Source: Thecamonas trahens ATCC 50062 (taxonomy: Eukaryota > Protista > Apusomonadida). Taken from it: DNA of 64,000 bases. The notes beneath the pieces are model-generated. The model saw only the letters and a list, made by a program, of their open reading frames with translations. It was not told the origin of the DNA and did no database searches. A program made the translations under genes and the position numbers. Location of the stretch: NCBI RefSeq assembly GCF_000142905.1, contig NW_013657640.1, positions 61,208-125,207 of the forward strand. The letters run 5' to 3'. Positions 1-64,000 of the stretch are shown piece after piece (positions within the stretch are counted from its first letter, which is position 1; each line of letters opens with the position of its first letter).

Positions 1-134
1 GACCCAAAGGAAAATGGTGAATGACAAGGAAGGTACCTGGGGAGGTGGGGAGGGAGGGGGGGGGGGTATATGCATGGCCATTGTGAGAGATACAATCAAG
101 TTTGTGACTAACAAAGTATATGATGATGATGTAG

Positions 135-1172
135 ACATGAAGGTCGATAACTGTGCTATCTGCCGTAACCACATCATGGAGCTGTGTACGTACAGAGGTC
201 TTTACCTGAGGGTGTTCCTCCCCCTCCCCCTTCCCCCCCCTCCCTCTCGTCCCGCCCCGCCTCCTCTTCTCCCTCTCCCTCTCACAGCCCCTGCCCCCCC
301 CCCCTACCTGTCCCTATGCCACTCATCATGACTCATCATACGACACACATCTGTTGTTCACAAACACAGGCATCGAGTGTCAGGCAAATGAGGCCTCTGC
401 TACCAGTGATGAGTGCACAGTGGTACGTTCTGTGTCGTCATCGGCATCACCTGCGTGTGAACCCGGTGAGACAGTGGGGTATAGCCATGGCAATGGCCAT
501 GGAGATGACAATGGCCATGGAGATGACAATGGCCATGGAGATGACAATGGCCATGGAGATGGCAATGGTGTGTGTTCTGTACAAGCAGATCGTCAAGATG
601 TTTGCTGCATGCGCTGGTTCGGCGGCGGACAGTGGCTGGAGGTGGGTGGGTGATGGGGAGGGAACTCACGTGGTTACTGGGTGTGGGTGTATATAGGCCT
701 GGGGTATCTGCAACCACCCCTTCCATTTCCATGTACGTACAGATCTGCCCGTGTCCCCTTTCCCTCCTCCCCCTCCCTCCTCCCCCTCCCTCCTCCCCCT
801 CCCTCCTCCTCGCATACTCACGCAGTCTCTCTCTATCTATCTCCTCGACTTGGCACATAGTGGTACGCATAGCAACGAGATCTGAAGGCCGTCGCTTCAT
901 TGTGTCTCCCCCTCCCCCCTCCCCCCTCCCTCTCTCCCGATGTCGGTACTCACATTCTCTCTCTCTATCTCTCTCTTTCTCTCCCTCGCGTCATAATCCC
1001 CACAGCATCAGTACGTTCATCACCGCCTCCCCTTCCCTCTCCCTGCCCTATCTTTCCTGGCGAACATACTCACTGCACGCGGTCATTCATTTGTACAGGC
1101 CGGTGGCTGCAGACCCGCCAGGTCTGCCCGCTCGACAACACAGCATGGGAGTTCCAGCGCTACGGATCGTAG
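135..1172 (+). CDS. RBX1: RING-box protein 1 (RBX1/ROC1), 3' part; exons 135-185, 370-422, 697-732, 861-862, 1006-1010, 1099-1172; 5' exon(s) not identified, probably upstream of the window
   Basis: Spliced translation (D)[72 protein letters not shown] matches the RBX1 RING-H2 sequence. All introns are GTACG(T/C)...YAG with ACTCAY-type branch motifs. Confidence 0.95.
485..568. repeat. 18-bp tandem repeat (GGCCATGGAGATGACAAT), about 4 copies, inside an RBX1 intron
   Basis: Seen directly; it explains the spurious GHGDDN/MAMEMT ORFs. Confidence 0.85.
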
Positions 1173-1251
1173 CCGCAGCAGCAGTCTCGACAGCATCATC
1201 AACACACAACCCAACAGACACGTAGACTTGCCCTTCATTTCCCTGTTCCGT

Positions 1252-2579
1252 TCATTGTGTCCCGCTCAGCCGTGCGATGAGGTCGCGGACACCGTCGACC
1301 TGGATAGCAAGGTCAGCGGCCGCTGAGGCGTGCGAGTCGAGCACCTGCTGGGCCTGAGCCACAACCACTTGATGGCCCTCGAGCACCGTGAGCAGCTGCC
1401 GCTCGTACGCCTCCAGCATGGCGCGCGCGGTGTTGATGGCCGGCGCGGAGCCGCTGGAGATGACCGTGTCATAGTCGATGGTCTCGACCTTGGCTGCCGA
1501 CGACGCCCGCTCGGTCTCGGCGGCTGTCACGTCGCGCATGGCCGCCACAATCGGCAGACCGAGGAGTTTCTTGTCAGTATCAGACATTGCGGGGCCAGAG
1601 CTGGACTTGGCCGAGCTGGTGGCAGCCTTGGGCTCAGCACTGCTGGTCTTGACCTCGATCCCAGCCATCGACCTGAGATGGTCGCAGAAGCGCTTGTCGT
1701 ACATCCGCCGCTCGAACCAGATGTCAACGATGCGCTCGACCCTGCCTTGCATTCGCTTGTTTCCGTCCTTGCACAGCTGGGCCACCACCTTTGGCAGAGG
1801 CTTGCCAAACGCGAGCAGCACCTCGGGGTGGTCGCGCTTGCCGTTCTGGATCACATCGTTGGCCACATACAGATACAGCAGCTGCGCGTCTGTGGGTGCG
1901 GTAGTAAACTTGGTCTGCCACACTTCGACGATGTCGTCAATCGACTTTGAGTTGAACAGGATCCATCGTGAGAGCCCTGTGTTATCCGCGTCCCCAACCC
2001 CATCGGCAGCCGTATCGATCGCGACAGAAAGAGAGCGGGTTAGTCAACACCACAACATGATCATAGTCCAAGCCCAGCAACCATGCGTGAGCCATGAGAA
2101 CGCCGCGAGGAGGGTGATGAGAGGAAGCATGAAGAGAAGGCGAAGGACGAGGACGAGGGGACAATGATGTCGACGAGGTGAAGGACGGGGCGGCGGGTAG
2201 CGACCGTGCAGTCGAGCCATTCATTAGCAGCAGTACAAGGGACCACATCATGACCACACACACACACACACACACCCATAAGCAACCAGCATGCCAGTAG
2301 TAGCAAGTGGTAGTGAGCACGCCCATGAGCATACCCATGGCCGAGTCGCACACGGTAGTGGCGAGTCAAAGGGAAGAGCCAGGTCGAGGTTGTTTTGGGT
2401 GAGTACACGTTGGGTATGGAGAAGGTGTAGGTGAAGTGGATACATGGATGTGGTATATGTGTATGTGTGTGTGTATATATAGGTCAAGGAGGAAGTGGGT
2501 GGTTCGTACCTTGGATGGACTCTGCTGTGTTCGTCAGGGCATCCAGCTTGGCTTCGAGTGCCTCGCGGGTGTACGTCAT
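1252..2579 (-). CDS. RNA polymerase II CTD-interacting domain (CID/RPR) protein, RPRD1/Rtt103-like; exons 2579-2510 and 1976-1252
   Basis: Spliced N-terminus MTYTREALEAKLDALTNTAESIQG|LSRWILF...LLYLYVANDVIQN...VERIVDIWFERRMY is typical of a CID domain. The intron is GTACGA...CAG and the phases match. Confidence 0.88.
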
Positions 2580-2703
2580 CGTAGAGCCGCCGAACCAGAG
2601 TCGAGTAGCTGCTCGCCTCCCCCTCCCCCCCCCCTCGGAGGGGATACGAGGGAAGTTGCATATTCTGTCACAGGATGGGTCATCGCATCCGATTGTGTGC
2701 TTC

Positions 2704-2923
2704 TGTAGATGTTGATCGGTGTATGGGCTGGCCATCGCGTGGGATGGCATGCTCCTGTCTGCCGTACACAAGCCAGCCGCAGCAAGGATGCTGGCAACCA
2801 GGCCCGGAACTACATTGATCACATCTCATGCCTCGATCAGACCCATGTAGATGTTGATCGGTGTATGGGCGCGGGGTGGTATGCTCTGTATGCTATGCAC
2901 AAGCCAGCCGCGGCAAGGCGCTG
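2704..2923. repeat. Diverged ~90-bp direct duplication (2704-2793 and 2846-2923) in a divergent intergenic region
   Basis: Both copies begin with the identical TGTAGATGTTGATCGGTGTATGGGC and share CACAAGCCAGCCGC.GCAAGG. Confidence 0.75.
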
Positions 2924-3171
2924 ATGACAGCCCATCGCCCACCCATCACCACGCACTTGACATCGTTTCCTCTCGTCATCCACGCTAACTACCAGCTGGC
3001 CTGAGCGCCTTTGCGCTCCGTCGCATCGTCCGCCGGTCAGTCAGCGGCGGTGGAAGGGCGGCGCGGGTGGTGAGCGCTTGCTCAAATCGGTGGAGAGGGC
3101 GCAAGTTGCGGCCAAGGCCAAGACGGCGAGGCGAAGAGTCCTCAGAGCACTCGACGCCAATCGAACCAAGT

Positions 3172-3750
3172 ATGCGAGGTGGTGGTGCTAGCATTGTGTC
3201 TGCAGCCCTTGTTCTTGCTGCCTTTCTTGTCCTTCCGCAGCTCCTCTGCCAGCCGACAACTCCGCCGTCTGTCCGTCTCTTTGTCTCGGCTGTCGCGACC
3301 GCTACGGCACTTCCGCTCATTTGGCGGCCATCGCCTTCGCCTGGTGCCGTTTCACGTCTGATTGCCACGACTTCTGGCGCTCTGCTCCCGATCTTTGTCT
3401 CTCCGTTTGTTATGCTTGTTCTGATCACTCTCGGTGCGCCATCGTCCAACGATACTCTGGCTCTTGCTCTTGTTCTCGCTGTTCTTGTTGCAGGTCCCTT
3501 TGGCGCTCTCTGTGGTCGCCCAGCCGTGATACGTTGGATCCATACTGTGGTTCTCGCTCGAGGTTCGGGTGCCCGCGATGAGCGCCTCATCGCCGGTATG
3601 GCCTGGGGCGCTGTGGTGGGTGCCTGGCTCTCCGCCGCCGCTCTTCCGCTCGACTGGGATCGCCCGTGGCAGGCCTGGCCCATTCCGCCGGCCGTTGGCA
3701 GCGTATGTGGCTTTGTGGTCGGCTCGGCGCTGGCGCTGGTATGGAACTAG
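3172..3750 (+). CDS. PIGF: GPI biosynthesis protein PIG-F/Gpi11
   Basis: Multi-pass hydrophobic ORF with ITLGAP and GAVVGAWLSAAALPLDWDRPWQAWP, the PIG-F signature. Confidence 0.9.
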   Translation: MRGGGASIVSAALVLAAFLVLPQLLCQPTTPPSVRLFVSAVATATALPLIWRPSPSPGAVSRLIATTSGALLPIFVSPFVMLVLITLGAPSSNDTLALALVLAVLVAGPFGALCGRPAVIRWIHTVVLARGSGARDERLIAGMAWGAVVGAWLSAAALPLDWDRPWQAWPIPPAVGSVCGFVVGSALALVWN

Positions 3751-3756
3751 CTCTGT

Positions 3757-4956
3757 TTACCCAGCAACAACCAGCGGGTCCACTTTTGTCCGCGGGTGGA
3801 CCGCATCGGCGCGCATGGCCGCCCACAGTGGCCACAGGAATCGCCCCGACGAGGTGCACGACGAGACGCCGCCAAAGACGCCCGAGTACAGCGGCTTGTT
3901 CCCGCCCGAGTAGTGGATCGAGTGCGCGGCGTTGAGCAGCCGCTGGGCCGGAATGTGCCGGACCTCAAACATCCACGACGACATGTGGTACTGCGGTGGG
4001 ATCTCGACCCACTTGCTCCCGCTGAACACACTCCGCGCCACCCGTGAGTCCGACATGCTGTTGGTCTTGTACGCCGGGTCGTTGACCATCGTCTCGACAA
4101 GCTCCTCGTACGTCGCCACTGACGGGACCGCCACAAAGAGCGAGGTGACCAGCGCCGGTGGCCCGGTTACCAGGTAGACAGGATCCTGTGGTGCAGCAAT
4201 CATCCCAGGCTTGTCTACAAGATCGAACAGCGAGTCGAGCGGCTTGAGGACGACCACGTCGGCGTCGACAAACAGGATCTTGTCGTACTGCTCCAGCCGC
4301 CACACCCCAAACTTGGACGCTGACAGCGTCGACCAGTGGCTCTCGGAACGGACTTGCAGCGTCCGCTCCATCTTGGACGTCACCGCACCAAGCGCGTGCA
4401 GCGCCTCGATCTCGGCCTTGCCCACAGACTCGCCGGGGCCAAGCAGCGCGTGCAGGACGTGTGGCGTCCCGGTCCGCGCGATCGACCGCAGTACGACCGC
4501 ACACCCGCGTGCGTGCGCGTTGCCCGTCGCCACGCACACATACGCCCACGTGCTTCCGCTCGTTGGCGCCGCCACTGGCGCGCTGCCCTGGCTCGTCCCG
4601 TCCCGTGCCAGCAGGATCGGCGACCAGTTCAGAGGCACTTGCGCCTTGAGCTCGGCCACCAGACAGTCGCGCCGCAAGCATGGCGCATACCGAAGTGCCA
4701 CAGGCGCCATCACCCACGCCATCACCACCATCACCAGCCCGATCCCGCACAACCTCGCCAGTGCCCGAGCCGTAAACGACGCGCCCGACTCGCTCGCTCG
4801 TCGAGTAGGGAGTCCGGTCGAGACGCCGAGGTACAGACAGCCACAACCACACACGGCATCATGTCCTGCTCGCCGGTGGTACTTGGACTCTTCCCCCCTC
4901 TTCCAGCCTCCCCGCTCGCTCTCCCCGCCCTCACTCAGCCCAGTCTTGCGCAGCAT
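3757..4956 (-). CDS. Glycosyltransferase family 8 (glycogenin-like fold), probable type II membrane protein; start uncertain
   Basis: SKFGVWRLEQYDKILFVDADVVV (DxD motif), IHYSGGNKP motif, N-terminal hydrophobic anchor. Confidence 0.8.
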   Translation of the reverse strand: MLRKTGLSEGGESERGGWKRGEESKYHRRAGHDAVCGCGCLYLGVSTGLPTRRASESGASFTARALARLCGIGLVMVVMAWVMAPVALRYAPCLRRDCLVAELKAQVPLNWSPILLARDGTSQGSAPVAAPTSGSTWAYVCVATGNAHARGCAVVLRSIARTGTPHVLHALLGPGESVGKAEIEALHALGAVTSKMERTLQVRSESHWSTLSASKFGVWRLEQYDKILFVDADVVVLKPLDSLFDLVDKPGMIAAPQDPVYLVTGPPALVTSLFVAVPSVATYEELVETMVNDPAYKTNSMSDSRVARSVFSGSKWVEIPPQYHMSSWMFEVRHIPAQRLLNAAHSIHYSGGNKPLYSGVFGGVSSCTSSGRFLWPLWAAMRADAVHPRTKVDPLVVAG

Positions 4957-5296
4957 AGTCCCCCGCAGCTCGTCGATTTGAGTCGCAACAAAATCGCTGA
5001 AAATTCCGTCGGGCAACGCGGAAAGCCAAGTGTTTCCTCCCCGCCTCTGCGTACTGACCGCACACCTCGATCCCCACCCCCTCCACCATCACCACCACCA
5101 ACAACACATGCCGTCGAATCCCAGAGTTGTGCCCGACTGGTAGAGGCAGACTTGAGTGTACCAAAGGCGAGTCGAGAAGAGCCGCTCAGGTAGGAGCTCC
5201 GAGCCCATCGTGGACCCGGTGCCTGCCAACCGATGCCAATCCGGACGGTCATCGATGACAACACACGGCCGCACCACTCGTCTCGTCGACTGCTTC

Positions 5297-5971
5297 ATGT
5301 CTGCCGACGATGGCTACGTGCCGGCAGGAGAGCGATGTGCGATCTGTCTGAGTGAGCAACCCGAGGCGCTTGCGCTAGCCGATGGCTGCTTCCACGGCTT
5401 CTGTCTCGTGTGTCTCGCCCAATGGGCGGAAGTCTCTCGGACTTGTCCGCTCTGCAAGACCCCGTTCACCTCCATCATCCACGACATCGTCTCATCGTCC
5501 GACTACGCCACTCTCCGACTTGATCCGCTCGAGGCTAAGCTTAGCTCTGATCGTCTGCCATGGACTCCTGACCACGCCCGCCGTGCCGCCATGTATCGCC
5601 CCGGTACTGCCCGCCATCCGCGAGTCGACGCCCTCCTTGCCTCGCGGGACACATCCAGGCTGGAAAGTTCGACAACGCCAAGCCGTGCAGAGTCGCTGAG
5701 ACGACGCCCGTTTGTGGCTCGAGAGGTAGCCGCGGTCCTTGGCCCGACGCGGAGCCAGGACGAGGTCGACGTCGTGCTTGGCGCAGTCGAGGCCGTCCTC
5801 GACTCGGTCCCGCTCTCCCAGCCGGTTGCGGCAATCGACCTCCTCGCCCCTCTTCTCGGCACCGCCAAAGCCACCCGGTTCATCGACGAGCTCTCGGCCT
5901 TTTGTCTCGTCCGCTTTGATCTCGCCGCCTACGATCGCATCCTCGCTGCCGTCGCCAAGAGCCCCAGCTAA
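5297..5971 (+). CDS. C3HC4 RING E3 ubiquitin ligase, TOPORS-like
   Basis: CAICL...CFHGFCLVCLAQW...CPLCKTPF RING, plus C-terminal TRFIDELSAF...DLAAYDR resembling the TOPORS conserved region. Confidence 0.8.
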   Translation: MSADDGYVPAGERCAICLSEQPEALALADGCFHGFCLVCLAQWAEVSRTCPLCKTPFTSIIHDIVSSSDYATLRLDPLEAKLSSDRLPWTPDHARRAAMYRPGTARHPRVDALLASRDTSRLESSTTPSRAESLRRRPFVAREVAAVLGPTRSQDEVDVVLGAVEAVLDSVPLSQPVAAIDLLAPLLGTAKATRFIDELSAFCLVRFDLAAYDRILAAVAKSPS

Positions 5972-6089
5972 CGCGAGCTTGAGGAGCCAACCTTACCGCC
6001 CGCCGCCTCTCGGCTCGGCTTGGCTTGGCTCGGCTCGGCTCGGCAAGTAGAGATCGCGTGCCTCGCTCGGGGTTTACTTGTGGGGTCCT

Positions 6090-7745
6090 TCACTCCTTCT
6101 TGAAGAAGCGGTCCTGGATGGCCTTGTACATGAGCGAGAACATGGCGCCCTGCATGGCGTTGGCAATGAGGCGGGTGGAGAGGCCACGGAGGAAGAGGCC
6201 CGAGACGCCGTCCTGGCGGATGATCTGGCGGACGGTGTCCGGGTAGGTGAGGGCCACCGGCGAGGTCTGCTTGGTTGTCTTGATGACCCGCAGCGAGTTG
6301 GAGATGCAATCCGAGGTTGCCGAGGCGGCAAAGCCGATGAGCGCGTTGCGCCCGTGCTTCTTGACCGTGTAGTAGGCTTCGTCGGCGTCGGGGACCGCCA
6401 CCTTCTCCTGCAGAGTGTTGAAGACAAAGAACCACGGGTAGTAGCCGACCCAGGTGGCCGAGAACGCACCGGCGGCGCCGTGGTAGAGGACGCCAAAGCC
6501 CGAGACGCGGACCTTCTTCATCAGGAGACGGAGGCCATCGCGGCCCTGGACCTGCAGAGTGGTCTTGGCAGCATCAATGGGCATGAGGTTGATCCGCCAG
6601 GCAGCAGCTGTCACGGCAGCCGCAGCCGTCTTGACAGCCATGGGCATAGCATGGAGGGTCTCGTTCGACTCAAAGAGCGAGAGGACCAGCTCGTTGGCGG
6701 CAGTATCACCAGCCCGCGAGAGCGGACCCTGAGCCAGAGCCGGGCCGAGGCCACGATAGAAGCGACGGATACCACCCTCTGCATAGAGAGCCTTGAGGTT
6801 GTGGAAGAAGCCACCACCACGAGCATAAGCCACATTCATGACCGTCCTCAGCCACATGAGCGAGATGACCTGCACTCCCATAGCCGCCGCACCGGGAAGT
6901 CCACCACCGATGGCACGCTTGCCAGCCTTGCTAAGGATCTCTCCCAGAGAGAGGCCCGCTCCGGGCGCCGCTCCCGACTCACCACCGTCTGTCAGAAAAA
7001 GGTCGTGAAACAGGCGGATGAGGAGAAGAAGCAGGAGGAGGAGGAGAAGGGGGGGGGCGGGGGCGGGGGTGGAGGGGGAGGGGGAGGGGGAGGGGAGCGG
7101 GACAGTCGGCGGGGTTGAGGGTTGGTGGAAGGGTGAGAGAGAAGAGGATGAGTACATGCTGTTGGGGTGGGGGTGACGGGATGGGGGAGGGGGGAGGGGG
7201 GGGTATGGTGGGGAGGGGATGTGTATGGTGGGGGTGGCATGCGGGAAAGTGGGGGGGGGGGGGGGGGNNNNNNNNNNNNNNNNNNNNNNNNNNNNNNNNN
7301 NNNNNNNNNNNNNNNNNNNNNNNNNNNNNNNNNNNNNNNNNNNNNNNNNNNNNNNNNNNNNNNNNNNGTTTCCTGTTACAGGAGGTGGCGATTCACTATA
7401 AGCGCCGCATAGTCCTTTTGATTATAGGGCCACCAATTTCATCAGACGCTGTCCAAAGGCATCAAGTGCAAAAAACCCTCCCTGGGGAAGACGCAACCGG
7501 GGAGGGGGAGGGGAGCGGGGATGTGACGGTGGTGCCAGTGGCAGGCCACCGCCAGCCACCGCCTCCCCCCCCCTTTCCCCCCTCCCCTCTTTCTCCTTGG
7601 CAGGCCTCCACTACCACCACCGCCATACACCCTCTCTGACATGGGTGTGGTAGAGGGGAGGGAGAGGGGGAGGGGATGGTAAGGACGTACTCTCGGTGGT
7701 GGCAAAGGCCACAGGTGCAAAGGGGGAGGTAGGGGCGGTCGCCAT
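6090..7745 (-). CDS. Mitochondrial carrier (SLC25) family protein; exons 7745-7691 and 6988-6090 (the intron contains an N-gap)
   Basis: PIDAAKTTLQ carrier motif and RFYRGLGP / LYHGA / LFLRGL repeats. Exon 1 MATAPTSPFAPVAFATTE ends phase 1 at GTACGT and joins in frame at CAG|AC GGT. Confidence 0.85.
7268..7367. other. Assembly gap (N run); other gaps at 22290-22638, 24531-24799 and 36939-37038
   Basis: Runs of N, generally flanked by G/C homopolymers or tandem repeats. Confidence 0.99.
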
Positions 7746-7965
7746 AGCTCGGTTCAGAGGGGGGGTGCGGTGGGGTTAGGTGGCTGTCGGTGGTGCGAGT
7801 GGGAGGGTCAGTCGGTTGTGTGGCGTGGCGTGGCGTGATGGTGGCGTGAACGATTATTTGTCACTCAAAGCGCCCACTCGATGGCTGACCGACGTGAGGC
7901 CATTCGTTCTTCATCGCGATAGGTTTACCAGTGGTTGGGTGGTGTGGTGGTGAGGGGCAAGGGCT

Positions 7966-10900
7966 TCAACGCTTGCTCTTGGCTTGGACAGGCTGCCGCA
8001 GGATGGCAGTCCGCTTGGCAGGCGTTCCAACAAAGGCGAGGATGACCGCGAGCTGGTTGAGGAGCGAAAAGGCCGACGTCAGCTGCGCTTCGGTCTCGCT
8101 CGTCTTGCTAGCGCCCGCTTCAGCTGCCGCCTCGCCAGATGCCGTCGCCTCGTCACAGCTGTCACCGTCGACCGCGTCTACATCGACTTTGCCGGCCAAC
8201 CGGTCGTTTCCGAGCAGCGAGAGCTCGATGCCGTCGACCGAATCGGCGTGGCCTAGTGAGGGCGCGGGCGGCAGCGCTGCGGCTGCCGGGGCCGCATTTG
8301 CAGGCGGCCCATCGCCTCCGCTGATGTTGATGTCGAGCGGCGGGTGGCGGGCGAGGACGTCGCGGAACGCGCCTTCTGCAACAGAGTTGGCAGCAACCAC
8401 AAAGCCGGCGGTAACCCCCAGTGCGGCCGAGGTGACTTTGTCAGGAAGTGGGGCAGTAGCGAGGACCGACCCAGCCTGCGGCGGCGACGGCGCCGCCACC
8501 AGATCGTCGATGTACTGGTCAAGCGCAGGCGCGTTGGCCTCGAGGAATTCGTTGAGCGGGATCATGTACGGCTCCTTGCCGCCAAACATGACCTTGTTGG
8601 CCAGGTTCTGCAGCACCTTGGACAGCAACGTTAGCTGCCGCCGGATCGCTGGCTCGGGCGGGTGCGGGAGAAAGCCTACCGACTCGGGCGCAGCAACGGA
8701 GGAGCAGAAGAAGCGCAGAAAAAGAAAGCCAGAGACGCCGCGCGCAGCGCCGACCGGTCCAAACCGAGCCCCGACGCTGGCGTGTAGCGTCTGGCAAATG
8801 GCCACCATTCCGGGCGGCATTTCGCGCCGCCCCCGCACAATCGACGACAGCACCTTTTGCGCAAGCGCAGAGACCTCGTACCGTGACACAGCCACGTCCT
8901 CGGTTCCGCTCCCGCGCGTTGCGTCCAGTTCCATTGCCTTGCCCTCGTCGGCGCCCGCGAGCTTGTAGTACAGCGTCACGACGTGGACGCCGACCACCTG
9001 CCACAGGTACTCGAGGCCCACCATCCGCGCGTACGCCTGCATCAGCTTGGTCGCCGCCGAGTTGGTCCTGAACAACGTGCCCTCGTCCGCCGCCGCTGCC
9101 ACCTCGACTCGGATGCGAGAGAGAACAAGCCCGAGACCCGAGCCGGACTGTGAGCCAGCGTAGCTGTACAGCATCGCCTTGCACGCATGGTCGAGATCGC
9201 CGACCGAGAGCGAGTCAAACAGGGCATGCGCCAGTGCAAACTCGCCGCCGCGTGCGTCGGCCACAAAGAGCGGGCCAAGCGCCGCTGCGTTGGCCACTAG
9301 CGATGCCGTCGTCGGCTCCATCTCAGCCGTCGCATACCCGTAGAACCGGAACGGCTCCAGGTCGGGCATCTCCAGCCGTGCTGCCTCGGCTCTCCGGCGC
9401 CGGACCACAATTGCGGCGGCCACTCCAGCCGCAATGCATCCGAGCAACACAAGAACGCCCACCACAGAAGCTCCGGCCACCGCACCCGAGTTGGATTTCG
9501 GCGGCGCGGCCACAACCCGCGCCTCGCAGCTCGCGGCAGGCTCAAAGCTGTCATCCTTCTCAGTACACCCTGGATCCATGCCGCTGCACACCAGGGGAAC
9601 ATCACATGGTGAGTCTTGCTTGCACACCTGTCCCGAGACAACAAGATTGTCGACGGGGCAGCTGAACGCGCCAGCCGTGCAAAACTCGGCCACATCGCAC
9701 GGGCCGGCCGCAGGGCGGCACTCGGTCGACGCAGGCTTGAGCGTCCGTGCCGGGCACATCGCGGACACGCCGCTGCACCGCGCCTCGTTCTCGCACTCGC
9801 CGCGGGCTGCCGCACACACCGTGCCAAACGGTAGGACAACGTCGATCGGGCAGAGCGCAGAGAGCCCGTTGCACTCTTCGGCCAGGTCGCAGCTGGTGTT
9901 CGCCGGTCGACACACCGTCCCTGCCGGTGCCAGCGTAAAAGCCGGGCACTCGGGTCCGATGCCGGTGCAGAACGCGTCTGTTGCGCATACCGATGGCGCT
10001 GTCGCACAAAGCTTGGTGTCCGGCTCAAACGAGTCTGACGGACACGTCGGCGATACGCCGTCGCAGCTCTCTTCCACGTCGCAGCGACCACGCGATGCGC
10101 GGCAGACCGAGGTGCGCATAACCCGCGGTGGACAGTTGGGCCCGCTGCCGGTGCAGACCGACGGGAACGAGCACTCGCTCCCCGCCTCGCACATCGTGCC
10201 ACTTGCCACAAACTTGTCGGTCGGACACTTGGTCGATACCCCGTCGCACGTCTCGGCTACATCACACGTGTCTGCTGCCGCCCGACAGACCGTGCCGGCA
10301 GCCGCAAGTCCAGGCGGTGGACAGGTGATCGAGCTCCCGTTGCAGACTCCAGGTGTGGCGCAAACGTCGTCAGCGGCGAGCGAGGTGCAGACAGAAAGCG
10401 CGGGGAGGAAGTCGTCCTGTGGGCAATCGGTTGCGTCGCCGGGACAGAGCTCGGCAGCGTCGCAGGGTCCGGCCTTGACGCGGCAGATCGCAGTGGCAGG
10501 CGCAAACAGGCACGAACTGGTACAACACGCGCTCGTCTCGTCACAGTTCTCGCCAATGTCGACGATCCCGTTTCCGCAGCCGACGTATTGCAGATCGATA
10601 GTCCCGCTCCAAGTAGTGCCGCCGTCCATCGAGACCTCGACGCTGCTCTTCCACATCGAGCCTGCGCTCGCGCCCACTAGAGCAGGATCCGGTGCCGTGC
10701 ACACCACCGAGCTCCCATCCGCGGCCACGCTTACAGCTGCCGCCTCGGACGCGCCTCCACCGAACCGGCAGCGGATCTCCTGAGACGCCGCGTCGGGCGA
10801 GGTCTGCAATCCTGAGCCAATAACCCGAAACTGCTCGCCGCTCGTCACCGCTGCAGGGACATGACCCGATACCACCGCGTTCATGCTATAGTACACCGTC

Positions 10901-11508
10901 ATCGTCGGCCCAGTCGAGCCGCCGTGCCGGATTTTGAGAACCGCACCCGAGTCGGTGCCTGACACCGCCAACGCCCATCCAAAGTTGGGCGAGGCAAGGT
11001 CGTCAGGCGTGAGTGAGGCCAAGCCCCACGTATCGGTCGGCCCACCGTAGGTGATGGACCCAAACGATGAGGGCCAGTTATCGGTATTGGCTTTGTTGAC
11101 ACCAGCTTCTGTACCACTTGCGCCCAACAGCCTCACTCGAGCATCACTCCAGGTTCCAGATGATCGCTCTCTGAGATAGGTCAGAGATATGCCATCGATA
11201 ACTGCGGTAGTTGGCAGCGCAAACTTGGCGTTGAAGCACCTCAGCACTTCTGAACTGGCATCACTGCCTGTATTCTCAAAGTTATCATTGTCCGAGGGCA
11301 AAAGTTTGGTCCATCGACGTGACGATGTCGAGCCATCAGCCGAAGAAGAGCAAATCTCAGTGCCTGTCCGCCAATTCCGCACTTGAGAGTAGCTCTGTCC
11401 CTCCACCACCGCCACCTCCGCCAGCAAAATCGCCACTATAGTAGAGAGCAAGCAGAGCAGGGTGACTCGGAGTGTCACAGCGCCAGCCGCATGAAACCGC
11501 AACGTCAT
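7966..11508 (-). CDS. Single-pass receptor-type RasGAP, copy A: signal peptide, N-terminal domain, IPT/TIG, disintegrin-like Cys repeats, TM, RasGAP
   Basis: Hydrophobic leader; repeated CRxxxGxCDxAExCxGxxxxCPxD; TM helix followed by RRRR; GAP motifs LFRTNSAATKL, FLFLRFFC and LSKVLQNLAN. Confidence 0.88.
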   Translation of the reverse strand: MTLRFHAAGAVTLRVTLLCLLSTIVAILLAEVAVVEGQSYSQVRNWRTGTEICSSSADGSTSSRRWTKLLPSDNDNFENTGSDASSEVLRCFNAKFALPTTAVIDGISLTYLRERSSGTWSDARVRLLGASGTEAGVNKANTDNWPSSFGSITYGGPTDTWGLASLTPDDLASPNFGWALAVSGTDSGAVLKIRHGGSTGPTMTVYYSMNAVVSGHVPAAVTSGEQFRVIGSGLQTSPDAASQEIRCRFGGGASEAAAVSVAADGSSVVCTAPDPALVGASAGSMWKSSVEVSMDGGTTWSGTIDLQYVGCGNGIVDIGENCDETSACCTSSCLFAPATAICRVKAGPCDAAELCPGDATDCPQDDFLPALSVCTSLAADDVCATPGVCNGSSITCPPPGLAAAGTVCRAAADTCDVAETCDGVSTKCPTDKFVASGTMCEAGSECSFPSVCTGSGPNCPPRVMRTSVCRASRGRCDVEESCDGVSPTCPSDSFEPDTKLCATAPSVCATDAFCTGIGPECPAFTLAPAGTVCRPANTSCDLAEECNGLSALCPIDVVLPFGTVCAAARGECENEARCSGVSAMCPARTLKPASTECRPAAGPCDVAEFCTAGAFSCPVDNLVVSGQVCKQDSPCDVPLVCSGMDPGCTEKDDSFEPAASCEARVVAAPPKSNSGAVAGASVVGVLVLLGCIAAGVAAAIVVRRRRAEAARLEMPDLEPFRFYGYATAEMEPTTASLVANAAALGPLFVADARGGEFALAHALFDSLSVGDLDHACKAMLYSYAGSQSGSGLGLVLSRIRVEVAAAADEGTLFRTNSAATKLMQAYARMVGLEYLWQVVGVHVVTLYYKLAGADEGKAMELDATRGSGTEDVAVSRYEVSALAQKVLSSIVRGRREMPPGMVAICQTLHASVGARFGPVGAARGVSGFLFLRFFCSSVAAPESVGFLPHPPEPAIRRQLTLLSKVLQNLANKVMFGGKEPYMIPLNEFLEANAPALDQYIDDLVAAPSPPQAGSVLATAPLPDKVTSAALGVTAGFVVAANSVAEGAFRDVLARHPPLDINISGGDGPPANAAPAAAALPPAPSLGHADSVDGIELSLLGNDRLAGKVDVDAVDGDSCDEATASGEAAAEAGASKTSETEAQLTSAFSLLNQLAVILAFVGTPAKRTAILRQPVQAKSKR

Positions 11509-11770
11509 TCTGGAATTGAGAGGGGGGGAGGAGGGAGGGAGGGAGGGGAGGAGTGAGGTATGCTCTGTCCTCCGGCCAGTCTCCCCGCCCCCCGGGCTCC
11601 CGTTCCGTGTGCCTGACCGCACGCGAGCCTTTGGCACCCCCCTTCTGGGGGAAAAAAAAAGGAGAGAGAAGGGGGAAAGGGGGGAAGGGGGGAGGGAGGA
11701 TGTGTTTGTGTTTGCCATGGACAACGCGAGTGGGAGTAGGCAGGGATGTGGCTCGGCTTGGTTGCTGCTG

Positions 11771-14700
11771 TCACGATGTGAGCAGATCCTTGAGGCGCAC
11801 CGGCTCTGGGAGGAATGCGAGACACTGCGCAAGCTGCTCGGCAAACGACGCGGCTGTCGGTTCGGTCGGGGGCGTGGGATGGCTGGAGGCAGCAGCCTTA
11901 GCGGGCTCGGTGGCGGCAGGCTCAGCTCCGGCGGGCTCGGGGGTGGCAGGCTCAGCGGTAGCAGGCTCAGCGGCGGTAGGCTCAGCGGCAGCTTCAACAT
12001 CAGCGAGGCCGTGGCCGGCGATGGGAGGAATGTGATCCAGCTGGGCCATGAGCGCTGGCTTGGACTGGGCGTACGTATCGGTGAGGGTGTGGACGACGCC
12101 GGCGGCGACCTGGAGCGCCTTGTCTGGCGGTGGAGGCGCGATGACAGCCGAGCCGGTGTCGATGCGACGGGCGAGGACTGCGCCGACGTAGGCATCGACG
12201 TTACCCAGGTTGGAGAGAACAAAGTCGTTGAACTGCGACATGTGCGGCTCTTTGCCGCCAAACTCGACCTTGTTGGCCACGTTCTGGAGGATCTTAGCAA
12301 CAACGACCAGCGACTTGCGGGTGGTGGGCTGGACGAGCGGCGTCATGCCCATTGCCGACGGCATCGAGACCGCCGGGCAGAGTGCGCGCAGGAAGACAAA
12401 GGCGAGGACGGACTTGGTTGCTGGATCGTCACCAAACTTGGCACGGACAAGTCCGTAGAGAGCCTGCAGGATCTGGACCATGCCGTTAGGCATCGCCTCG
12501 ACCGCCGCCAGCGACGCCGACAGCATCTTCTGCGCAAGTGCCATGGCGGCGTACTTCACCACGCCGATCTCGAGCGCGTCGTCGAGATCGCCGTCGCCGT
12601 GCTGGCGGACGTCAAGCGACTCGACCTCGACAACGGCGTCGGTTGCGCGTGCATCCCCCTCGTTGTCACGGACAAAGATGGCAACCAGCTCGCCGACCGA
12701 CGCCCACACAAACTCAAGGCCCACCGCACGGGTGTAGGCTTGCCACAGTTTGGACGCAGCAGAGTTGGCCCGGAGCAGGGAACCGGTGTCCTGTGCAGCG
12801 GCAACCTCGACTGACAGCGCATCAATGACAACAGCCTCGGCAAAGCCGGGCGCCATGTACAGATACAGCATCGCCCGCAGGAGGCGGTCACGGTCGGCAA
12901 AGTCCGAGACCTCGACAAGACTCCGCGCGAGGGCAAACCGGTCCTCGCCACGCTCAACTTCGCCATCGCCTTCAAAGACAACGCCCAACAGCAGCGCGGC
13001 GCACGCCCGTGCCCGAGTAAGCGCCGACATGTTGCTCGTGGCAAAGTTGTAGTAGCGGAACGGTGCAAAGTCCGGCATAGTGATGTGGCGCGCTGCGCGC
13101 CGCCGCCACATCACATACGCCAGCACGGCCACAACAAGTAGACCCAGAAAGGCGAGGGCGCCCATGGTCGAGGCGGCAGCCACAGCAGCTTTGGACTTGT
13201 CAGTCCGCGGCTTCTGCACTGTGCTACTCAGGCACGAGTCGGGAATTGGCGTGGATGTGTTGGTACACGCCGAGCTTTCCCCACTGCACACCAGCGACGG
13301 CTCACACGGCAACGCACCGGCAGCCCGGCACTCAAAGCCGGCCGGGTGCAGCTCGTCGATGGGACAAGTCGGCGCCGTACCCGAGCATGTCTCTGGTGCA
13401 TCACATGGCTGGCTAGAGGCCCGGCAGACAACGTCGGTACCCAGCAGCTGGTTTGCCGGGCAGCCGCTCGACGCGCCATCACAGACCGAGTTGGCCACGC
13501 ACGGGAACGAGCTCGATGAGCACACGGTGCCGGCGGCAAGCTTGGCATCTTCTGGGCAGTTGGCCGACACGCCATCGCAGGCCTCGGCCGGGTCACATGG
13601 CCCGCCCGACGCCCGGCACTCGATGCCTGCAGACTGCGGCAGGTTGGCAGGGCACGCAGGGCCTGCGCCAGAGCAAACAGAGTCCTGTTCACATGGTCCG
13701 GATGCAGCCGAGCATAGGGTGTCCTTGGGCAGAAACCCATCGATGGGGCAGGAGCCGGAAACGCAAGTCTCCGGCACGTCGCAGTGCGGGCCTGATGCCG
13801 GCACACCTCGGCAGAGCGTGCCATCGGGGAAGGAAACCGAGGCCGGGCAGGACTTGGCGACTCCATCACACGTCGCGTTGTATGCGCACGACGACTGCGG
13901 TCGACAAAGCTCACCAGAGGCCTTGACGGCATCGCTCGGGCACGTGTCCGACACGCCGGTGCAAAACTCGGGCTGATCGCAGCTGTCGCTTGCTGGGCGA
14001 CAGACAAACGTTGCCGGCTGGAAGCCAGACGGAGGACAGATCTTGGCCACGCCGTCGCACGTCGACTTTTTGGCGCATGGTTGGCTAGCGCTGCCGCACT
14101 CGGTGCCTGCGGCGAGTGTGACATCGGGGGGGCATGCCGGCGTGATGCCATCGCACTGCTCGGCCGCGTCACACAGATCGGCGGCGACGCGGCAGACGGT
14201 GCTAGCAGCCCGCAGCATGCACGTGCCGACGTCACAGCACAAGCCTGACTCGCACTGCTCGCCAGCTTCAACCACATTGTTGCCGCATCCTTTGTAGACA
14301 ATCGAGAACGACTCGGACGTCGTGTCCGGCACCGGTGAGATCGTACCGGGGCTGGAGCTATCCGAGAGCCCGACGCTGATCGAGTAGCGCCAGACAGTGG
14401 GAACCGGCTGGCTGGGAACGACAAAGTGGATCTCCGAAGAGCTCACAACAGTGACCAGTGCTGGCGTCGGTGACGCTGGTGTGGCCGTGTACGCCGTCGT
14501 TCCGGCCAACACCACCATATCGCCCGTCGGGCGTGGTTCAAACCCGGTGCCGATGATGGTAACCACGGTGCCAGCATCAACCATGGTTGGCGAGACGTCC
14601 GTGACCGTCACCGTGATCGAAGTGTGGACAAAGACATCAGCACGGAAGAGAAACGTCTTGCTTCCGCCCGAAACGCTGCGCGAGGCAAAGCCGACGCCAA

Positions 14701-15244
14701 ACTGGCTTCGACGGATGGCGGTGGCCGTCAGCGCTGCTCCCCAACTATCAAACTTCCCACCGTACGACGCCAGGCCGTAGTCCATACTTCCTGAAGATCC
14801 CAGGTAGCGTGGATACGAGACGACGGTGTTTCTCTTGTCGACGCCCAGCTGGCCCGTGACAGTGTCATACAACACAATGGCATCGTCAACCGACATCGCA
14901 GACGTGTCCTCGATCGTTCTGTACCAATCAACAGAAACGCCATCAATGGTCCTTGAGGGTGGCAGCGACGAATCAAAGCCAAGATCATGCTGGACAAAGA
15001 GCCTTGACACGCCATTGCTTGAAGTCTCCGCATAGCTCCCAGAAGACGAAGACGGCACGCTTCCGCTGCCCGACCACGACACGCCTGATCCGGTGACAAA
15101 GGCACTACCACTGCTTGATTGATACACCTCACGAACAACGAGACCAGAACAGCAAGTCGGCATACTTGAAACAATCGTCATCGTCACCATCGCAATCATC
15201 ATCATCGTCATCGTCATCGTCATCGATGACTCTCCACGAGTCAT
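11771..15244 (-). CDS. Single-pass receptor-type RasGAP, copy B (tandem paralog); start approximate
   Basis: Same architecture as copy A. Motifs LLRANSAASKL, FVFLRALCPAV and AKILQNVANKVEFGGKE. AEPAT 15-bp repeats near the C-terminus. Confidence 0.86.
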   Translation of the reverse strand: MTRGESSMTMTMTMMMIAMVTMTIVSSMPTCCSGLVVREVYQSSSGSAFVTGSGVSWSGSGSVPSSSSGSYAETSSNGVSRLFVQHDLGFDSSLPPSRTIDGVSVDWYRTIEDTSAMSVDDAIVLYDTVTGQLGVDKRNTVVSYPRYLGSSGSMDYGLASYGGKFDSWGAALTATAIRRSQFGVGFASRSVSGGSKTFLFRADVFVHTSITVTVTDVSPTMVDAGTVVTIIGTGFEPRPTGDMVVLAGTTAYTATPASPTPALVTVVSSSEIHFVVPSQPVPTVWRYSISVGLSDSSSPGTISPVPDTTSESFSIVYKGCGNNVVEAGEQCESGLCCDVGTCMLRAASTVCRVAADLCDAAEQCDGITPACPPDVTLAAGTECGSASQPCAKKSTCDGVAKICPPSGFQPATFVCRPASDSCDQPEFCTGVSDTCPSDAVKASGELCRPQSSCAYNATCDGVAKSCPASVSFPDGTLCRGVPASGPHCDVPETCVSGSCPIDGFLPKDTLCSAASGPCEQDSVCSGAGPACPANLPQSAGIECRASGGPCDPAEACDGVSANCPEDAKLAAGTVCSSSSFPCVANSVCDGASSGCPANQLLGTDVVCRASSQPCDAPETCSGTAPTCPIDELHPAGFECRAAGALPCEPSLVCSGESSACTNTSTPIPDSCLSSTVQKPRTDKSKAAVAAASTMGALAFLGLLVVAVLAYVMWRRRAARHITMPDFAPFRYYNFATSNMSALTRARACAALLLGVVFEGDGEVERGEDRFALARSLVEVSDFADRDRLLRAMLYLYMAPGFAEAVVIDALSVEVAAAQDTGSLLRANSAASKLWQAYTRAVGLEFVWASVGELVAIFVRDNEGDARATDAVVEVESLDVRQHGDGDLDDALEIGVVKYAAMALAQKMLSASLAAVEAMPNGMVQILQALYGLVRAKFGDDPATKSVLAFVFLRALCPAVSMPSAMGMTPLVQPTTRKSLVVVAKILQNVANKVEFGGKEPHMSQFNDFVLSNLGNVDAYVGAVLARRIDTGSAVIAPPPPDKALQVAAGVVHTLTDTYAQSKPALMAQLDHIPPIAGHGLADVEAAAEPTAAEPATAEPATPEPAGAEPAATEPAKAAASSHPTPPTEPTAASFAEQLAQCLAFLPEPVRLKDLLTS

Positions 15245-15617
15245 CACCTTTCCAGGCTGCGCCTCACAGGTCCGCCACCACCAAGTCGAAATGGCAGACA
15301 CTTTCGAAACAACATAAGCAACCGCACGAAAGGGGGGGGGGGAGGGGGAGGGAGGGAGGGGGTGGATGAGGGAGGGCGTGCTTCTATGTTTGCTTGCAGG
15401 TGCTTGCAGGCTTCGGCGGCAACAGCGAGACAACAAAAGTGGAGTGGGTGGAGATTGGCCCGAGAAAAAGAAAAAAGCAGTGCTACCGCAAAAAAACGGA
15501 ACGGGGCGGTGTGCGGTGTGTGGTGTGCGGTGTACTGTGGCCATGGCTGTGGCGATTGTCCCTCAGTTGTTGCCTCTTCTGCCGATTTAATCGGAGCCTT
15601 TGGCTTGGGTCTCAAAG

Positions 15618-17412
15618 CTAGAGATCAGCCCAGCGCCAGTCGGAGAGGCCAGCGCCAAAGGAGGCGCGCCAGTTGCGGCGGGACATGGACTGGCGACGGG
15701 CACGCTCCGAGTCGAGGTACTCTTGCCACTTTTCGACAGTGAGCGACTGGAAGGCCGAGACGAGCGGATTGAGCTCGACTGAGTTCTTTGTGGCGTGGAG
15801 GTCGTTGCACGCCTGCTCCTCCTCGAGTGCGTAGAGGTCCTGCTTGAGGACAGGGACGAGGTAGAGCTTGTGGATGCCGGCGACGATGGGCGGGCGGATC
15901 CAGTTGGGGATGTCGATAGGCCCAGCCTTCATCTCCTTCCATGTAAAGATGTAGAAGGTGCGGGTGCGCTTCTCGTCGATGGGGAGGAGGAAGCAGATGT
16001 GGGCGTACTTGTTGGCCAGGTCGGAGCGCTGGTACGGGTACTGGTACTCGAGGACGATGGTATCCTGGCCGGTGTTGGTGCCGAGGATCTTGGCGCCCGG
16101 CGAGGAGGCCATGTCGGTGAGGTACTCAACGCGGACGGTGTCGCCGATGCGGGCGGTCGACTTGAGGTGAGGCCAGACAAAGGGACGGTACTTGCGGTGG
16201 AGGAAGGCATGCATAAAGTCGCAGTTGTTGTCGACAATGAGCGTCCAGTGAGCGTTGACCGAGAGGTCGACAATCTGGTGGGCCAGAGCCGGGTTCTCCA
16301 CCAGATGCGGGATGGACGGCAGCGGAACCGAGTCGGCCAGCGCCGGGTCACCTGGAAAGACAAAGATGAGGCCGTACTTGACGGCGATGGGGTAGGTGCG
16401 GACGGAGATCTTGGGCAGGTTCGGGCCCGAGACGCACGGCGCGCCGTCGACAGTCTCGCCGGGCGTGGGATCGACAGGCATGCTCTCCTTGCGGAATGCG
16501 TCCGGGATCTCGTGCGCGATCTTGACGACCTTGCCGTGCTCGTCGTATGCCCAGCCATGGTAGCAGCACGCAAGCGTCTCGCCCTCGACAAAGCCGGCCG
16601 AGAGGCGGAGCTGGCGGTGGGCGCAGCGGTCCTCGATGGCATGCAGCTTGCCGTTGGCGTCGCGCCAGATGGCGATCGAGGTCTTCCAGAACACGGCGGC
16701 CACCACCTCTTCGTTCTTCACATTGGCGTCAACCTCGACGGCGTACCAGAAGTTACCCGACGGGCCGGCGAGCCGTGCCTTGGCCCGCTTGGGCAGACCG
16801 GGCGTCGAGAACCTGAGCGACTCGGCCAGAGGCGACTCAATGTCTTCTCCAGGCACGCCGCCCTTGCCGCCCTTGCCGCCCGTCGCACACACATGGACGC
16901 CCGTCGTCAAGCACTGCTGCCGCACCGGGCACGGACCGCAATGGCCGGCTGTTCCAGGAGCTGCGCTCGGGTCGACCTCGGACAGATCCTCCAGGTCCAC
17001 CAGCGGCGGGCCTGTGCATGGTCCGAGACGAGCCGAGAGTCGGAGTAGTTGGTTGACCACATGAGTCGTCGTCGCACACACCACCATATCGAGTAGCGGA
17101 AGATGAGGGAGTGAGTAGGGCGAGGTAGGAGAGCAGAGCCATCATCATCATCACTATGGTCGTCATCATGGTCGTCATGGTCACCATCATGGTCGTCATC
17201 ATGGTCGTCATCATGGCCGTCATGGTCACCATCATGGTCGTCATCATGGTCATCATGGTCACCATCATGGTGGTCATCATGGCCGTCATGGTCACCATCA
17301 TGGTCATCATCATGGTCATCATCATCACCCCCATCATCATCACCCCCATCATCATCATCCCCATCCACCCCACCCCCACCCCCACCCCCACCCCTTATCA
17401 TCATCATCATCC

Positions 17413-17443
<31 letters not shown>

Positions 17444-17838
17444 TATCATCCTCATCGATTGATAAAAATTGTCCGATGCCATCACCAGTCGAATGGCAGC
17501 TGACCAACGATGGTGGGTGATCAGAGACGGCAGCAGCCAGAGGGGGGGGGGGGGGGGGCTGGTACGGGGGAATGCAAACAGTGAGACATACCAGAAGAAG
17601 AGGCCGAGGTTGGTGAAGGGTGGACACCATGGGGTGTGGGTGTGGAGGGGCCAGGTTGGTCGAGGGTGGCGGTAGGAGCAGCACTGGTGGTGGCGGTGGC
17701 GGGGGTGGCGGTAACACTTGCAGCAGCGGCGGAGGCAAGGTGACGACGGGTATGACGATGGAGAACAGCAAGGGGAGGTGACGACTCGGGGGCAAGCTGT
17801 TGAAGCAACTTGAACGTCCGCGCCTTGGCAGAGCTCAT
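15618..17838 (-). CDS. Rieske [2Fe-2S] non-heme iron oxygenase; exons 17838-17592 and 17011-15618
   Basis: DRCAHR...CCYHGW Rieske motif and DNNCDFMHAFLH mononuclear-iron motif. The GTATGT...CAG intron has matching phase 1 and a TACTCAC branch near 17114. Confidence 0.88.
17139..17456. repeat. Intronic (CAT/GGT/CGT)n and (CAT)n microsatellite tract
   Basis: Seen directly inside the Rieske gene intron. Confidence 0.85.
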
Positions 17839-18145
17839 CTCTCTCTCTCTCCTCCCAAAGTGCTGGCAAAGTGCAGTGCTAGCAACAAAGACCTCCTGTT
17901 CCTGCTCAACACGGAAGTCCGCCATTGCCAAAAGGTGCTTTGCACTGGTTCACAAACTCGGCCCAACGCGGCAAATCGCACACGTGGCACGACCCAACCT
18001 GACCCGGTTGGCCGACTACCATTTGGCAGCCATGCACATCGCATGGCAACCTCAATCGCCCCGCCAATTCCATAGATTTACAGAGGGGGGGGGGGGGGGG
18101 TGCAAGAGGCTGCCGTTCGCAAGGTTCACGTCCATGGTCATACTC

Positions 18146-20469
18146 TCATTCCTGTGACTGCGACGGGTCGAGGAGCTGTGATATGGGTCCGAGCGAGGCG
18201 GTGCGCGGAAGCGAGGCCGGCGGCGATGGCGCGCCGGTCCACTCCATGGGGACGCGAGCCTCGATAAGTGAGTTGTTGCGAGCGAGAACTGGTCCGCCCA
18301 TGCCGCTGCCAACACCCGAGGTGGCGCGCGGTGATGGCGGCGGCGAGTCGAGCGCGAGCGGCGGCGGAGGCGGCGGCGCGGGCGCCGACGGCAACGAGTC
18401 GTCGGGCGAGGGCGAGGACGGATCGGGGGTGAGCTTGGCGAGCGTCTGCGAGAGCGTCTCCATCTTCTCCTGTGACGGGAACTTGGTGACAACCTGCTGG
18501 CGGCCGACGACTCTACCGCGGATCTGCCCTCGGAAGATCGACGACGCCGGCTGGAAGCCACGGCCGGTCCCGAGCTCCAGTGCCGAGTCCGAGTCGAGCA
18601 ACTCGAGCCGCTCGCCGTGGAACATGACTGAGCCGGACGGGCTCGGCTCGTCGAGGTAGTCGTCGTGGGTGTCGTCGTCGAGGCACGACCGTGCAGGCCG
18701 ACCACCAGCCACCGATGAAAGCGCCGCCAACGACGATGCCGCGGTGCCGGTCAGCACCTTGCGTCGCTTCATCGACGGAACCGTGCCGACCTCGATGGCC
18801 AGTACGTTGTCGTCGACGCGGAGAACTGATGACGGCGTGTTGGCCGCAGGCATGAGCGTCGGCCCGGGCGGCGACGGCGGCTTGGAGCTCGCCGACGACG
18901 CCGCTGGAGACACCTTGGGGCTCGCGCCGACTACCCCGCCGGACATCACCGCCGCTGCTGCTGCCTGCATCGACTGCGACTGCGAAATGGCCTCGGAAAA
19001 GACCTCGAGCGACGCCGTGTCCTGCGACGCCGACGCTGCTCGCTTACGCTTGCGCGACTGCGACCGTCCGGGCGAGCGGGCGAGCGCAATCAGCGCCTCG
19101 TGGACCGCCGAAGACTCGAGCATCGACGACGACGAGGCCGAGCCACCGCCGTCGAGGCGCGGATTGGCCAGCAAGTCTTCCGACGAGAGCGAGGCTCGCG
19201 AGTCGGACGCCGAGCCCTCATTGGCGGCGCCCGACCTGGAACTCCGCGAACTGCGCCGGCCAGTACGGACCCGTCGCCGCCGGACCCGCCGCTTGCCCGA
19301 CCCGACAGCGCTCTCCGGCTCGAGGCCGGATGCCTCGGGCAGCGCCGCGATCTTGGACACCACACCTCCGCCGGCAGCGCTGTTGAGCGACGGCCGCTGC
19401 AGGACGACTCGCAGCTGGGTGCGCTTGGTCTTGTCCGACGGCGCCGAGGACTTGACCCTCTTGCTAGGCACGACCTTGGTGCTTCCCGCCAGCGACTTGG
19501 TCCGGGCGCTCGCTTTCTTGAACGCTGCCGTGCCCTTGGCCGGCTTGGACTCGTCGGCCGCCTTGGCCGCTCCCGACGACGCCGACATCTTCTCAGCCAG
19601 CGCCTTGGCGCGGCGCTTGCGCCGCTTCTGCGCCGACGCGACGGCAGCCACAATCGTGGCCGGGTTGGGCTCGGGCAGGCCTGCGGCGCGGGCCTCAAGG
19701 GTGACCTGGGTGGCATGCGCAGCACGCATGGCACGCTCGCGGGCCTTGACAAACGCCTTTTCGCCCTTGACCGCCTCAACTCGGGCAAGGTACTCGATGC
19801 GCTCCTTCTCGACCAGCTTGGGATCGTCAAAGTGGGTGCGGGAGACGAGGGGGTGAGGACCTTGGACTTTTTGAGGGTCAGCGACTCGCGGTTCGACTCG
19901 TCGACCTCGAGGCAGTGAAAGATGGCGTACTCGGGGTTCGAGTCGCCGTCAGCAGCGAGCCAGATCTTGCGAAAGACGTACTTGCGGTCCTGCCGCCGGC
20001 GATACTGGACACTCAGCTGGTCGTCAAGAACCTGCTTTGCGCCACGCGGGGCGATCCATTCAAAGTGCTTCTCGCGGCCCATGCGACGAAAGCGCGGCAA
20101 GCCGCCCTTGAAGAACACAATGTGGCGGGCGTAGCTCTCAAAGTGGCAGGCGCCAGCACCGGCCGACTTGAGCTCGTCGCGCTCAAAGGTGGGAAAGCAG
20201 GCAGTCTTGGGCCCGCCCCGCTTTTTGTCCATCAACAGCTCGAGATAGAGTCTGTAGTCGAGGAAGCAGTTTGTCTGCGGATCGACGTAGAGAACGCCAT
20301 CCGGCGGCCGGGAGATCACGATGGAGAACGGGGTTTCCGCCACGGCCTTCTTCTTCCTCTTCTTCCTCTTGCTCGCTCCGCTTGCCGCCCGAGCCTTGCT
20401 TGCGCCTGCTCCACGCCCTTTGGGCCCACTTGCGGCTTCACTTCGCCTGCTTGTGGTAGCCGTGCTCAT
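18146..20469 (-). CDS. Hypothetical protein with a globular N-terminal domain and a long Ser/Ala/Lys-rich tail; one frameshift at about 19850
   Basis: ORF 20469-> (MSTATTSRR...KSKVLTP) continues as LVSRTHFDDPKLVEKER in the -1 frame at a C5 run. Codon bias looks coding on both sides. Contains KRKKRKKK, an NLS-like run. Confidence 0.6.
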
Positions 20470-20915
20470 GGTCCTGGCTTCTTCCGAGCGGCCGCAGTGG
20501 CAAAGACTCGGTGGCGGTCGGCAGTGGCCGGTGGGTGTGGGTGGGTGGCCGGTGGCCGGTGGGTGGCGGCGGCGACGGCGCCGAGTGGCCAAAAAAAGGT
20601 CGCGAACCGGCGGGAGGGGAGACCAGCTAAACCGACGTGGCGTCTGGTGTCTGCCCGTCACACAACAGCTAGTGGCCTCTGACGCCCAACAGTAGGCTTC
20701 TGCTGTTGCTCAGAGAGCTGGTTGCCTATCAACCCCGCCCCCGGACGAGCCGTGCCTGCCCTTAACCCCCGTCTGACACTCGAAACCGACCAAACGCCAA
20801 AACTGCGACCTTTTTTCGCTTGGCCGCCCAAATCCGAGGGGGGGGGGGGGGCAGCAGTCAAAACAACTTAGATCGTTTGGTTTGATAGCGCCGTGCTGCG
20901 AGGAAGCAGCCGAGG

Positions 20916-22264
20916 CTAGACCTCGAGGAGGAGATCTTGGAGGAGCGGGATCATGGATGATGGGGTGCGAGTGTGGCTGAACCGCTTGATGAGCTCACCG
21001 GTGCGGCTGAAGACGATCATGGTCCACGGTGCCTTGAACGCCTTGCCTACCATCGACGACGCCTTGTCCTTGATCCAGGCAAAGAGCGGATGCGCATCCG
21101 AGCCATTGACGGCGGCAGCCTGGAGGAGCTGAAAGGTGACCCCATACGAATTGGCAATGGACCGGATCTCGGCCGCCGAGCTCGGCTCGGCCGCGTCAAA
21201 TTCGCCGGTCGAAGGGACGCCGAGGACAATCAGGCCCTGTTCGCTGTACAGCTCGTGGATAGCTTGCAGCTGGAGGAAGCGTGACTCGGCGAGCTTGGAC
21301 CGCGTCCCGATGTTGGTCACAATGACCACTTTGCCGTGGAGGGCGGAAAAGTCGTAGGCGTCGCCATCGAGAGTGGTCATCTCGAACTGGTACAGGCTCA
21401 GCGGCGATGACGACGGCGCTCCGGCCTGCGGCATGCACAGGTGGTAGAAGAGCGGCTCGTCCTTGATCGGGTGGCCGCGGACAACGTGCTCAAACACCTC
21501 GGCCTTTTCCATCCGCACCGCCAAGCCAAGCGCAGCCTCGCGCGAGCACCCAAGCTCAGCCGCCAGCCAGTCGACAAGCTCCGAGCCGAGGAAGCACTGC
21601 TTGTAGGTGCGAAGCCGGTACTTGCGGTCCTTGATCTCCACCGGTGGGCGCACAGCGTCGCCGACACCAGCCGCTCCATCATCTGGAGCGTCATCAGCGT
21701 CGTCGTCATCAACACCATCAGCATCGTCGGAAAAGACATCCGGATTGATGCCGAGGGCGCGGATGGCAAGGTCGATGACTTCAAAGTCGGAGATGTCGTC
21801 CACATCGGCCGGCTTGTCTGCACCTGGCACCGGCACACCATCTCCAGCATCGGTCGAGTCATCGCAAAAGACGTAGAAGAGGGTAGCATCCCGAAACGGC
21901 TTGTCCTTGTCAACCACATGGCGGACAAGACCTGCGTCGACGAGTTCCTGTCCCACCAAGGTGGCCTTGGCCCGAGCATCGCTATGACGAAACTCCAGAA
22001 TGTTGTAGAAGGCCAGGATCCAGTCAACCATCTCTGATCCCACAAAGCATTGTCTATACTGCCGCAGGCGCCATCTCCGGTCACGGATCTCCACGCCAAG
22101 TGCCGGTTCGCGGGCAAAGGCCACTATGTTCTCAATCTGGAGGGAGGTGGGGGGTGAGGTTGAAGGAGTGGGATGGGGGGAGGGGGGGGGCGGGGGGGGG
22201 CGTGGGGACGTGTGCTTACTTCATGGGGTGGAACAGGGTACGGTAAGTTGGAGAGGTCGACCAT
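20916..22264 (-). CDS. DEP-DEP-GPx-like fusion protein, catalytically degenerate paralog; exons 22264-22220 and 22136-20916
   Basis: Two DEP domains (IRDRRWRLRQYRQCFVGSEMVDW; IKDRKYRLRTYKQCFLGSELVDWL) then a GPx fold (GKVVIVTNIGTRSKL...VNGSDAHPLFAWIK). Exon 1 MVDLSNLPYPVPPHE ends at GTAAGC in phase 0. Confidence 0.85.
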
Positions 22265-22775
22265 GGTGTGTGTCTTCTTGTCGTGGAACNNNNNNNNNNN
22301 NNNNNNNNNNNNNNNNNNNNNNNNNNNNNNNNNNNNNNNNNNNNNNNNNNNNNNNNNNNNNNNNNNNNNNNNNNNNNNNNNNNNNNNNNNNNNNNNNNNN
22401 NNNNNNNNNNNNNNNNNNNNNNNNNNNNNNNNNNNNNNNNNNNNNNNNNNNNNNNNNNNNNNNNNNNNNNNNNNNNNNNNNNNNNNNNNNNNNNNNNNNN
22501 NNNNNNNNNNNNNNNNNNNNNNNNNNNNNNNNNNNNNNNNNNNNNNNNNNNNNNNNNNNNNNNNNNNNNNNNNNNNNNNNNNNNNNNNNNNNNNNNNNNN
22601 NNNNNNNNNNNNNNNNNNNNNNNNNNNNNNNNNNNNNNGGGAGGGGGGGGGAGTCGGAACACTCTCATTGTTGTGTTATCGGAATCATCATCTTGCCATT
22701 CTTGATGAACTACATCAGGCGGCCACCAATGCGCAGAGCAGGGTTAGGTATGCGCAGAGAGGCCGACGAGCTGAT

Positions 22776-22850
22776 GCGTCAAGGAGCTCGGGAGTCGGGT
22801 CGGACACGGCAGATGCGCGCGCCTTGAGACCCGGTCCGTCATGTTGAGGC
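22776..22850 (-). promoter_or_regulatory. Candidate eukaryotic SECIS element in the 3' UTR of the Sec-GPx gene
   Basis: Minus strand: GCCTCAA-C-ATGA-C-GGACCGGGTC-TC-AA-GGCGCGCGCATCTGCCGTGTCC-GACCCGACTCC-C-GA-GCTCC-TTGACGC. By eye this gives an ATGA/GA core, a ~9-bp helix II, unpaired AA, an apical mini-stem and a 6/7-bp helix I. Folded by eye only. Confidence 0.7.
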
Positions 22851-22897
22851 GATGATGAGCACGGGGAGATATGAGTGGGTGGAAAAGTCACGGCCAA

Positions 22898-24195
22898 TCA
22901 GGCCATAGAAGAGGATGTCGCGCCGCCGGCGGCAAAGGAGCCAGGGATGACGGCCGGATCGGTAAGGAGCTCTTGGATGAGCGGCGCCATGGACGAGGGC
23001 TTGCGCGGCGGCCGTAGCGGCGGACAGGCTCGCCCTTGGCATTGAAGACAAAGTGAGTGAAGTTCCACTTGATGCTAGTGCCAAGAGTCGACTTGAGCTG
23101 CGACTTGGCCCAGCGGTAGAGCGGATGGGCGCCGGCGCCGTTGACCTCATACTTGGTCATGAGGAGAAAGTCCACGGCAGCAGAAACGCCCCAGTCCTTG
23201 TCGTCAAGGAAAGCGATGAGCTCGTTCGGGTTTTCGGCGTCGAACGGCTCTTGATTGCCAAACTGGTTACATGGTACACCCACGATGACAAGACCCTGCT
23301 CGTGAAAGCGATTGTGGAGGTCAACGAGCCCCTTGTAGCGGGACTCGGTCAGGCCTCAGAACGACGCCACATTGGTGACGATGACGACCTTGCCACGGAG
23401 GGCGCCAAAGTCGAACGGCTCGTGGAAGAGCGTGTCCATGGAAAAGTCGTAGAGCGTCGAGTCGGGCGTCGAGTCGCCCGTGGCGACGGTGACGTGGTAG
23501 AAGAGCGGCTCGTCCTTGATCTTGTGGTCGCCGACGACGTGGGCAAAGATCTCGGCGTTTTCCATGCGCTTCGCGACCGAGAGCGCCTTGGGTCGCGAGC
23601 ACTTGAGCTCGACGCAGAGCCAGTCGATGAGCTCCGAGCCGAGGAAGCACTGCTTGTAGGTGCGGAGCCGGTACTTGCGGTCCTTGATCTCCACCGGCGG
23701 ATGCTTGGCAAAGGTGTCGGCGAGGAGCTTGATTTCGCGGTCGCGGGCTTCGGCCTCGTTGACTGGCGACTCCTGCGCCGCACTGCCGTCGTCGCCAAAC
23801 AGCGCGGGATCGATGTTGAGTGCACGGACAGCAATGTCAATGAGCTCCATGTCAGTCGGGCCCTCGATGTCCTCGCCGCCGAGGTTGGCGACGCAGCCAA
23901 TGAGCTCGTCGGCGCCAACAGGCGCAAACGAGTAGAACAGCTTCTCGTCAAGAAACGGCTTCTCCGGGTCGACCACATGCGCAAAGAGACCCTGGTCCAT
24001 CAGCATCTGGCCGAGCGCCACGGCACGGGCGCGGGCCATGGTCGACGTGTAGTCCATCACTGCATAGTACGTCAGGATCCAATCCACTAGCTCGCTTCCC
24101 ACAAAGCACTTGCGGAATCGGCGCATACGCCAGCGGCGATCGCAAACCTCGACGCCCTCGTCCGAGTCGCGCATGACGCGAACGAGTTCTTGGAC
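22898..24195 (-). CDS. DEP-DEP-glutathione peroxidase selenoprotein (main exon); Sec-TGA at 23358-23356; probable 1-nt frameshift at about 23010; 5' exon unresolved (gap)
   Basis: Reading through the TGA gives [47 protein letters not shown]...VNGAGAHPLYRW...IKWNFTHF, which contains the GPx catalytic motifs. Two DEP domains lie upstream in the same frame. Confidence 0.9.
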
Positions 24196-25132
24196 CTGTC
24201 GCGTGCGATAGCGTGACGGCCAGTATGGTGACCAAACCAAGTTGATGGCCATTGTGCGACGATGAGTACCAACGATCATCGCCAACGATGAGCGCCAACG
24301 ATCAGAATGGCGACCAGCGCAAGACCACCAAGACCAGCACGAGGTTCCCGGCATCGCCATCACAACACACAGCACACACAGCACATACAGCACATACAGC
24401 ACATACAGGCAGACAGTCATTCACACAGATGACAGATGGACAAATATATACGAACACGCGCACACACAGTGAGTCATGGCCATGGCCGGGGAGAGAACCG
24501 AGCTTGTGGCAGGTGGGGGGGGGGGGGCCANNNNNNNNNNNNNNNNNNNNNNNNNNNNNNNNNNNNNNNNNNNNNNNNNNNNNNNNNNNNNNNNNNNNNN
24601 NNNNNNNNNNNNNNNNNNNNNNNNNNNNNNNNNNNNNNNNNNNNNNNNNNNNNNNNNNNNNNNNNNNNNNNNNNNNNNNNNNNNNNNNNNNNNNNNNNNN
24701 NNNNNNNNNNNNNNNNNNNNNNNNNNNNNNNNNNNNNNNNNNNNNNNNNNNNNNNNNNNNNNNNNNNNNNNNNNNNNNNNNNNNNNNNNNNNNNNNNNNA
24801 AACACTAAGGTCGGCAAGGTCTGCGGTGAGTGGTGTACAAGGAGTGGCAGTTATGTGGGCTGAGGTCATCCGCAACTCCTTAAAAAAAACAGCGGGGTCA
24901 GGCATGATGGGTACGGAAATGGTGATGAGAAGATAACAATGATGGATGACGATGATGGGGGACACACGTGCAAGTACGTACCGCATATGCTTTCAAATAG
25001 AAATGGTGTCGTTGGTGGATGTGGACGTAGTGTGCAAGGGGTGGGTCGAGGGGGAAATGGTTAGCTCCGCCGTCCTGCGATCAACGGGTGGCTGGGAAAA
25101 ATCTTGCCGACTGCGACGGATCGAAGCATCGT

Positions 25133-25657
25133 ATGTTGCCGGCCTAGCTGTCGCTCGCTCTGCTGGCTCGACGGCTTGGGATTTCTTCGCATTTTCTATG
25201 CTGCCGGCCATCTTTGCCAGCACATCCTGCCAATTGGCACGGGACTCGCTTGCGCCTTCCTGCCATCGGTCGTCTGCACCACACCGGCCTACTCTTGGAC
25301 GTGGCAAACCTGGGATGGGTCGTGGTTGAGGTCACCTCTTAGGGCTACGGAGCACAGATGCTAGTTCCCTTTGTGTTCTGCTATCGTGATTACAACAAGA
25401 CGAAGCGTGAAGTCGAACACAATCTGCGCACTGTTTACCGACCTGTCGGTATCTCCACGGTTTTCCTCGATGCCTTCCAACGCTTCGTTGAGGAGTGGGT
25501 GGAGAACCACCCGAGTTACTCTGCCGTTTTCGGCCCCAACTGCCAGACGTTCGTCGCGGATGCAGTCGCGTTCTTGCAGGGCATCTCGGACTCGAGCTCC
25601 GATTCCGACTCGGACTCCGACTCTGACGACTCTGAGGACGGTTCCACATCCGCTTGA
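25133..25657 (+). pseudogene. PPPDE/permuted papain-like peptidase-like reading frame interrupted by in-frame TAGs (25145-25147 and 25340-25342)
   Basis: One frame carries LHHTGLLL (His motif) upstream of a TAG and YSAVFGPNCQTFV (Cys motif) downstream of it. Confidence 0.5.
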
Positions 25658-25943
25658 GCTGGGCACTCTACAGCCTAGTGAGACGGCAGTAGCATAGTAT
25701 ACTCTTTGCCATTTTTCTTTCTTCTTCTTCTCCATCTCCATCATGACAGGCCTCCGATACAACAAGCTCATCCGTCGACGAACATGCCAACCGAGTCCCC
25801 CCCCCCCCCCCCCCACCGACCCACCGTCGGTCGCTAACCACCGACCACCACCCACCGACCACCACGACAGCAACAGCACCAGTCACCCCCACCCCACCCC
25901 ACCCCCCCACACACACTCTCACTCAAATCCACACTCACACACC

Positions 25944-26723
25944 ATGTCTTACTCATGTACGTACCAAATACCTCTCCCCCCCTCCATACCCATATATCCC
26001 TATACCCATAGCCACTCACCCACAGCCACTGCGCCTACCATAGCTATGAAGAATGCTGAGCTGAAGGCTCTGCTCAAGGAGCGGGACCTGCTGACGACGG
26101 GCAAAAAGGCTGAGATGGTTGCTCGGCTGGAGGCTGATGACGAGGCCAAGGCTGCTGGTGGTGCTGAGACTGGCAACAAGGCTCATGCTGATGCTGGTGC
26201 TTCTACTGCCGCTGCTGCTGGTGGTGGTGCTGCTGCTGCTGCCGCTACCGCTACTGGTGCTGCTCCGCCGTCGTCGTCATCGGCCTCTGCTGCGCCGGGC
26301 ATCATCTCCATGGCTGCGGTCAAGGATGATGCTGCTGATCCCATGTCGCTGGAGGCGCGGAAGGCTCGTGCTGCCCGCTTTGGTGTTCCGGTCAAGTACA
26401 CCCCCGAGGAGGAGGCCATGATCAAGCTCCGCGAGCTGGAGGAGCTCGAGGCCAAGCGCAAGGCTCGCGCGGAGCGCTTCGGCACCGAGTACAAGCCGCT
26501 GCCGGAGACTCTTGCCGCCCGCCGCAAGGCGCCCACCATCGGGCCCAAGCCCGTCCTTGACGCTGCCGCCATCAAGGCCCGCGCCGCCCGCTTTGGCACC
26601 GAGCTCCCCAAGGAGCTCGCCGACAAGGAGGAGGCCGAGCTCCGCCGCAAGCGCAAGGAGCGCTTCGGCACCTCGGTGGCTCCCTCGGCCGAGCCGCTGC
26701 TTAAGAAGGCCAAGGGCCTGTAG
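25944..26723 (+). CDS. SARNP: SAP-domain ribonucleoprotein (SARNP/CIP29/Tho1/MOS11 family); exons 25944-25956 and 26044-26723
   Basis: MSYSSMKNAELKALLKERDLLTTGKKAEMVARL (SAP domain) followed by four RxxRFG repeats. 87-nt GTACGT...TAG intron. Confidence 0.85.
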   Translation: MSYSCTYQIPLPPSIPIYPYTHSHSPTATAPTIAMKNAELKALLKERDLLTTGKKAEMVARLEADDEAKAAGGAETGNKAHADAGASTAAAAGGGAAAAAATATGAAPPSSSSASAAPGIISMAAVKDDAADPMSLEARKARAARFGVPVKYTPEEEAMIKLRELEELEAKRKARAERFGTEYKPLPETLAARRKAPTIGPKPVLDAAAIKARAARFGTELPKELADKEEAELRRKRKERFGTSVAPSAEPLLKKAKGL

Positions 26724-26744
26724 CCCTCTCTCGCCGCATCGTCG

Positions 26745-29700
26745 TTAAACACCATTCTCGCCGCCACCCGCAAGCTCGACGATGAGATTTGCCACAAGAC
26801 CAGTCCACCCGGTCTGGTGCGATGCGCCGAGCCCGCGCCCAGTCTCGCCATCAAAGTACTCGTAGAAGAGCGTGCAGTCCGCAAAGTCACCGCTGCCGAA
26901 GCAAGCCGGCGTCGGTGGCGCGTACACCGGCGGTAGACCCGGCGACGACGGCTTCTCGAACAGAGAAACAAGCCGGCGTGCGAGATCGTCGGCAATATCG
27001 TAGAGTGCCACAAGCCGGCCCGACCGCGTCGGCAGCTCAAACTTCAGCGTGTCCCTGTAGTGCGCACCGTGCTTGCGCAGCGCGTCGATGAGGAGGTAGC
27101 AGACCGGGAACCAGACCGAGCCGCGCCAGCCCGAGTTGCCACCGTATGCGTGCGTCCGTGAGACCCCGGGCTCATACCCGATCTGCAGGGTCTGGCCGCC
27201 GATCTCGATGCTGAACGGCGAGTCGCGGTGGAACCGCGAGAGCGACCGCACGCCATGCGGCGAGAGGAACTCGTCCTCGTCGAGCACGTACCCCATGATC
27301 GACTCAAGCTGCTCCTGCGCAACCATCGAGAGGAAGAGCGAGCCGTCGTCCTCGACCTGCGAGACCGACGGCAGGACCGCGAGCATCGAGCTGCGGTAGG
27401 TACGGAACCAGGCGATGCGCCGTGAGAGCGCCGGCAGCTGGCTGAGCGCCTCGCCGGAGACCGTCGTCACCGCAAAGATCGGAATGAGGCCCACAAACGA
27501 CCGGACCTTGAGCGGGATGTGCTCGGTGTGGTCGTCTTGCGAAAGCATGTCGTAGAAGAAGCCGTCGACCGGATCCCAAAGCGCCCCACCGTGCGAGCCC
27601 ATGTTGTACGCTGCGTTGCAGATGAGCACAAAGTGCTCAAAGTACTTGGTCGCCGTGTCCTCGTATGCCGGCGATGCGTAAAGTGCGAGCTCGATCGCCA
27701 TGTCAAACATGTTGAGGCAGAACAGCGCCATCCACGCCGTCCCGTCCGACTGCTCCAGCGTCGTCCCGTCCGGCAGCGGCGCCGATCGGTCAAAGACCCC
27801 GATGTTGTCGAGGCCAAGAAAGCCGCCGGCAAACACGTTGTGCCCGTCGGCGTCCTTCCGCGCTACCCACCACGTAAAGTTGAGCATGAGCTTGTGGAAG
27901 ACTCGCTCGAGGAAGACCGTGTCGCGCCGCCCGCATCGTGCATGCTCCATCCGATACACTTTGAGTGCCGCCCATGCGTGGACCGGCGGGTTGACATCGC
28001 CAAAGTCCCACGGGTACGCCGCCAGCTGGCCCGCAGGATGCATGTACCAGTCGCGGAGCTGCAGAATGAGCTGCCGCTTGGCCCACTCGCCATCGACAAG
28101 CGCAAGCGTGACACACTGGATGGCCAGATCCCACGCCGCCGGCCACGGATACTCCCACGCGTCCGGCAGCGTGAGCACGTCTGACGCCACGTAGTGGCCC
28201 CACTCGGCGTTGCGGCCCGAGAGCCGCGACGCAGGCGGCGCAGGATGCAGGCTATCGCCGCGGAGCCAGAGATGGACCGAAAAGTGGAAGAACGACTTGG
28301 TCCACAGCATGCCTGCCACCGCCCGCCGAACAAGCGCTGCCCTCTCGGCGCTCACCTTGGCGCCGCCCGCCCATCGCGCCAGCAGTGCAGCGTGAAACTC
28401 ATCGGCGTCGGCCTTGCGCGCCGCGAGCACGCCTGCTGCGTCTGCAAACGGCTCGTCCGTTGGCTTCGGTGCGTAGCGGACCCAGATCCGGACCGCTTCG
28501 CCAGGCCCAAGTGTGCGGACAATGTGGCACGCAGCCTTGGTCCCGCGCGCCTCGGGGTTGACCGCACCGGCGTCTCCGTCCACCACAGCCCGATGGAACG
28601 CGTCCTTGGTATACGGCGAGGCGCCGTCCGGCGGATCGACGCCAAACACTGCTTGGTAGTTGGTCTCATTGTCGGTGAAGAGGAACGTGTCGCGGCTTGC
28701 AACCCGCTCGATGCCGCCGTCGCAGCCAACGCTTTCAACGCCCACGTAGTAGTAGCGCTTGCCCAGATGCTTGTGATTGGTGATTAGGCCGCCGCGCGCC
28801 TTCGAGTACCGAATGCTTGGCTTGACGGCATTGGGGTCGCAGCGGACGGTGGTCAACCGCGCAGATGCGTTGGTTGCCTGGAAGGCGTTGTCGGAGATGG
28901 GGCCAGGATCGCCGCCGCAGCTTGCGCCACCTCTATCAACCCCGCCATGGACGTCATCGTCCGACGAGGATGACTCGTACGGCGCCAGCGTCGTCGGCTC
29001 CGACGGTGGCTTGGTTGCGTTCCACGACCAAGTGTTGCGGTGCCAGACATGCGGAAGGACGTGGATCGGTGCCGCATCGGTTTCAGACCTGTTCGTCACC
29101 GTCACAATGTGGAAGACGTCATCACCGGCAACCTTGGCAAACTCGATCTCCACATCAAAGTAGGCCCGGGCAGCAAACGCATCCTCCAGCGCATGTCCAA
29201 GCTCATACTCATCGTCCCAAAGCCCTGAGGTCTTGGCCACGTCAACCAGATCGGCGTAGGGAAACTCAACGTGTGGGTACTTGTACAACATCGCCATGTA
29301 AGCGTGCGTCGGCACGCCATCAGTATGAAAGTAATCTGTACACAGCCAGTGTGTGTGTGTGTGTGTGTGAGTAAAGAACGCACCGAGCTCGGCCTCGCCT
29401 CCAGCACTCTCCATCTATCTCTCCAGCCATCCTCATCGCGGCACCCATCGATCAAGCCTCCCCTCCCCCCCCTTCGCCCCTCCCTCGTGCACGTACACTC
29501 CTTCACATCTTCGCCATGTGGACCTTCGGGCCCAGTGACGCCGAACAAGCGCTCCTTGAGGATGGGATCGAGACCATTCCACAGAGCCAGGGCCATGACA
29601 CTGTTCTGGAATCGGTTACACCAGCCACCGAGCCCATCCTCTGCCCATCGATACGCGCGAGATCTTGCATGATCATGCGAAAGTATGACCATGCATCACC

Positions 29701-29823
29701 ATCGGCCGAGTAGTCCTCCCGAACTGTTCCCCAAGACCGATCACACACATACGGTCCCCATCCCTTCCAGTCTGCCTCACGTCGCTGTGACGCCTCCAGC
29801 CGAGTATCTTCACGCGTGCTCAT
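26745..29823 (-). CDS. GH63-like (MGH1/YMR196W-type) glycoside hydrolase; exons 29823-29497 and 29335-26745; 1-nt frameshift at about 29679
   Basis: [48 protein letters not shown] and [25 protein letters not shown]. Splicing restores EDVKEYYFHTD. Confidence 0.9.
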
Positions 29824-30331
29824 ACACAATGCTCACACTGGCTCAGAGAAAGCCGAGATGTGTGTTGCAATGCTGTTGACTACTCGTCACCGTCACCGTC
29901 ATCGTCATCGTTGTCGTCGTCGTCGTCGTCGTCAGCCGATGTGACAGGCATGGCGTCACGCATCGCCACGTAGTCAGCTACTCATTGCCCTCGCCAGCAC
30001 AGATCGACAACACCAAACACATACGCTACACCGTGTATCCACATATCTCGTCCAAGACGCAGTCCGATCTCGGACAACACCTGGCCACCGAGAGAGCTCA
30101 GAGCGTTTGAACTCGGTACCGAGCTCGATCGCGCCGCGCTACGCCGCATCATCAGGCTACTAGCATCGTCACAAACACTACATCATCATGCATCCCCCGC
30201 ACCGCACCGCCCCGCACCCCCTCCTCCAAACTCGCATCCGTCATGGCCATCGCCCGCGGTGACTCTGCCAAACACCTCAAGTCACGCACCCAAGACCACA
30301 CAGCCAGGCCACAGCCAAGCAAGCGACGGCG

Positions 30332-30332
<1 letters not shown>

Positions 30333-30398
<66 letters not shown>

Positions 30399-30407
30399 CA
30401 GCAGCAA
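30333..30407. repeat. (CAG)n microsatellite upstream of the carboxypeptidase start
   Basis: About 24 CAG units seen directly. Confidence 0.9.
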
Positions 30408-30453
30408 CGACCTAGAACGACACATTCAACTCACTTTTTGTCCGACAACAACC

Positions 30454-32054
30454 ATGCACAACATGCGCAAGGTTGCTGTTGGTAGCCTTGGACTTGTGGT
30501 CCTCTGTACCCTTGCCCTCCTTGCCTCTGGCAAGCCCTTTGCCAAGCTCCCGTCGATGGCGCCTCTCCTCCCTGACATGGCTGACGAGCTTACTGCTGCT
30601 TCGACTTCATCTGCTGGACCTGCTGTCTTTCTCAATGACTATGAACATGATCCTGTTGCTGCTGCAAAGGCTACAAAGGTCGAGAGCCTTCCTGGTCTGG
30701 ATGGCCCTCTCCCTGCTCCGGCTTATGCTGGCTACGTCACTGTGGACAAGGAGTACAACTCTAACCTCTTCTACTGGTTCTTTGAGAAGGACGGCGGCAT
30801 GGAGCCCGACACCCCCATCATCCTCTGGCTGCAGGGTATGTCATCAATGCTCGCCCCCCTCCCTCTCCCCCTCCCCCTCCCCCTGTCCATGTCCCCCCAC
30901 TCACCGCCCCCCCCCCCGTCCGCCATCATCATCTCATCACAGGTGGTCCCGGCGGTACCTCGATGTTTGGCCTCTTTGTCGAGTCGGGCCCGTACGGCTT
31001 GTACCAGAATCTGACCATCTTTGAGCGCGAGTACTCGTGGACCAAGTTTGCTGGCATGCTGTATGTGGACAACCCGGTGATGACCGGCTTTTCGTTCACA
31101 GACTCGCCTGATGGCATCTCGCGCAACCAGGACGAGGTCGCTGACAACCTGTACGCCTTCTTTGTCTCGTTCTACAAGGCCTACCCGCAGTACAAGAACA
31201 ACCCGCTCATCATCGCCGCCGAGTCGTACGGCGGCAAGTACGCGCCGGCCATCACCTACAAGATCATGACCGAGAACGCAAACTCGTCCAACCCGAACCC
31301 GCCCATGCCGCTCAAGGGAATGGCCGTCGGCGACGGCCTCTCTGATCCGGCCACCCAGATCCTTGGCTACGCCGACCTTGCCTACAACTTTGGCATCGCC
31401 GACCCGGCCGAAGCCGCTACCATGCGCGAGTACCAGAAGAACATCCTTCACAACATCGAGACCAAGAACTGGCCGCTCGCCTCCAAGCTCTTCAACGACC
31501 TGGTCGACGGTCCGCCCGACCTCTTCCAGAACTACTCGGGCTCGCCCAACTACTTTGACGTCCGCATCTCGTACACCCCGGTCTACGGCGGCGACTTCTC
31601 GGCCTTCCTCAACCGCTCCGACGTCCGCGCCGCCCTCCACGTCGGCGACCACTACTTCCTTGACGGCTCCGTCGCCGCCGAGGGCCTGCAGGACGACTTG
31701 TGCAAGACCGTCAAGCCGCTCATGCCCACCATCTTCAACAACCTGGACGTCCTCATCTACAACGGCCAGTTTGACTACATCGTCGGCGCCCCGCTCACCG
31801 AGAACATGCTCGCTCTCTTTGGCCCCGAGTGGCACGGCTGGCGCACCTGGCTCGACCAACCCAAGGTCATCTGGCGCCTCGCTCCGTCAGACCAGCACGT
31901 CGCCGGCTACGTCAAGCAGTTTGACTCGACCTCTTCTACCACTTTCACCCAGATCGTCGTTCGCGACGCCGGCCACATCAGCCCTTGGGATCAGCCTCAG
32001 GTCATCTCCCAGATGTACCAGAACTTTGCCTACGGCCTTCCTTTCAAGCCGTAG
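30454..32054 (+). CDS. Serine carboxypeptidase S10 (CPVL/vitellogenic-like); exons 30454-30835 and 30943-32054
   Basis: Signal peptide; spliced WLQG|GPG; YVDNPVMTGFSF; AESYGG nucleophile motif; YNGQFD; AGHISPWDQP. Confidence 0.93.
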
Positions 32055-32268
32055 TCTCACCTCGTTCTCCATCCCCTCTTTCGTTCTAATCATCATCCCT
32101 CGGGTATTTGAACGCGTACACCAACTCGTCTTTCCCTCCCCTCCGACCGCTTGCCCACTCCCCTGTCCGTCCCCCCCCCGGCAGCACACACACATACACA
32201 CACACACACACACACGGCTGAGGCGCAAGCCATACAGTCACCCACCCTCACCACTCCACCCTCCCACC

Positions 32269-34833
32269 ATGCACATAACCCCTCCATCATGTTCTCGAAC
32301 TTTCCGTCTGTCGCCTTTCATCCTCGACCGCGTACGCTCTCTGGCGGCCGTGGCGGTGGTGCTGGCGGTGGTGGCGGCCGTGGCGGCCGTGGCCGACTCG
32401 TCACATGCGCCGTCTCCCGCCCGCTCTGCTGCCATCATCACACTCCGCTCGGCACATCCTCCCACAGTAGCTGCTTCATTGGATGCGCTCATCAATGCTG
32501 CTGATGTCGCAAAGGGTGACATTCATCTCGATGCGGTCTATCTCGTTCCCATCTTTCCGCTCTCGCCATCGGCGCAGCATGCCATCGACGCTATCATCGA
32601 GGCCGCCGTCACGACTGCGACTCATGGTTCTGGCCGTGCTTTGCTGCCGACTCCCGACGTGGTGCTGGTCGATGCCCATGTTGAGCGCTTTGACCGGAGG
32701 TCAGGCTACAGTCGCCGCGGCGATGACGTGTGGCGGTGGCGATCGTCCGATGATTGGATGCTGTCGGGCGTGGACAACGAGCCGGGTCCGCTGGGCCTTG
32801 GCGTGCCACGGGCGCTGGCAGCAGCAATGGCGGTTATGGACAGCAGTGTTGACATTGTACTTGTCATTGCTGACTATGTCCAGCTCACGCCAGGCGCCCT
32901 GACTGTTCTGGGAGCCGGTGATGGGGGGCTGGCCCCGGGCGTGGTGGTCCAGGGCATGGTGGTCGACGCCCACGATCGGGCGCTTGTCACCTCGCTGGAA
33001 ATGATGCTGGCTCCATACACTGCAGAGACGTTTGTGCGCACTGCCAGGAGTGGAAGCGAGAGCGAGGGTCCCGAGCTTCATGGCCTTGTCCCGCTTCCGC
33101 TCGACACGCTCGCCGGCTACCACGCGTCGCACCTGGATCTGCAAGCGCCGGCCACTGTGGCGGCAGGCAGGTTCACGACTCTCGGGGCGCTAGCGCGAAC
33201 GACTCTGGTCGAGTTGCTAGACGCTGCCGCTGTATCAGGCACGCTCGACGATCCGGCACTGGTCTTTGAGCTTGACGCGTGCGTGGGCAACGCAGCGGTG
33301 GTCGCAGTCGAGTTTCGGCCTGCGATGAGAGGCCTGGCGTACATCGAGTCAGTGGACGTGGCTGCTGCTCCGCTTGGCGAGGCGACTGCGTACGCTGGCA
33401 TTGACTTTGCCTATGCTGGTCTCCTTGCCCGCCGTGGCGACGCGCTTCGCGGCTCTGCGGTTGCCGACCGCGATCCGGAGCTCGACGGCTTGACTCTGGT
33501 GTGGAACATGGAGTGCGGCGCAGGACAGACGCTCGGATTTACGATGGAAGCGGTAGGTTTTGCGCTTGCACTCCGGCGGAAGGTTGATCTCGCGCTGCAG
33601 GTCACGTCGTGGTCGTCGTGCGCAGACGAGTTGGCCAAGGTGTCGCTACCTGGTGGTGCTCGTGACGTTGTGCTCCGGCTTGCGCATCACGACATGCTCG
33701 AGCGATTTCGGTTGGGATGGGGGGAGACTGCCTCGCCCCCGCACGAGCGGCCGCGTGTTGCGCTTGTCATCCATCGCGACCCTGGGCGGTACCGCTCGTT
33801 TGTGGAGCGAGCGCGGCGGAGCCTGGGCAAGGCACAGGTGTATGTCATCGGCCGGTCTATGTACGAGACGTCGAGCATTCCGGACGACTGGGTCGAGCCA
33901 TGTAGCGATGACGGTGTTGTTCGTGAGATTTGGCTCCCGACCCAGTTCAATGTGGACACGTTTTCGAAGCGCGGCGTGGCGCAGGCCCGGCTTCGGGTGG
34001 TGGCCGAGCCGGTCGATGTCGGGGCGTTTCATCCCGGGGTGCGGAACGCGGCACGCGACGATGTGTTTGACGTGCTGGCACTCCACAAGTGGGAGCCGCG
34101 CAAGGGCGGCGACGTGCTGCTCGCTGCGTTTGCCAGCGAGTTTGGCGCCGATGACGCGGTAGCGCTGTGGATCCGGTCGCACATGGACGACGACAACGTG
34201 ATGGAGGCAATTGGCGCGGTGAGCCTGGCGGGCAGCGGGCCAGGCACGGGGCCGAGCATCACCATTCTGGGCGGCACGGTCGAGAGCGCGATGCTGCCGG
34301 TCTTCTACGGCTCGTTTGACGCGTTTGTGCTTCCTACCCGTGGCGAGGGCTGGGGCCTCCCGATTGTGGAGGCGCTGGCTGTGGGCGTGCCGGTGGCGGC
34401 GACCAACGTCTCGGGCACGACCGCATACCTCGATGCTACTGTGGCGTGGCCGCTAGCCTACGAGCTCAGCGAGGCCGATTCGGGGGTAGGCCAGTGGGCT
34501 GAGCCGTCGGTGGCGAGCACACGGGCGCAGCTGCGGCGGATGTATGACGACTGGGCCAACAACGGCGGCGAAGCTGCGAGCAGAGCTGCACGAGGGGTGG
34601 AGCGGATTCGCGCGCAGTATTCGTACCCGCAGCTGGCCGCTGCGGTGACAAGCGAGCTGGCTCGAGTGGCGGGGAGGCTTGAGGCTGATGTGGAGGCTGC
34701 GGCCAGCGCAGCGGCCGAGGCCGAGGACACGCCAGCGCCAGCACCGGGCGACAGTTCGTGGACGTTTGGTGAGGGCCGGCGCAAGACCAAGAAGGCGACA
34801 AAGGGCGGCCAGGTTTCGATGCGGATCAATTAG
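32269..34833 (+). CDS. Glycosyltransferase family 4 (group 1) with an N-terminal membrane anchor and an extended N-terminal domain
   Basis: KWEPRKGGDVLL and DAFVLPTRGEGWGLPIVEALAVGVPV (ExxG motif). Confidence 0.85.
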   Translation: MHITPPSCSRTFRLSPFILDRVRSLAAVAVVLAVVAAVAAVADSSHAPSPARSAAIITLRSAHPPTVAASLDALINAADVAKGDIHLDAVYLVPIFPLSPSAQHAIDAIIEAAVTTATHGSGRALLPTPDVVLVDAHVERFDRRSGYSRRGDDVWRWRSSDDWMLSGVDNEPGPLGLGVPRALAAAMAVMDSSVDIVLVIADYVQLTPGALTVLGAGDGGLAPGVVVQGMVVDAHDRALVTSLEMMLAPYTAETFVRTARSGSESEGPELHGLVPLPLDTLAGYHASHLDLQAPATVAAGRFTTLGALARTTLVELLDAAAVSGTLDDPALVFELDACVGNAAVVAVEFRPAMRGLAYIESVDVAAAPLGEATAYAGIDFAYAGLLARRGDALRGSAVADRDPELDGLTLVWNMECGAGQTLGFTMEAVGFALALRRKVDLALQVTSWSSCADELAKVSLPGGARDVVLRLAHHDMLERFRLGWGETASPPHERPRVALVIHRDPGRYRSFVERARRSLGKAQVYVIGRSMYETSSIPDDWVEPCSDDGVVREIWLPTQFNVDTFSKRGVAQARLRVVAEPVDVGAFHPGVRNAARDDVFDVLALHKWEPRKGGDVLLAAFASEFGADDAVALWIRSHMDDDNVMEAIGAVSLAGSGPGTGPSITILGGTVESAMLPVFYGSFDAFVLPTRGEGWGLPIVEALAVGVPVAATNVSGTTAYLDATVAWPLAYELSEADSGVGQWAEPSVASTRAQLRRMYDDWANNGGEAASRAARGVERIRAQYSYPQLAAAVTSELARVAGRLEADVEAAASAAAEAEDTPAPAPGDSSWTFGEGRRKTKKATKGGQVSMRIN

Positions 34834-36544
34834 GTGAGGGCGAGCCTGGCGGCGGCGGCGCGCGGAACCGCATGACCGGGTCGGGATAGTGCGGAAAGAC
34901 GTCGAGATCGCCGTACTGCGCCGCGAGCACGTCGAGCGATCTGGTCTGCAGCCACTCGACAAGCGACGAAGCGCCAGGGGTGTAGCCGTCGTCGCGGGAG
35001 CGGGCCATGGTGATGAGGGAAGGCGAAGCGAGCTCGGGGCGGGCCAAAAAGTGCGCCATGCCGGAGAGCAAGTGCTCCATCTCGTCACGGGTAACGAGCG
35101 CATGCGGCAGGTCGTGCATCTCGCCGGAGAGCAGGACGTCCTCCCAGTCGAGGTCCGGAGTAAAGGTGGCGAAGCCGTCTGGATCGTTCGAGTCTGCGGC
35201 GGACACCGGCGGATAAGAGGCGACCGAAGACGTGGGCAGCGTCGATGCGCTCGATGCCTCCATGCGGAGCAGGGTCTCGCGGAAGAGGGCGTAGAGGCCT
35301 GAGACCGGCTCGATGTCGCCGCCATAGGTGTCTGCGTAGAGGTCAGGGAGGCCGAGAGCGACGACCTCGTCCCAGAACACATCGTTGGGCTTGCGGTAGA
35401 TGCGATCGCGAACGAGGCGCTTGATACCATGGTTAAAGAGCTCAAAGCATGTCCGGCGCTTTGCAGTGTCCCAGCGGCGGGTGTCATAGTCCCAAACCGC
35501 TTGGAAGACAGCAAAGGTGCCCGGCCCGTAGTCGCGGTCGTAGTCGAGCAGAAACGGGTTTGCAACGTTGAAAAAGTCGAGGCAGACGTCGACGACGACG
35601 GCAGATGTCATCTCAATATCGACAGTGTTGACCGGGAGCAAGTGGTCGTGATCGGCGGAGCATGGGCGAGCTGGGAGCGAGACAACGTCGATGCGGACGG
35701 GCTTAGCGTTGACAAGCTCGTCGCGCGGGGCGGAGACGTCGTCAAAGTACAAATTCTCGCAGCCGATGCGGAGGACGCCTTCTGCGTTCTCACCTACCCA
35801 TGCAACAAACGAGGTGTTGGCAGTGGCCGGATCGGTGCCCGGATCGTGCTCCGGGTTGGCCTCGACAGCGCCAGTGGCCGGATTGTACAGCACAGCCGGC
35901 GGCATCTCCACAAACTGCTTGGCCCACGGCGGCTTGATCCAGACAAAGTGCGAGAGGTAGCCCGAGTAGACAGCGGGCATGATGAACTCTGAGATGGAGA
36001 CTGCATCAAAGAGCGCGGCTGGGCGAGCCACTGTCTCCGGCCGTAGCTCCATGGGCAGACCAGCATCGGGATGCGAATCAAAGTGGACCAGGGTGATGCC
36101 CGAGGTGGGAAGCTTCTTCCGCCCGATAGCCCGGTAGATGTACTGCAGCACATCGTTGTGATCATCCACAATGTGTGCCTCCAGCCGCGCCTTTCCCCGC
36201 TGAAGCCGACCGGTCTTCCTTGCCCATGCCGCCAGCCCATCACGCGCCATGCCCGATCCAGCCGTGGCCGCTCTGGCCGTCACCGGCTTGCCTGATGCAG
36301 CCGCGCCTGATCCCGTCGTCGCCTCATCCAATTCAGCCGCGGCCGATCCCGTCATTGGCTTGCCTGATTCAGCGGCGTCTGTCGTCGCCTCTGTCGCGGC
36401 TCTCGCCGCTGCCCGACCAGACCCTTGCTCGCGGTCTCGGGAGCGGTCGTTGGTGGTGGCGGTGGCCCCTGCTGGGTCCACCACCCGTATGACCACCTCG
36501 GGAGGGCAGGTCCATGTGTTGAAAGGCTGGTCTCCGGAGGACAT
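34826..36544 (-). CDS. UPF0489 / C5orf22-like protein
   Basis: HIVDDHNDVL...LVHFDSHPD...SISEFIMPAVY...WIKPPWA...DVCLDFF...ITMARSRDDGYTP. Confidence 0.85.
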   Translation of the reverse strand: MSSGDQPFNTWTCPPEVVIRVVDPAGATATTNDRSRDREQGSGRAAARAATEATTDAAESGKPMTGSAAAELDEATTGSGAAASGKPVTARAATAGSGMARDGLAAWARKTGRLQRGKARLEAHIVDDHNDVLQYIYRAIGRKKLPTSGITLVHFDSHPDAGLPMELRPETVARPAALFDAVSISEFIMPAVYSGYLSHFVWIKPPWAKQFVEMPPAVLYNPATGAVEANPEHDPGTDPATANTSFVAWVGENAEGVLRIGCENLYFDDVSAPRDELVNAKPVRIDVVSLPARPCSADHDHLLPVNTVDIEMTSAVVVDVCLDFFNVANPFLLDYDRDYGPGTFAVFQAVWDYDTRRWDTAKRRTCFELFNHGIKRLVRDRIYRKPNDVFWDEVVALGLPDLYADTYGGDIEPVSGLYALFRETLLRMEASSASTLPTSSVASYPPVSAADSNDPDGFATFTPDLDWEDVLLSGEMHDLPHALVTRDEMEHLLSGMAHFLARPELASPSLITMARSRDDGYTPGASSLVEWLQTRSLDVLAAQYGDLDVFPHYPDPVMRFRAPPPPGSPSPN

Positions 36545-36709
36545 GGGGGAAGGAGGGGTGCGGTGGAGTGCGATGGGGTGCGGAGGCGGAGGGGCGCGGC
36601 CACATTGGCACAGACTTTGGAGGCGGAGGAGCAGAGGAACCACAAGATATGCCAGAGATGGTGTGACCACCACGGCTACCTTGTCAGATCATAGTGGGTA
36701 CATCACATT

Positions 36710-37245
36710 CATCCATCTCTCCATCCATCTCCCCATCACAGTCATCCATCTCCCCATCACAGTCATCCATCTCCCCATCACAGTCATCCATACCCCCATC
36801 ACAGTCATCCATACCCCCATCACAGTCATCCATACCCCCATCACAGTCATCCATACCCCCATCACAGTCATCCATACCCCCATCACAGTCATCCATCTCC
36901 CCATCACAGTCATCCATACCCCCATCACAGTCATCCATNNNNNNNNNNNNNNNNNNNNNNNNNNNNNNNNNNNNNNNNNNNNNNNNNNNNNNNNNNNNNN
37001 NNNNNNNNNNNNNNNNNNNNNNNNNNNNNNNNNNNNNNACAGTCATCCATACCCCCATCACAGTCATCCATACCCCCATCACAGTCATCCATACCCCCAT
37101 CACAGTCATCCATCTCCCCATCACAGTCATCCATACCCCCATCACAGTCATCCATACCCCCATCACAGTCATCCATACCCCCATCACAGTCATCCATACC
37201 CCCATCACAGTCATCCATACCCCCATCACAGTCATCCATACCCCC
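36710..37245. repeat. 21-bp minisatellite (ATCACAGTCATCCAT[A/C][C/T]CCCC) spanning an assembly gap
   Basis: About 10 near-identical units on each side of the N run, in two unit variants. Confidence 0.92.
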
Positions 37246-37445
37246 CCCCCACTGCATCCCTCCATACCCCCCCCCTCCCCCCTGACATGTCCGCCAGTCA
37301 GCCTTCTTCGTTTCCTCCTCTCTTTCACAGGCAGGCAAGAGACGAGCACGGTGACCACAGGGAGCACCGCAGCAACCACTCCACGCCAGGTGAGAGAGCA
37401 GGACAGGTACTGGAGTCAGGAGACACATAGGTATACCTGTGAAGG

Positions 37446-38981
37446 ATGTCTGGAAGTGGACGGCCGAGGCCAAGTGCAGACGGCGGAGGGTCGACGACAG
37501 GGAAGACCACGACGACGACGACGACGACGACGGGGACGGGGACGGGGACGGGGACAGGAGAAGGGAGCGGACGGAGGCTGTGCATGGCCAAGACCGCCAA
37601 GAACAAAGCATGCTTGCTGCCCGAGTCGCTTCGCTGGCGTGATGGCTACTGCTCCGTCCACTCGCCCAACCAGTTGGAGCACGAGGAGGCTGCAGCCAGG
37701 GCAAAGGAGCTGGCCAAGAAGAAGCTGACAACCTCGCGGGAGACATATGCTGCGCAGAGGAGCTACTCGTCAGACTCGGACCTTTCTGCCTCTCAGTGTG
37801 CCGGTGATCCAGCTGCTGCTGCCGCCGCTCTGGCAGAGGCCGGCCTCTCCACCGGTTCGCTGGACGCCGGCTTTGGCCTCGGCTCTGCCTCGCTCCAGGC
37901 CGGTAGCAGCTCTACAAGCTTTGGTAACGGAGTCGTCGTGGTCTCCTCGGGCTCGCTTGGTGAGGGAAGCTCGGCAGACGAGGCCGGGCTCGCCACTACC
38001 GTGCCTGCCCTGCTGCAGCGCACGGGCGCGTCGACGGCGTCGATCGACTCGGATGACGTGGTCATTATGCGAATGACCGGCGGGATGGCCGGCGTCGACG
38101 ACGGCAGCTCACTGGCTGCCAAGCGCAACTTGCCGCCACTGGCCGTCGACACGGCAGCGCCTGCGTCGGTGCTCTCGGACTCGCCGTCGATCGACTCGCC
38201 GCTGGCCACACCGCAGCTGGCGTACTCACGGAGGGAAAAAGTCGGCATCGCCGGCGGCGATGACCACGTCTCGTGGCGCGGCTCACTCTCCATCGTTCTT
38301 GATCTGGACGAGACTCTCGTCGCTGCCCAAGAGGGCCATCCGGATATGCCACTGGAGATGCATGACACCCACCAGATTTTCCTCGACGATGACCACACCG
38401 AGCCGATGACCATCGCCGTCCGCCCGTGGGCCACCCGCTTCCTGTGGTATCTCAACGAGGAGGGATTCGAGGTCTACGTCCTCACCGCTGGCTCGCAGTC
38501 GTACTGCACCGCCGTCGTCGAGCTCCTCAACTCGCTGCTGGATAAGCCCGTCATTCTCGCCGGCGCCTCGTGCCGCGACCAGTTTGGCCGCGTCCAGGCC
38601 AAGCGCTTCGAGCAAGTTCTTCCGCCGTACGTCCTCCCGGCGTTTGCCATCGGCGTCGACAACAAGCGCGCCGCCTTTCACGAAAAGTACCAGTCGCAAG
38701 TCATCGTCGTCGCAGACTACCTCCCCTCGTGGCCGCACTCGGTCGCCCAGACCGTTCTCATGGACGTTCTCAACACCGCCCTCCACATCGCCTACCACTT
38801 TGAGCGCCACTACGCTCGCACAGGCACCTTCAAGCCCACAGGCGCCATCCTCTCCGGCATCTACGAAGAGCGCGAGAAGGAGCGCATGGCCTCACAGGCC
38901 CACTCGTTTGCCTTTACCCATCCGCAGGACACCGGCGGGCCCGACTCGTTCCTTGCCTTTCTTCGTGCCCGCGAGGCGTAG
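37446..38981 (+). CDS. FCP1/SCP-type (NIF) HAD phosphatase with an N-terminal C-x9-C-x12-C-x2-H cluster
   Basis: IVLDLDETLV, VRPWATRFL, EVYVLTAGSQSY and IGVDN motifs. Start uncertain. Confidence 0.82.
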   Translation: MSGSGRPRPSADGGGSTTGKTTTTTTTTTGTGTGTGTGEGSGRRLCMAKTAKNKACLLPESLRWRDGYCSVHSPNQLEHEEAAARAKELAKKKLTTSRETYAAQRSYSSDSDLSASQCAGDPAAAAAALAEAGLSTGSLDAGFGLGSASLQAGSSSTSFGNGVVVVSSGSLGEGSSADEAGLATTVPALLQRTGASTASIDSDDVVIMRMTGGMAGVDDGSSLAAKRNLPPLAVDTAAPASVLSDSPSIDSPLATPQLAYSRREKVGIAGGDDHVSWRGSLSIVLDLDETLVAAQEGHPDMPLEMHDTHQIFLDDDHTEPMTIAVRPWATRFLWYLNEEGFEVYVLTAGSQSYCTAVVELLNSLLDKPVILAGASCRDQFGRVQAKRFEQVLPPYVLPAFAIGVDNKRAAFHEKYQSQVIVVADYLPSWPHSVAQTVLMDVLNTALHIAYHFERHYARTGTFKPTGAILSGIYEEREKERMASQAHSFAFTHPQDTGGPDSFLAFLRAREA

Positions 38982-39117
38982 CCCCGACTCAGCAACCTCT
39001 ACACACGCTCCAGCCACCTCACCATGGCCACTCCACACGCTCACTTGCATCGCATTTGTAGTCTTTACCCGCCAGATTCTGCACAGAATCTCGAGACAGC
39101 CGCACACACCTCGTCAC

Positions 39118-39264
39118 CTACTCGGCGTCGATGTTGGCCTGCTGCATCAGATCCGAAATGCTCTTCTCCAGATCGTCGATCCGCGAGCCCATCTCATCGA
39201 CTGCACCCCATCCACGACCTACCGTGAGTCCCATCACAAGCACACGAGAACACACACGCACACA

Positions 39265-39303
<39 letters not shown>

Positions 39304-40193
39304 CTTTCCACAAACGTACTCCGGCCGATGATCTGATCCGACATGCCCTGGAATCGCTCTTGCTGCACACGCCGCCCGTCAACCACGTGAGTTCACCCCG
39401 CCCACTCGACACCAACATTCTGCTCCTCACCCGACACACACACGTACCATTTGGCCAAGCAGCTCTTGGACCTGCACAACCCAGCCGAACGACCACACGC
39501 CCCCCACAGCCCATTCCCATGGCACACCACCGTTCCCCCACACACACAGTGAAACAACGATCACCACCAGCACCAGCACCAGTCAGCATCACCAACCCCA
39601 ACAGAGCAGCAAGACCAGTAGAGCAGCAGGAGCAACCGCCAGCAAGACCAGCACCACCACCACGCCCACGCCCAGCAAGACCAGCACCACCACCACCACC
39701 ACCACCAACAAGCAACCACCAGCAAGACCAGGACCACCACCAGCAACCACCCAGCACCACCACAAGCAACCACCCATCACCACCATCAGCAACCGCATAC
39801 CCACATGACACGAATATTACATATACACGTATGTGTGTGCGTCTCCCTCTCTCTGTGAGTACACAACCCGCAACCGACCTCGGAACAGCAGGCGAACGAC
39901 GACGACGACGACGGCAACCACCACCACCACCACCACCACCACCACCACCACCACCATGCCCACCCCCACACCACCCCCACACCCCACACACACAGAGAGA
40001 GAGACATATGACGTACAAACTGGGTAAGGTCCTGGGCAGACTCTGGCTCGGCGCCAGCAGAGGAAGCAGCAGCATCAGTCTTGGACGCGCCCTTCCGCTC
40101 CACAGCACCGGAAGAACGGCGGGAAGCACCACCACCACCACCACCACGACGGCTGCGGGAGGAGGAGTCATTGCCACGGCGACGAGAGGACAT
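39118..40193 (-). CDS. HSBP1: Heat shock factor-binding protein 1; exons 40193-40017, 39471-39448, 39362-39320, 39200-39118
   Basis: Spliced AQDLTQF|VQELLGQM|QERFQGMSDQIIGR|IDEMGSRIDDLEKSISDLMQQA. Three GTACGT...CAG introns; the exons total 327 nt in frame. Confidence 0.93.
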
Positions 40194-40668
40194 AGTTACA
40201 AGGGAAGGAGGGAAGAGGGGGGGGGGAGGAGGAGGGGGAGGTCCAGAGTTAAGTAGCTACTCTTGCCCCTGCTCCGGCTCTGGCTCCGGCTCTGGCTCTG
40301 GCTCTGACTCTGGCTCCGACTCCTGCTGCTGCTCCTGTGGCTGCTCCTGCGGCTGCTTGCTGCCTAACCGACTGCCTCCCATCGCCCGCCGCAACATCAC
40401 TCATCGCCCATCGCCCATCACACCATCGCCCATAGCCCATAGCCCATAGCCCATAGCCCATAGCCCATCATCGTCCATCGATACCAAACACAATACACAA
40501 TCACAATGCAAGTGTACATCGCAAGTACGGCAATCATGTTGATGATGCTGTGCGGCGTGCCTTAGGCCCAAACCCGGTCTCCTCGTGCGCCAAATCCCAT
40601 CATGTTGATCACGATCACGATCACGATCACGAACATGATCACCTCTCCCCGCCATTCCCCCCCCCCCC

Positions 40669-43600
40669 ATGGAGCCACACCACATATACCGCCCCGCACA
40701 TGCGCCTGCGCTCCGTATTGTTGGGTACAGGACGCTGGCGTTAGGGCAAGGGGAGGTGCAAGGTTCTGCAGCAGAGCTGGTGGGGAAGCCAAAGCCACGG
40801 CCGCCGCCACAGCCGCCACCGGCTCACAACCGGCCGCGCCCACCGCCGCATCGGTCGTACCACTTGCCGTATGCGGTGACGACTCTCGCTCTGGGTGCCA
40901 GCCATCGAGGACCATCGCTTTCTTCGCCTCGGGACCAGCGCCCTCTCCCGCCGCTGCAACCGCGCCCGCCGCAAGACGAGCCGCTCCCTGCTTTGTCGCG
41001 GGCCGTGACGGCCTCGGCCGGCTCGCTCGCCTCGACAGCCTCCTCCGTCTCGCTCACTGCCCATCTCCAGACCCGGCCTATCCATGTCGCGCATCCGCCG
41101 CCGGCTCTTCACCCTACCCCGCACTCTCGCTCTCGTCGACCTGCTCCGCCCGTCCCGCCTCGCCGCCGTTCGCCGCTTCCGCTGATGAACGCTCTCGTCG
41201 TGACTTCGCTCCAGCTCAAGCCGCGCGATGCTGCGCTCCACGCGCTTGCCCGCCCAGCGCCCGCGCCCGTTGCATACGTCAACATCTACGGCGACTGGGA
41301 GGTGGCGCAACGGTTGCCGCCACAGCTGTCGGTCCTCGTCCAGCCTTCGTCGCGCTTGAAAGGCCGTACAAGCCCTGCAGCTTCGCCGCCCACCCGCCCG
41401 CCTCCGCCTTGGCTGGACCACACGCTCGCTGAGCTGAGCTCGGCCACCGCTGCTGTCCGTGAGATCATGACCGCACTGAAGCGGCATGACTCGGATGGGC
41501 ATCTTCCGACGCGGACTCTGCCTCGGCTCGCGCGCTCGTTAGCGCTCGTCGCCTCGGCGTCATCGGCCTCGCTCACCTCCACCGCAGATCCCGGTGAGGT
41601 CGCCGCCAACGCTGCCTCCCGCCTTGCGCTCATTGGTCGTAACGCTGAAGAAGCTGAGGCTGCACTCAGCGCTCTTGACGCCCTCGTCGCTGCCGAGCCG
41701 CACAAGTCGCTCCTCCACCACAACGTTGCGGTCATCCGCAACTCCATCCAGCGCCTCACGTCGGCTGTCATTCACCGACTCGACTTGGATCTGGAAATTG
41801 ATTCCAAGAGCGCCATGTCTGCAGGCGACGCCTGGGACCAAAGTCGCCGTGAGGATGCCAAACGCCGGACAGAGGCGATCATGCTCCGCCACGCCGCACT
41901 TCGCCGCATGCGTGAGCGCCCGCCGCCGCCACCGCCACCGCCGCCTCCGACTCTCGACCAAACTGTGCTTGTCACTACCTCGCTCTCGCCGGCAAAGCAG
42001 TATTCGGCCCAAGAGGTCTCAATCGCGGTCGACAAGGCGCGCAAAGCCGCCAAAGGTCTTGCGGCCGCGGCTACCACCGGCGACGATCGGGGCGTCGTCC
42101 TCTGGCACGACTCCTTTCGCCACTCGGTTCACACCCTGCACTCGGCTGCTGCCTCGGTCGCTGCCAAGCCGCAAGTCTCAGTTCCGAGCAAGACCCGCCT
42201 CACGCTCGCCACCATCGAGCTCGAGTCTGCCGTCACGGTTTTCGAGCCAGCTGTCGTCCGCGCCAAGGCTGTCGCCTCTTCCATCCTGCCGCCGTCGTTT
42301 GAGGCCGACGTCCTCCCTCCGCAGCACGCGCCGTCGTCAGCCGACGCGGCCTTGGTCATCCACGCCATCGACCGCGTCGACAATATCCTTGCCCCGCACC
42401 TCGACCTCGCGCCTGGCCAGCTGCCGCCGCTTGTCCCCTCGCTTGATTCGGTCTCGAATATTGTGCGCATCAAGCCGCCGGAGCCGCTCGAACCGTCGGC
42501 ACAACTCGTGCACATGCCCTCTGACCCGGGCTCGAGCTCGTCGTCGAGCTCGTTGTCACTATCAGCCATCCCACCGGGCATGTACGCTTCGTACTCGTAC
42601 TCATACTCGTCATACTCGATTCGGTCCTCGGACTCGACCTTTCACTCGTCGTCCAGCCTGGATCTCGTTTCGCCCGCGATTGACGAGAAGAAATGGTGGG
42701 AGGAAGCCGCTGAGCTGGAGCTGCTGGACGACGCTGATCTGGAGCTGATTTGGAGCAAGCATGTGCTCGAGCGCCGTGGCAAGCTCCTCTATGTGCCAGT
42801 CCTTGATCCTGTCGAGCTTCCATCAGGCATCTCCCACAAGTATCGCCGCTTCCGCACCCTTCGCACCGCGCGCAACCATTGGATCGTCGTCTTTTCCGCT
42901 CGTCCGCCGAAGGCGCTGCTACCCCGCGTTCGCTCACGCTGGAACCGCTTACCGAGGACGATGGCAAGCAGCCCAAATCGTGGCGTGCGCAGCAGCATCA
43001 CTCCGAAGCTGCATCGCGCCGCCGCGACACGGAGCTCACCGTTACTCATGTTGTCCGCGGCGACGCTGTGGTCGGCCGCGTTCGCAAGCGGCGCCGCAGG
43101 CTGCGAAGCATTGTCCGCTCGCCACTGCTGGCGCCTGCTTCTGCTGACAAGCCGGAAGCTCAACTTCTTGACGAGGTCCGCGACATGCTTGCCGCCTTTT
43201 TGCCCTCGCTCCCGGCCAACTACGGCGTCTCGCATCCATCTTGCTCGGACTCGTCCGACGGTTCAGCCGCAGCGTCGGCACTGAGCTCAGCTCCATCCTC
43301 AGTTTCGTCGTCTGTGTCGTTCTCAACGTCACCGAAGCTGCCACAGGCGCAGTCTGCACTCTCACCGCCGTTGCCGCCGCGCTCAATCTCGGCAGCCTCG
43401 GCCTCGCCGCGTCACGCCTCGAACGTGCGTGACTCTCAGACGCCCGGCTCGCCATCAGACAGCCTGTCACGCATCCGCACCGTGGCCGAGCGTCGCCTGC
43501 TTGCGGCCTCGCCGCGTCGCGCCATGTCGCTCGCCGAGTCGCGCAGTCGGATGGAGACCCGCAACAGCTCGGGCCTCTTATACAATGCCTCAGGCGATGC

Positions 43601-46600
43601 GTTGCTGCTCTCGCACCGGTTCCTGGCCACTGTCACCCAATCGCCGGGCCGGCGCCAACTCTTTGACCGTGCCCGTGACAAGTGGGGCGACCAGTTTGCC
43701 AACAAGCTGCATTCGGCTGTCGACTTGACGCTCAGCTCTGGCGCTGTACGCGATCCCAACTCTGATGCGGCCGTCGGCGAGCTCTTTTCTGCCATTCAGG
43801 CTTCGCTCGATGTCGTGTCCCGGTCACAATCGCGAACATCGCGCTCGGCCTCTGTAGTGTCGGCTGCGTCTCGCTCGCGCTCACGCTCGGCCTCGCGTTC
43901 TCATGGAGACCGCTCCGACTCAGTCAGCCGCGAGGCTTGCACATCGGCATCGAGCTCGCCTCGCGCCCTTTCGCGCAACTCGTTCTCTATGGCTCTCCCG
44001 TACGCACCCCAGCGCGAGGCGTACGTTCCCTCGCAGATACGGTCTCGACCGTCGTCGATCTCCCCGCGTCCGGCTTTAAGTCCTGTTCAAGTATCCGGCT
44101 CGTCGTCGTCGTCTCCATCGTCTTCAGCAGCAGAGAGCGCTTGCGTGAAGCAGAGCTCAAGCTTGAGCTTGCACTCGGGCTCGCTACTCCCGAGCCCGCA
44201 ACTGCTGGACGCCCCAGTCGAGGTAGCGGTAAGCGCGCCGCGCGCCCGAATGGCTCGACATGGGCGGACACGATCCTCTACCCTCTCGCGTGGTGGCAAC
44301 AGCTCGCCCCTGGCTCGCGGCCGCCACCGGCGCGCTCGGTCCAGTACGCTCAGTGGCCAAGCGCCGCTCAAAAAGAGCCTGATGAACTGTCGTCGAGCTC
44401 GTCTAGCTCATTGTCTGAGATGCCGCTTGTCGGGGCGCATGCCGCATACGAGCCATCACCCACGTCGTTGGCCGTGGCCGCTATCGCTGCCTCCTCTGCC
44501 GATGACGTGGAGAGTCTTGTCGCCCGTGGCACGGCGCGGCGCAAGCTTGGCCTTCTTGCTGAGGCCAAAAGAGACTTGCATGATGCGCTGAAGCGTGCCG
44601 AGACGCGCGCCAAGCCCGTCATCGAGTACGAGCTCCATGTGACCGAGCTGTTGGGCGGCGAGCTGACGGCAGCACTCGAGTGCCTTGACCGGGCGATGAA
44701 GGTCATCACCGAGTTTGAGAAGGCTGGCGCCGTGGTTGACGACGCGCCTCAAGTCCGGGTTGCGTACGGCGATCTAATGGCTCGCGAAGGCCGCGACCTC
44801 ATGGCTCGCGCCGCATATGACAAGGCCATCCGCCAGGATCCCGAGTGCGGCCTCGCCCACTTGGGCCGTGGCAAGCTCCTCCACTCGCGGTTGGGCAAGC
44901 CGCAAGCTGCGCTTACCTCGCTCAAGACCGCAGCACAGCTGCTGCGGAAAGAGAAGCCCGACCTGGCAGCCGAGGCTTTTGCCCGCATTGCGCGGATCCT
45001 GGCGAGCTCGGCCAACCACACCGGCGCCATCGACGCGTACCTGTCATCCATGGCCTCATCGCTCGAGGCCGGCGTTGCAATCCCGCCGGCATCGGTGCTG
45101 AAGAATCTGGCGCGGTCGTACGGGGGCAACGGCGACTACGAGTCGTCGCGGGAGATGCTCGACCTTGCAGTGGCGCACTACCCGGGCGACGCGTCGGTCT
45201 TTTACCTGCGTGGCTGCCTGCGGCGGCTTTGTGAGCCGCGCGGCGCGCTGACCGACCTCTCGATTGCCATCACGCTTGCACCCGGCGAGCGGCCTCGGGC
45301 GTACTTTAACCGCGCTCTCGTCTATGTCCACCTCAAGCGGTACCCCAATGCGCTGGCCGACTACAAGGATGCGGTGCGGATCTCGCCCAAGTGGGCGGTG
45401 GCACACGTCAACATTGCTCTGGTGTACATGAAAATGCGCAAGTTCCAGTTTGCGCTTGATGCCATCTCGGCGGCGCTCGATGCCGACACGTGCTACATGC
45501 GGGCTTTTCACACGAGGGCGCACTGCTACCTGCTAATGGAGCTGCCGCAGCACGCCGTCTCCGACTACACGCGGCTCATTCACGTCACGCCTGATGAGGC
45601 ACCGTTGTACGTGTACAGGGCGCGGGCGCTGATCCTTCTCGGCAAAAAGCGGGCCGCCAACATCGACTACGCCACGGCCGTGGCGCTGCACCAGACTGCA
45701 ACAACCGCGCCGACCGCGCCAGGCCTCCTCCGCCAAGCAGTGAGTCAAGCCAGACTTGCTATGCGTGCGCCGAGACGTGGCCGAAGCCGCATCGCCACTG
45801 TCGCTGCCGAGGGCTCGCACGCCAAGATGCCATCGGCGTTTTTGCGGTCTGGGCGGGCGCTGCTGGCATCGGGCAAGTATGAGCAGGCGGTCGACGAGCT
45901 GCGGCAAGCGGTGGGCGTGCAACCCAACTCGGGTGCGGCGCACGTTGAGCTGGCGCGCGGCTTGCTGCGGCTGCACAAGGTCGAGGAGGCGGTGATGGTG
46001 CTCTCGCGTGGCATTGCAGGCGAGCCGTCGTTTGGCGAGGCGTGGCACCTGCGCGGCCTGCTTCGATTCCAGCTTGGCTACTTTGCAGCGGCTAAGTCGG
46101 ACTTTGACGCGGCGATTGCAGCCGACCCGGACCAAGTCGACGCGTACCTCTCGCGGGCAGTCTACCATGAGCGCCGCGGCGAGACGGCGCTCGGCATCCG
46201 CGACTGCCTGGCGGCGATTGCCAAGGACCCGACGTTTGCGCGGGCGTACGTCAACCTCGGCGCGCTCAAGTTCCGCCTCGGTCACATCGGATCGGCGGTG
46301 GCCAACCTTACGCGGGCCATTCGCCTGCAGCCGCGCTCGCGTGTTGGTCTCTACAACCGTGGAGCCATCTACCACGCCTCAGGCGTCCTGCTCGAGGCTC
46401 TGGCCGACTACACTGCTGTCCTCGAGGCCCATCCTACGTTTGCTCTCGCATATCGCAACCGCGGACTTTTGTACTACGAGCTTGGCCTTTGGGCCGAGGC
46501 CGTCTCAGACCTCAACTTGGCGTCAGCGCTGCTCTCCAACTCGGAGAAGGAAAAAGAAGCTACCCGACGGACCCTTAATCCGACTTTGTCGAACGTCGAG

Positions 46601-48447
46601 CAGCGGCCGAGGCGCAAGCGGCGGCGGCGCGCGACGGCGGCCAGCGCGACCAAGCCTCGCAAGACACAAAAGTCAACTGCCAAACAAGCCACGCATGCAG
46701 CAGCATTGGCTTCGTCGTCGTCTTCTTCGTCTTCTTCTACCTCGTCTTCCTCGTCATCAACCTCGTTGTCATCGTCGTCGTCGTCGTCGTCGTACTCGTA
46801 CACCTACACTGACGAGTGCTCGAGCGAGAGCGGCGGCGATGCAGCATCAAGTGCAGCCGGCCTACCGCCCATCTTCCTCAACGTTGAGGCCAACATTGCA
46901 GACGAGGATGCAAAGGACAGCGACGAGACGTCGGAGATGTTCCAGATGGCGAATGTTGTGGGCGAGTGTCTGGTGAGGCTGGGCCGGACCAAGCTTGCAC
47001 TTGTGGCGTTTACGCGGGCGCATCGGCTGGTGCCTCACTCTGCGCTGCCGCTGTTTGGACGCGCCGAGGCGCGGCTGGCGACGCTCCATGCCACGATTGC
47101 AGCGGACGACGGGCGAAGGGCGCTCGATGCTGCGCTGTGCGATGTGCAGCGTGGGCTTATGGTTGCGCCAGACTCGGGGCGTGGATACGCGCTGCTGGGC
47201 CGGATTCTGCAACGGGACGAGCGCGTGCAACAGGGATGGCAGGCGTTTTCGACAGCGGTGGTGCTGGCGCCAAAGTGCGTCGAGGCCTGGTATGGACGGG
47301 CGCTGCTGCTGCTCGCAGGCGAACGGTTCCAGGGCGCGCTGATGGATCTCAATGCGGCGCTCAAGGTGGCGACGACGCCGCAGCTGCGGGCCAAGGTGCT
47401 GTCGACGCGCGGCGTGGTCCTTGCGCACATGGGCGTACCGCAGGAGGCTGAAGCCGAATACGCCAAGGCGATCAAGGCCGACCCGCGGTGCCACGAGGCA
47501 GCCTTCAACCTGGCAGGCTCGCTGTATGCGCGGGGTGAGGTTGTTGCGGCGGTGGAGCAGTACCGGGCTGTGGTGGCGCTGTGGCCTGCGGACGCGGTTG
47601 CGCGCAACAACACCGGCGTCTGTCTAGCGTCGCTCGGCGAGCTAGAAGCCGCGCTGAGCGAGTTCGACGCGGCGCTTGCGCACGATCCGCAGGGCGGGAT
47701 GGTGAGCTCGGCGCTAGTGGTGACGGACGCCAAGCTGGCGCACCACATTGCGCACGAGGCCGAGCTTGCGCACGGCGAGCGGTCGATGGCCGACGTCATT
47801 CTGTACAACCGGGCCGGGTGCTGGCGGCGCTTGGAAAGCACGCCGAGGCCGCTAACGACTACGGGCGAGTGCAGCATGTGCTCGCGGTGCGTGATGAGTC
47901 TGTGGCGCACCTACAGCGGAAGGCACAGCCACGCGATCCGGAGGCAGTGGAGCGGAAAAAGAGCATGCGGCGGTTGCGCAAGTCGATGTCACGACTGCGG
48001 CTGATAGATCAATCGGCGGCAACCAAGGACGCAGGCACGGCGGCACGGCGTCGGCACCACGTGTCTGCGGCACGGATGGCACGGATCAAGCGCGGGACCG
48101 GGTCGGACCCGGTGGTGCTTGTCAAGCGGGCAAGCCAGCTGGTAGCGGCCGACCCGGAGGCGAACCTCGACGAGTCGACACATCTTGTCGAGGCAGCGCT
48201 GAACATGGACGATGAAGTGGACGTCGAGACGCCGCAAGTATTTGGCGATGACGACGTGCTGGCGTACGACGCCGAGCGGCACCGCGAGGCACTGCTGCGC
48301 AAGACAGTGGCAGCGTTCCGGCACCTCCCGCGGCAGCGGCGACTCCAGTCGGGCATGCCGCTGACGCTACTGGAAAAGGTGGTGCGGATGAAGCGGCGGC
48401 GTGACAAGGCTGTAGCGATCCTGCACGCTATGGGGCCGGCAACGTAA
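40669..48447 (+). CDS. Very large TPR-repeat protein with a Pro/Ser-rich N-terminal half, split by three -1 frameshifts (alternatively two genes)
   Basis: Overlapping ORFs 40669-43284, 42879-44591, 43937-48004 and 47581-48447, each offset by -1. Many TPRs (AYFNRALVY, AYVNLGAL, AYRNRGLLY, ARNNTGVCL). The last TPR (YNR|xxVLAALGKHAEAANDY) straddles a shift. Confidence 0.72.
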
Positions 48448-48468
48448 CCGCCCAAGTAAATTCACGGT

Positions 48469-49709
48469 TTAACTCTTGCAGCGCAGGCGCGCGACGGCTG
48501 GATTCCACGACGGCGCCAGTGCGGCACGGATGGCGACGCCCTGGGACGTCTCGGACGGGTTCTCGCTCAACACGTCGTCGACGATGGCAATCAGTTTGCC
48601 GGCCATCGACTTTGGCTCGATCGGAGCGCAGGGCGGAAGGTCGCGGGCAAGGACAGTGACAACGTTGGGCAGGACGGTGGCAAAGGTACCCGAGTCGATC
48701 GCGTGCTGCTGCACAGCGAGTGACGAACGGAGCATGGCGCCGAGGGCGTAAACAGCCTTCTTGGCAAGTGCGCTCGGACCAGAGCCGGCAAGCGGGACAG
48801 AAGTAGCAAAGGCCAGGATTTCGGGATCGTTCGAGGTGACAAGGCCGGTGGCAGCGTGGGCAAACGCGTCAACGACGACCTCAAAGAGCGAGGCGTTGAG
48901 CGCGGCGTGCTGGGCAGCCTCGTTGTTCTGCATCATGGTGCCGAGCAGCCAGAGGCTGCGGGTGGCGACCCGAGCCAAAGGAGTCGCATCGTGCGAGGCG
49001 GCCCACTGTTCGGGATGCATACGGGTGAGGCAAGCGGCGACGGCATGCCCCCCGCGATGCCCATGAGGTCGACAGCGTTGTCGACGTGATGCGCAAGATC
49101 CTCCAGCGCCTCGAGGGCATCGAGCACGTCGGCAACATCGCCGGCATCCGGATCGGCGCAATAGGCTGCAACACGCGCGGCATTCCCGCGGAGCAGCTCA
49201 GCGCGCTCGGCCATGGCCTCCATCTCGGAGAGCTGGCCGATGAGCTCAGCAGCGGCAGCAACCGCATCATCATGCTCGAGACCCTCGAGCTCAAGAGCGT
49301 CCTCATCGATGGGCATGACATGGGCTGGCAAGCTCGATTGGCTGTCGACGGCAGCGAGCTCATCAGCTTCAGAACTCTCAGGGCAGCCGCGGAGACGTGC
49401 GTAGCGGACCTTGTTGGCCAGGTCGAGGCGGAGATCAAGACCGCCCGGGACATTCCATCCGCGGGGTACCACCTGCCATTGGCAAGTGGGAACGAGAACA
49501 GGCGACGGCGGAAGTGGAGCGAGGTCTTCGTCTGTGAGATCAACCGATGTTGGCGGAGGAGTGCTCGCTGACAAAGGCGAGTCGTCGTGCTGATTATGGT
49601 TCTCATGGTCGGGCAGAGCCACCACGGAACGGTCAGCTGCGGCCGCGACGGCAAGGCTGGCCGCCAAGAGCGCGAGAGCGAGAGTGAGAAGGACCAGGCG
49701 GTGGCGCAT
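48469..49709 (-). CDS. SIL1: SIL1/Fes1-type ER nucleotide exchange factor; 1-nt frameshift at about 49048
   Basis: Signal peptide; PTCQWQVV...VPGGLDLRLDL; LEALEDLAHHVDNAVDL; LGTMMQNNEAAQ; KKAVYALGAMLR. Confidence 0.82.
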
Positions 49710-50091
49710 GAGGCAGACAGACACGAGTTGGGTGGGTGGGTGGCTTCCCTGCGTGGGGTTGGAGGGGAGGGGGGAACTTGCGCGGTTTTGAGGTGACGGG
49801 TGTCGCTGACGTCGGCGGTCAGGTTGCTCACCACCGACGACGTCGGGAGGGGGGGGGGGGGGGGGGGGGGGAGTCAGTTGCGTAAGGGGATGATTGGTCG
49901 GTTGTGTATGGAGATGGTCGGCTACGTGCGGGTATGATCGGTCGGCTACGTACTGCCGTGCGGGTGTGATCGGCTGCGGTTGATGTTGGCTGCGATCGCG
50001 GTCGGCTGCGGTTGATGTTGGCTGCGGTCGCGGTCGGCTGCGGTCGCGGTCGGCTGTGGTCGGTGCGATTAAGGCAGGTGATGCAACGGAA

Positions 50092-51378
50092 TCAAGTGCG
50101 CTTGCGCTTGCGCTTGCGCCGCCAACGAGATGACGGCGTGCCTGCATAGGCTGAGGCGTGGGTCGGTGGCGGCGCGTCATCAGGCGCATAGTGCTCCACA
50201 AAGGCGCGGTCGGCGTCGGTGAAGAGATCCGGAAAACGCGGAGTCCAGAGGTCGAGAAAGGCGGCGAGGACGCGGACGTAGCCCGAGTCGTGCAGCGCGG
50301 CACGCTTCATCGACTCGAGCATGTCGCGCGCGTTGTCGACATTGATCGAGTTCTCGGTGATGGCTACCGACGGCTCGACATTGAGGACGGCGTGCCACCA
50401 GCCTTGAGGAACGTAGAGGATGTCACCCGGTCGCTGGTCGCAGTAGATGGGTGCGTGCTGGTCGGCAAGGAACGGCGCGGTCTTCGCAAACCACTCAAGA
50501 GCCGAGATGGCCGAGCACTCCTGTGGCCCGCCCCACGACTCTGACGGGGCGCAGAACCGGGTGGAGAGGCCGGGCATTTCGGTGCCATACAGGCCGGGCG
50601 GCGAGTACACATTCGGCGGATAAAAAGCCCACGTCTTGCGGCCCGATACCAGTGCATTCCACGCCGAGGTGTTGAACGGATCGGTATGAAAGGCCGAGCC
50701 CGAGCGCGGCGGCCCGATGAGGAGCCATCGCCAGTCGGGCGCCAGTCCGTCGGGCATTCCATCCCACATGTTCCGCCGCAGGCCCGGCGGACGCATGTAC
50801 GCCTCGCCTAGCTCGGGATGCGAGGCCAAAAACGGGGCGTCAAAGGCGTACGCCGGGTTGGCATCGCCGTTGTCGGCCATGTACTCAAGGTAGTCCTTGA
50901 AGCGGACGGTCCCCTTCCTCCGCGCGTCCTGCACCACCAGCTGGTCATTAGCATAAGCCTCCTCCATGGCAGCGAGATCAAACTTGCCCAACCCGGGCCA
51001 GCTATCCATGGCACCACGGATAACGATGGGGACGTTTGCGCGGACGTAGTCGAGCTCAGCCTCGGCATCGCCCATGGCCTCCAGCTCCGCCTGGAGCTCA
51101 TCGACATGGATGACTTCCAGCCCGTGACACGACTCTGCTCCCAGCCCTTCCACCAGCGCCTCCACATCGTAGTTCTCCCAGTAGAAGCGACGGTCAGCCC
51201 GCGCCCGTTCTGCCGGAAGCTCATCCAGCACCAGATGGACCGGATGGCTCATGTGTGGCCAGAGGGCCAGCCGAGGCGGCCGAGTGTGCGGCGGCGGAGG
51301 TGGCTGGGATGCCAGCGAGGATGCCACCAGGACAACAGCCACCAGTCCAACAATGGTCACTGCATGAAAGTAGACCAT
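50092..51378 (-). CDS. JmjC dioxygenase (JMJD6/JMJD4/JMJD8-like) with a predicted signal peptide
   Basis: WRWLLIGPPRSGSAFHTDP...AWNALVSGRKTW...QRPGDILYVPQGWWHAVLN (HxD...H). Hydrophobic N-terminus. Confidence 0.88.
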   Translation of the reverse strand: MVYFHAVTIVGLVAVVLVASSLASQPPPPPHTRPPRLALWPHMSHPVHLVLDELPAERARADRRFYWENYDVEALVEGLGAESCHGLEVIHVDELQAELEAMGDAEAELDYVRANVPIVIRGAMDSWPGLGKFDLAAMEEAYANDQLVVQDARRKGTVRFKDYLEYMADNGDANPAYAFDAPFLASHPELGEAYMRPPGLRRNMWDGMPDGLAPDWRWLLIGPPRSGSAFHTDPFNTSAWNALVSGRKTWAFYPPNVYSPPGLYGTEMPGLSTRFCAPSESWGGPQECSAISALEWFAKTAPFLADQHAPIYCDQRPGDILYVPQGWWHAVLNVEPSVAITENSINVDNARDMLESMKRAALHDSGYVRVLAAFLDLWTPRFPDLFTDADRAFVEHYAPDDAPPPTHASAYAGTPSSRWRRKRKRKRT

Positions 51379-51573
51379 GGCTATGGAGTGGGGGGGGGGG
51401 GAGCGAGAGAGAGAGAGGTGGTGGTGTGGTGACCGTGGTGGCTGTGGCTGGGAGACGGGCACCAACGTCTCGATCGACCGCCTGACAGAGCTGAGTCGGT
51501 GGGTCGGTGGGTCGGTGGGTCGGTGGGCCGGGGGCGGTGGCACCGGCACTTGTCTAACGAGTGGAGACTGGGT

Positions 51574-52200
51574 ATGTCGGGCAGAGTCAACGTGGTTTGG
51601 AAAGGGTCTGGACGGCAAAGCGAGAGCAGGCGCGGGCGGGAGTGTGGCCGGCCGGCGGGAGCGGCAGGGGCTGGTGCGAGCGCCGGCGATGGTCGGTCCG
51701 CAGCTGGCAATGGGGTCAAGCGCGAGCTGCAGCAGCTGGCAAGCGGTCGGGCGAGCTCGCTGTCGCCACAGATCGAGCGCCGGCTCGAGGTCGCGCCCAT
51801 CCGTCGAAGATCGACGGCGTTTGGACGGGCAATGGCGTCGTGGCGGGCAGAGGAGGACGAGGCGCAATTGAGACCGTTTCCGTTGCATGTGGAAGAGGGC
51901 CGGGCGCTGCTGCGGGCGCTGCGGGCAGAACGCGACCATGGAATTCCGGTCCCGCTCCCGGCGAGCCTGTCGCCAGGTCCTTCATCGATGAGACCTGCAA
52001 CCGTTGAGGCGCTGGTTGGCGATGCCTCTGTCACTAGCTCGCCATCGCTCTGTCCTGAATCGGCCACTCCGCCACCACTCTTTGACGCCCATCACTCGCT
52101 TGACTTTGCGCTCTACGGCCAGGGTCGGATCGTTCCATCACCGCCCGCCACCCGCCCGCCGCCGCTAACTGCGCGGTTCACAGTGGCGAAAGACACCTGA
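51574..52200 (+). CDS. Hypothetical protein
   Basis: ATG-initiated ORF divergent from the JmjC gene with a helical-looking central part. No motif recognised. Confidence 0.4.
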   Translation: MSGRVNVVWKGSGRQSESRRGRECGRPAGAAGAGASAGDGRSAAGNGVKRELQQLASGRASSLSPQIERRLEVAPIRRRSTAFGRAMASWRAEEDEAQLRPFPLHVEEGRALLRALRAERDHGIPVPLPASLSPGPSSMRPATVEALVGDASVTSSPSLCPESATPPPLFDAHHSLDFALYGQGRIVPSPPATRPPPLTARFTVAKDT

Positions 52201-52990
52201 TCTACCCGCCCCATATCTACAACACCTGATCAGGCCAAAGACCTCAACTCAATGACCTTGGTATGGTATCGCACTCCAGCCACAGCCCAATCTTGTCGAT
52301 GCGGACGGCTGCGTCGTTAACACTTTGCTTCATCGTCATGATCACCCAAGCGAGTGGGCCAATGACAACGATGTCAACCAAAATCACGATGACCATGGAG
52401 ACCATGACCATGGAGACCATGAGGAGATTGAGGACATTGTCAACCATCTTGACGACAAGAACCGGAAATGGATGCGTGTCGTGATCAAGCCAGAGCAGCT
52501 TGAGCCTAGCTCGAGCCGCCTGCAGGGAGATGAGGGAGGGGAAGGGGGAAGGGGGGGGTTCACCCGCCAAAAAAAAATTGTTCAACCCAAAGTGCCTCCT
52601 CACACCTCCACGTCTCCGTCAGCAACACTCGTGTCCAAAAAGACGCATAGCGAGGATATGGCGCTTGACGGACAGCCTACTCGAGGCGTAGGTTTGGAGG
52701 AGGGGGGGGGGGGGGGGTAGTGGTGGGAGGGAGGGGGAGGGGGGGAAGGGAAGGGGGGGAAGGGGGGAGGGGTCGGTTATCCAGCCCCGGGGGCGGGGGT
52801 TGGTGGTGGCGGGGGAGCCCAGGCGGGGTTGGTGGTGGAGTTGAGGGTGGCCGGCACGTGCAGCCATGGTGATAAACTGTTTGCTTTTTTTTCGGTCCCC
52901 AATTTTTTTTTTGGAGAGGCGGCCCTTGATGGGCGCGAGTGTAGTGGGCAGGACTCAATGTGGAAGGATGTTTGTGCGTGAGAGCAGGTC

Positions 52991-55900
52991 ATGGGGTGGG
53001 TGATGGCTATGTGCTGGGTGCTGGGTGCACTGCTGGCGGTGGTGGTGGCAGCTGAAGTCGGTATACCCGATGCTTGTCTCGCTGCCGATGGCATCTATCC
53101 CCGTCATACTATCCTCGACTCGGCATCAGGTGGCGCCGATCTGGTGCTCTACGTCGATGTGGATAGCAATGGACGAGACGACGTCGTTGTTGCCATGGCT
53201 AGTGCTGGCATGTTGGTGGTGTATGCTCCGGCGAAGACTGTCGTCGACGTGGGCGTGACCGGCGTGGCCGCGATGGCTGTCGCTGATGTGGATGCCGATG
53301 CCGACGTCGACATTGTTCTCGCGCTCGCCGCTGAGCTCCGCTGGTATGCCAACAACGGTGATGGTAGCTTTGCGCCCAGCGCACTGGTTTCGTCTGCGGT
53401 TGCCGGCGCCGACTCGATTGCTATCGCTGATCTGGACGGCGACGGGCGGCCGGACCTAGCCGCGGCAGCCTCTGGCCCCGGTTCGGTTGTCTGGCTGCGC
53501 GCGACCGGTCCGCTCGGTATCTTCGCAGCGCCGGCCACGGTGGCCACGTTTCAGCTCGGTGTGCGTGCGTTGGCGGCTGTCGATGCCGACGGCGACGGCG
53601 ATGTTGACCTCGCGGCGGCCGTCGTCGGCAGCAACGCTGTTGTCTGGTTCGACAACGCAGACAGCTCTTTCACACCTCGCACAGTGGCTGGCGGTCTCGT
53701 CGGTCTCGCGCCAGCGCTTGCTACCGGTGACATCAACAACGACGGACGCCCCGACTTTGTCGCCGCCCACGCCGGGCGGGTGGTCTGGATAGCAAGCCGC
53801 TCCACGTCTGGGTGGCTTGCTCCGGCTGCGATGGTAACTGGCACCCCGGGTGTAGTCAGCCTTGCCGTGCACGACGTCAACCTTGATGGGTTTCACGATG
53901 TGGTGTTTGCGTCGGATGCTCGCGCTGCCTGGGTCCCCACAGCCGCGGATGGCGGCTGGCTTGGTCCGCAGCAGAACGTGACTGACTCGTTGACCGCCAT
54001 CCGTGCTTTGGCGGTGTCATCAGCCGGCGGCGCTGAGACTGGGACCAGAATGGCGGTTGCCACCGGAAACACCGTTGACGCCGTCGTCGAATATGTGCCG
54101 CGCGCCGCCAATGCCTCGCTTCGTAGGCTGGAGACTGTTCACAGTAACTCAGGCTACCTGTCCGACTTAACCACAGCAGATCTCAATGGCGACTCATACC
54201 TCGACCTCATCAGCGCGGTTGCAGGCGGTGGTGTTGTGTGGTACCCAAACCTTGCTGGTACTTTTGGCGCACAGATCCAGATCGCCGGAACCGTTGACCG
54301 TTCTCGGCGAGTTCGTGTCGGTGACATGGACGGTGATGGCGATCTGGATCTGGTTGTCACATCATCGGGAAGCGACTTTTCGCCCGGTAAGGTGGCCTGG
54401 TTCGAGAACCTCGATGGCAAGGGCTCATTTCCTATCGAGAGCATTGTCTTGTCCGGCGTCCTCACGTCGCCGCAGGCGCTCGATCTTGGCGACATCGACG
54501 GTGACGGTGACCTTGACATTGGTGTCACCTCGCTCAAAGACGAATACAACAGCGCGTCCGAGCAGGTGGCCTGGATTGAGAATCGACTGCGTGAGCCACA
54601 GGCCGACTTTGCTCCCCCGGTCATCATCGAAGACCCTGTCGACTCGGCTAACAACCTTGTGCTTGCTGACTTGGACGGAGACGGAACAGTAGACATGGCT
54701 GTTGCCTGCACTGCTGCGGCATCGGGCACCCGCATGTATCTCAACACCAACGGCGACGGATCAGCTTGGTCATTTGTGCAGCTCGCACCAGCATACGGTT
54801 ATTCAGTTGCAATCTTTGTCGCAGACATGAACCGCGACAGCCTCGTCGATCTTGTACTCCGCGCCTCGGACCTGATCTGGCTGGAGAACGGCGGCAGTGG
54901 GAATTTTTCCACCATTCACACCATATCGTTGGCCCCGCCGTCGTCCGTCAACCTTGTCGACTATGACCATGACGGTGACCTGGATGTCCTGGGCGACGTT
55001 CGCTTCGACGACTTTGGCTGGTATGAGAACCTCAATGGCCTCGGCTCGGTCTGGTCGGCCAAGCAGATCCTCTACTCGTCCTCACTCACGTTGGACACCG
55101 CGCTCACGTTTGACGTCGACTTTGACGGCGACTGGGACATCGTCATTGTCGAGAGTGACGTTGGCGCCGATCTCAACATGCTCCGCGGTGACGTTCGTTC
55201 GGCGCTCACGCCGCTGGCCACCACGACGGACATGCGCGAAATGGCACGGCTGTCGTCGATCTGCCGCACCGTTCCGCTCACCATGGCGTGCGTCCACCAC
55301 CAGGCTTCGATGGCTATGTCAGCGTGCGCTGCGAGCACACTAGTCCTCCCTGTGGGCGTGTACACAGGCTGTCGTAAGGACAGCCACGTGACGATCTCGG
55401 GTCTCTTTCTTACCATGGCTGCCAGCGGTGAAGCTGGCGCGGTCACCTTTGACTGCAACGCCGCCGGCGGAGTACTCTACACCGTGTCCGATGGCGGCGC
55501 ACTAACGCTGAACGGCATGAACATCTATGACACAACCACCGGGAGCATCGGTGCTCAAAGCTCGCCCGGCCTGCGGGTGGTCGGCTCAAGATCGATGCTC
55601 AAGCTCAAGGACGCGCAGATGGTGCGCTGTGCAGCGGGTCTTCAGCTGGACTCGCGCGAGGTGACTGACGCTGGCCGCGGCGGTGCGATTGTCGTCGCTG
55701 ACGGTGCGCTGCTGGTGGCTGAGAACGTCCGATTCACACAGTCCAGCGCAGCGAACGCTGGCGGTGCCATCTTTGCTCGGGATGCCGGCACACGAGTCTC
55801 TCTGCTCGCCACCACGATCGAGCTTAGCTCTGCTGGCAGCAATGGTGGTGGTGTGGCAGTTGTCGATGGCGCGCGGATTGAGGCCGATGCCGCAAGCGTG

Positions 55901-58564
55901 ATTCGCAGCAATGTCGCCGGCGGCAGCGGCGGCGGGCTATACACTTTGAATGCCAGTTGCGAGTTGGTTGGAACGTCGATGGTGGCCAATACCGCCGGTC
56001 CGCTCCAGCTTGGCGGAGGTGCGGCCTTGATCTCGCCGCTCAGCGAGTCGAGCCTGGCCGGGCTGGTGATCGGAGGCAACGACGCCGGTTTTGGTGGTGC
56101 CCTTGCTGTAGTCTCTGCCGAGGTCGAGACTGCTCTCGCAGGCGCGAGGAGCACCCTCGATCTGCCGTGGCTTGATGCAAGCTATGCGACGGCTGCCCTA
56201 GGCAACGCGGTGAAGGTGACCGTTGACGACGTGCAGATGACCGGCAACGTAGGCCGCGCGGCCGGCGGAGGCATGTTTGCTTGCGGCATCGCTGCGGCGA
56301 TCACGGGCAGCAGTAGCAGCTGGAGCAACGCCGAGAGCGACGGCTGGGTGTGCGCTGTTGACAGCCTCGCCGCAACACCGTCGCGGACCGAATCTTCTGC
56401 GCTTCCGTGGCTGCGGATGGACGATGCCGGGTTTGCGGCACTGGCACAGGCGTACATCACCGGATCACTGGCTGAGCTTCGGTGGGCCGAGGCACCGGCG
56501 ACTCTGATTGAGCCCGGGCTTCCAGCCGTCGGCGTTTTGGGTGGCGTTGACTGGCTCGGTAGCGCAATGCGCAACAAGGCAATAACGCCTGTGTGGCAGT
56601 TTGAGGTCCCCGAGTCGGTGATCATGCCAGCCGCAGTGACAGTTCCGCTGGTCGCCGATTTCAACACCGCACCCGAGGTGGTGGCGCAGGTCCGGCTGTC
56701 GCAAGCCGGTAACATTCCAGCCGCTGTGCGATGGCAAGTGGATGCAGGAAGCAGCAGTACGGTGGCTCCGCTGGTGGGTGTGTTCAACATCACAGTATGT
56801 GGTCCCGGATCGGGCGGAGTGGTAGTCCAGCGAGCCGGAGCCGAGCCTGTCGTTGTGTGCGCGCCGTGCGGCGCCGGGCTGCGATCGCCGTCGGAGGGCG
56901 GGCTTGCAGGCTGTGTGCCGCTCGCTGAGTGCCCGATCCACACGCTTCGGGTAGCCGCAACGACCAACAGCACGGCCCGATGCGAGTGCAAGGTTGGGTT
57001 CTGGACCGCAGTTGCCAAGTACGACGTGGCGTGCGAGGCGTGCCCTGTCGGGGCGCTTTGTAGCGGCGGGCTTGGGCAGCCGCAGGCGGCGCCGGGCTTC
57101 TTTCCGGACGCGAGCAATCCCGGCCTATTCATTTCGTGCCCGCAACCCTCGGCGTGCACCGGATCCGGGCAGTGTGCAGCAGGATACACCTCGCGGTTGT
57201 GCGCGCAATGCGCCGATGGGTACTATCGGATGGGCGGCAGTTGCCGCAAGTGTTCGAGCGGAAGAACTGGAGTAGTGGTGCTTCTCCTCCTCATCGGTGC
57301 TGCAGGCGTGACCGCGGTCCTTATCGGGTTCAATCTCGCCGAGGCCATCAACTACAAATTTGCTTCGGTGATGATCGGGCTCAACGCACTGCAGATTTCT
57401 GCGATTTTCGGGCAGCTGCAGCTGGACTGGGGCACGTTTGCAACGACATACTTTGACGTGGCGTCTGCGATGAACGTCGACTTTGCGCTTGCGTCGCCGG
57501 AGTGCTCATCTGCGGGTGGAACCGATGTGTGGGTGCTCAAGCTCTGGCTCACCCTCCTGCTTCCTGTCTTTGCCGCCTGTATGGTGGCTGCGGTCGGCGT
57601 CGGCTACGCTGGGGTAATCAAGGCCAGGCTGACTCCGCTGCGGACGCGGACGATGGCCGCGCTGGTGTCCGCGTGCGGACGAAGCCTCTTCCAGCTTGTG
57701 GTTTTGCTGTATCTGCCGCTCACGGCCGCGGCGTTCTCAGTCTTTGGTTGCTATCGCGACGAATCTGGGCGGTGGGTGCTTGCAGCGGATCCAGCGCGAA
57801 CGTGCTTCACGTCAGCGTGGTGGGGCGGGCTGTTTGTGCCGGGCCTGCTGTTTGTGTGTGTGTATGCGATTGGCATTCCAAGCCTGGTGGTGTACGTGCT
57901 GTACACGCAGCGGCAGCGGCTGGACGAGATCGCATACGTGCTCAAGTTCGGCTTCCTTGTCGGGCGATTCGAGCGTGACAAGTGGTGGTACGAGGCGATG
58001 ATCATGGCGCGCAAGGTCGGGGTTGTGATCTGCATGACATTCTTCTCCACTCAGCCGGGCAAGGCCAACGCGGCAGTGCTCGTGCTTGCAGCGTCGCTTG
58101 CGCATGTCATGCTCAGCTCGCCGTACGGCTGCGCTCTCCACAACCACGCGGCCATGGTGGTGCTCGCAGCCACTACGCTGGTGCTGTACGCGGGCACATT
58201 CCGTGACTTTGCGCTGCGGAGGACCGGGGTGATCATGGGAGTGATTGTGACAATCATAGCCATGGTGACCGGCAGCATACTCGACCTATGGAGGCTGAGG
58301 CTTGAGGAGAAGGAGGCCGACGACGAATTCTACACCGACGGCGTCTTCCGCATGGATCAGGGTGAGACGGAGAGCCCGACGTCGTCGGCAGTGACCATGA
58401 CTTCGGTCGATTTAGGCATCGCGGGAAACGGCAAGATACACACCGCTCAAGTCGGCACCGAGTTTGGTGTTGACAGCATCGGCAGCCTCGCAACAGCCGT
58501 GGATTCGGCTGCGATGGCTTCGGCAGCGGACGGCCTGGCATCGGCAGATCTGACGTCGGTGTGA
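52991..58564 (+). CDS. Large cell-surface protein: FG-GAP/VCBS repeats, Pmp-like beta-helix, Cys-rich repeats, multi-pass TM C-terminus
   Basis: Signal peptide; many DxDGDGDxD motifs; GGAI/GGGL repeats; CxxCPxGxxC...CAxGYxxRLCxxCxxGYY; several hydrophobic helices with FGFLVGRF...WWYEAMIMARK. Confidence 0.88.
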   Translation: MGWVMAMCWVLGALLAVVVAAEVGIPDACLAADGIYPRHTILDSASGGADLVLYVDVDSNGRDDVVVAMASAGMLVVYAPAKTVVDVGVTGVAAMAVADVDADADVDIVLALAAELRWYANNGDGSFAPSALVSSAVAGADSIAIADLDGDGRPDLAAAASGPGSVVWLRATGPLGIFAAPATVATFQLGVRALAAVDADGDGDVDLAAAVVGSNAVVWFDNADSSFTPRTVAGGLVGLAPALATGDINNDGRPDFVAAHAGRVVWIASRSTSGWLAPAAMVTGTPGVVSLAVHDVNLDGFHDVVFASDARAAWVPTAADGGWLGPQQNVTDSLTAIRALAVSSAGGAETGTRMAVATGNTVDAVVEYVPRAANASLRRLETVHSNSGYLSDLTTADLNGDSYLDLISAVAGGGVVWYPNLAGTFGAQIQIAGTVDRSRRVRVGDMDGDGDLDLVVTSSGSDFSPGKVAWFENLDGKGSFPIESIVLSGVLTSPQALDLGDIDGDGDLDIGVTSLKDEYNSASEQVAWIENRLREPQADFAPPVIIEDPVDSANNLVLADLDGDGTVDMAVACTAAASGTRMYLNTNGDGSAWSFVQLAPAYGYSVAIFVADMNRDSLVDLVLRASDLIWLENGGSGNFSTIHTISLAPPSSVNLVDYDHDGDLDVLGDVRFDDFGWYENLNGLGSVWSAKQILYSSSLTLDTALTFDVDFDGDWDIVIVESDVGADLNMLRGDVRSALTPLATTTDMREMARLSSICRTVPLTMACVHHQASMAMSACAASTLVLPVGVYTGCRKDSHVTISGLFLTMAASGEAGAVTFDCNAAGGVLYTVSDGGALTLNGMNIYDTTTGSIGAQSSPGLRVVGSRSMLKLKDAQMVRCAAGLQLDSREVTDAGRGGAIVVADGALLVAENVRFTQSSAANAGGAIFARDAGTRVSLLATTIELSSAGSNGGGVAVVDGARIEADAASVIRSNVAGGSGGGLYTLNASCELVGTSMVANTAGPLQLGGGAALISPLSESSLAGLVIGGNDAGFGGALAVVSAEVETALAGARSTLDLPWLDASYATAALGNAVKVTVDDVQMTGNVGRAAGGGMFACGIAAAITGSSSSWSNAESDGWVCAVDSLAATPSRTESSALPWLRMDDAGFAALAQAYITGSLAELRWAEAPATLIEPGLPAVGVLGGVDWLGSAMRNKAITPVWQFEVPESVIMPAAVTVPLVADFNTAPEVVAQVRLSQAGNIPAAVRWQVDAGSSSTVAPLVGVFNITVCGPGSGGVVVQRAGAEPVVVCAPCGAGLRSPSEGGLAGCVPLAECPIHTLRVAATTNSTARCECKVGFWTAVAKYDVACEACPVGALCSGGLGQPQAAPGFFPDASNPGLFISCPQPSACTGSGQCAAGYTSRLCAQCADGYYRMGGSCRKCSSGRTGVVVLLLLIGAAGVTAVLIGFNLAEAINYKFASVMIGLNALQISAIFGQLQLDWGTFATTYFDVASAMNVDFALASPECSSAGGTDVWVLKLWLTLLLPVFAACMVAAVGVGYAGVIKARLTPLRTRTMAALVSACGRSLFQLVVLLYLPLTAAAFSVFGCYRDESGRWVLAADPARTCFTSAWWGGLFVPGLLFVCVYAIGIPSLVVYVLYTQRQRLDEIAYVLKFGFLVGRFERDKWWYEAMIMARKVGVVICMTFFSTQPGKANAAVLVLAASLAHVMLSSPYGCALHNHAAMVVLAATTLVLYAGTFRDFALRRTGVIMGVIVTIIAMVTGSILDLWRLRLEEKEADDEFYTDGVFRMDQGETESPTSSAVTMTSVDLGIAGNGKIHTAQVGTEFGVDSIGSLATAVDSAAMASAADGLASADLTSV

Positions 58565-58584
58565 GTGCAACCTCGTTCGCTGGT

Positions 58585-59667
58585 TCACCCGGGGGTAAAG
58601 CGGAACATATTGAGGACGAGATGGGTGCCTGGGAGGACCGAGGAGAGCAGTGGGGCGATGGAAGCGGAAGGCGAGAGTGCCGAGTGCGGAAGACCGCCAG
58701 TATGGGCCAGATCCGGGTCGGCCGACGACGACGAGACAACAAAGTGCTTTTCCGGGTCGGCCGACGAGACACTGCCGCCGGTGCACCCGGTGTCGACGGT
58801 GACAGGCTTGATCTGAAAGAGGCGCGGACCGGGGCGCGAGCACGAGGCAGGCGGTGCACCATCGCGGAGGCGAGCAAGCGCCGCACCGAAAACATCATGC
58901 AGGGCATCAACGCATGGTGCAGCATGAGCGGCGACCATCAGCGGTGCCAGCTCGATCACAAGAACCTCGTCGACGACGCCCGGGCCGCCCTGGGAACGAT
59001 CGGCTGCGTCGCACTCTTCGACAGTATCCCATAGCAGGCCCGGAATGTCGGCAAAGACCACGATGCGGACCTGCGCAAGACGAGCAGAGAGCATCCAGGG
59101 AACGAGTGCGCTGGTCAGCTCGTCGATGTAGGTGCAGAGCTCAGAGTAGCGCGAGACGACGGTGTGGACGTCGTACATGGTGGTGGGCGTGAACGAGTGG
59201 CGTGGATAGACGGCGCGATGATGCAGAAAGGCATGCGTCGCCACGGCGACAAACTGAGCCACGGTCTGAGCAACCTGATCGAGCGCCAAGCCCGGGCCAC
59301 TCACCTCACCCTCGGCCAACCCCTCTCGAGTCTGCCATGGCTGCGATGTCGGCGATGTCGGCGATGTCGGCGATGCGGGCGGCGAGGGAGCAGTCGACTG
59401 CGAATCGATGGAGATGACCGATGGCACCGAGCGCAGCTTGGGCGGTGGGTGAGCAGATGCCGTGGCCGTGCCCGCAGCAGTGCCCGTAGCCGTGGCTGGG
59501 GCCCTGGCCCTGGCCCTGGCCCTGGCCCTGGAGGTGGTAGCGGTGGCGGTGGCGGTGGCAGAGGGTGGCGGCGGCGTGGGCGAGCGTGACGAGGACGAGT
59601 CGATGAAGAGGACCATGGGCGCAGGGGACGACGGTCGTCCGTCCCGGGGCGAGGGCGGGGAGGCCAT
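58585..59667 (-). CDS. MAD2L2: HORMA-domain protein REV7/MAD2L2 (DNA polymerase zeta subunit)
   Basis: FVAVATHAFLHHRAVYPRHSF...MYDVHTVVSRYSELCTYI matches the REV7 N-terminal HORMA pattern. Low-complexity N-terminal extension. Confidence 0.78.
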   Translation of the reverse strand: MASPPSPRDGRPSSPAPMVLFIDSSSSRSPTPPPPSATATATATTSRARARARARAPATATGTAAGTATASAHPPPKLRSVPSVISIDSQSTAPSPPASPTSPTSPTSQPWQTREGLAEGEVSGPGLALDQVAQTVAQFVAVATHAFLHHRAVYPRHSFTPTTMYDVHTVVSRYSELCTYIDELTSALVPWMLSARLAQVRIVVFADIPGLLWDTVEECDAADRSQGGPGVVDEVLVIELAPLMVAAHAAPCVDALHDVFGAALARLRDGAPPASCSRPGPRLFQIKPVTVDTGCTGGSVSSADPEKHFVVSSSSADPDLAHTGGLPHSALSPSASIAPLLSSVLPGTHLVLNMFRFTPG

Positions 59668-59947
59668 GTGGCCCGCAAGGGGAGTGGGGTGCGGTGGGGG
59701 GTGGGGGGTGGGGGTGGGGGGGTGGGCTGGGCTGGGCTGGGGGGCTGGGCTGGGGCCACTGGGGAGCCACTGGCTGGCATGGTCGGTGGAGAAGCATGGC
59801 TGGCTGCATGGACTGTGATATGGTGGTGGCGATGATGGTGGTCGAGATGGTGGTCGTCGTCGTGATGGCGACCGTGGTGATGGGGTATCCTCTTCATGAC
59901 GAGCACGATGATGGTGATGATGATATGATTGTCATCATCATGGTTAA

Positions 59948-60267
59948 AGGTCATCGTCATCATCACGGTCATCGTCATCATCACGGTCATCGTCATCATC
60001 ACGGTCATCGTCATCATTGCCACCACTACCACCACCATCACCACCACCATCACCATCACCACCACCATCACCATCACCACCACCATCACCACCACCATCA
60101 CCACCACCATCACCACCACCATCACCACCAACACCACCACCATCACCACCACCATCACCACCACCATCACCAACACCACCATCACCACCACCATCACCAC
60201 CACCATCACCATCACCATCACCACCAACACCACCACCATCACCACCACCATCACCATCACCATCACC
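59948..60267. repeat. (CAC/CAT)n microsatellite and 18-bp repeats in a divergent intergenic region
   Basis: Seen directly; produces spurious poly-His/Thr/Pro ORFs. Confidence 0.9.
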
Positions 60268-60432
60268 TTCTCAAACAAACAGATCAACAGACAGTTCGTG
60301 TCGCACAGACAGCCGGCCGTGTTGGGTCACGGGCACGTCACCGACACACCGGAGAGGGGGGGAGGGGGGGGGGGGGGGGGGGGCACGCGGGTGGCGACAC
60401 ACCGCACTTGGTACCAGGACATAGATTCGACG

Positions 60433-62049
60433 ATGGGACGGCGCAAGGGCAGGCGCGGGAGAGCGGAGCGGAGCGCGGACCAGGACGGGAGCAGGAGCAG
60501 GAGCGGAGACGGTGCCGGGGAGGCCAGCGGGAGAGCCGGGAAGGGCAGAACGAGCGGCAAGGGTGGGAAGGGCCGGACGAGCGGGAAGGGCAAGGGTCGG
60601 CGGGGCGGCGGAGGCGGCGGAGGGGGTAAGGGCAAGGGCAAGGGCCGGCGGGCGCGTGGGCCGGGCAAGGGTGGAGCCGATGGCGCAGGAGGTGGCGCTA
60701 GCGGGCAGCGCAAGGCGGTGCCATTTGGGGTGACCCGGACGGCGGCGACGCGCAAGGAGGCGGGCGTGGCGGGCGAGGAGTTTTATGCCGACAGTAACGC
60801 GCTGCTGAGCGAGGACCATTTGCGGGAGGCGCTGCGGATGCGGTTTGATCCGGATGCATGGCGTGCGGCGGCTGAGGCCACGGCCGGATCGGGCCCGCAG
60901 TACGGGCGGGCGCTGCGCAAGATGGTTCAGATCGGGACGCTTGGCACGCTCCTCCGCGGATGGTACACACTGCCAGACGGAGACGTGGTGCATCTTGCCC
61001 GTAAGCGGCTTGACAAGGCTGCGCGCGGCACGGTGTGTGTCGACTACGAGGCCGAGGCCGCTGCGGACCCGGCGTCATTGCGTGGCTCACTGCTGGCCGA
61101 AGTCGACGAGTGGTTCGGGCGTGACGTGAAGCCCGGTGAGGTCCCGCTGCAGACACAGGTGTGTCTCATCCAAGGGGATGTGCTCGAGACTGCTCTGGCG
61201 CTGCAGCGCGCAGTCGGCGCGTCGGCGCGCAACGTCTGTGTCCTCGTTAACGGCTCGTACAACATGCCAGGCGGCGGCTGGAAGAAGGGCGCTGCGGCAC
61301 TAGAAGAGAATCTGCACCGGCGGACGTCGATTGTCGAGGCGCTGGAAGACCCTTACTCTGTTGTTTCGGGCGCGCAGTGGAGATATCCGCTGCCGCAGGT
61401 CGGCGGGCTCGCTATTCCGGCGGCGTGCGTCTTTCGCGGCTCGGAGCCATCAGGCTACCCTTTCCTGGAGCGCCCGGCGTTTGTGTCGATGGTAGTTGGC
61501 TGGGCATTCAAAGCCCCACCGATCGAAGGCACGGGTCCGTCCGCACGTCTGGGCAAGAAGGAGCGCCGACTGACTCTTGCCAAGATTGCGTCGTGGCTCG
61601 ACATGGCGGTCGAGGTCTCGGGCAACTCGCCGCGGCCGAGGATCTTTGTGGCCTCGCCCATCGGGTGCGGCGTGTACGCCAACCCGCCGCACGACATCGC
61701 CCGCCTTTTCTCCGCAGCCCTCGCCCTCCCACGCTTTGCGGGTGTCTTTGACATTGTTGCTTTCTCCATCCTCGACCCGACCGGACCCGAGACCTACGAC
61801 GCCTTTGCCGATGCCCTCGCTCCGATCCTCACCCTCCGCGCCGATAGCGGACTCACGCCTGCCCTCCTTGACCTCGTCAAGCCACCAGCGGACGCCGGGC
61901 CGTCGTCGACTGATGCTCGAGACGGGGCCGAGAACGAGGATGGGATGTGCCATGTTGACAACGCTAGCAACGACGGCGCCAACGCCGAATCATCCGGCGA
62001 CGAAGGAGAAGAATCATCTAACGGCGACGGAGACGAATCATCCACCTAG
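60433..62049 (+). CDS. Microbial-type poly(ADP-ribose) glycohydrolase (TIGR02452/DUF2263 macrodomain) with a Gly/Lys/Arg-rich N-terminus
   Basis: PGGGWKKGAAALEENLHRRT, VFRGSEPSGYPFL and GCGVYANPP motifs. Confidence 0.82.
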   Translation: MGRRKGRRGRAERSADQDGSRSRSGDGAGEASGRAGKGRTSGKGGKGRTSGKGKGRRGGGGGGGGKGKGKGRRARGPGKGGADGAGGGASGQRKAVPFGVTRTAATRKEAGVAGEEFYADSNALLSEDHLREALRMRFDPDAWRAAAEATAGSGPQYGRALRKMVQIGTLGTLLRGWYTLPDGDVVHLARKRLDKAARGTVCVDYEAEAAADPASLRGSLLAEVDEWFGRDVKPGEVPLQTQVCLIQGDVLETALALQRAVGASARNVCVLVNGSYNMPGGGWKKGAAALEENLHRRTSIVEALEDPYSVVSGAQWRYPLPQVGGLAIPAACVFRGSEPSGYPFLERPAFVSMVVGWAFKAPPIEGTGPSARLGKKERRLTLAKIASWLDMAVEVSGNSPRPRIFVASPIGCGVYANPPHDIARLFSAALALPRFAGVFDIVAFSILDPTGPETYDAFADALAPILTLRADSGLTPALLDLVKPPADAGPSSTDARDGAENEDGMCHVDNASNDGANAESSGDEGEESSNGDGDESST

Positions 62050-62324
62050 CCGCATCCACAAACTGACCACCACCAACCAACTTCCACGACCTGACCATCA
62101 TCAACTTAAACTCGTCTACCTGAGACCTTGCATACCATCATCAACACGCCGACCAACCAGTCGTCGACCCGCCAGCTGCCGACCAGAGCCACCGACTGAC
62201 AAACCGACGAACAAACATACAATCATCACGTGCTTCCCTCCCGCCCCCCCCCCCCCCACCCCACCCCCCACCCCCACCCCTCCCCCACCCCGGGACCCCA
62301 CTCATCTCCCACTCACCCTCAGCC

Positions 62325-63707
62325 ATGACGCCGAGTACGACCATGCTTGCTATGGTGTGCGTGGCACTGTGTGCGGCAGCGGTGGCGCAGGGCAACACGT
62401 CGCCGTCGACGTTCCAGCAGAAGACGGACCACTTTGACAACAGCAACACGGCGACCTTCAGCCAGCGGTACACGGTGAACGCGACGCACTACCGCAAGGG
62501 CGGGCCCATCTTCTTCTTCCTCTCGGGTGAGGCACCCATGGAGGCTTTTGAGTTCCAGGAGGTCCAGGCTCAGCTCTGGGCTGCCCAGCGCGGAGGCATG
62601 TTTGTGGTCCTCGAGCACCGCTTCTACGGCCAGTCCATGCCAGCGCCCGACTTTGCCACCCCCGGCCTCTCGCTGCTCTCCTCCGAGCAGGCGCTGGCCG
62701 ATGCCGCTGCCTTTGCTGTCTGGTTCAACGCCGATCTGGAGGCCCGCGGCATGGCTCCGGGCCCCTGGGTCGTTGTCGGCTGCTCGTACTCGGCCGGCCT
62801 CGCCGCCTGGTTCCGCACCCGCCATCCTTACCTTGTTGTCGGCGCCGTCTGCCCCTCGGGCCCGGTCCAGGCCACCCTCGACCAGTCGGACTTTCTGGCC
62901 TGGTTCGAGCACGCTGCTCCCGCTCCGTGCGTGGCTGCCGCCAAGGCTGGATCCGCCGCCATCGAGGCCGAGCTTGCCCGAGGCCAGCCCGGCCTCGCGG
63001 CGCTCTCGACTGCTTTCAACACCTGCGAGCCGCTCACCGACGACGACGTCTTTTGGTTCCTGTGGAACGTGGCTCTGGCTGTCGGCACCGCCGACCAGTT
63101 CTCCAACTCGGTCCCGGAAAACACCCTGACTGAGGCGTGCGACATCCTCGCCGCCGAGTCAGACCCGATTGCTGCCTTTGCCAAGATTGTGGCCACCTCG
63201 GAGAACATCTACACTGCGCGTCCCGGTGGCAACTCGTGTGTCCACCTTTCGCAGTCGTACTTTATTGCAGACATGGCCCGTCCCGACAACCCCAACCGCT
63301 CGTGGTGGTGGCAGAAGTGCACCGAGTTTGGCTACTTTAAGACCTCAGTCAACGGCTCGTCTATTTTCTTCCCCTCGTACTCGCTCGGCCTCGACCGCAT
63401 CGTCCCGCTCTGCGAGGCCATCTACGGCATCGACGGCCTCGCTCCGCAGATCGAGTGGACCAACGCCAACTACGGCGGCAAGAACCTCGTCGCCGACAAC
63501 GTCGTCTTTACCAACGGCCTCCTTGACCCGTGGCATCTCCTTTCCATCTCCTCCGACCTTCCGGCCCCTTCCAAGGTCAAGGCTGTGACCTACGAGGCCG
63601 GCCACTGCGCCACGCTCAACGCTGCATCGCCCGACGATCCGCCGTCGCTCCTCGCTGCGCGCAAGTTTGTCGAGGCCCAGCTCGACGCCTGGCTGGCAAC
63701 CCATTAG
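62325..63707 (+). CDS. Serine peptidase family S28 (PRCP/TSSP-like), secreted or lysosomal
   Basis: Signal peptide; FQQKTDHF; LEHRFYGQS; LSSEQALADA; GCSYSAG; WWWQKCTEFGYF; NGLLDPWH; GHC. Confidence 0.93.
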   Translation: MTPSTTMLAMVCVALCAAAVAQGNTSPSTFQQKTDHFDNSNTATFSQRYTVNATHYRKGGPIFFFLSGEAPMEAFEFQEVQAQLWAAQRGGMFVVLEHRFYGQSMPAPDFATPGLSLLSSEQALADAAAFAVWFNADLEARGMAPGPWVVVGCSYSAGLAAWFRTRHPYLVVGAVCPSGPVQATLDQSDFLAWFEHAAPAPCVAAAKAGSAAIEAELARGQPGLAALSTAFNTCEPLTDDDVFWFLWNVALAVGTADQFSNSVPENTLTEACDILAAESDPIAAFAKIVATSENIYTARPGGNSCVHLSQSYFIADMARPDNPNRSWWWQKCTEFGYFKTSVNGSSIFFPSYSLGLDRIVPLCEAIYGIDGLAPQIEWTNANYGGKNLVADNVVFTNGLLDPWHLLSISSDLPAPSKVKAVTYEAGHCATLNAASPDDPPSLLAARKFVEAQLDAWLATH

Positions 63708-64000
63708 TGCGACAGATCCACCATTGAACAGGTACCTCCTCCTCATGCACAGCTCGAGCTACTCATTCGCGCACTCGGTTTCCCTGCTGGAATCGACCAC
63801 GCCGATGCCGGCCTGGAATGGACATGGCCAATGACGTCGATCCGCCGCCACAGTGCTCCATTTTCTATGTGTAAACAAACACAAGCATACTACTTCCTCT
63901 GCTTACTCCCATTGCAGAGCAGGGCTGATCGCTCCAGCTCGGGGGCGGGGATGCGGTAGATCGACATTTTGTCCGTGATCAATCATGCTCGAGACGGAGG

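Follow-up and report, generated by a model that had tools for sequence, protein, structure and literature searches.

Consecutive Exons of 2 and 5 Nucleotides Very Probably Supply the Cys-Ile-Ser Motif of RBX1 in Thecamonas trahens

Introduction

The RBX1 gene of Thecamonas trahens ATCC 50062 was studied in a 64,000-nt stretch of genomic DNA (contig NW_013657640.1, positions 61,208 to 125,207 of the forward strand), which is called the window throughout and whose first letter is position 1. The locus raises the question of where the cysteine of a conserved Cys-Ile-Ser (CIS) motif comes from. The exon whose peptide ends in ...HFH stops at position 732 and, as a preliminary description of this DNA had stated, translation gives no continuous frame with CIS after HFH. 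The same description placed the missing letters in two micro-exons, TG at 861–862 and CATCA at 1006–1010. The sequence is exactly as claimed at both places, and TG, CATCA and the GC that opens the last exon join to TGC ATC AGC, that is Cys-Ile-Ser, in frame.

Each of the 11 RBX1 homologues aligned here, which represent plants, fungi, animals, an amoebozoan, and stramenopile and other protists, contains CIS, and so does the solved human RBX1 chain aligned to the NCBI protein of the locus. On established knowledge of RING-H2 domains, the Cys of HFHC in RBX1 is metal (zinc) ligand 6, within H-x2-C.

Results and Discussion

Gene Identity and Public Gene Model

The protein deposited at NCBI for this locus, "RING-box protein 1A" (71 aa), was the one match of a protein search with the open frame around the last exon and is identical to the exon peptides of the window. 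It contains PF12678 (zf-rbx1) and PF12861 and shares 80–84% identity with the RBX1 proteins of plants, fungi and animals. Among solved structures, the closest relatives are chains of human RBX1, with E values of about 1e-39. The queries of all searches were individual exons, open frames or this NCBI protein. In this model the sequence reads HFH-VR-RWL, in which VR replaces CIS and no cysteine is left. The exon ending at 732 runs on for four bases, up to a GT at 737, and is joined to 1099, by which the frame is kept and the Cys is lost. Among the aligned RBX1 proteins (the NCBI model and the 11 homologues) the NCBI model alone is without CIS. Standard gene finders had been expected to miss exons of this size, and the VR found in place of CIS bears this out.

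In RBX1 the N-terminal strand WNAVALWAW inserts into cullin. The NCBI model begins at an internal Met and is without the corresponding strand of T. trahens, (K)WSAVALWAW (WNAVALWAW elsewhere), which is coded by the RNA contig ends that precede position 135. In the RNA the RING-H2 ligands are complete, with the Cys formed by TG (861–862) and C (1006) and the other ligand columns lying in exon peptides. The RBX1 model deposited for T. trahens is incorrect and should be revised.

Exon-Intron Organization of the RBX1 Locus

The features of the locus, all on the forward strand, are as follows.

1–134, forward strand: 3′ part of an RBX1 intron; acceptor TGTAG at 130–134, donor upstream of the window
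104–111, forward strand: branch-like motif TGACTAAC in the intron ending at 134
135–185, forward strand: RBX1 exon coding for VDNCAIC and ending with the first base of a Cys codon (RNA contig pieces, joint 185>370, frame)
186–369, forward strand: RBX1 intron, GTACGT to CACAG, at the ancient position L-phase 1-C (joint in four RNA runs)
370–422, forward strand: RBX1 exon that opens by completing the Cys codon (RNA contigs, frame)
423–696, forward strand: RBX1 intron, GTACGT to TATAG (RNA joint 422>697)
697–732, forward strand: RBX1 exon with peptide end ...HFH, followed by GTACGT (RNA contigs, frame)
733–860, forward strand: intron A, with donor GTACGT, a C-rich tract, TACTCAC at 815–821 and acceptor CATAG (absent from RNA)
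861–862, forward strand: micro-exon 1, TG, bases 1–2 of the Cys codon (sole canonical decomposition of the seven RNA letters)
863–1005, forward strand: intron B, with donor GTACGC, a C-rich tract, TACTCAC at 947–953 and acceptor CACAG
1006–1010, forward strand: micro-exon 2, CATCA, comprising base 3 of the Cys codon, the Ile codon and base 1 of the Ser codon (sole canonical decomposition)
1011–1098, forward strand: intron C, with donor GTACGT, TACTCAC at 1067–1073 and acceptor TACAG
1099–1223, forward strand: last RBX1 exon, starting GC CGG TGG, in which GC ends the Ser codon (RNA contig pieces, translation)

Six introns were counted in the window from the frame and the RNA joints, in agreement with the at least six that had been proposed for this gene. 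The stop codon lies at 1170–1172, and the 3′ UTR reaches to at least 1223 (contig pieces 1099–1215, 1099–1219 and 1099–1223). According to the loose ends of the four RNA contigs, an exon upstream of 135, coding for ...(K)WSAVALWAW and the first base of an Asn codon, sits outside the window. A first exon model with an ATG at 14–32 and an exon start at 117 was ruled out by the RNA, in which the exon starts at 135.

The intron at 423–696 carries an 18-nt tandem repeat, ATGGCCATGGAGATGACA, in about 4.5 copies at about 484–569, and a stretch on contig 70 is 76% similar to this repeat region.

RNA Evidence for the Seven Letters

RNA runs with matches to positions 1–2600 of the window were sought, and four public runs were mapped onto the window. 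The evidence consists of assembled contigs, one per run, of 277–354 nt. In the four runs the contigs showed zero mismatches to the RBX1 exons and 3′ UTR and contained the joints 185>370, 422>697 and 732>1099. Between 732 and 1099 exactly seven extra letters, TGCATCA, were found in each of the four runs, which is the string that had been predicted for the cDNA at this junction. The runs belong to four studies. In two of them the contigs are identical in both length and depth, which may mean that a single data set was deposited under two entries; three or four independent observations are therefore counted. The included form alone was represented at 732/1099 (4/4 runs; contigs drop rare variants). 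Constitutive inclusion of both micro-exons is consistent with all four runs, minor isoforms being invisible in contigs, as are splicing intermediates and the order in which the introns leave.

Two of the runs with mismatch-free T. trahens RBX1 contigs are a marine and a subsurface metatranscriptome. Their presence there reflects either a wide occurrence of the strain or carry-over between libraries.

Genomic Source of TGCATCA

Because seven letters in a contig cannot be assigned to a genomic position, the possible splits of TGCATCA were enumerated. Ordered pieces were sought within 733–1098; each had to have AG directly before it and GT or GC directly after it, and no intron could be shorter than 20 nt. 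Among all decompositions of TGCATCA in this 366-nt gap there was one solution, TG at 861–862 with CATCA at 1006–1010, and a contiguous TGCATCA did not occur within 733–1098. Not one of 20,000 dinucleotide-preserving shuffles of the gap gave any decomposition, nor did any of 2,344 other 366-nt stretches of the window, taken on either strand. A composite scan (branch motif 8–62 nt before AG, then 1–12 nt, then a GTA[ACT]G[TC] donor) returned two matches on both strands of the 64-kb window, and these were the two RBX1 micro-exons. The micro-exon arrangement is far beyond chance, and the enumeration and the shuffles leave the 2-nt and 5-nt exon pair, as it had been proposed, as the sole canonical source of TGCATCA.

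Alternative Explanations

The seven letters could in principle have reached the RNA by other ways. The contigs are tied to the locus by identity alone, and some stretches of the assembly read N, among them the DNA immediately upstream of the window. A second RBX1 copy with an uninterrupted CIS, either a retrocopy or a paralogue in an unassembled or masked part of the genome, might thus be the source of the transcript, the locus in the window then being a pseudogene. However, the contigs are mismatch-free over the exons and the 3′ UTR of the window, and the genome offers no such copy in the searches made. The peptides of the last exon and of the exon at 135–185 had one genomic match each in the readable stretches of the 28.7-Mb assembly, and no retrocopy, which would match both exon peptides, was found in the assembly search. 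A Pfam zf-rbx1 scan gave many RING-H2 proteins in long ORFs, among which the RBX1 locus and APC11 (contig 32) were the sole RING-box genes. The second intact RBX1 locus against which the preliminary description had cautioned was found neither with the exon peptides nor in the zf-rbx1 scan. If the RNA did come from elsewhere, the ordered TG and CATCA with perfect signals in the gap would be a coincidence of a kind seen in 0/20,000 shuffles, and this origin is considered very improbable.

It is slightly less probable still that TGCATCA was drawn from the gap by non-canonical sites or in another partition. The contigs do not place the letters, which speaks for such a source, whereas the gap holds neither a contiguous TGCATCA nor another partition flanked by AG and by GT or GC, and the proposed sites each have the GTACG donor preferred in this genome together with TACTCAC. 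Least probable, to the point of near exclusion, is that the version deposited at NCBI is right, with a donor GT at 737, an acceptor at 1098 and an RBX1 without the sixth RING ligand. This junction was seen in none of the four runs, all of which show 732+TGCATCA+1099, so that it is refuted as the main form, and it would delete a residue conserved in 11/11 homologues. Very probably, then, T. trahens has a single RBX1 gene in which three complete spliceosomal introns around a 2-nt and a 5-nt exon restore Cys-Ile-Ser.

Splice Signals and Proposed Mechanism

Each of the three introns had been described as possessing its own TACTCAC branch motif, and one was located in each, at 815–821 in A, 947–953 in B and 1067–1073 in C. 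The putative branch adenosines, at 820, 952 and 1072, lie 40, 53 and 26 nt upstream of the acceptors of introns A, B and C, respectively, and in all three the acceptor is the first AG that lies more than a few bases beyond TACTCAC. In the window GTACGT and GTACGC occur at about twice the expected frequency and GTAAGT is depleted. Donors of the GTACG type also flank introns in the genes for calmodulin, a proteasome subunit and other proteins.

The excision of introns A, B and C would join CAT-TG-CATCA-GC and thereby give TGC ATC AGC. An exon of 2 nt is too short to hold exon-side signals, and it is therefore proposed that each intron is recognised alone (intron definition) by means of its strong intronic signals. 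The removal would be sequential rather than simultaneous, because spliceosomes cannot occupy both borders of a 2-nt exon together. Judged from these signals, strict intron definition at the RBX1 micro-exons is a reasonable reading. If TG, CATCA or both were skipped, the frame would move by 2, 5 or 7 bases and the last two metal ligands would be lost, and for this reason inclusion should be essentially constitutive.

A co-evolved U1 snRNA was considered as a counterpart of the GTACG donors and rejected: the 5′ end of U1 is the standard ACUUACCU, with which the C at donor position +4 remains a mismatch. The single U1 candidate (contig 10, 232060–232228) has a canonical 5′ end and scores 52 bits, below the Rfam gathering score of 69.5. 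No match with RF00004 (U2 snRNA) was obtained in the genome. The snRNAs of the T. trahens lineage seem to be divergent.

Two other introns were noted in passing. A neighbouring gene has a 533-nt intron at 1976–2508 of the window (minus strand), with donor GTACGA and TGACTAAC about 65 nt before the acceptor; a contig joint for it is present in one RNA run, and no internal AG was seen before the acceptor. APC11 (contig 32, 18335–21442, minus strand) has a single intron with a GTATGT donor, ACTCAC and TATAG. Inside, the APC11 intron consists of a (GGGAGG)n tract, which is complementary to the C-rich tracts of the RBX1 introns.

Other Ultra-Short Exons in the Genome

In a genome-wide search the pattern ACTCAC-N12–42-AG-N1–9-GTACG had 146 matches, against 203 in a backwards control, and was thus not enriched, which indicates that ultra-short exons are rare in T. 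trahens and not a general habit. Inspection of 12 matches showed that most were ordinary exons starting near GTACG; one was convincing. This is calmodulin (contig 35, 334000–336500, reverse strand), the reading of which requires a 9-nt exon, ATCAACGAG (1221–1229 of the reverse complement), coding for INE between ...AELQDM and VDADGNG. The exon has a CCCTAG acceptor and a GTACGT donor and is followed by an intron of roughly 700 nt that ends before VDADGNGTIDF.

A further site, on contig 13 (403200–405700, reverse strand; position 1284 of the reverse complement), reads CACAG-C-GTACGC, with ACTCAC upstream and C-rich, intron-like flanks. Its sequence makes it a candidate for either a 1-nt exon or a recursive splice site.

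Intron Positions and Origin

A comparison of RBX1 intron positions, which the preliminary description had suggested as a check, was carried out with six distant eukaryotes, Acanthamoeba, Arabidopsis lyrata, Rhizophagus, Apostichopus, Sorochytrium and Phytophthora, taking the first base of the Cys codon as zero. The T. trahens introns lie at −140, −89, −36, 0, +2 and +7. Position −140 (WAW, phase 1) is common to T. trahens and five of the six other eukaryotes. Position −89 (L-phase 1-C) is likewise shared with five of the six, namely Acanthamoeba, Arabidopsis, Rhizophagus, Apostichopus and Sorochytrium. Introns at 0, +2 and +7 were present in 0/6 other eukaryotes, and thus introns A, B and C are lineage-specific as far as this six-species sample shows. 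Neither a protein search nor a metagenome scan yielded an apusomonad-like RBX1.

The annotated RBX1 of Sorochytrium milnesiophthora reads ...EVKKA-YIVVDNC, without WNAVALWAWD. Probably this annotation misses a small exon or misjoins at the ancient −140 intron.

Introns A and B resemble each other. Their local alignment scores 63 (shuffle mean 25.7, maximum 38), a similarity that is partly due to low-complexity C/T tracts. Both contain, in the same order, GTACG, AGATCTG, a C-rich tract, TACTCAC and, 4 nt beyond it, a shared 13-mer. The 13-mer alone has 38 copies in the genome, and the composite of branch motif and 13-mer occurs twice in the 28.7 Mb, in introns A and B, 132 nt apart. The intron at 186–369 scores 52–53 against A and B through the C-rich tract. 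No long-period (roughly 130-nt) repeat was detected by TRF, which reported short-period C/T repeats only. An introner-like family was also considered and dismissed, as the matches to the RBX1 introns outside the locus were low-complexity C/T tracts only.

From these likenesses it appears rather likely that, of introns A and B, one was copied from the other. That all three introns go back to a single intron copied locally more than once, through transposition or through tandem duplication with an acceptor shift, is a more tentative proposal that we hold to be somewhat doubtful. Under this proposal, intron A would have been copied to a site 2 bases downstream, giving intron B. Intron transposition by reverse splicing could place a precise copy 2 bases downstream in one step and leave the mRNA unchanged; a tandem duplication of the intron together with TG would have to be followed by a shift of the acceptor. 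Both routes of intron gain have been reviewed, including cases from Oikopleura and Mycosphaerella (PMC3443670). Introns A and B of RBX1 appear similar along their whole length, in part through low-complexity C/T tracts, as a copy and its source would be; unlike in other cases of intron gain, the putative copy is only 2 coding bases away from its source.

Comparison with Known Systems

The RBX1 pair is an extreme case of the already known ultra-short exons. A full-text literature search turned up neither a relevant account of an exon of 2 nt nor a paper linking Thecamonas with micro-exons. APC11 is the sister family of RBX1, and the presence of ultra-short exons in both is taken to be a coincidence. 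In land-plant APC11 a constitutive 1-nt exon was proven by mutagenesis (Guo & Liu 2015, PMC4674806), and it is conserved across land plants (Yu et al. 2022, PMC8831610). As in plant APC11, a sub-codon exon of RBX1 stands between canonical GT-AG introns, the ultra-short exons preserve the reading frame of an essential, small E3 subunit of the RING-box type, and the reference annotation missed them and made a frame-preserving wrong junction. In contrast to plant APC11, RBX1 has tandem 2-nt and 5-nt exons, with three introns within 7 coding bases, the site lies in the RING core (ligand 6), and the gene belongs to an apusomonad protist, whose splice signals (GTACG donor, TACTCAC) are strict in the manner of yeast. 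Whereas the plant exon was established by mutagenesis, the RBX1 case is built on RNA contigs and sequence logic.

Other ultra-short exons are the 1-nt exon of VPS55 and the adjacent 5-nt and 12-nt exons of rice Os08t0562700 (PMC8831610), and the 1-nt exon of Fusarium CYP621A (PMC12940212). As in these genes, the ultra-short coding exons of RBX1 were missed by aligners or gene finders and are confirmed by RNA; unlike in these genes, the RBX1 pair totals 7 nt and neither exon holds a full codon in frame.

Recursive splice sites are zero-length exons, AG|GT, and RBX1 resembles them, and also the stwintrons (nested introns) of fungi (PMC8469720), in that an acceptor and a donor nearly overlap, so that the splicing of neighbouring introns must be sequential. 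RBX1 differs from recursive sites in keeping 2 and 5 bases in the mRNA, and from stwintrons in that each intron is complete, no signal being interrupted by another intron.

Conclusions

T. trahens, a close outgroup of animals plus fungi, is a phylogenetically important organism. The wrong RBX1 model and the 9-nt exon of calmodulin make it likely that the T. trahens proteome has more errors of this kind, which would spread into comparative studies.

A 2-nt exon beside a 5-nt exon, both needed by an essential protein, means that splice-site recognition without exon-side information is possible in this lineage, and the 366-nt stretch with its three introns is a compact natural substrate for studying the order of intron removal. 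The shared old positions, together with the lineage-specific, copy-like introns, make local intron copying testable in other apusomonads. If the proposed origin is true, RBX1 of T. trahens would be a rare natural record of a spliceosomal intron spreading to a neighbouring site, and a spliceosome with strict intronic signals would have no lower limit of exon length.

Follow-up and report, generated by a model that had tools for sequence, protein, structure and literature searches.

Whether an in-frame TGA ends a short DEP-domain protein or encodes the catalytic residue of a longer enzyme is the question raised by a minus-strand locus of Thecamonas trahens. The original prediction, made from a 64,000-nucleotide stretch of DNA (the window, whose numbering is used throughout), proposed that the open reading frame continues through the TGA into a selenocysteine (Sec)-containing glutathione peroxidase (GPx). 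Based on the analyses below, we consider it very probable that the locus is one gene encoding a DEP-DEP-GPx protein, in which UGA codon 286 is read as Sec under the direction of a SECIS element and which possibly removes peroxide locally.

A GPX4-like domain spans the UGA downstream of two DEP domains

The locus consists of a single two-exon gene that runs on the minus strand from 24483 to 22660. The exon 1 coding sequence (24466..24483, minus strand) was taken from the NCBI model AMSG_12157, whose protein begins with MAMTHC followed by VQELV; the DNA matches the exon 1 residues MAMTHC, and a GT is visible after 24466. The intron implied by this model (24196..24465, minus strand) has GT...AG borders, with gtgtgtgcg at its 5' end and gcgacag at its 3' end, and the DNA-like read runs X2 and X3 cross its 3' border uninterrupted. 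Exon 2 (22898..24195, minus strand) carries the remaining coding sequence, including the putative Sec codon and the true stop, and lacks one base internally in the assembly. The corrected full product is 438 amino acids long, with the predicted Sec at residue 286, and its domains are arranged as DEP1, an acidic linker of ~77 residues, DEP2, a linker of ~10 residues and the GPx domain. Runs of N flank the locus at 22222-22637 and from 24531 onward.

The pieces before and after the UGA were searched separately against databases; only the identity counts and the tree drew on a joined model, in which X stands for Sec and the base supported by the reads is put back. The tandem DEP domains anticipated upstream of the GPx were recovered, with Pfam PF00610 matching the piece before the TGA in two stretches (7.2e-39, 132 bits, above the cut-off). 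DEP domain 1 (residues 21-96, 23926..24153) and DEP domain 2 (residues 174-241, 23491..23694), both on the minus strand, were also found in a profile search of the genome at C40:85133-85363 (window 23926-24156, 73.4 bits) and C40:84704-84901 (window 23497-23694, 64.6 bits), respectively. The solved sequences nearest to the N-terminal 285 residues were those of DEPTOR and P-Rex1/2 (E 4e-17 to 1e-13), and DEP2 shared 50% identity with the DEP of P0016, a DEP-disulfide-reductase fusion. DEP2 also contains a 68-nt patch in common with a neighbouring paralog. This adjacent paralog has Ser in place of Sec and has lost the catalytic Gln and Asn, and the catalytically dead gene is transcribed.

The TGA itself (23356..23358, minus strand) falls at the peroxidatic position of the GPx, as originally proposed, within the motif NVASF-U-GLT. 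In a six-frame genome search, the GSHPx profile (PF00255) matched across the codon over positions 1-107/108 with exactly one internal TGA, scoring 99.9 bits against a curated cut-off of 27 bits, and the piece after the TGA alone matched positions 34-107 (1e-18, 67.1 bits; Pfam). The GPX4-type domain covers 22958..23460 (minus strand) and begins ~10 residues past DEP2. The frame was correctly foreseen to continue to the Gln motif (23245..23274, minus strand), which aligns to the equivalent GPX4 motif, and to the KWNF motif that holds the catalytic Trp and Asn (23059..23070, minus strand), which aligns to GPX4-derived chains. The catalytic tetrad of Sec, Gln, Trp and Asn is thus predicted to be complete in a column-by-column alignment with these chains.

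The best solved relatives of the post-UGA piece were GPX4 entries (E ~1e-23 over all 115 residues), and GPX4 entries also came first among natural proteins (8e-23) and aligned end to end, while the GPx1 match was partial (residues 3-88, 3.6e-15). The oligomerisation loop typical of GPx1 is absent, the HPLYRW...TSIKWNF stretch being short, and no resolving Cys was found between the Gln motif and VNG. By its closeness to GPX4 and its lack of both the loop and a resolving Cys, the domain falls in the GPX4-like monomeric subgroup. The post-UGA piece is also 45-53% identical to bacterial-type GPx, about as near as it is to animal GPX4, and the UGA aligns with Cys in the bacterial-type enzymes. From these alignments and the results below, we conclude that the in-frame UGA almost certainly encodes Sec in a GPX4-like peroxidase.

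The UGA is retained in a polyadenylated transcript

The TGA at 23358-23356 was unchanged in runs X1, X2 and X3, which derive from three different samples, X3 being an independent, unrelated estuary metagenome and X2 and X3 being DNA-like. No joints were observed in the reads of these three runs, and no intron that would remove the TGA. An X1 contig covering 22660-23659 at a depth of 113 ends with 25 loose T on the plus strand; this stretch is absent from the genome and corresponds to the poly(A) tail of a minus-strand mRNA ending at 22660. Overlapping X1 contigs with depths of 62-113 tile 22660-24166, with their sole break at the 68-nt repeat. Although the label of run X1 is 'DNA?', we read it as cDNA because of this poly(A) tail and the depth. 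The mRNA therefore extends 700 nt beyond the UGA to its poly(A) tail, leaving a 3'UTR of 238 nt (22660..22897, minus strand). Thus, reads across the TGA, a check called for by the original prediction, showed a real TGA, without an intron, that is retained in a polyadenylated transcript, and the gene is real and expressed in Thecamonas trahens.

The reads also identified an error in the assembly, in which one base is missing between 23011 and 23012 (a G on the coding, minus strand, in a GG run). A C inserted behind 23011 accounted for the full depth in both X1 (113.4/113.4) and X2 (2.6/2.6), so the missing base creates a false frameshift. In the uncorrected assembly, the frame containing KWNF runs to 22888, and the stop at 22898 on which the original prediction relied lies in a different frame; once the base is inserted, that stop is the true one, a second UGA at 22900-22898 (minus strand). 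The corrected C-terminus, ...RRYGPPRKPSSMAPLIQELL, fits the RYGPP... motif of the orthologs. Three variants past the UGA were common to X1, X3 and X8, and all three are synonymous. A second apparent one-base assembly error was seen elsewhere in the genome, in a SelW-like gene.

DEP-GPx orthologs share the TGA codon

In all ten orthologs checked at the DNA level (L015, L016, L017, L018, L019/L020, L024, L025, L026, L027 and L028), a TGA occupies the same codon and is followed by an open GPx frame, and the DEP-DEP-TGA-GPx order was found on independent contigs from at least 10 other organisms. The earlier suggestion of homologs with either Cys or Sec was borne out for the TGA form, but no Cys form of the DEP-GPx was seen among the members found. 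Identities to the Thecamonas protein before and after the UGA were 57.0/58.1, 42.1/43.1, 39.2/43.4 and 41.1/45.5%, such that, as judged from these alignments, conservation past the UGA is undiminished relative to the upstream part.

L017, which is Acanthamoeba-like, clusters with A. castellanii and has the TGA at this codon together with a canonical AUGA...AAAA...GA SECIS. Truncated proteins ending at the same motif were found in Luapelamoeba (Amoebozoa) and Pharyngomonas (Heterolobosea), and the remaining family representatives found all end at VNVAS-x, except for one that ends at ANGASF. In the ortholog protein P0032, a metagenome pipeline translated the codon as W, while the DNA has TGA. 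Many environmental sequences belong to the DEP-GPx family. A query of the ESM Atlas with the Acanthamoeba protein returned generic GPx clusters only and no DEP-GPx cluster. In a tree of GPx domains, the Thecamonas and amoebozoan DEP-GPx sequences did not group together, but their monophyly was not rejected (p-AU 0.20). By the sequences collected here, the DEP-DEP-GPx architecture is a widespread family and not unique to Thecamonas.

These genes are poorly served by current annotation. At NCBI, the Thecamonas locus is represented by a 285-residue DEP protein ending at VASF (AMSG_12157) and a separate 78-residue GPx fragment (AMSG_12156), just as the original prediction of a truncated DEP annotation had it. 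The A. castellanii member is present in UniProt (L8H527) with DEP and GPx domains but is mis-modelled; the corresponding XP_004341938.1 model splices out the Sec codon, along with ~25 adjoining residues, through a false intron, so this member is not recorded as a selenoprotein. The entry bears the names 'DEP domain containing protein' and 'Glutathione peroxidase'. Our literature search found no paper describing a DEP-GPx selenoprotein. Hence, the claim that the architecture is undescribed holds with respect to published descriptions, while a mis-modelled member already existed in a public database.

The 3'UTR contains a SECIS-like stem-loop

A hairpin with the ATGA...AA...GA signature had been suggested past the stop, and we found a candidate type-II SECIS-like stem-loop at 22854-22776 (minus strand), within the mapped 3'UTR and beginning 56 nt past the stop, using our own scanner and minimum-free-energy folding. 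Its parts are ATGA at 22842-22839, AA at 22825-22824 and GA at 22789-22788, and its layout consists of helix I, AUGA then C, helix II (3 + 6 bp), an unpaired UCAA, an 8-bp mini-stem and GA. The unconstrained minimum-energy fold of the candidate is SECIS-shaped. With our energy-based scanner, which is not SECISearch3 and whose rules were set partly after viewing the other selenoprotein genes of this genome, the candidate scores -27.9 kcal/mol. When the 238-nt 3'UTR was shuffled 1000 times with its dinucleotides preserved, 7 of the shuffles (~0.7%) produced an equal or better candidate; the background in the window is ~0.06 such matches per kb. The folding energy of the candidate is not better than that of the shuffles (z -0.83), and its helix II is broken by a 1x2 internal loop.

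The same layout was observed in five other selenoprotein genes of the Thecamonas genome. The apusomonad-like ortholog L024 has a like layout (N-UGA-C, a helix of ~10-11 bp, UCAA, a mini-stem and C-GA-G) with an entirely different helix sequence, and the amoebozoan orthologs have canonical AUGA...AAAA...GA elements. MAFFT and RNAalifold misalign the 3' strands of the SECIS candidates, so no formal covariation count was made.

With regard to SECIS models, the original prediction fared unevenly in that the candidate was matched by our own scanner but by none of the covariance models applied. Rfam cmscan at E values up to 10 gave no SECIS match at the locus, but it likewise missed six other Thecamonas selenoprotein loci and two ortholog contigs, canonical elements included; since Rfam misses every control locus, its miss at the candidate says little. 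The SECIS candidates of this genome's selenoprotein genes have CUGA or UUGA cores, and the Rfam models find none of them. Covariance model R1, built from a SelW-like SECIS alone, recovered only itself, and R2, for which three SECIS elements of amoebozoan DEP-GPx genes were used, recovered no Thecamonas element, not even a canonical-looking one, which indicates that both models are too sequence-specific. A first, ungapped version of our scanner had found no candidate, and ATGA motifs at ~22690 were rejected because so little sequence separates them from the poly(A) site that a SECIS could not form.

The Thecamonas genome encodes a complete-looking Sec pathway

Among the components that the original prediction listed for a check, tRNA-Sec (74.4 bits), eEFSec (PF21208, 4.6e-36; human eEFSec, 1.9e-132), an SBP2-like gene whose L7Ae domain matches 7zjw_B at 1.9e-17, and SPS2, itself interrupted by an in-frame TGA at the ...G-U-GCK site, were all found in the genome, as was SepSecS (285 bits). 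The top TIGR00475 match was discarded as eEFSec, since it is mitochondrial EF-Tu; the true eEFSec ranked second. A search of the genome for PSTK returned only one KTI12-family locus. At least five other UGA-selenoprotein genes are present, comprising three GPx and two SelW-like genes, and the three GPx genes have TGA at the equivalent codon. By these matches the Sec pathway of the genome is complete-looking, and we infer that the residue inserted at the UGA is Sec and no other.

Alternative explanations for the in-frame UGA

The simplest alternative is that the UGA is a genuine stop, such that only the 285-residue DEP-DEP protein is made and the GPx stretch is an untranslated relic of a fusion. 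This explanation agrees with the NCBI annotation and with the failure of curated SECIS models to match the UTR, and the adjacent paralog, with its Ser for Sec and lost Gln and Asn, demonstrates that the peroxidase part can decay. Several observations stand against it: every catalytic residue is kept in the downstream frame, orthologs that are 39-58% identical show no less conservation behind the UGA than ahead of it, both the TGA and the open GPx frame behind it are kept in ten orthologs, and the variants past the UGA are synonymous. Together with the SECIS-shaped element in the 3'UTR and an mRNA whose poly(A) tail begins 700 nt further on, these observations make a genuine stop very unlikely. 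Read-through of the UGA as Cys, Trp or Arg by near-cognate suppression finds an apparent precedent in the W at this codon in P0032, but that W stems from an alternative translation table applied to a TGA in the DNA. Given that the codon is at the peroxidatic position, where Sec or Cys alone works, and that the genome has a Sec pathway and UGA at the catalytic site of three more GPx and of SPS2, we regard insertion of a residue other than Sec as highly improbable.

An artefact, either a TGC or TGT miscalled as TGA or a mis-assembly joining two genes between the N gaps, might be suspected from the position of the locus between two runs of N, from the one-base assembly error 345 nt downstream and from the other apparent error in the SelW-like gene. 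The reads of X1, X2 and X3 refute the artefact reading of the TGA, since it recurs in three runs from three samples, one of them the unrelated estuary metagenome, and the fusion reappears as DEP-DEP-TGA-GPx on independent contigs of at least 10 other organisms, leaving an artefact of either kind hardly credible at all. A different kind of alternative accepts the Sec-GPx but assigns it another function, namely that of a peroxide sensor and thiol oxidase whose DEP module holds the protein or complex to be oxidised, so that the protein would act as a signalling relay and not as a scavenger. The enzyme is monomeric in type and lacks a resolving Cys, which puts it in the class whose members engage partner proteins through mixed selenenyl-sulfide or disulfide bonds; DEP domains are protein- and membrane-docking modules; a very similar DEP is fused to FAD-disulfide reductases and in Grx-DEP-DUF547 proteins; and a catalytically dead, transcribed paralog adjoins the gene. 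Against this, no partner is known, and lipid-hydroperoxide reduction would explain a membrane-tethered GPX4-type enzyme equally well, so that we hold the relay to be possible but on balance unlikely.

A model for a DEP-tethered selenoperoxidase

In the reading that we prefer, a Sec-containing DEP-DEP-GPx, codon 286 (UGA) would be decoded as Sec when the type-II SECIS in the 3'UTR (22854-22776) recruits the SBP2-like protein together with eEFSec and its Sec-tRNA(Sec) cargo. The second UGA (22900-22898) would then terminate translation of this mRNA, which is polyadenylated at 22660. Glutathione or a protein thiol probably serves the enzyme as reductant for hydroperoxides, as the lack of a resolving Cys suggests. 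Through its tandem DEP module the enzyme may be docked at a membrane or a signalling complex, and with such placement the removal of peroxide or lipid hydroperoxide would be local. This model is compatible with the original idea that a membrane or receptor recruits the peroxidase to act in local peroxide signalling.

It is conceivable, if rather doubtful, that this DEP subtype is a general docking and regulatory module for protist thiol and selenol redox enzymes, with DEP-DEP-GPx(Sec) sensing peroxide close to a membrane or receptor and oxidising the partners bound by its DEP domains, and the dead Ser paralog acting as a competing decoy or regulator.

Sec-containing glutathione peroxidases are textbook enzymes, but a Sec-GPx permanently tethered to a tandem DEP module appears to be new, in that we found no paper describing one. 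The distribution of the DEP-GPx takes in the apusomonad Thecamonas, an Acanthamoeba-like contig and, by truncated predictions, Luapelamoeba and Pharyngomonas, and public annotation hides the family by cutting its members at the UGA, splitting them in two or splicing out the codon. The architecture suggests that removal of peroxides or lipid hydroperoxides can be hard-wired to a given membrane or signalling site. Acanthamoeba is transfectable. SECIS function has been manipulated there before (PMC8038987), so that the DEP-GPx idea is testable in this host. The CUGA- and UUGA-core SECIS candidates missed by Rfam also matter for automated surveys of protist selenoproteomes.

Comparison with known systems

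The Thecamonas enzyme resembles GPX4 in the position of its UGA-encoded, predicted Sec, in its Gln, Trp and Asn motifs and in its putative SECIS-dependent decoding, and both lack the long subunit-interface loop of GPx1 and a resolving Cys. Whereas GPX4 is a single domain of ~170-197 residues, the peroxidase here makes up the last third of a 438-residue chain, behind two DEP domains, and it has a 9-residue insertion relative to GPX4 (LDDKDWGVS region). The closest named counterpart is the A. castellanii protein XP_004341938.1 / ELR19838.1 / L8H527 (361 amino acids), which has the same DEP-DEP-GPx order at 39-43% identity. A 2021 study of Acanthamoeba redox systems described a predicted GPx without UGA, ACA1_365760, which may or may not be the L8H527 locus (PMC8038987).

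DEPTOR and P-Rex1/2 likewise have two DEP domains in tandem, but in these proteins the tandem is joined to PDZ or DH-PH-PDZ signalling domains and not to a redox enzyme, and the long (~77 residues), acidic linker between DEP1 and DEP2 in Thecamonas is unlike theirs. Precedents for fusing DEP to a thiol-redox enzyme are provided by the class IV glutaredoxins (Grx-DEP-DUF547) and the DEP-FAD disulfide reductases; the former bears out the thioredoxin-fold precedent cited in the original prediction, with P0019 consisting of Grx, DEP and DUF547. The DEP motif VEIKDRKYRL-TYK-CF-GSE is nearly identical in these DEP-redox fusions, P0016 reaching its 50% identity over DEP2. They differ from the Thecamonas protein in catalytic partner and domain order, and no Sec use was seen in them. 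Three kinds of redox enzyme carry this DEP subtype here: the Sec-GPx, FAD-dependent disulfide reductases and Grx-DUF547 proteins.

A possible functional analogue is the yeast Orp1/Gpx3 (Hyr1)-Yap1 system, in which a monomeric sensor with a GPx fold oxidises a bound partner, and Hyr1 was among the solved relatives of the post-UGA piece (3cmi, 5.6e-19). Orp1 uses a Cys together with a resolving Cys and relies on a separate scaffold, Ybp1. The Thecamonas protein, in contrast, has no resolving Cys and would combine Sec with a docking module in the same chain.

A single DEP-DEP-GPx gene is annotated as two

On the minus strand of the 28.7-Mb Thecamonas trahens genome, between N runs at 22222-22637 and from 24531 onward, one frame reads into a TGA at 23358-23356 and continues behind it through GLTESRY to KWNF. 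Two DEP domains lie 5' of the TGA (Pfam, 7.2e-39), while positions 34-107 of the GSHPx profile match 3' of it (Pfam, 1.2e-18). In a six-frame search of the genome, positions 1-107 of this 108-position profile matched at 99.9 bits with a single TGA within. Because the profile matches both sides with exactly one TGA, this codon occupies the peroxidatic position, where the original prediction had placed it.

The NCBI model P0002 (285 aa; gene AMSG_12157, the N-terminal part of the target) splices exon 1 (MAMTHC, 24483-24466, minus strand) to exon 2 across a GT..AG intron (24465-24196) and terminates at ...NVASF, i.e. at the TGA. Part of the post-TGA sequence is annotated separately, as NCBI gene AMSG_12156 (78 aa; "Glutathione peroxidase" in UniRef). 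Since P0002 ends at the TGA and AMSG_12156 covers a downstream fragment, a single gene has been annotated as two, and the suspicion that the locus was mis-annotated as a truncated DEP protein was correct. The corrected gene predicts a 438-aa product in which Sec is residue 286.

Sequencing reads restore the frame and retain the TGA

In the assembly as given, the KWNF frame runs to 22888, and the C-terminus expected from the adjacent tandem paralog (PSSM.PL.Q.LL) lies in another frame, with its stop at 22898. We aligned public runs to 22640-24530, among them X1 and X2, labelled as the same organism, and X3, an estuary metagenome from a different study. Both X1 and X2 carry, at full depth, one base inserted after 23011, which unites the frames (...RRYGPPRKPSSMAPLIQELL...SSSMA-stop) and sets the stop codon at 22900-22898, so that the stop originally predicted at 22898 is recovered once this base is restored. 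The TGA at 23358-23356 is the same in X1, X2, and X3, and no joints (introns) were found in the aligned runs; the reads thus cross the TGA without an intron, as predicted. A difference at 22926 (Gly to Ala), present in both X1 and X2, may be a further assembly error. A short G run in the SelW-like selenoprotein gene (CTS-U-G) at L012:1400-1500 (minus) likewise contains what looks like a 1-base frameshift; alongside the deletion at 23011/23012 shown by the reads, this suggests recurrent homopolymer indels in the assembly.

At depth 113, although the whole run comprises just 15.7 million letters, an X1 contig spans 22660-23659 and terminates in 25 loose T (+ strand), a stretch missing from the genome. 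We read these as a poly(A) tail, which would make X1 cDNA and 22660 the polyadenylation site. More X1 contigs extend to 24166, broken only at a 68-nt patch common to the paralog. Given the contigs over 22660-24166 and the presumed poly(A) tail, the polyadenylated mRNA includes the DEP part, the TGA, and the GPx part.

Three variants 3' of the TGA relative to the assembly (23179, 23182, and 23269) are common to X1, X3, and X8, a subsurface metatranscriptome, and all are synonymous in the target frame; X2 agrees with the assembly at these sites. Differences are also listed at 22926, 23715, and 23827. The shared variants point to a second haplotype or strain of an environmental Thecamonas trahens-like organism.

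Thecamonas encodes selenocysteine machinery and a candidate SECIS

The gene content of the genome indicates that Thecamonas uses selenocysteine. We found tRNA-Sec (74.4 bits; gathering score, 47), SepSecS (285 bits), eEFSec (Pfam euk_SelB_III, 4.6e-36; human eEFSec, 1.9e-132), a selenophosphate synthetase gene with its own TGA at the ...G-U-GCK site, and an L7Ae-type domain whose top solved match by far was human SECIS-binding protein 2 (1.9e-17; L7Ae, 1.5e-5). The Sec-pathway genes assigned are therefore tRNA-Sec, SepSecS, SPS2, eEFSec, and an SBP2-like gene, with PSTK not among them; all four components on which the original prediction depended (tRNA-Sec, EFSec, SBP2, and SPS) were matched, SBP2 as the SBP2-like L7Ae domain. 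At the SPS2 locus (L011, G000:C3:661585-665307, minus), the TGA lies in ...KLKG-U-GCKV, and an N run directly follows the Sec codon. Three more GPx genes likewise have TGA as the catalytic codon, another GPx has Cys, and two SelW-like genes have TGA at the CxxU position.

Rfam reported no SECIS in the target locus, nor in the other Thecamonas selenoprotein loci or in ortholog contigs with textbook elements. Since Rfam also misses all of these, its blank at the target carries no weight. Two covariance models that we built for SECIS were too sequence-specific and were discarded. Our own scanner required an N-UGA core, a GA partner, a helix II of at least 8 pairs, and an unpaired AA 9-15 nt after the core, and was scored as the constrained ViennaRNA energy plus the helix I duplex energy. 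It returned one candidate in the target 3'UTR, at 22854-22776 (minus), with a total of -27.9 kcal/mol: AUGA-C, a 3 + 6 bp helix II, UCAA, an 8-bp mini-stem, and C-GA-G. The window background (nine cores at or above the target's score, its own included, in 126 kb of both strands) predicts about 0.02 such cores for a UTR this size, and the 238-nt UTR gave an equal or better candidate in 7/1000 dinucleotide shuffles, probabilities that are indicative only, the scanner rules being partly modelled on these same genes. Folded without constraints, the 79-mer takes the same form at its energy minimum, with an energy ordinary for its GC content (z -0.83). Both the scanner and this fold thus bear out the hairpin originally noticed 3' of the stop.

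Similar type-II candidates lie behind 5/6 other Thecamonas selenoprotein genes; three of the five have a CUGA rather than an AUGA core, and C follows UGA in all. The most telling support for the target element comes from ortholog L024 (57-58% protein identity), whose 3'UTR has the same layout (UUGA-C, 11-bp helix, UCAA, mini-stem, C-GA-G) with a helix sequence unrelated to the target's. Amoebozoan orthologs have canonical AUGA-A...GGAAAAC...U/C-GA elements. Candidates with CUGA or UUGA cores, always followed by C, are located at L007:1857-1937, L008:2645-2723, L011:962-1043 (minus), L012:1198-1278 (minus), and L024:1417-1504, a set comprising two GPx, SPS2, and one SelW-like gene of Thecamonas and the apusomonad-like ortholog. 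Given these cores and the fact that Rfam matches none of the SECIS elements of this genome, automated selenoproteome surveys may undercount here.

The TGA is conserved among orthologs but not in the tandem paralog

Searches started from the paralog, and subsequently from an environmental homolog, returned proteins that without exception end at ...VNVAS-x. Screening 1.84 billion representatives with a profile brought in eight further 50%-identity clusters ending alike, one of which reads ANGASF. DNA was fetched for ten (L015, L016, L017, L018, L019/L020, L024, L025, L026, L027, and L028; GC content 0.32 to 0.66). In 10/10 the codon after VAS-x is TGA, with an intact GPx domain bearing the Gln and WNF motifs behind it; one pipeline rendered this codon of ortholog P0032 as W. 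Identity of the Thecamonas protein to four orthologs was 58.1, 43.1, 43.4, and 45.5% after the UGA versus 57.0, 42.1, 39.2, and 41.1% before it. The joined protein served only for the identity counts and a GPx-domain tree, whereas database searches used the pieces separately; the tree is compatible with one origin of the fusion or with several. No Cys-containing member was seen among the homologs found. Ortholog L025 (31-kb JGI contig, GC 0.66) has a 100-residue N-terminal extension ahead of the DEP tandem, is flanked by a TPR-repeat gene and an NFRKB-like gene, and uses TGA both as Sec codon and as stop, as does the Thecamonas gene.

Named members come from Luapelamoeba hula and Pharyngomonas kirbyi (both EukProt) and Acanthamoeba castellanii Neff (XP_004341938.1 / L8H527). 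In the A. castellanii model (P0049), a false intron takes out the Sec codon along with about 25 residues around it, whereas an Acanthamoeba-like contig (L017:31-1182) has TGA at that codon and, at L017:1254-1331, a canonical SECIS. Redox enzymes of Acanthamoeba were the subject of a 2021 paper that mentions a single predicted GPx, "without a UGA codon" (PMC8038987).

The tandem paralog (20916-22124, minus; NCBI P0001 adds a short upstream exon) is also DEP-DEP-GPx and is 100% identical to an NCBI glutathione peroxidase of T. trahens ATCC 50062. The only non-Sec family member found, it carries Ser (TCC) in place of Sec, and its catalytic Gln and Asn are lost; judged by these residues, it seems to be an inactive partner of the Sec enzyme. 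At 23697, contigs of X1, X3, and X8 leave the 68-nt patch for different sequence, presumably the paralog's, so that the paralog appears to be transcribed. A weak SECIS-like fold at ~20645-20713 (minus; CUGA-G core, score -25.8), ~200 nt 3' of the paralog stop, may be a chance match or a relic of a Sec-containing ancestor.

Comparison with known peroxidases and DEP proteins

There is ample precedent for UGA-encoded Sec in GPx, for SECIS decoding, and for truncated selenoprotein models; the novelty lies in the DEP-DEP-GPx(Sec) architecture and in the family's size and spread. Our literature search, in a library with few subscription journals, found no paper joining Thecamonas with selenoprotein or selenoproteome with DEP domain, and gave unrelated matches only for DEP domain, glutathione peroxidase, and selenocysteine combined; an earlier description is therefore possible.

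Among solved structures, GPX4 is closest to the post-UGA piece (E about 1e-23, end to end), whereas GPx1 aligns only in part; the piece has neither the GPx1 interface loop nor a resolving Cys. Its nearest neighbours in a large protein database are bacterial-type single-domain GPx (45-53% identity). The linker between DEP2 and the peroxidase is only about 10 residues, and the DEP1-DEP2 spacer about 77, mostly acidic. By analogy with GPX4-type enzymes and DEP domains, the target would be a monomeric selenoperoxidase held by its DEP module at a membrane or signalling complex, where local hydroperoxide reduction would draw on glutathione or a protein thiol. The main functional alternative would be an Orp1-like sensor-relay role.

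As for the DEP module, what the N-terminal 285 residues most resemble is the DEP tandem of DEPTOR and P-Rex1/2, and DEP domains match about 38 times across the genome. DEP2 shares 50% identity with its counterpart in a DEP-fused FAD-dependent disulfide reductase, and the same searches returned Grx-DEP-DUF547 proteins. The DEP motif VEIKDRKYRL-TYK-CF-GSE is present in P0016 and P0021 (about 680 aa) and P0019 (491 aa) of other organisms, and the fusion partners are FAD-dependent pyridine nucleotide-disulfide oxidoreductases (active site GGDCLNVGCVPSK) and glutaredoxin plus DUF547. This DEP subtype has thus been joined to redox enzymes repeatedly, which suggests a recurrent link between the two.
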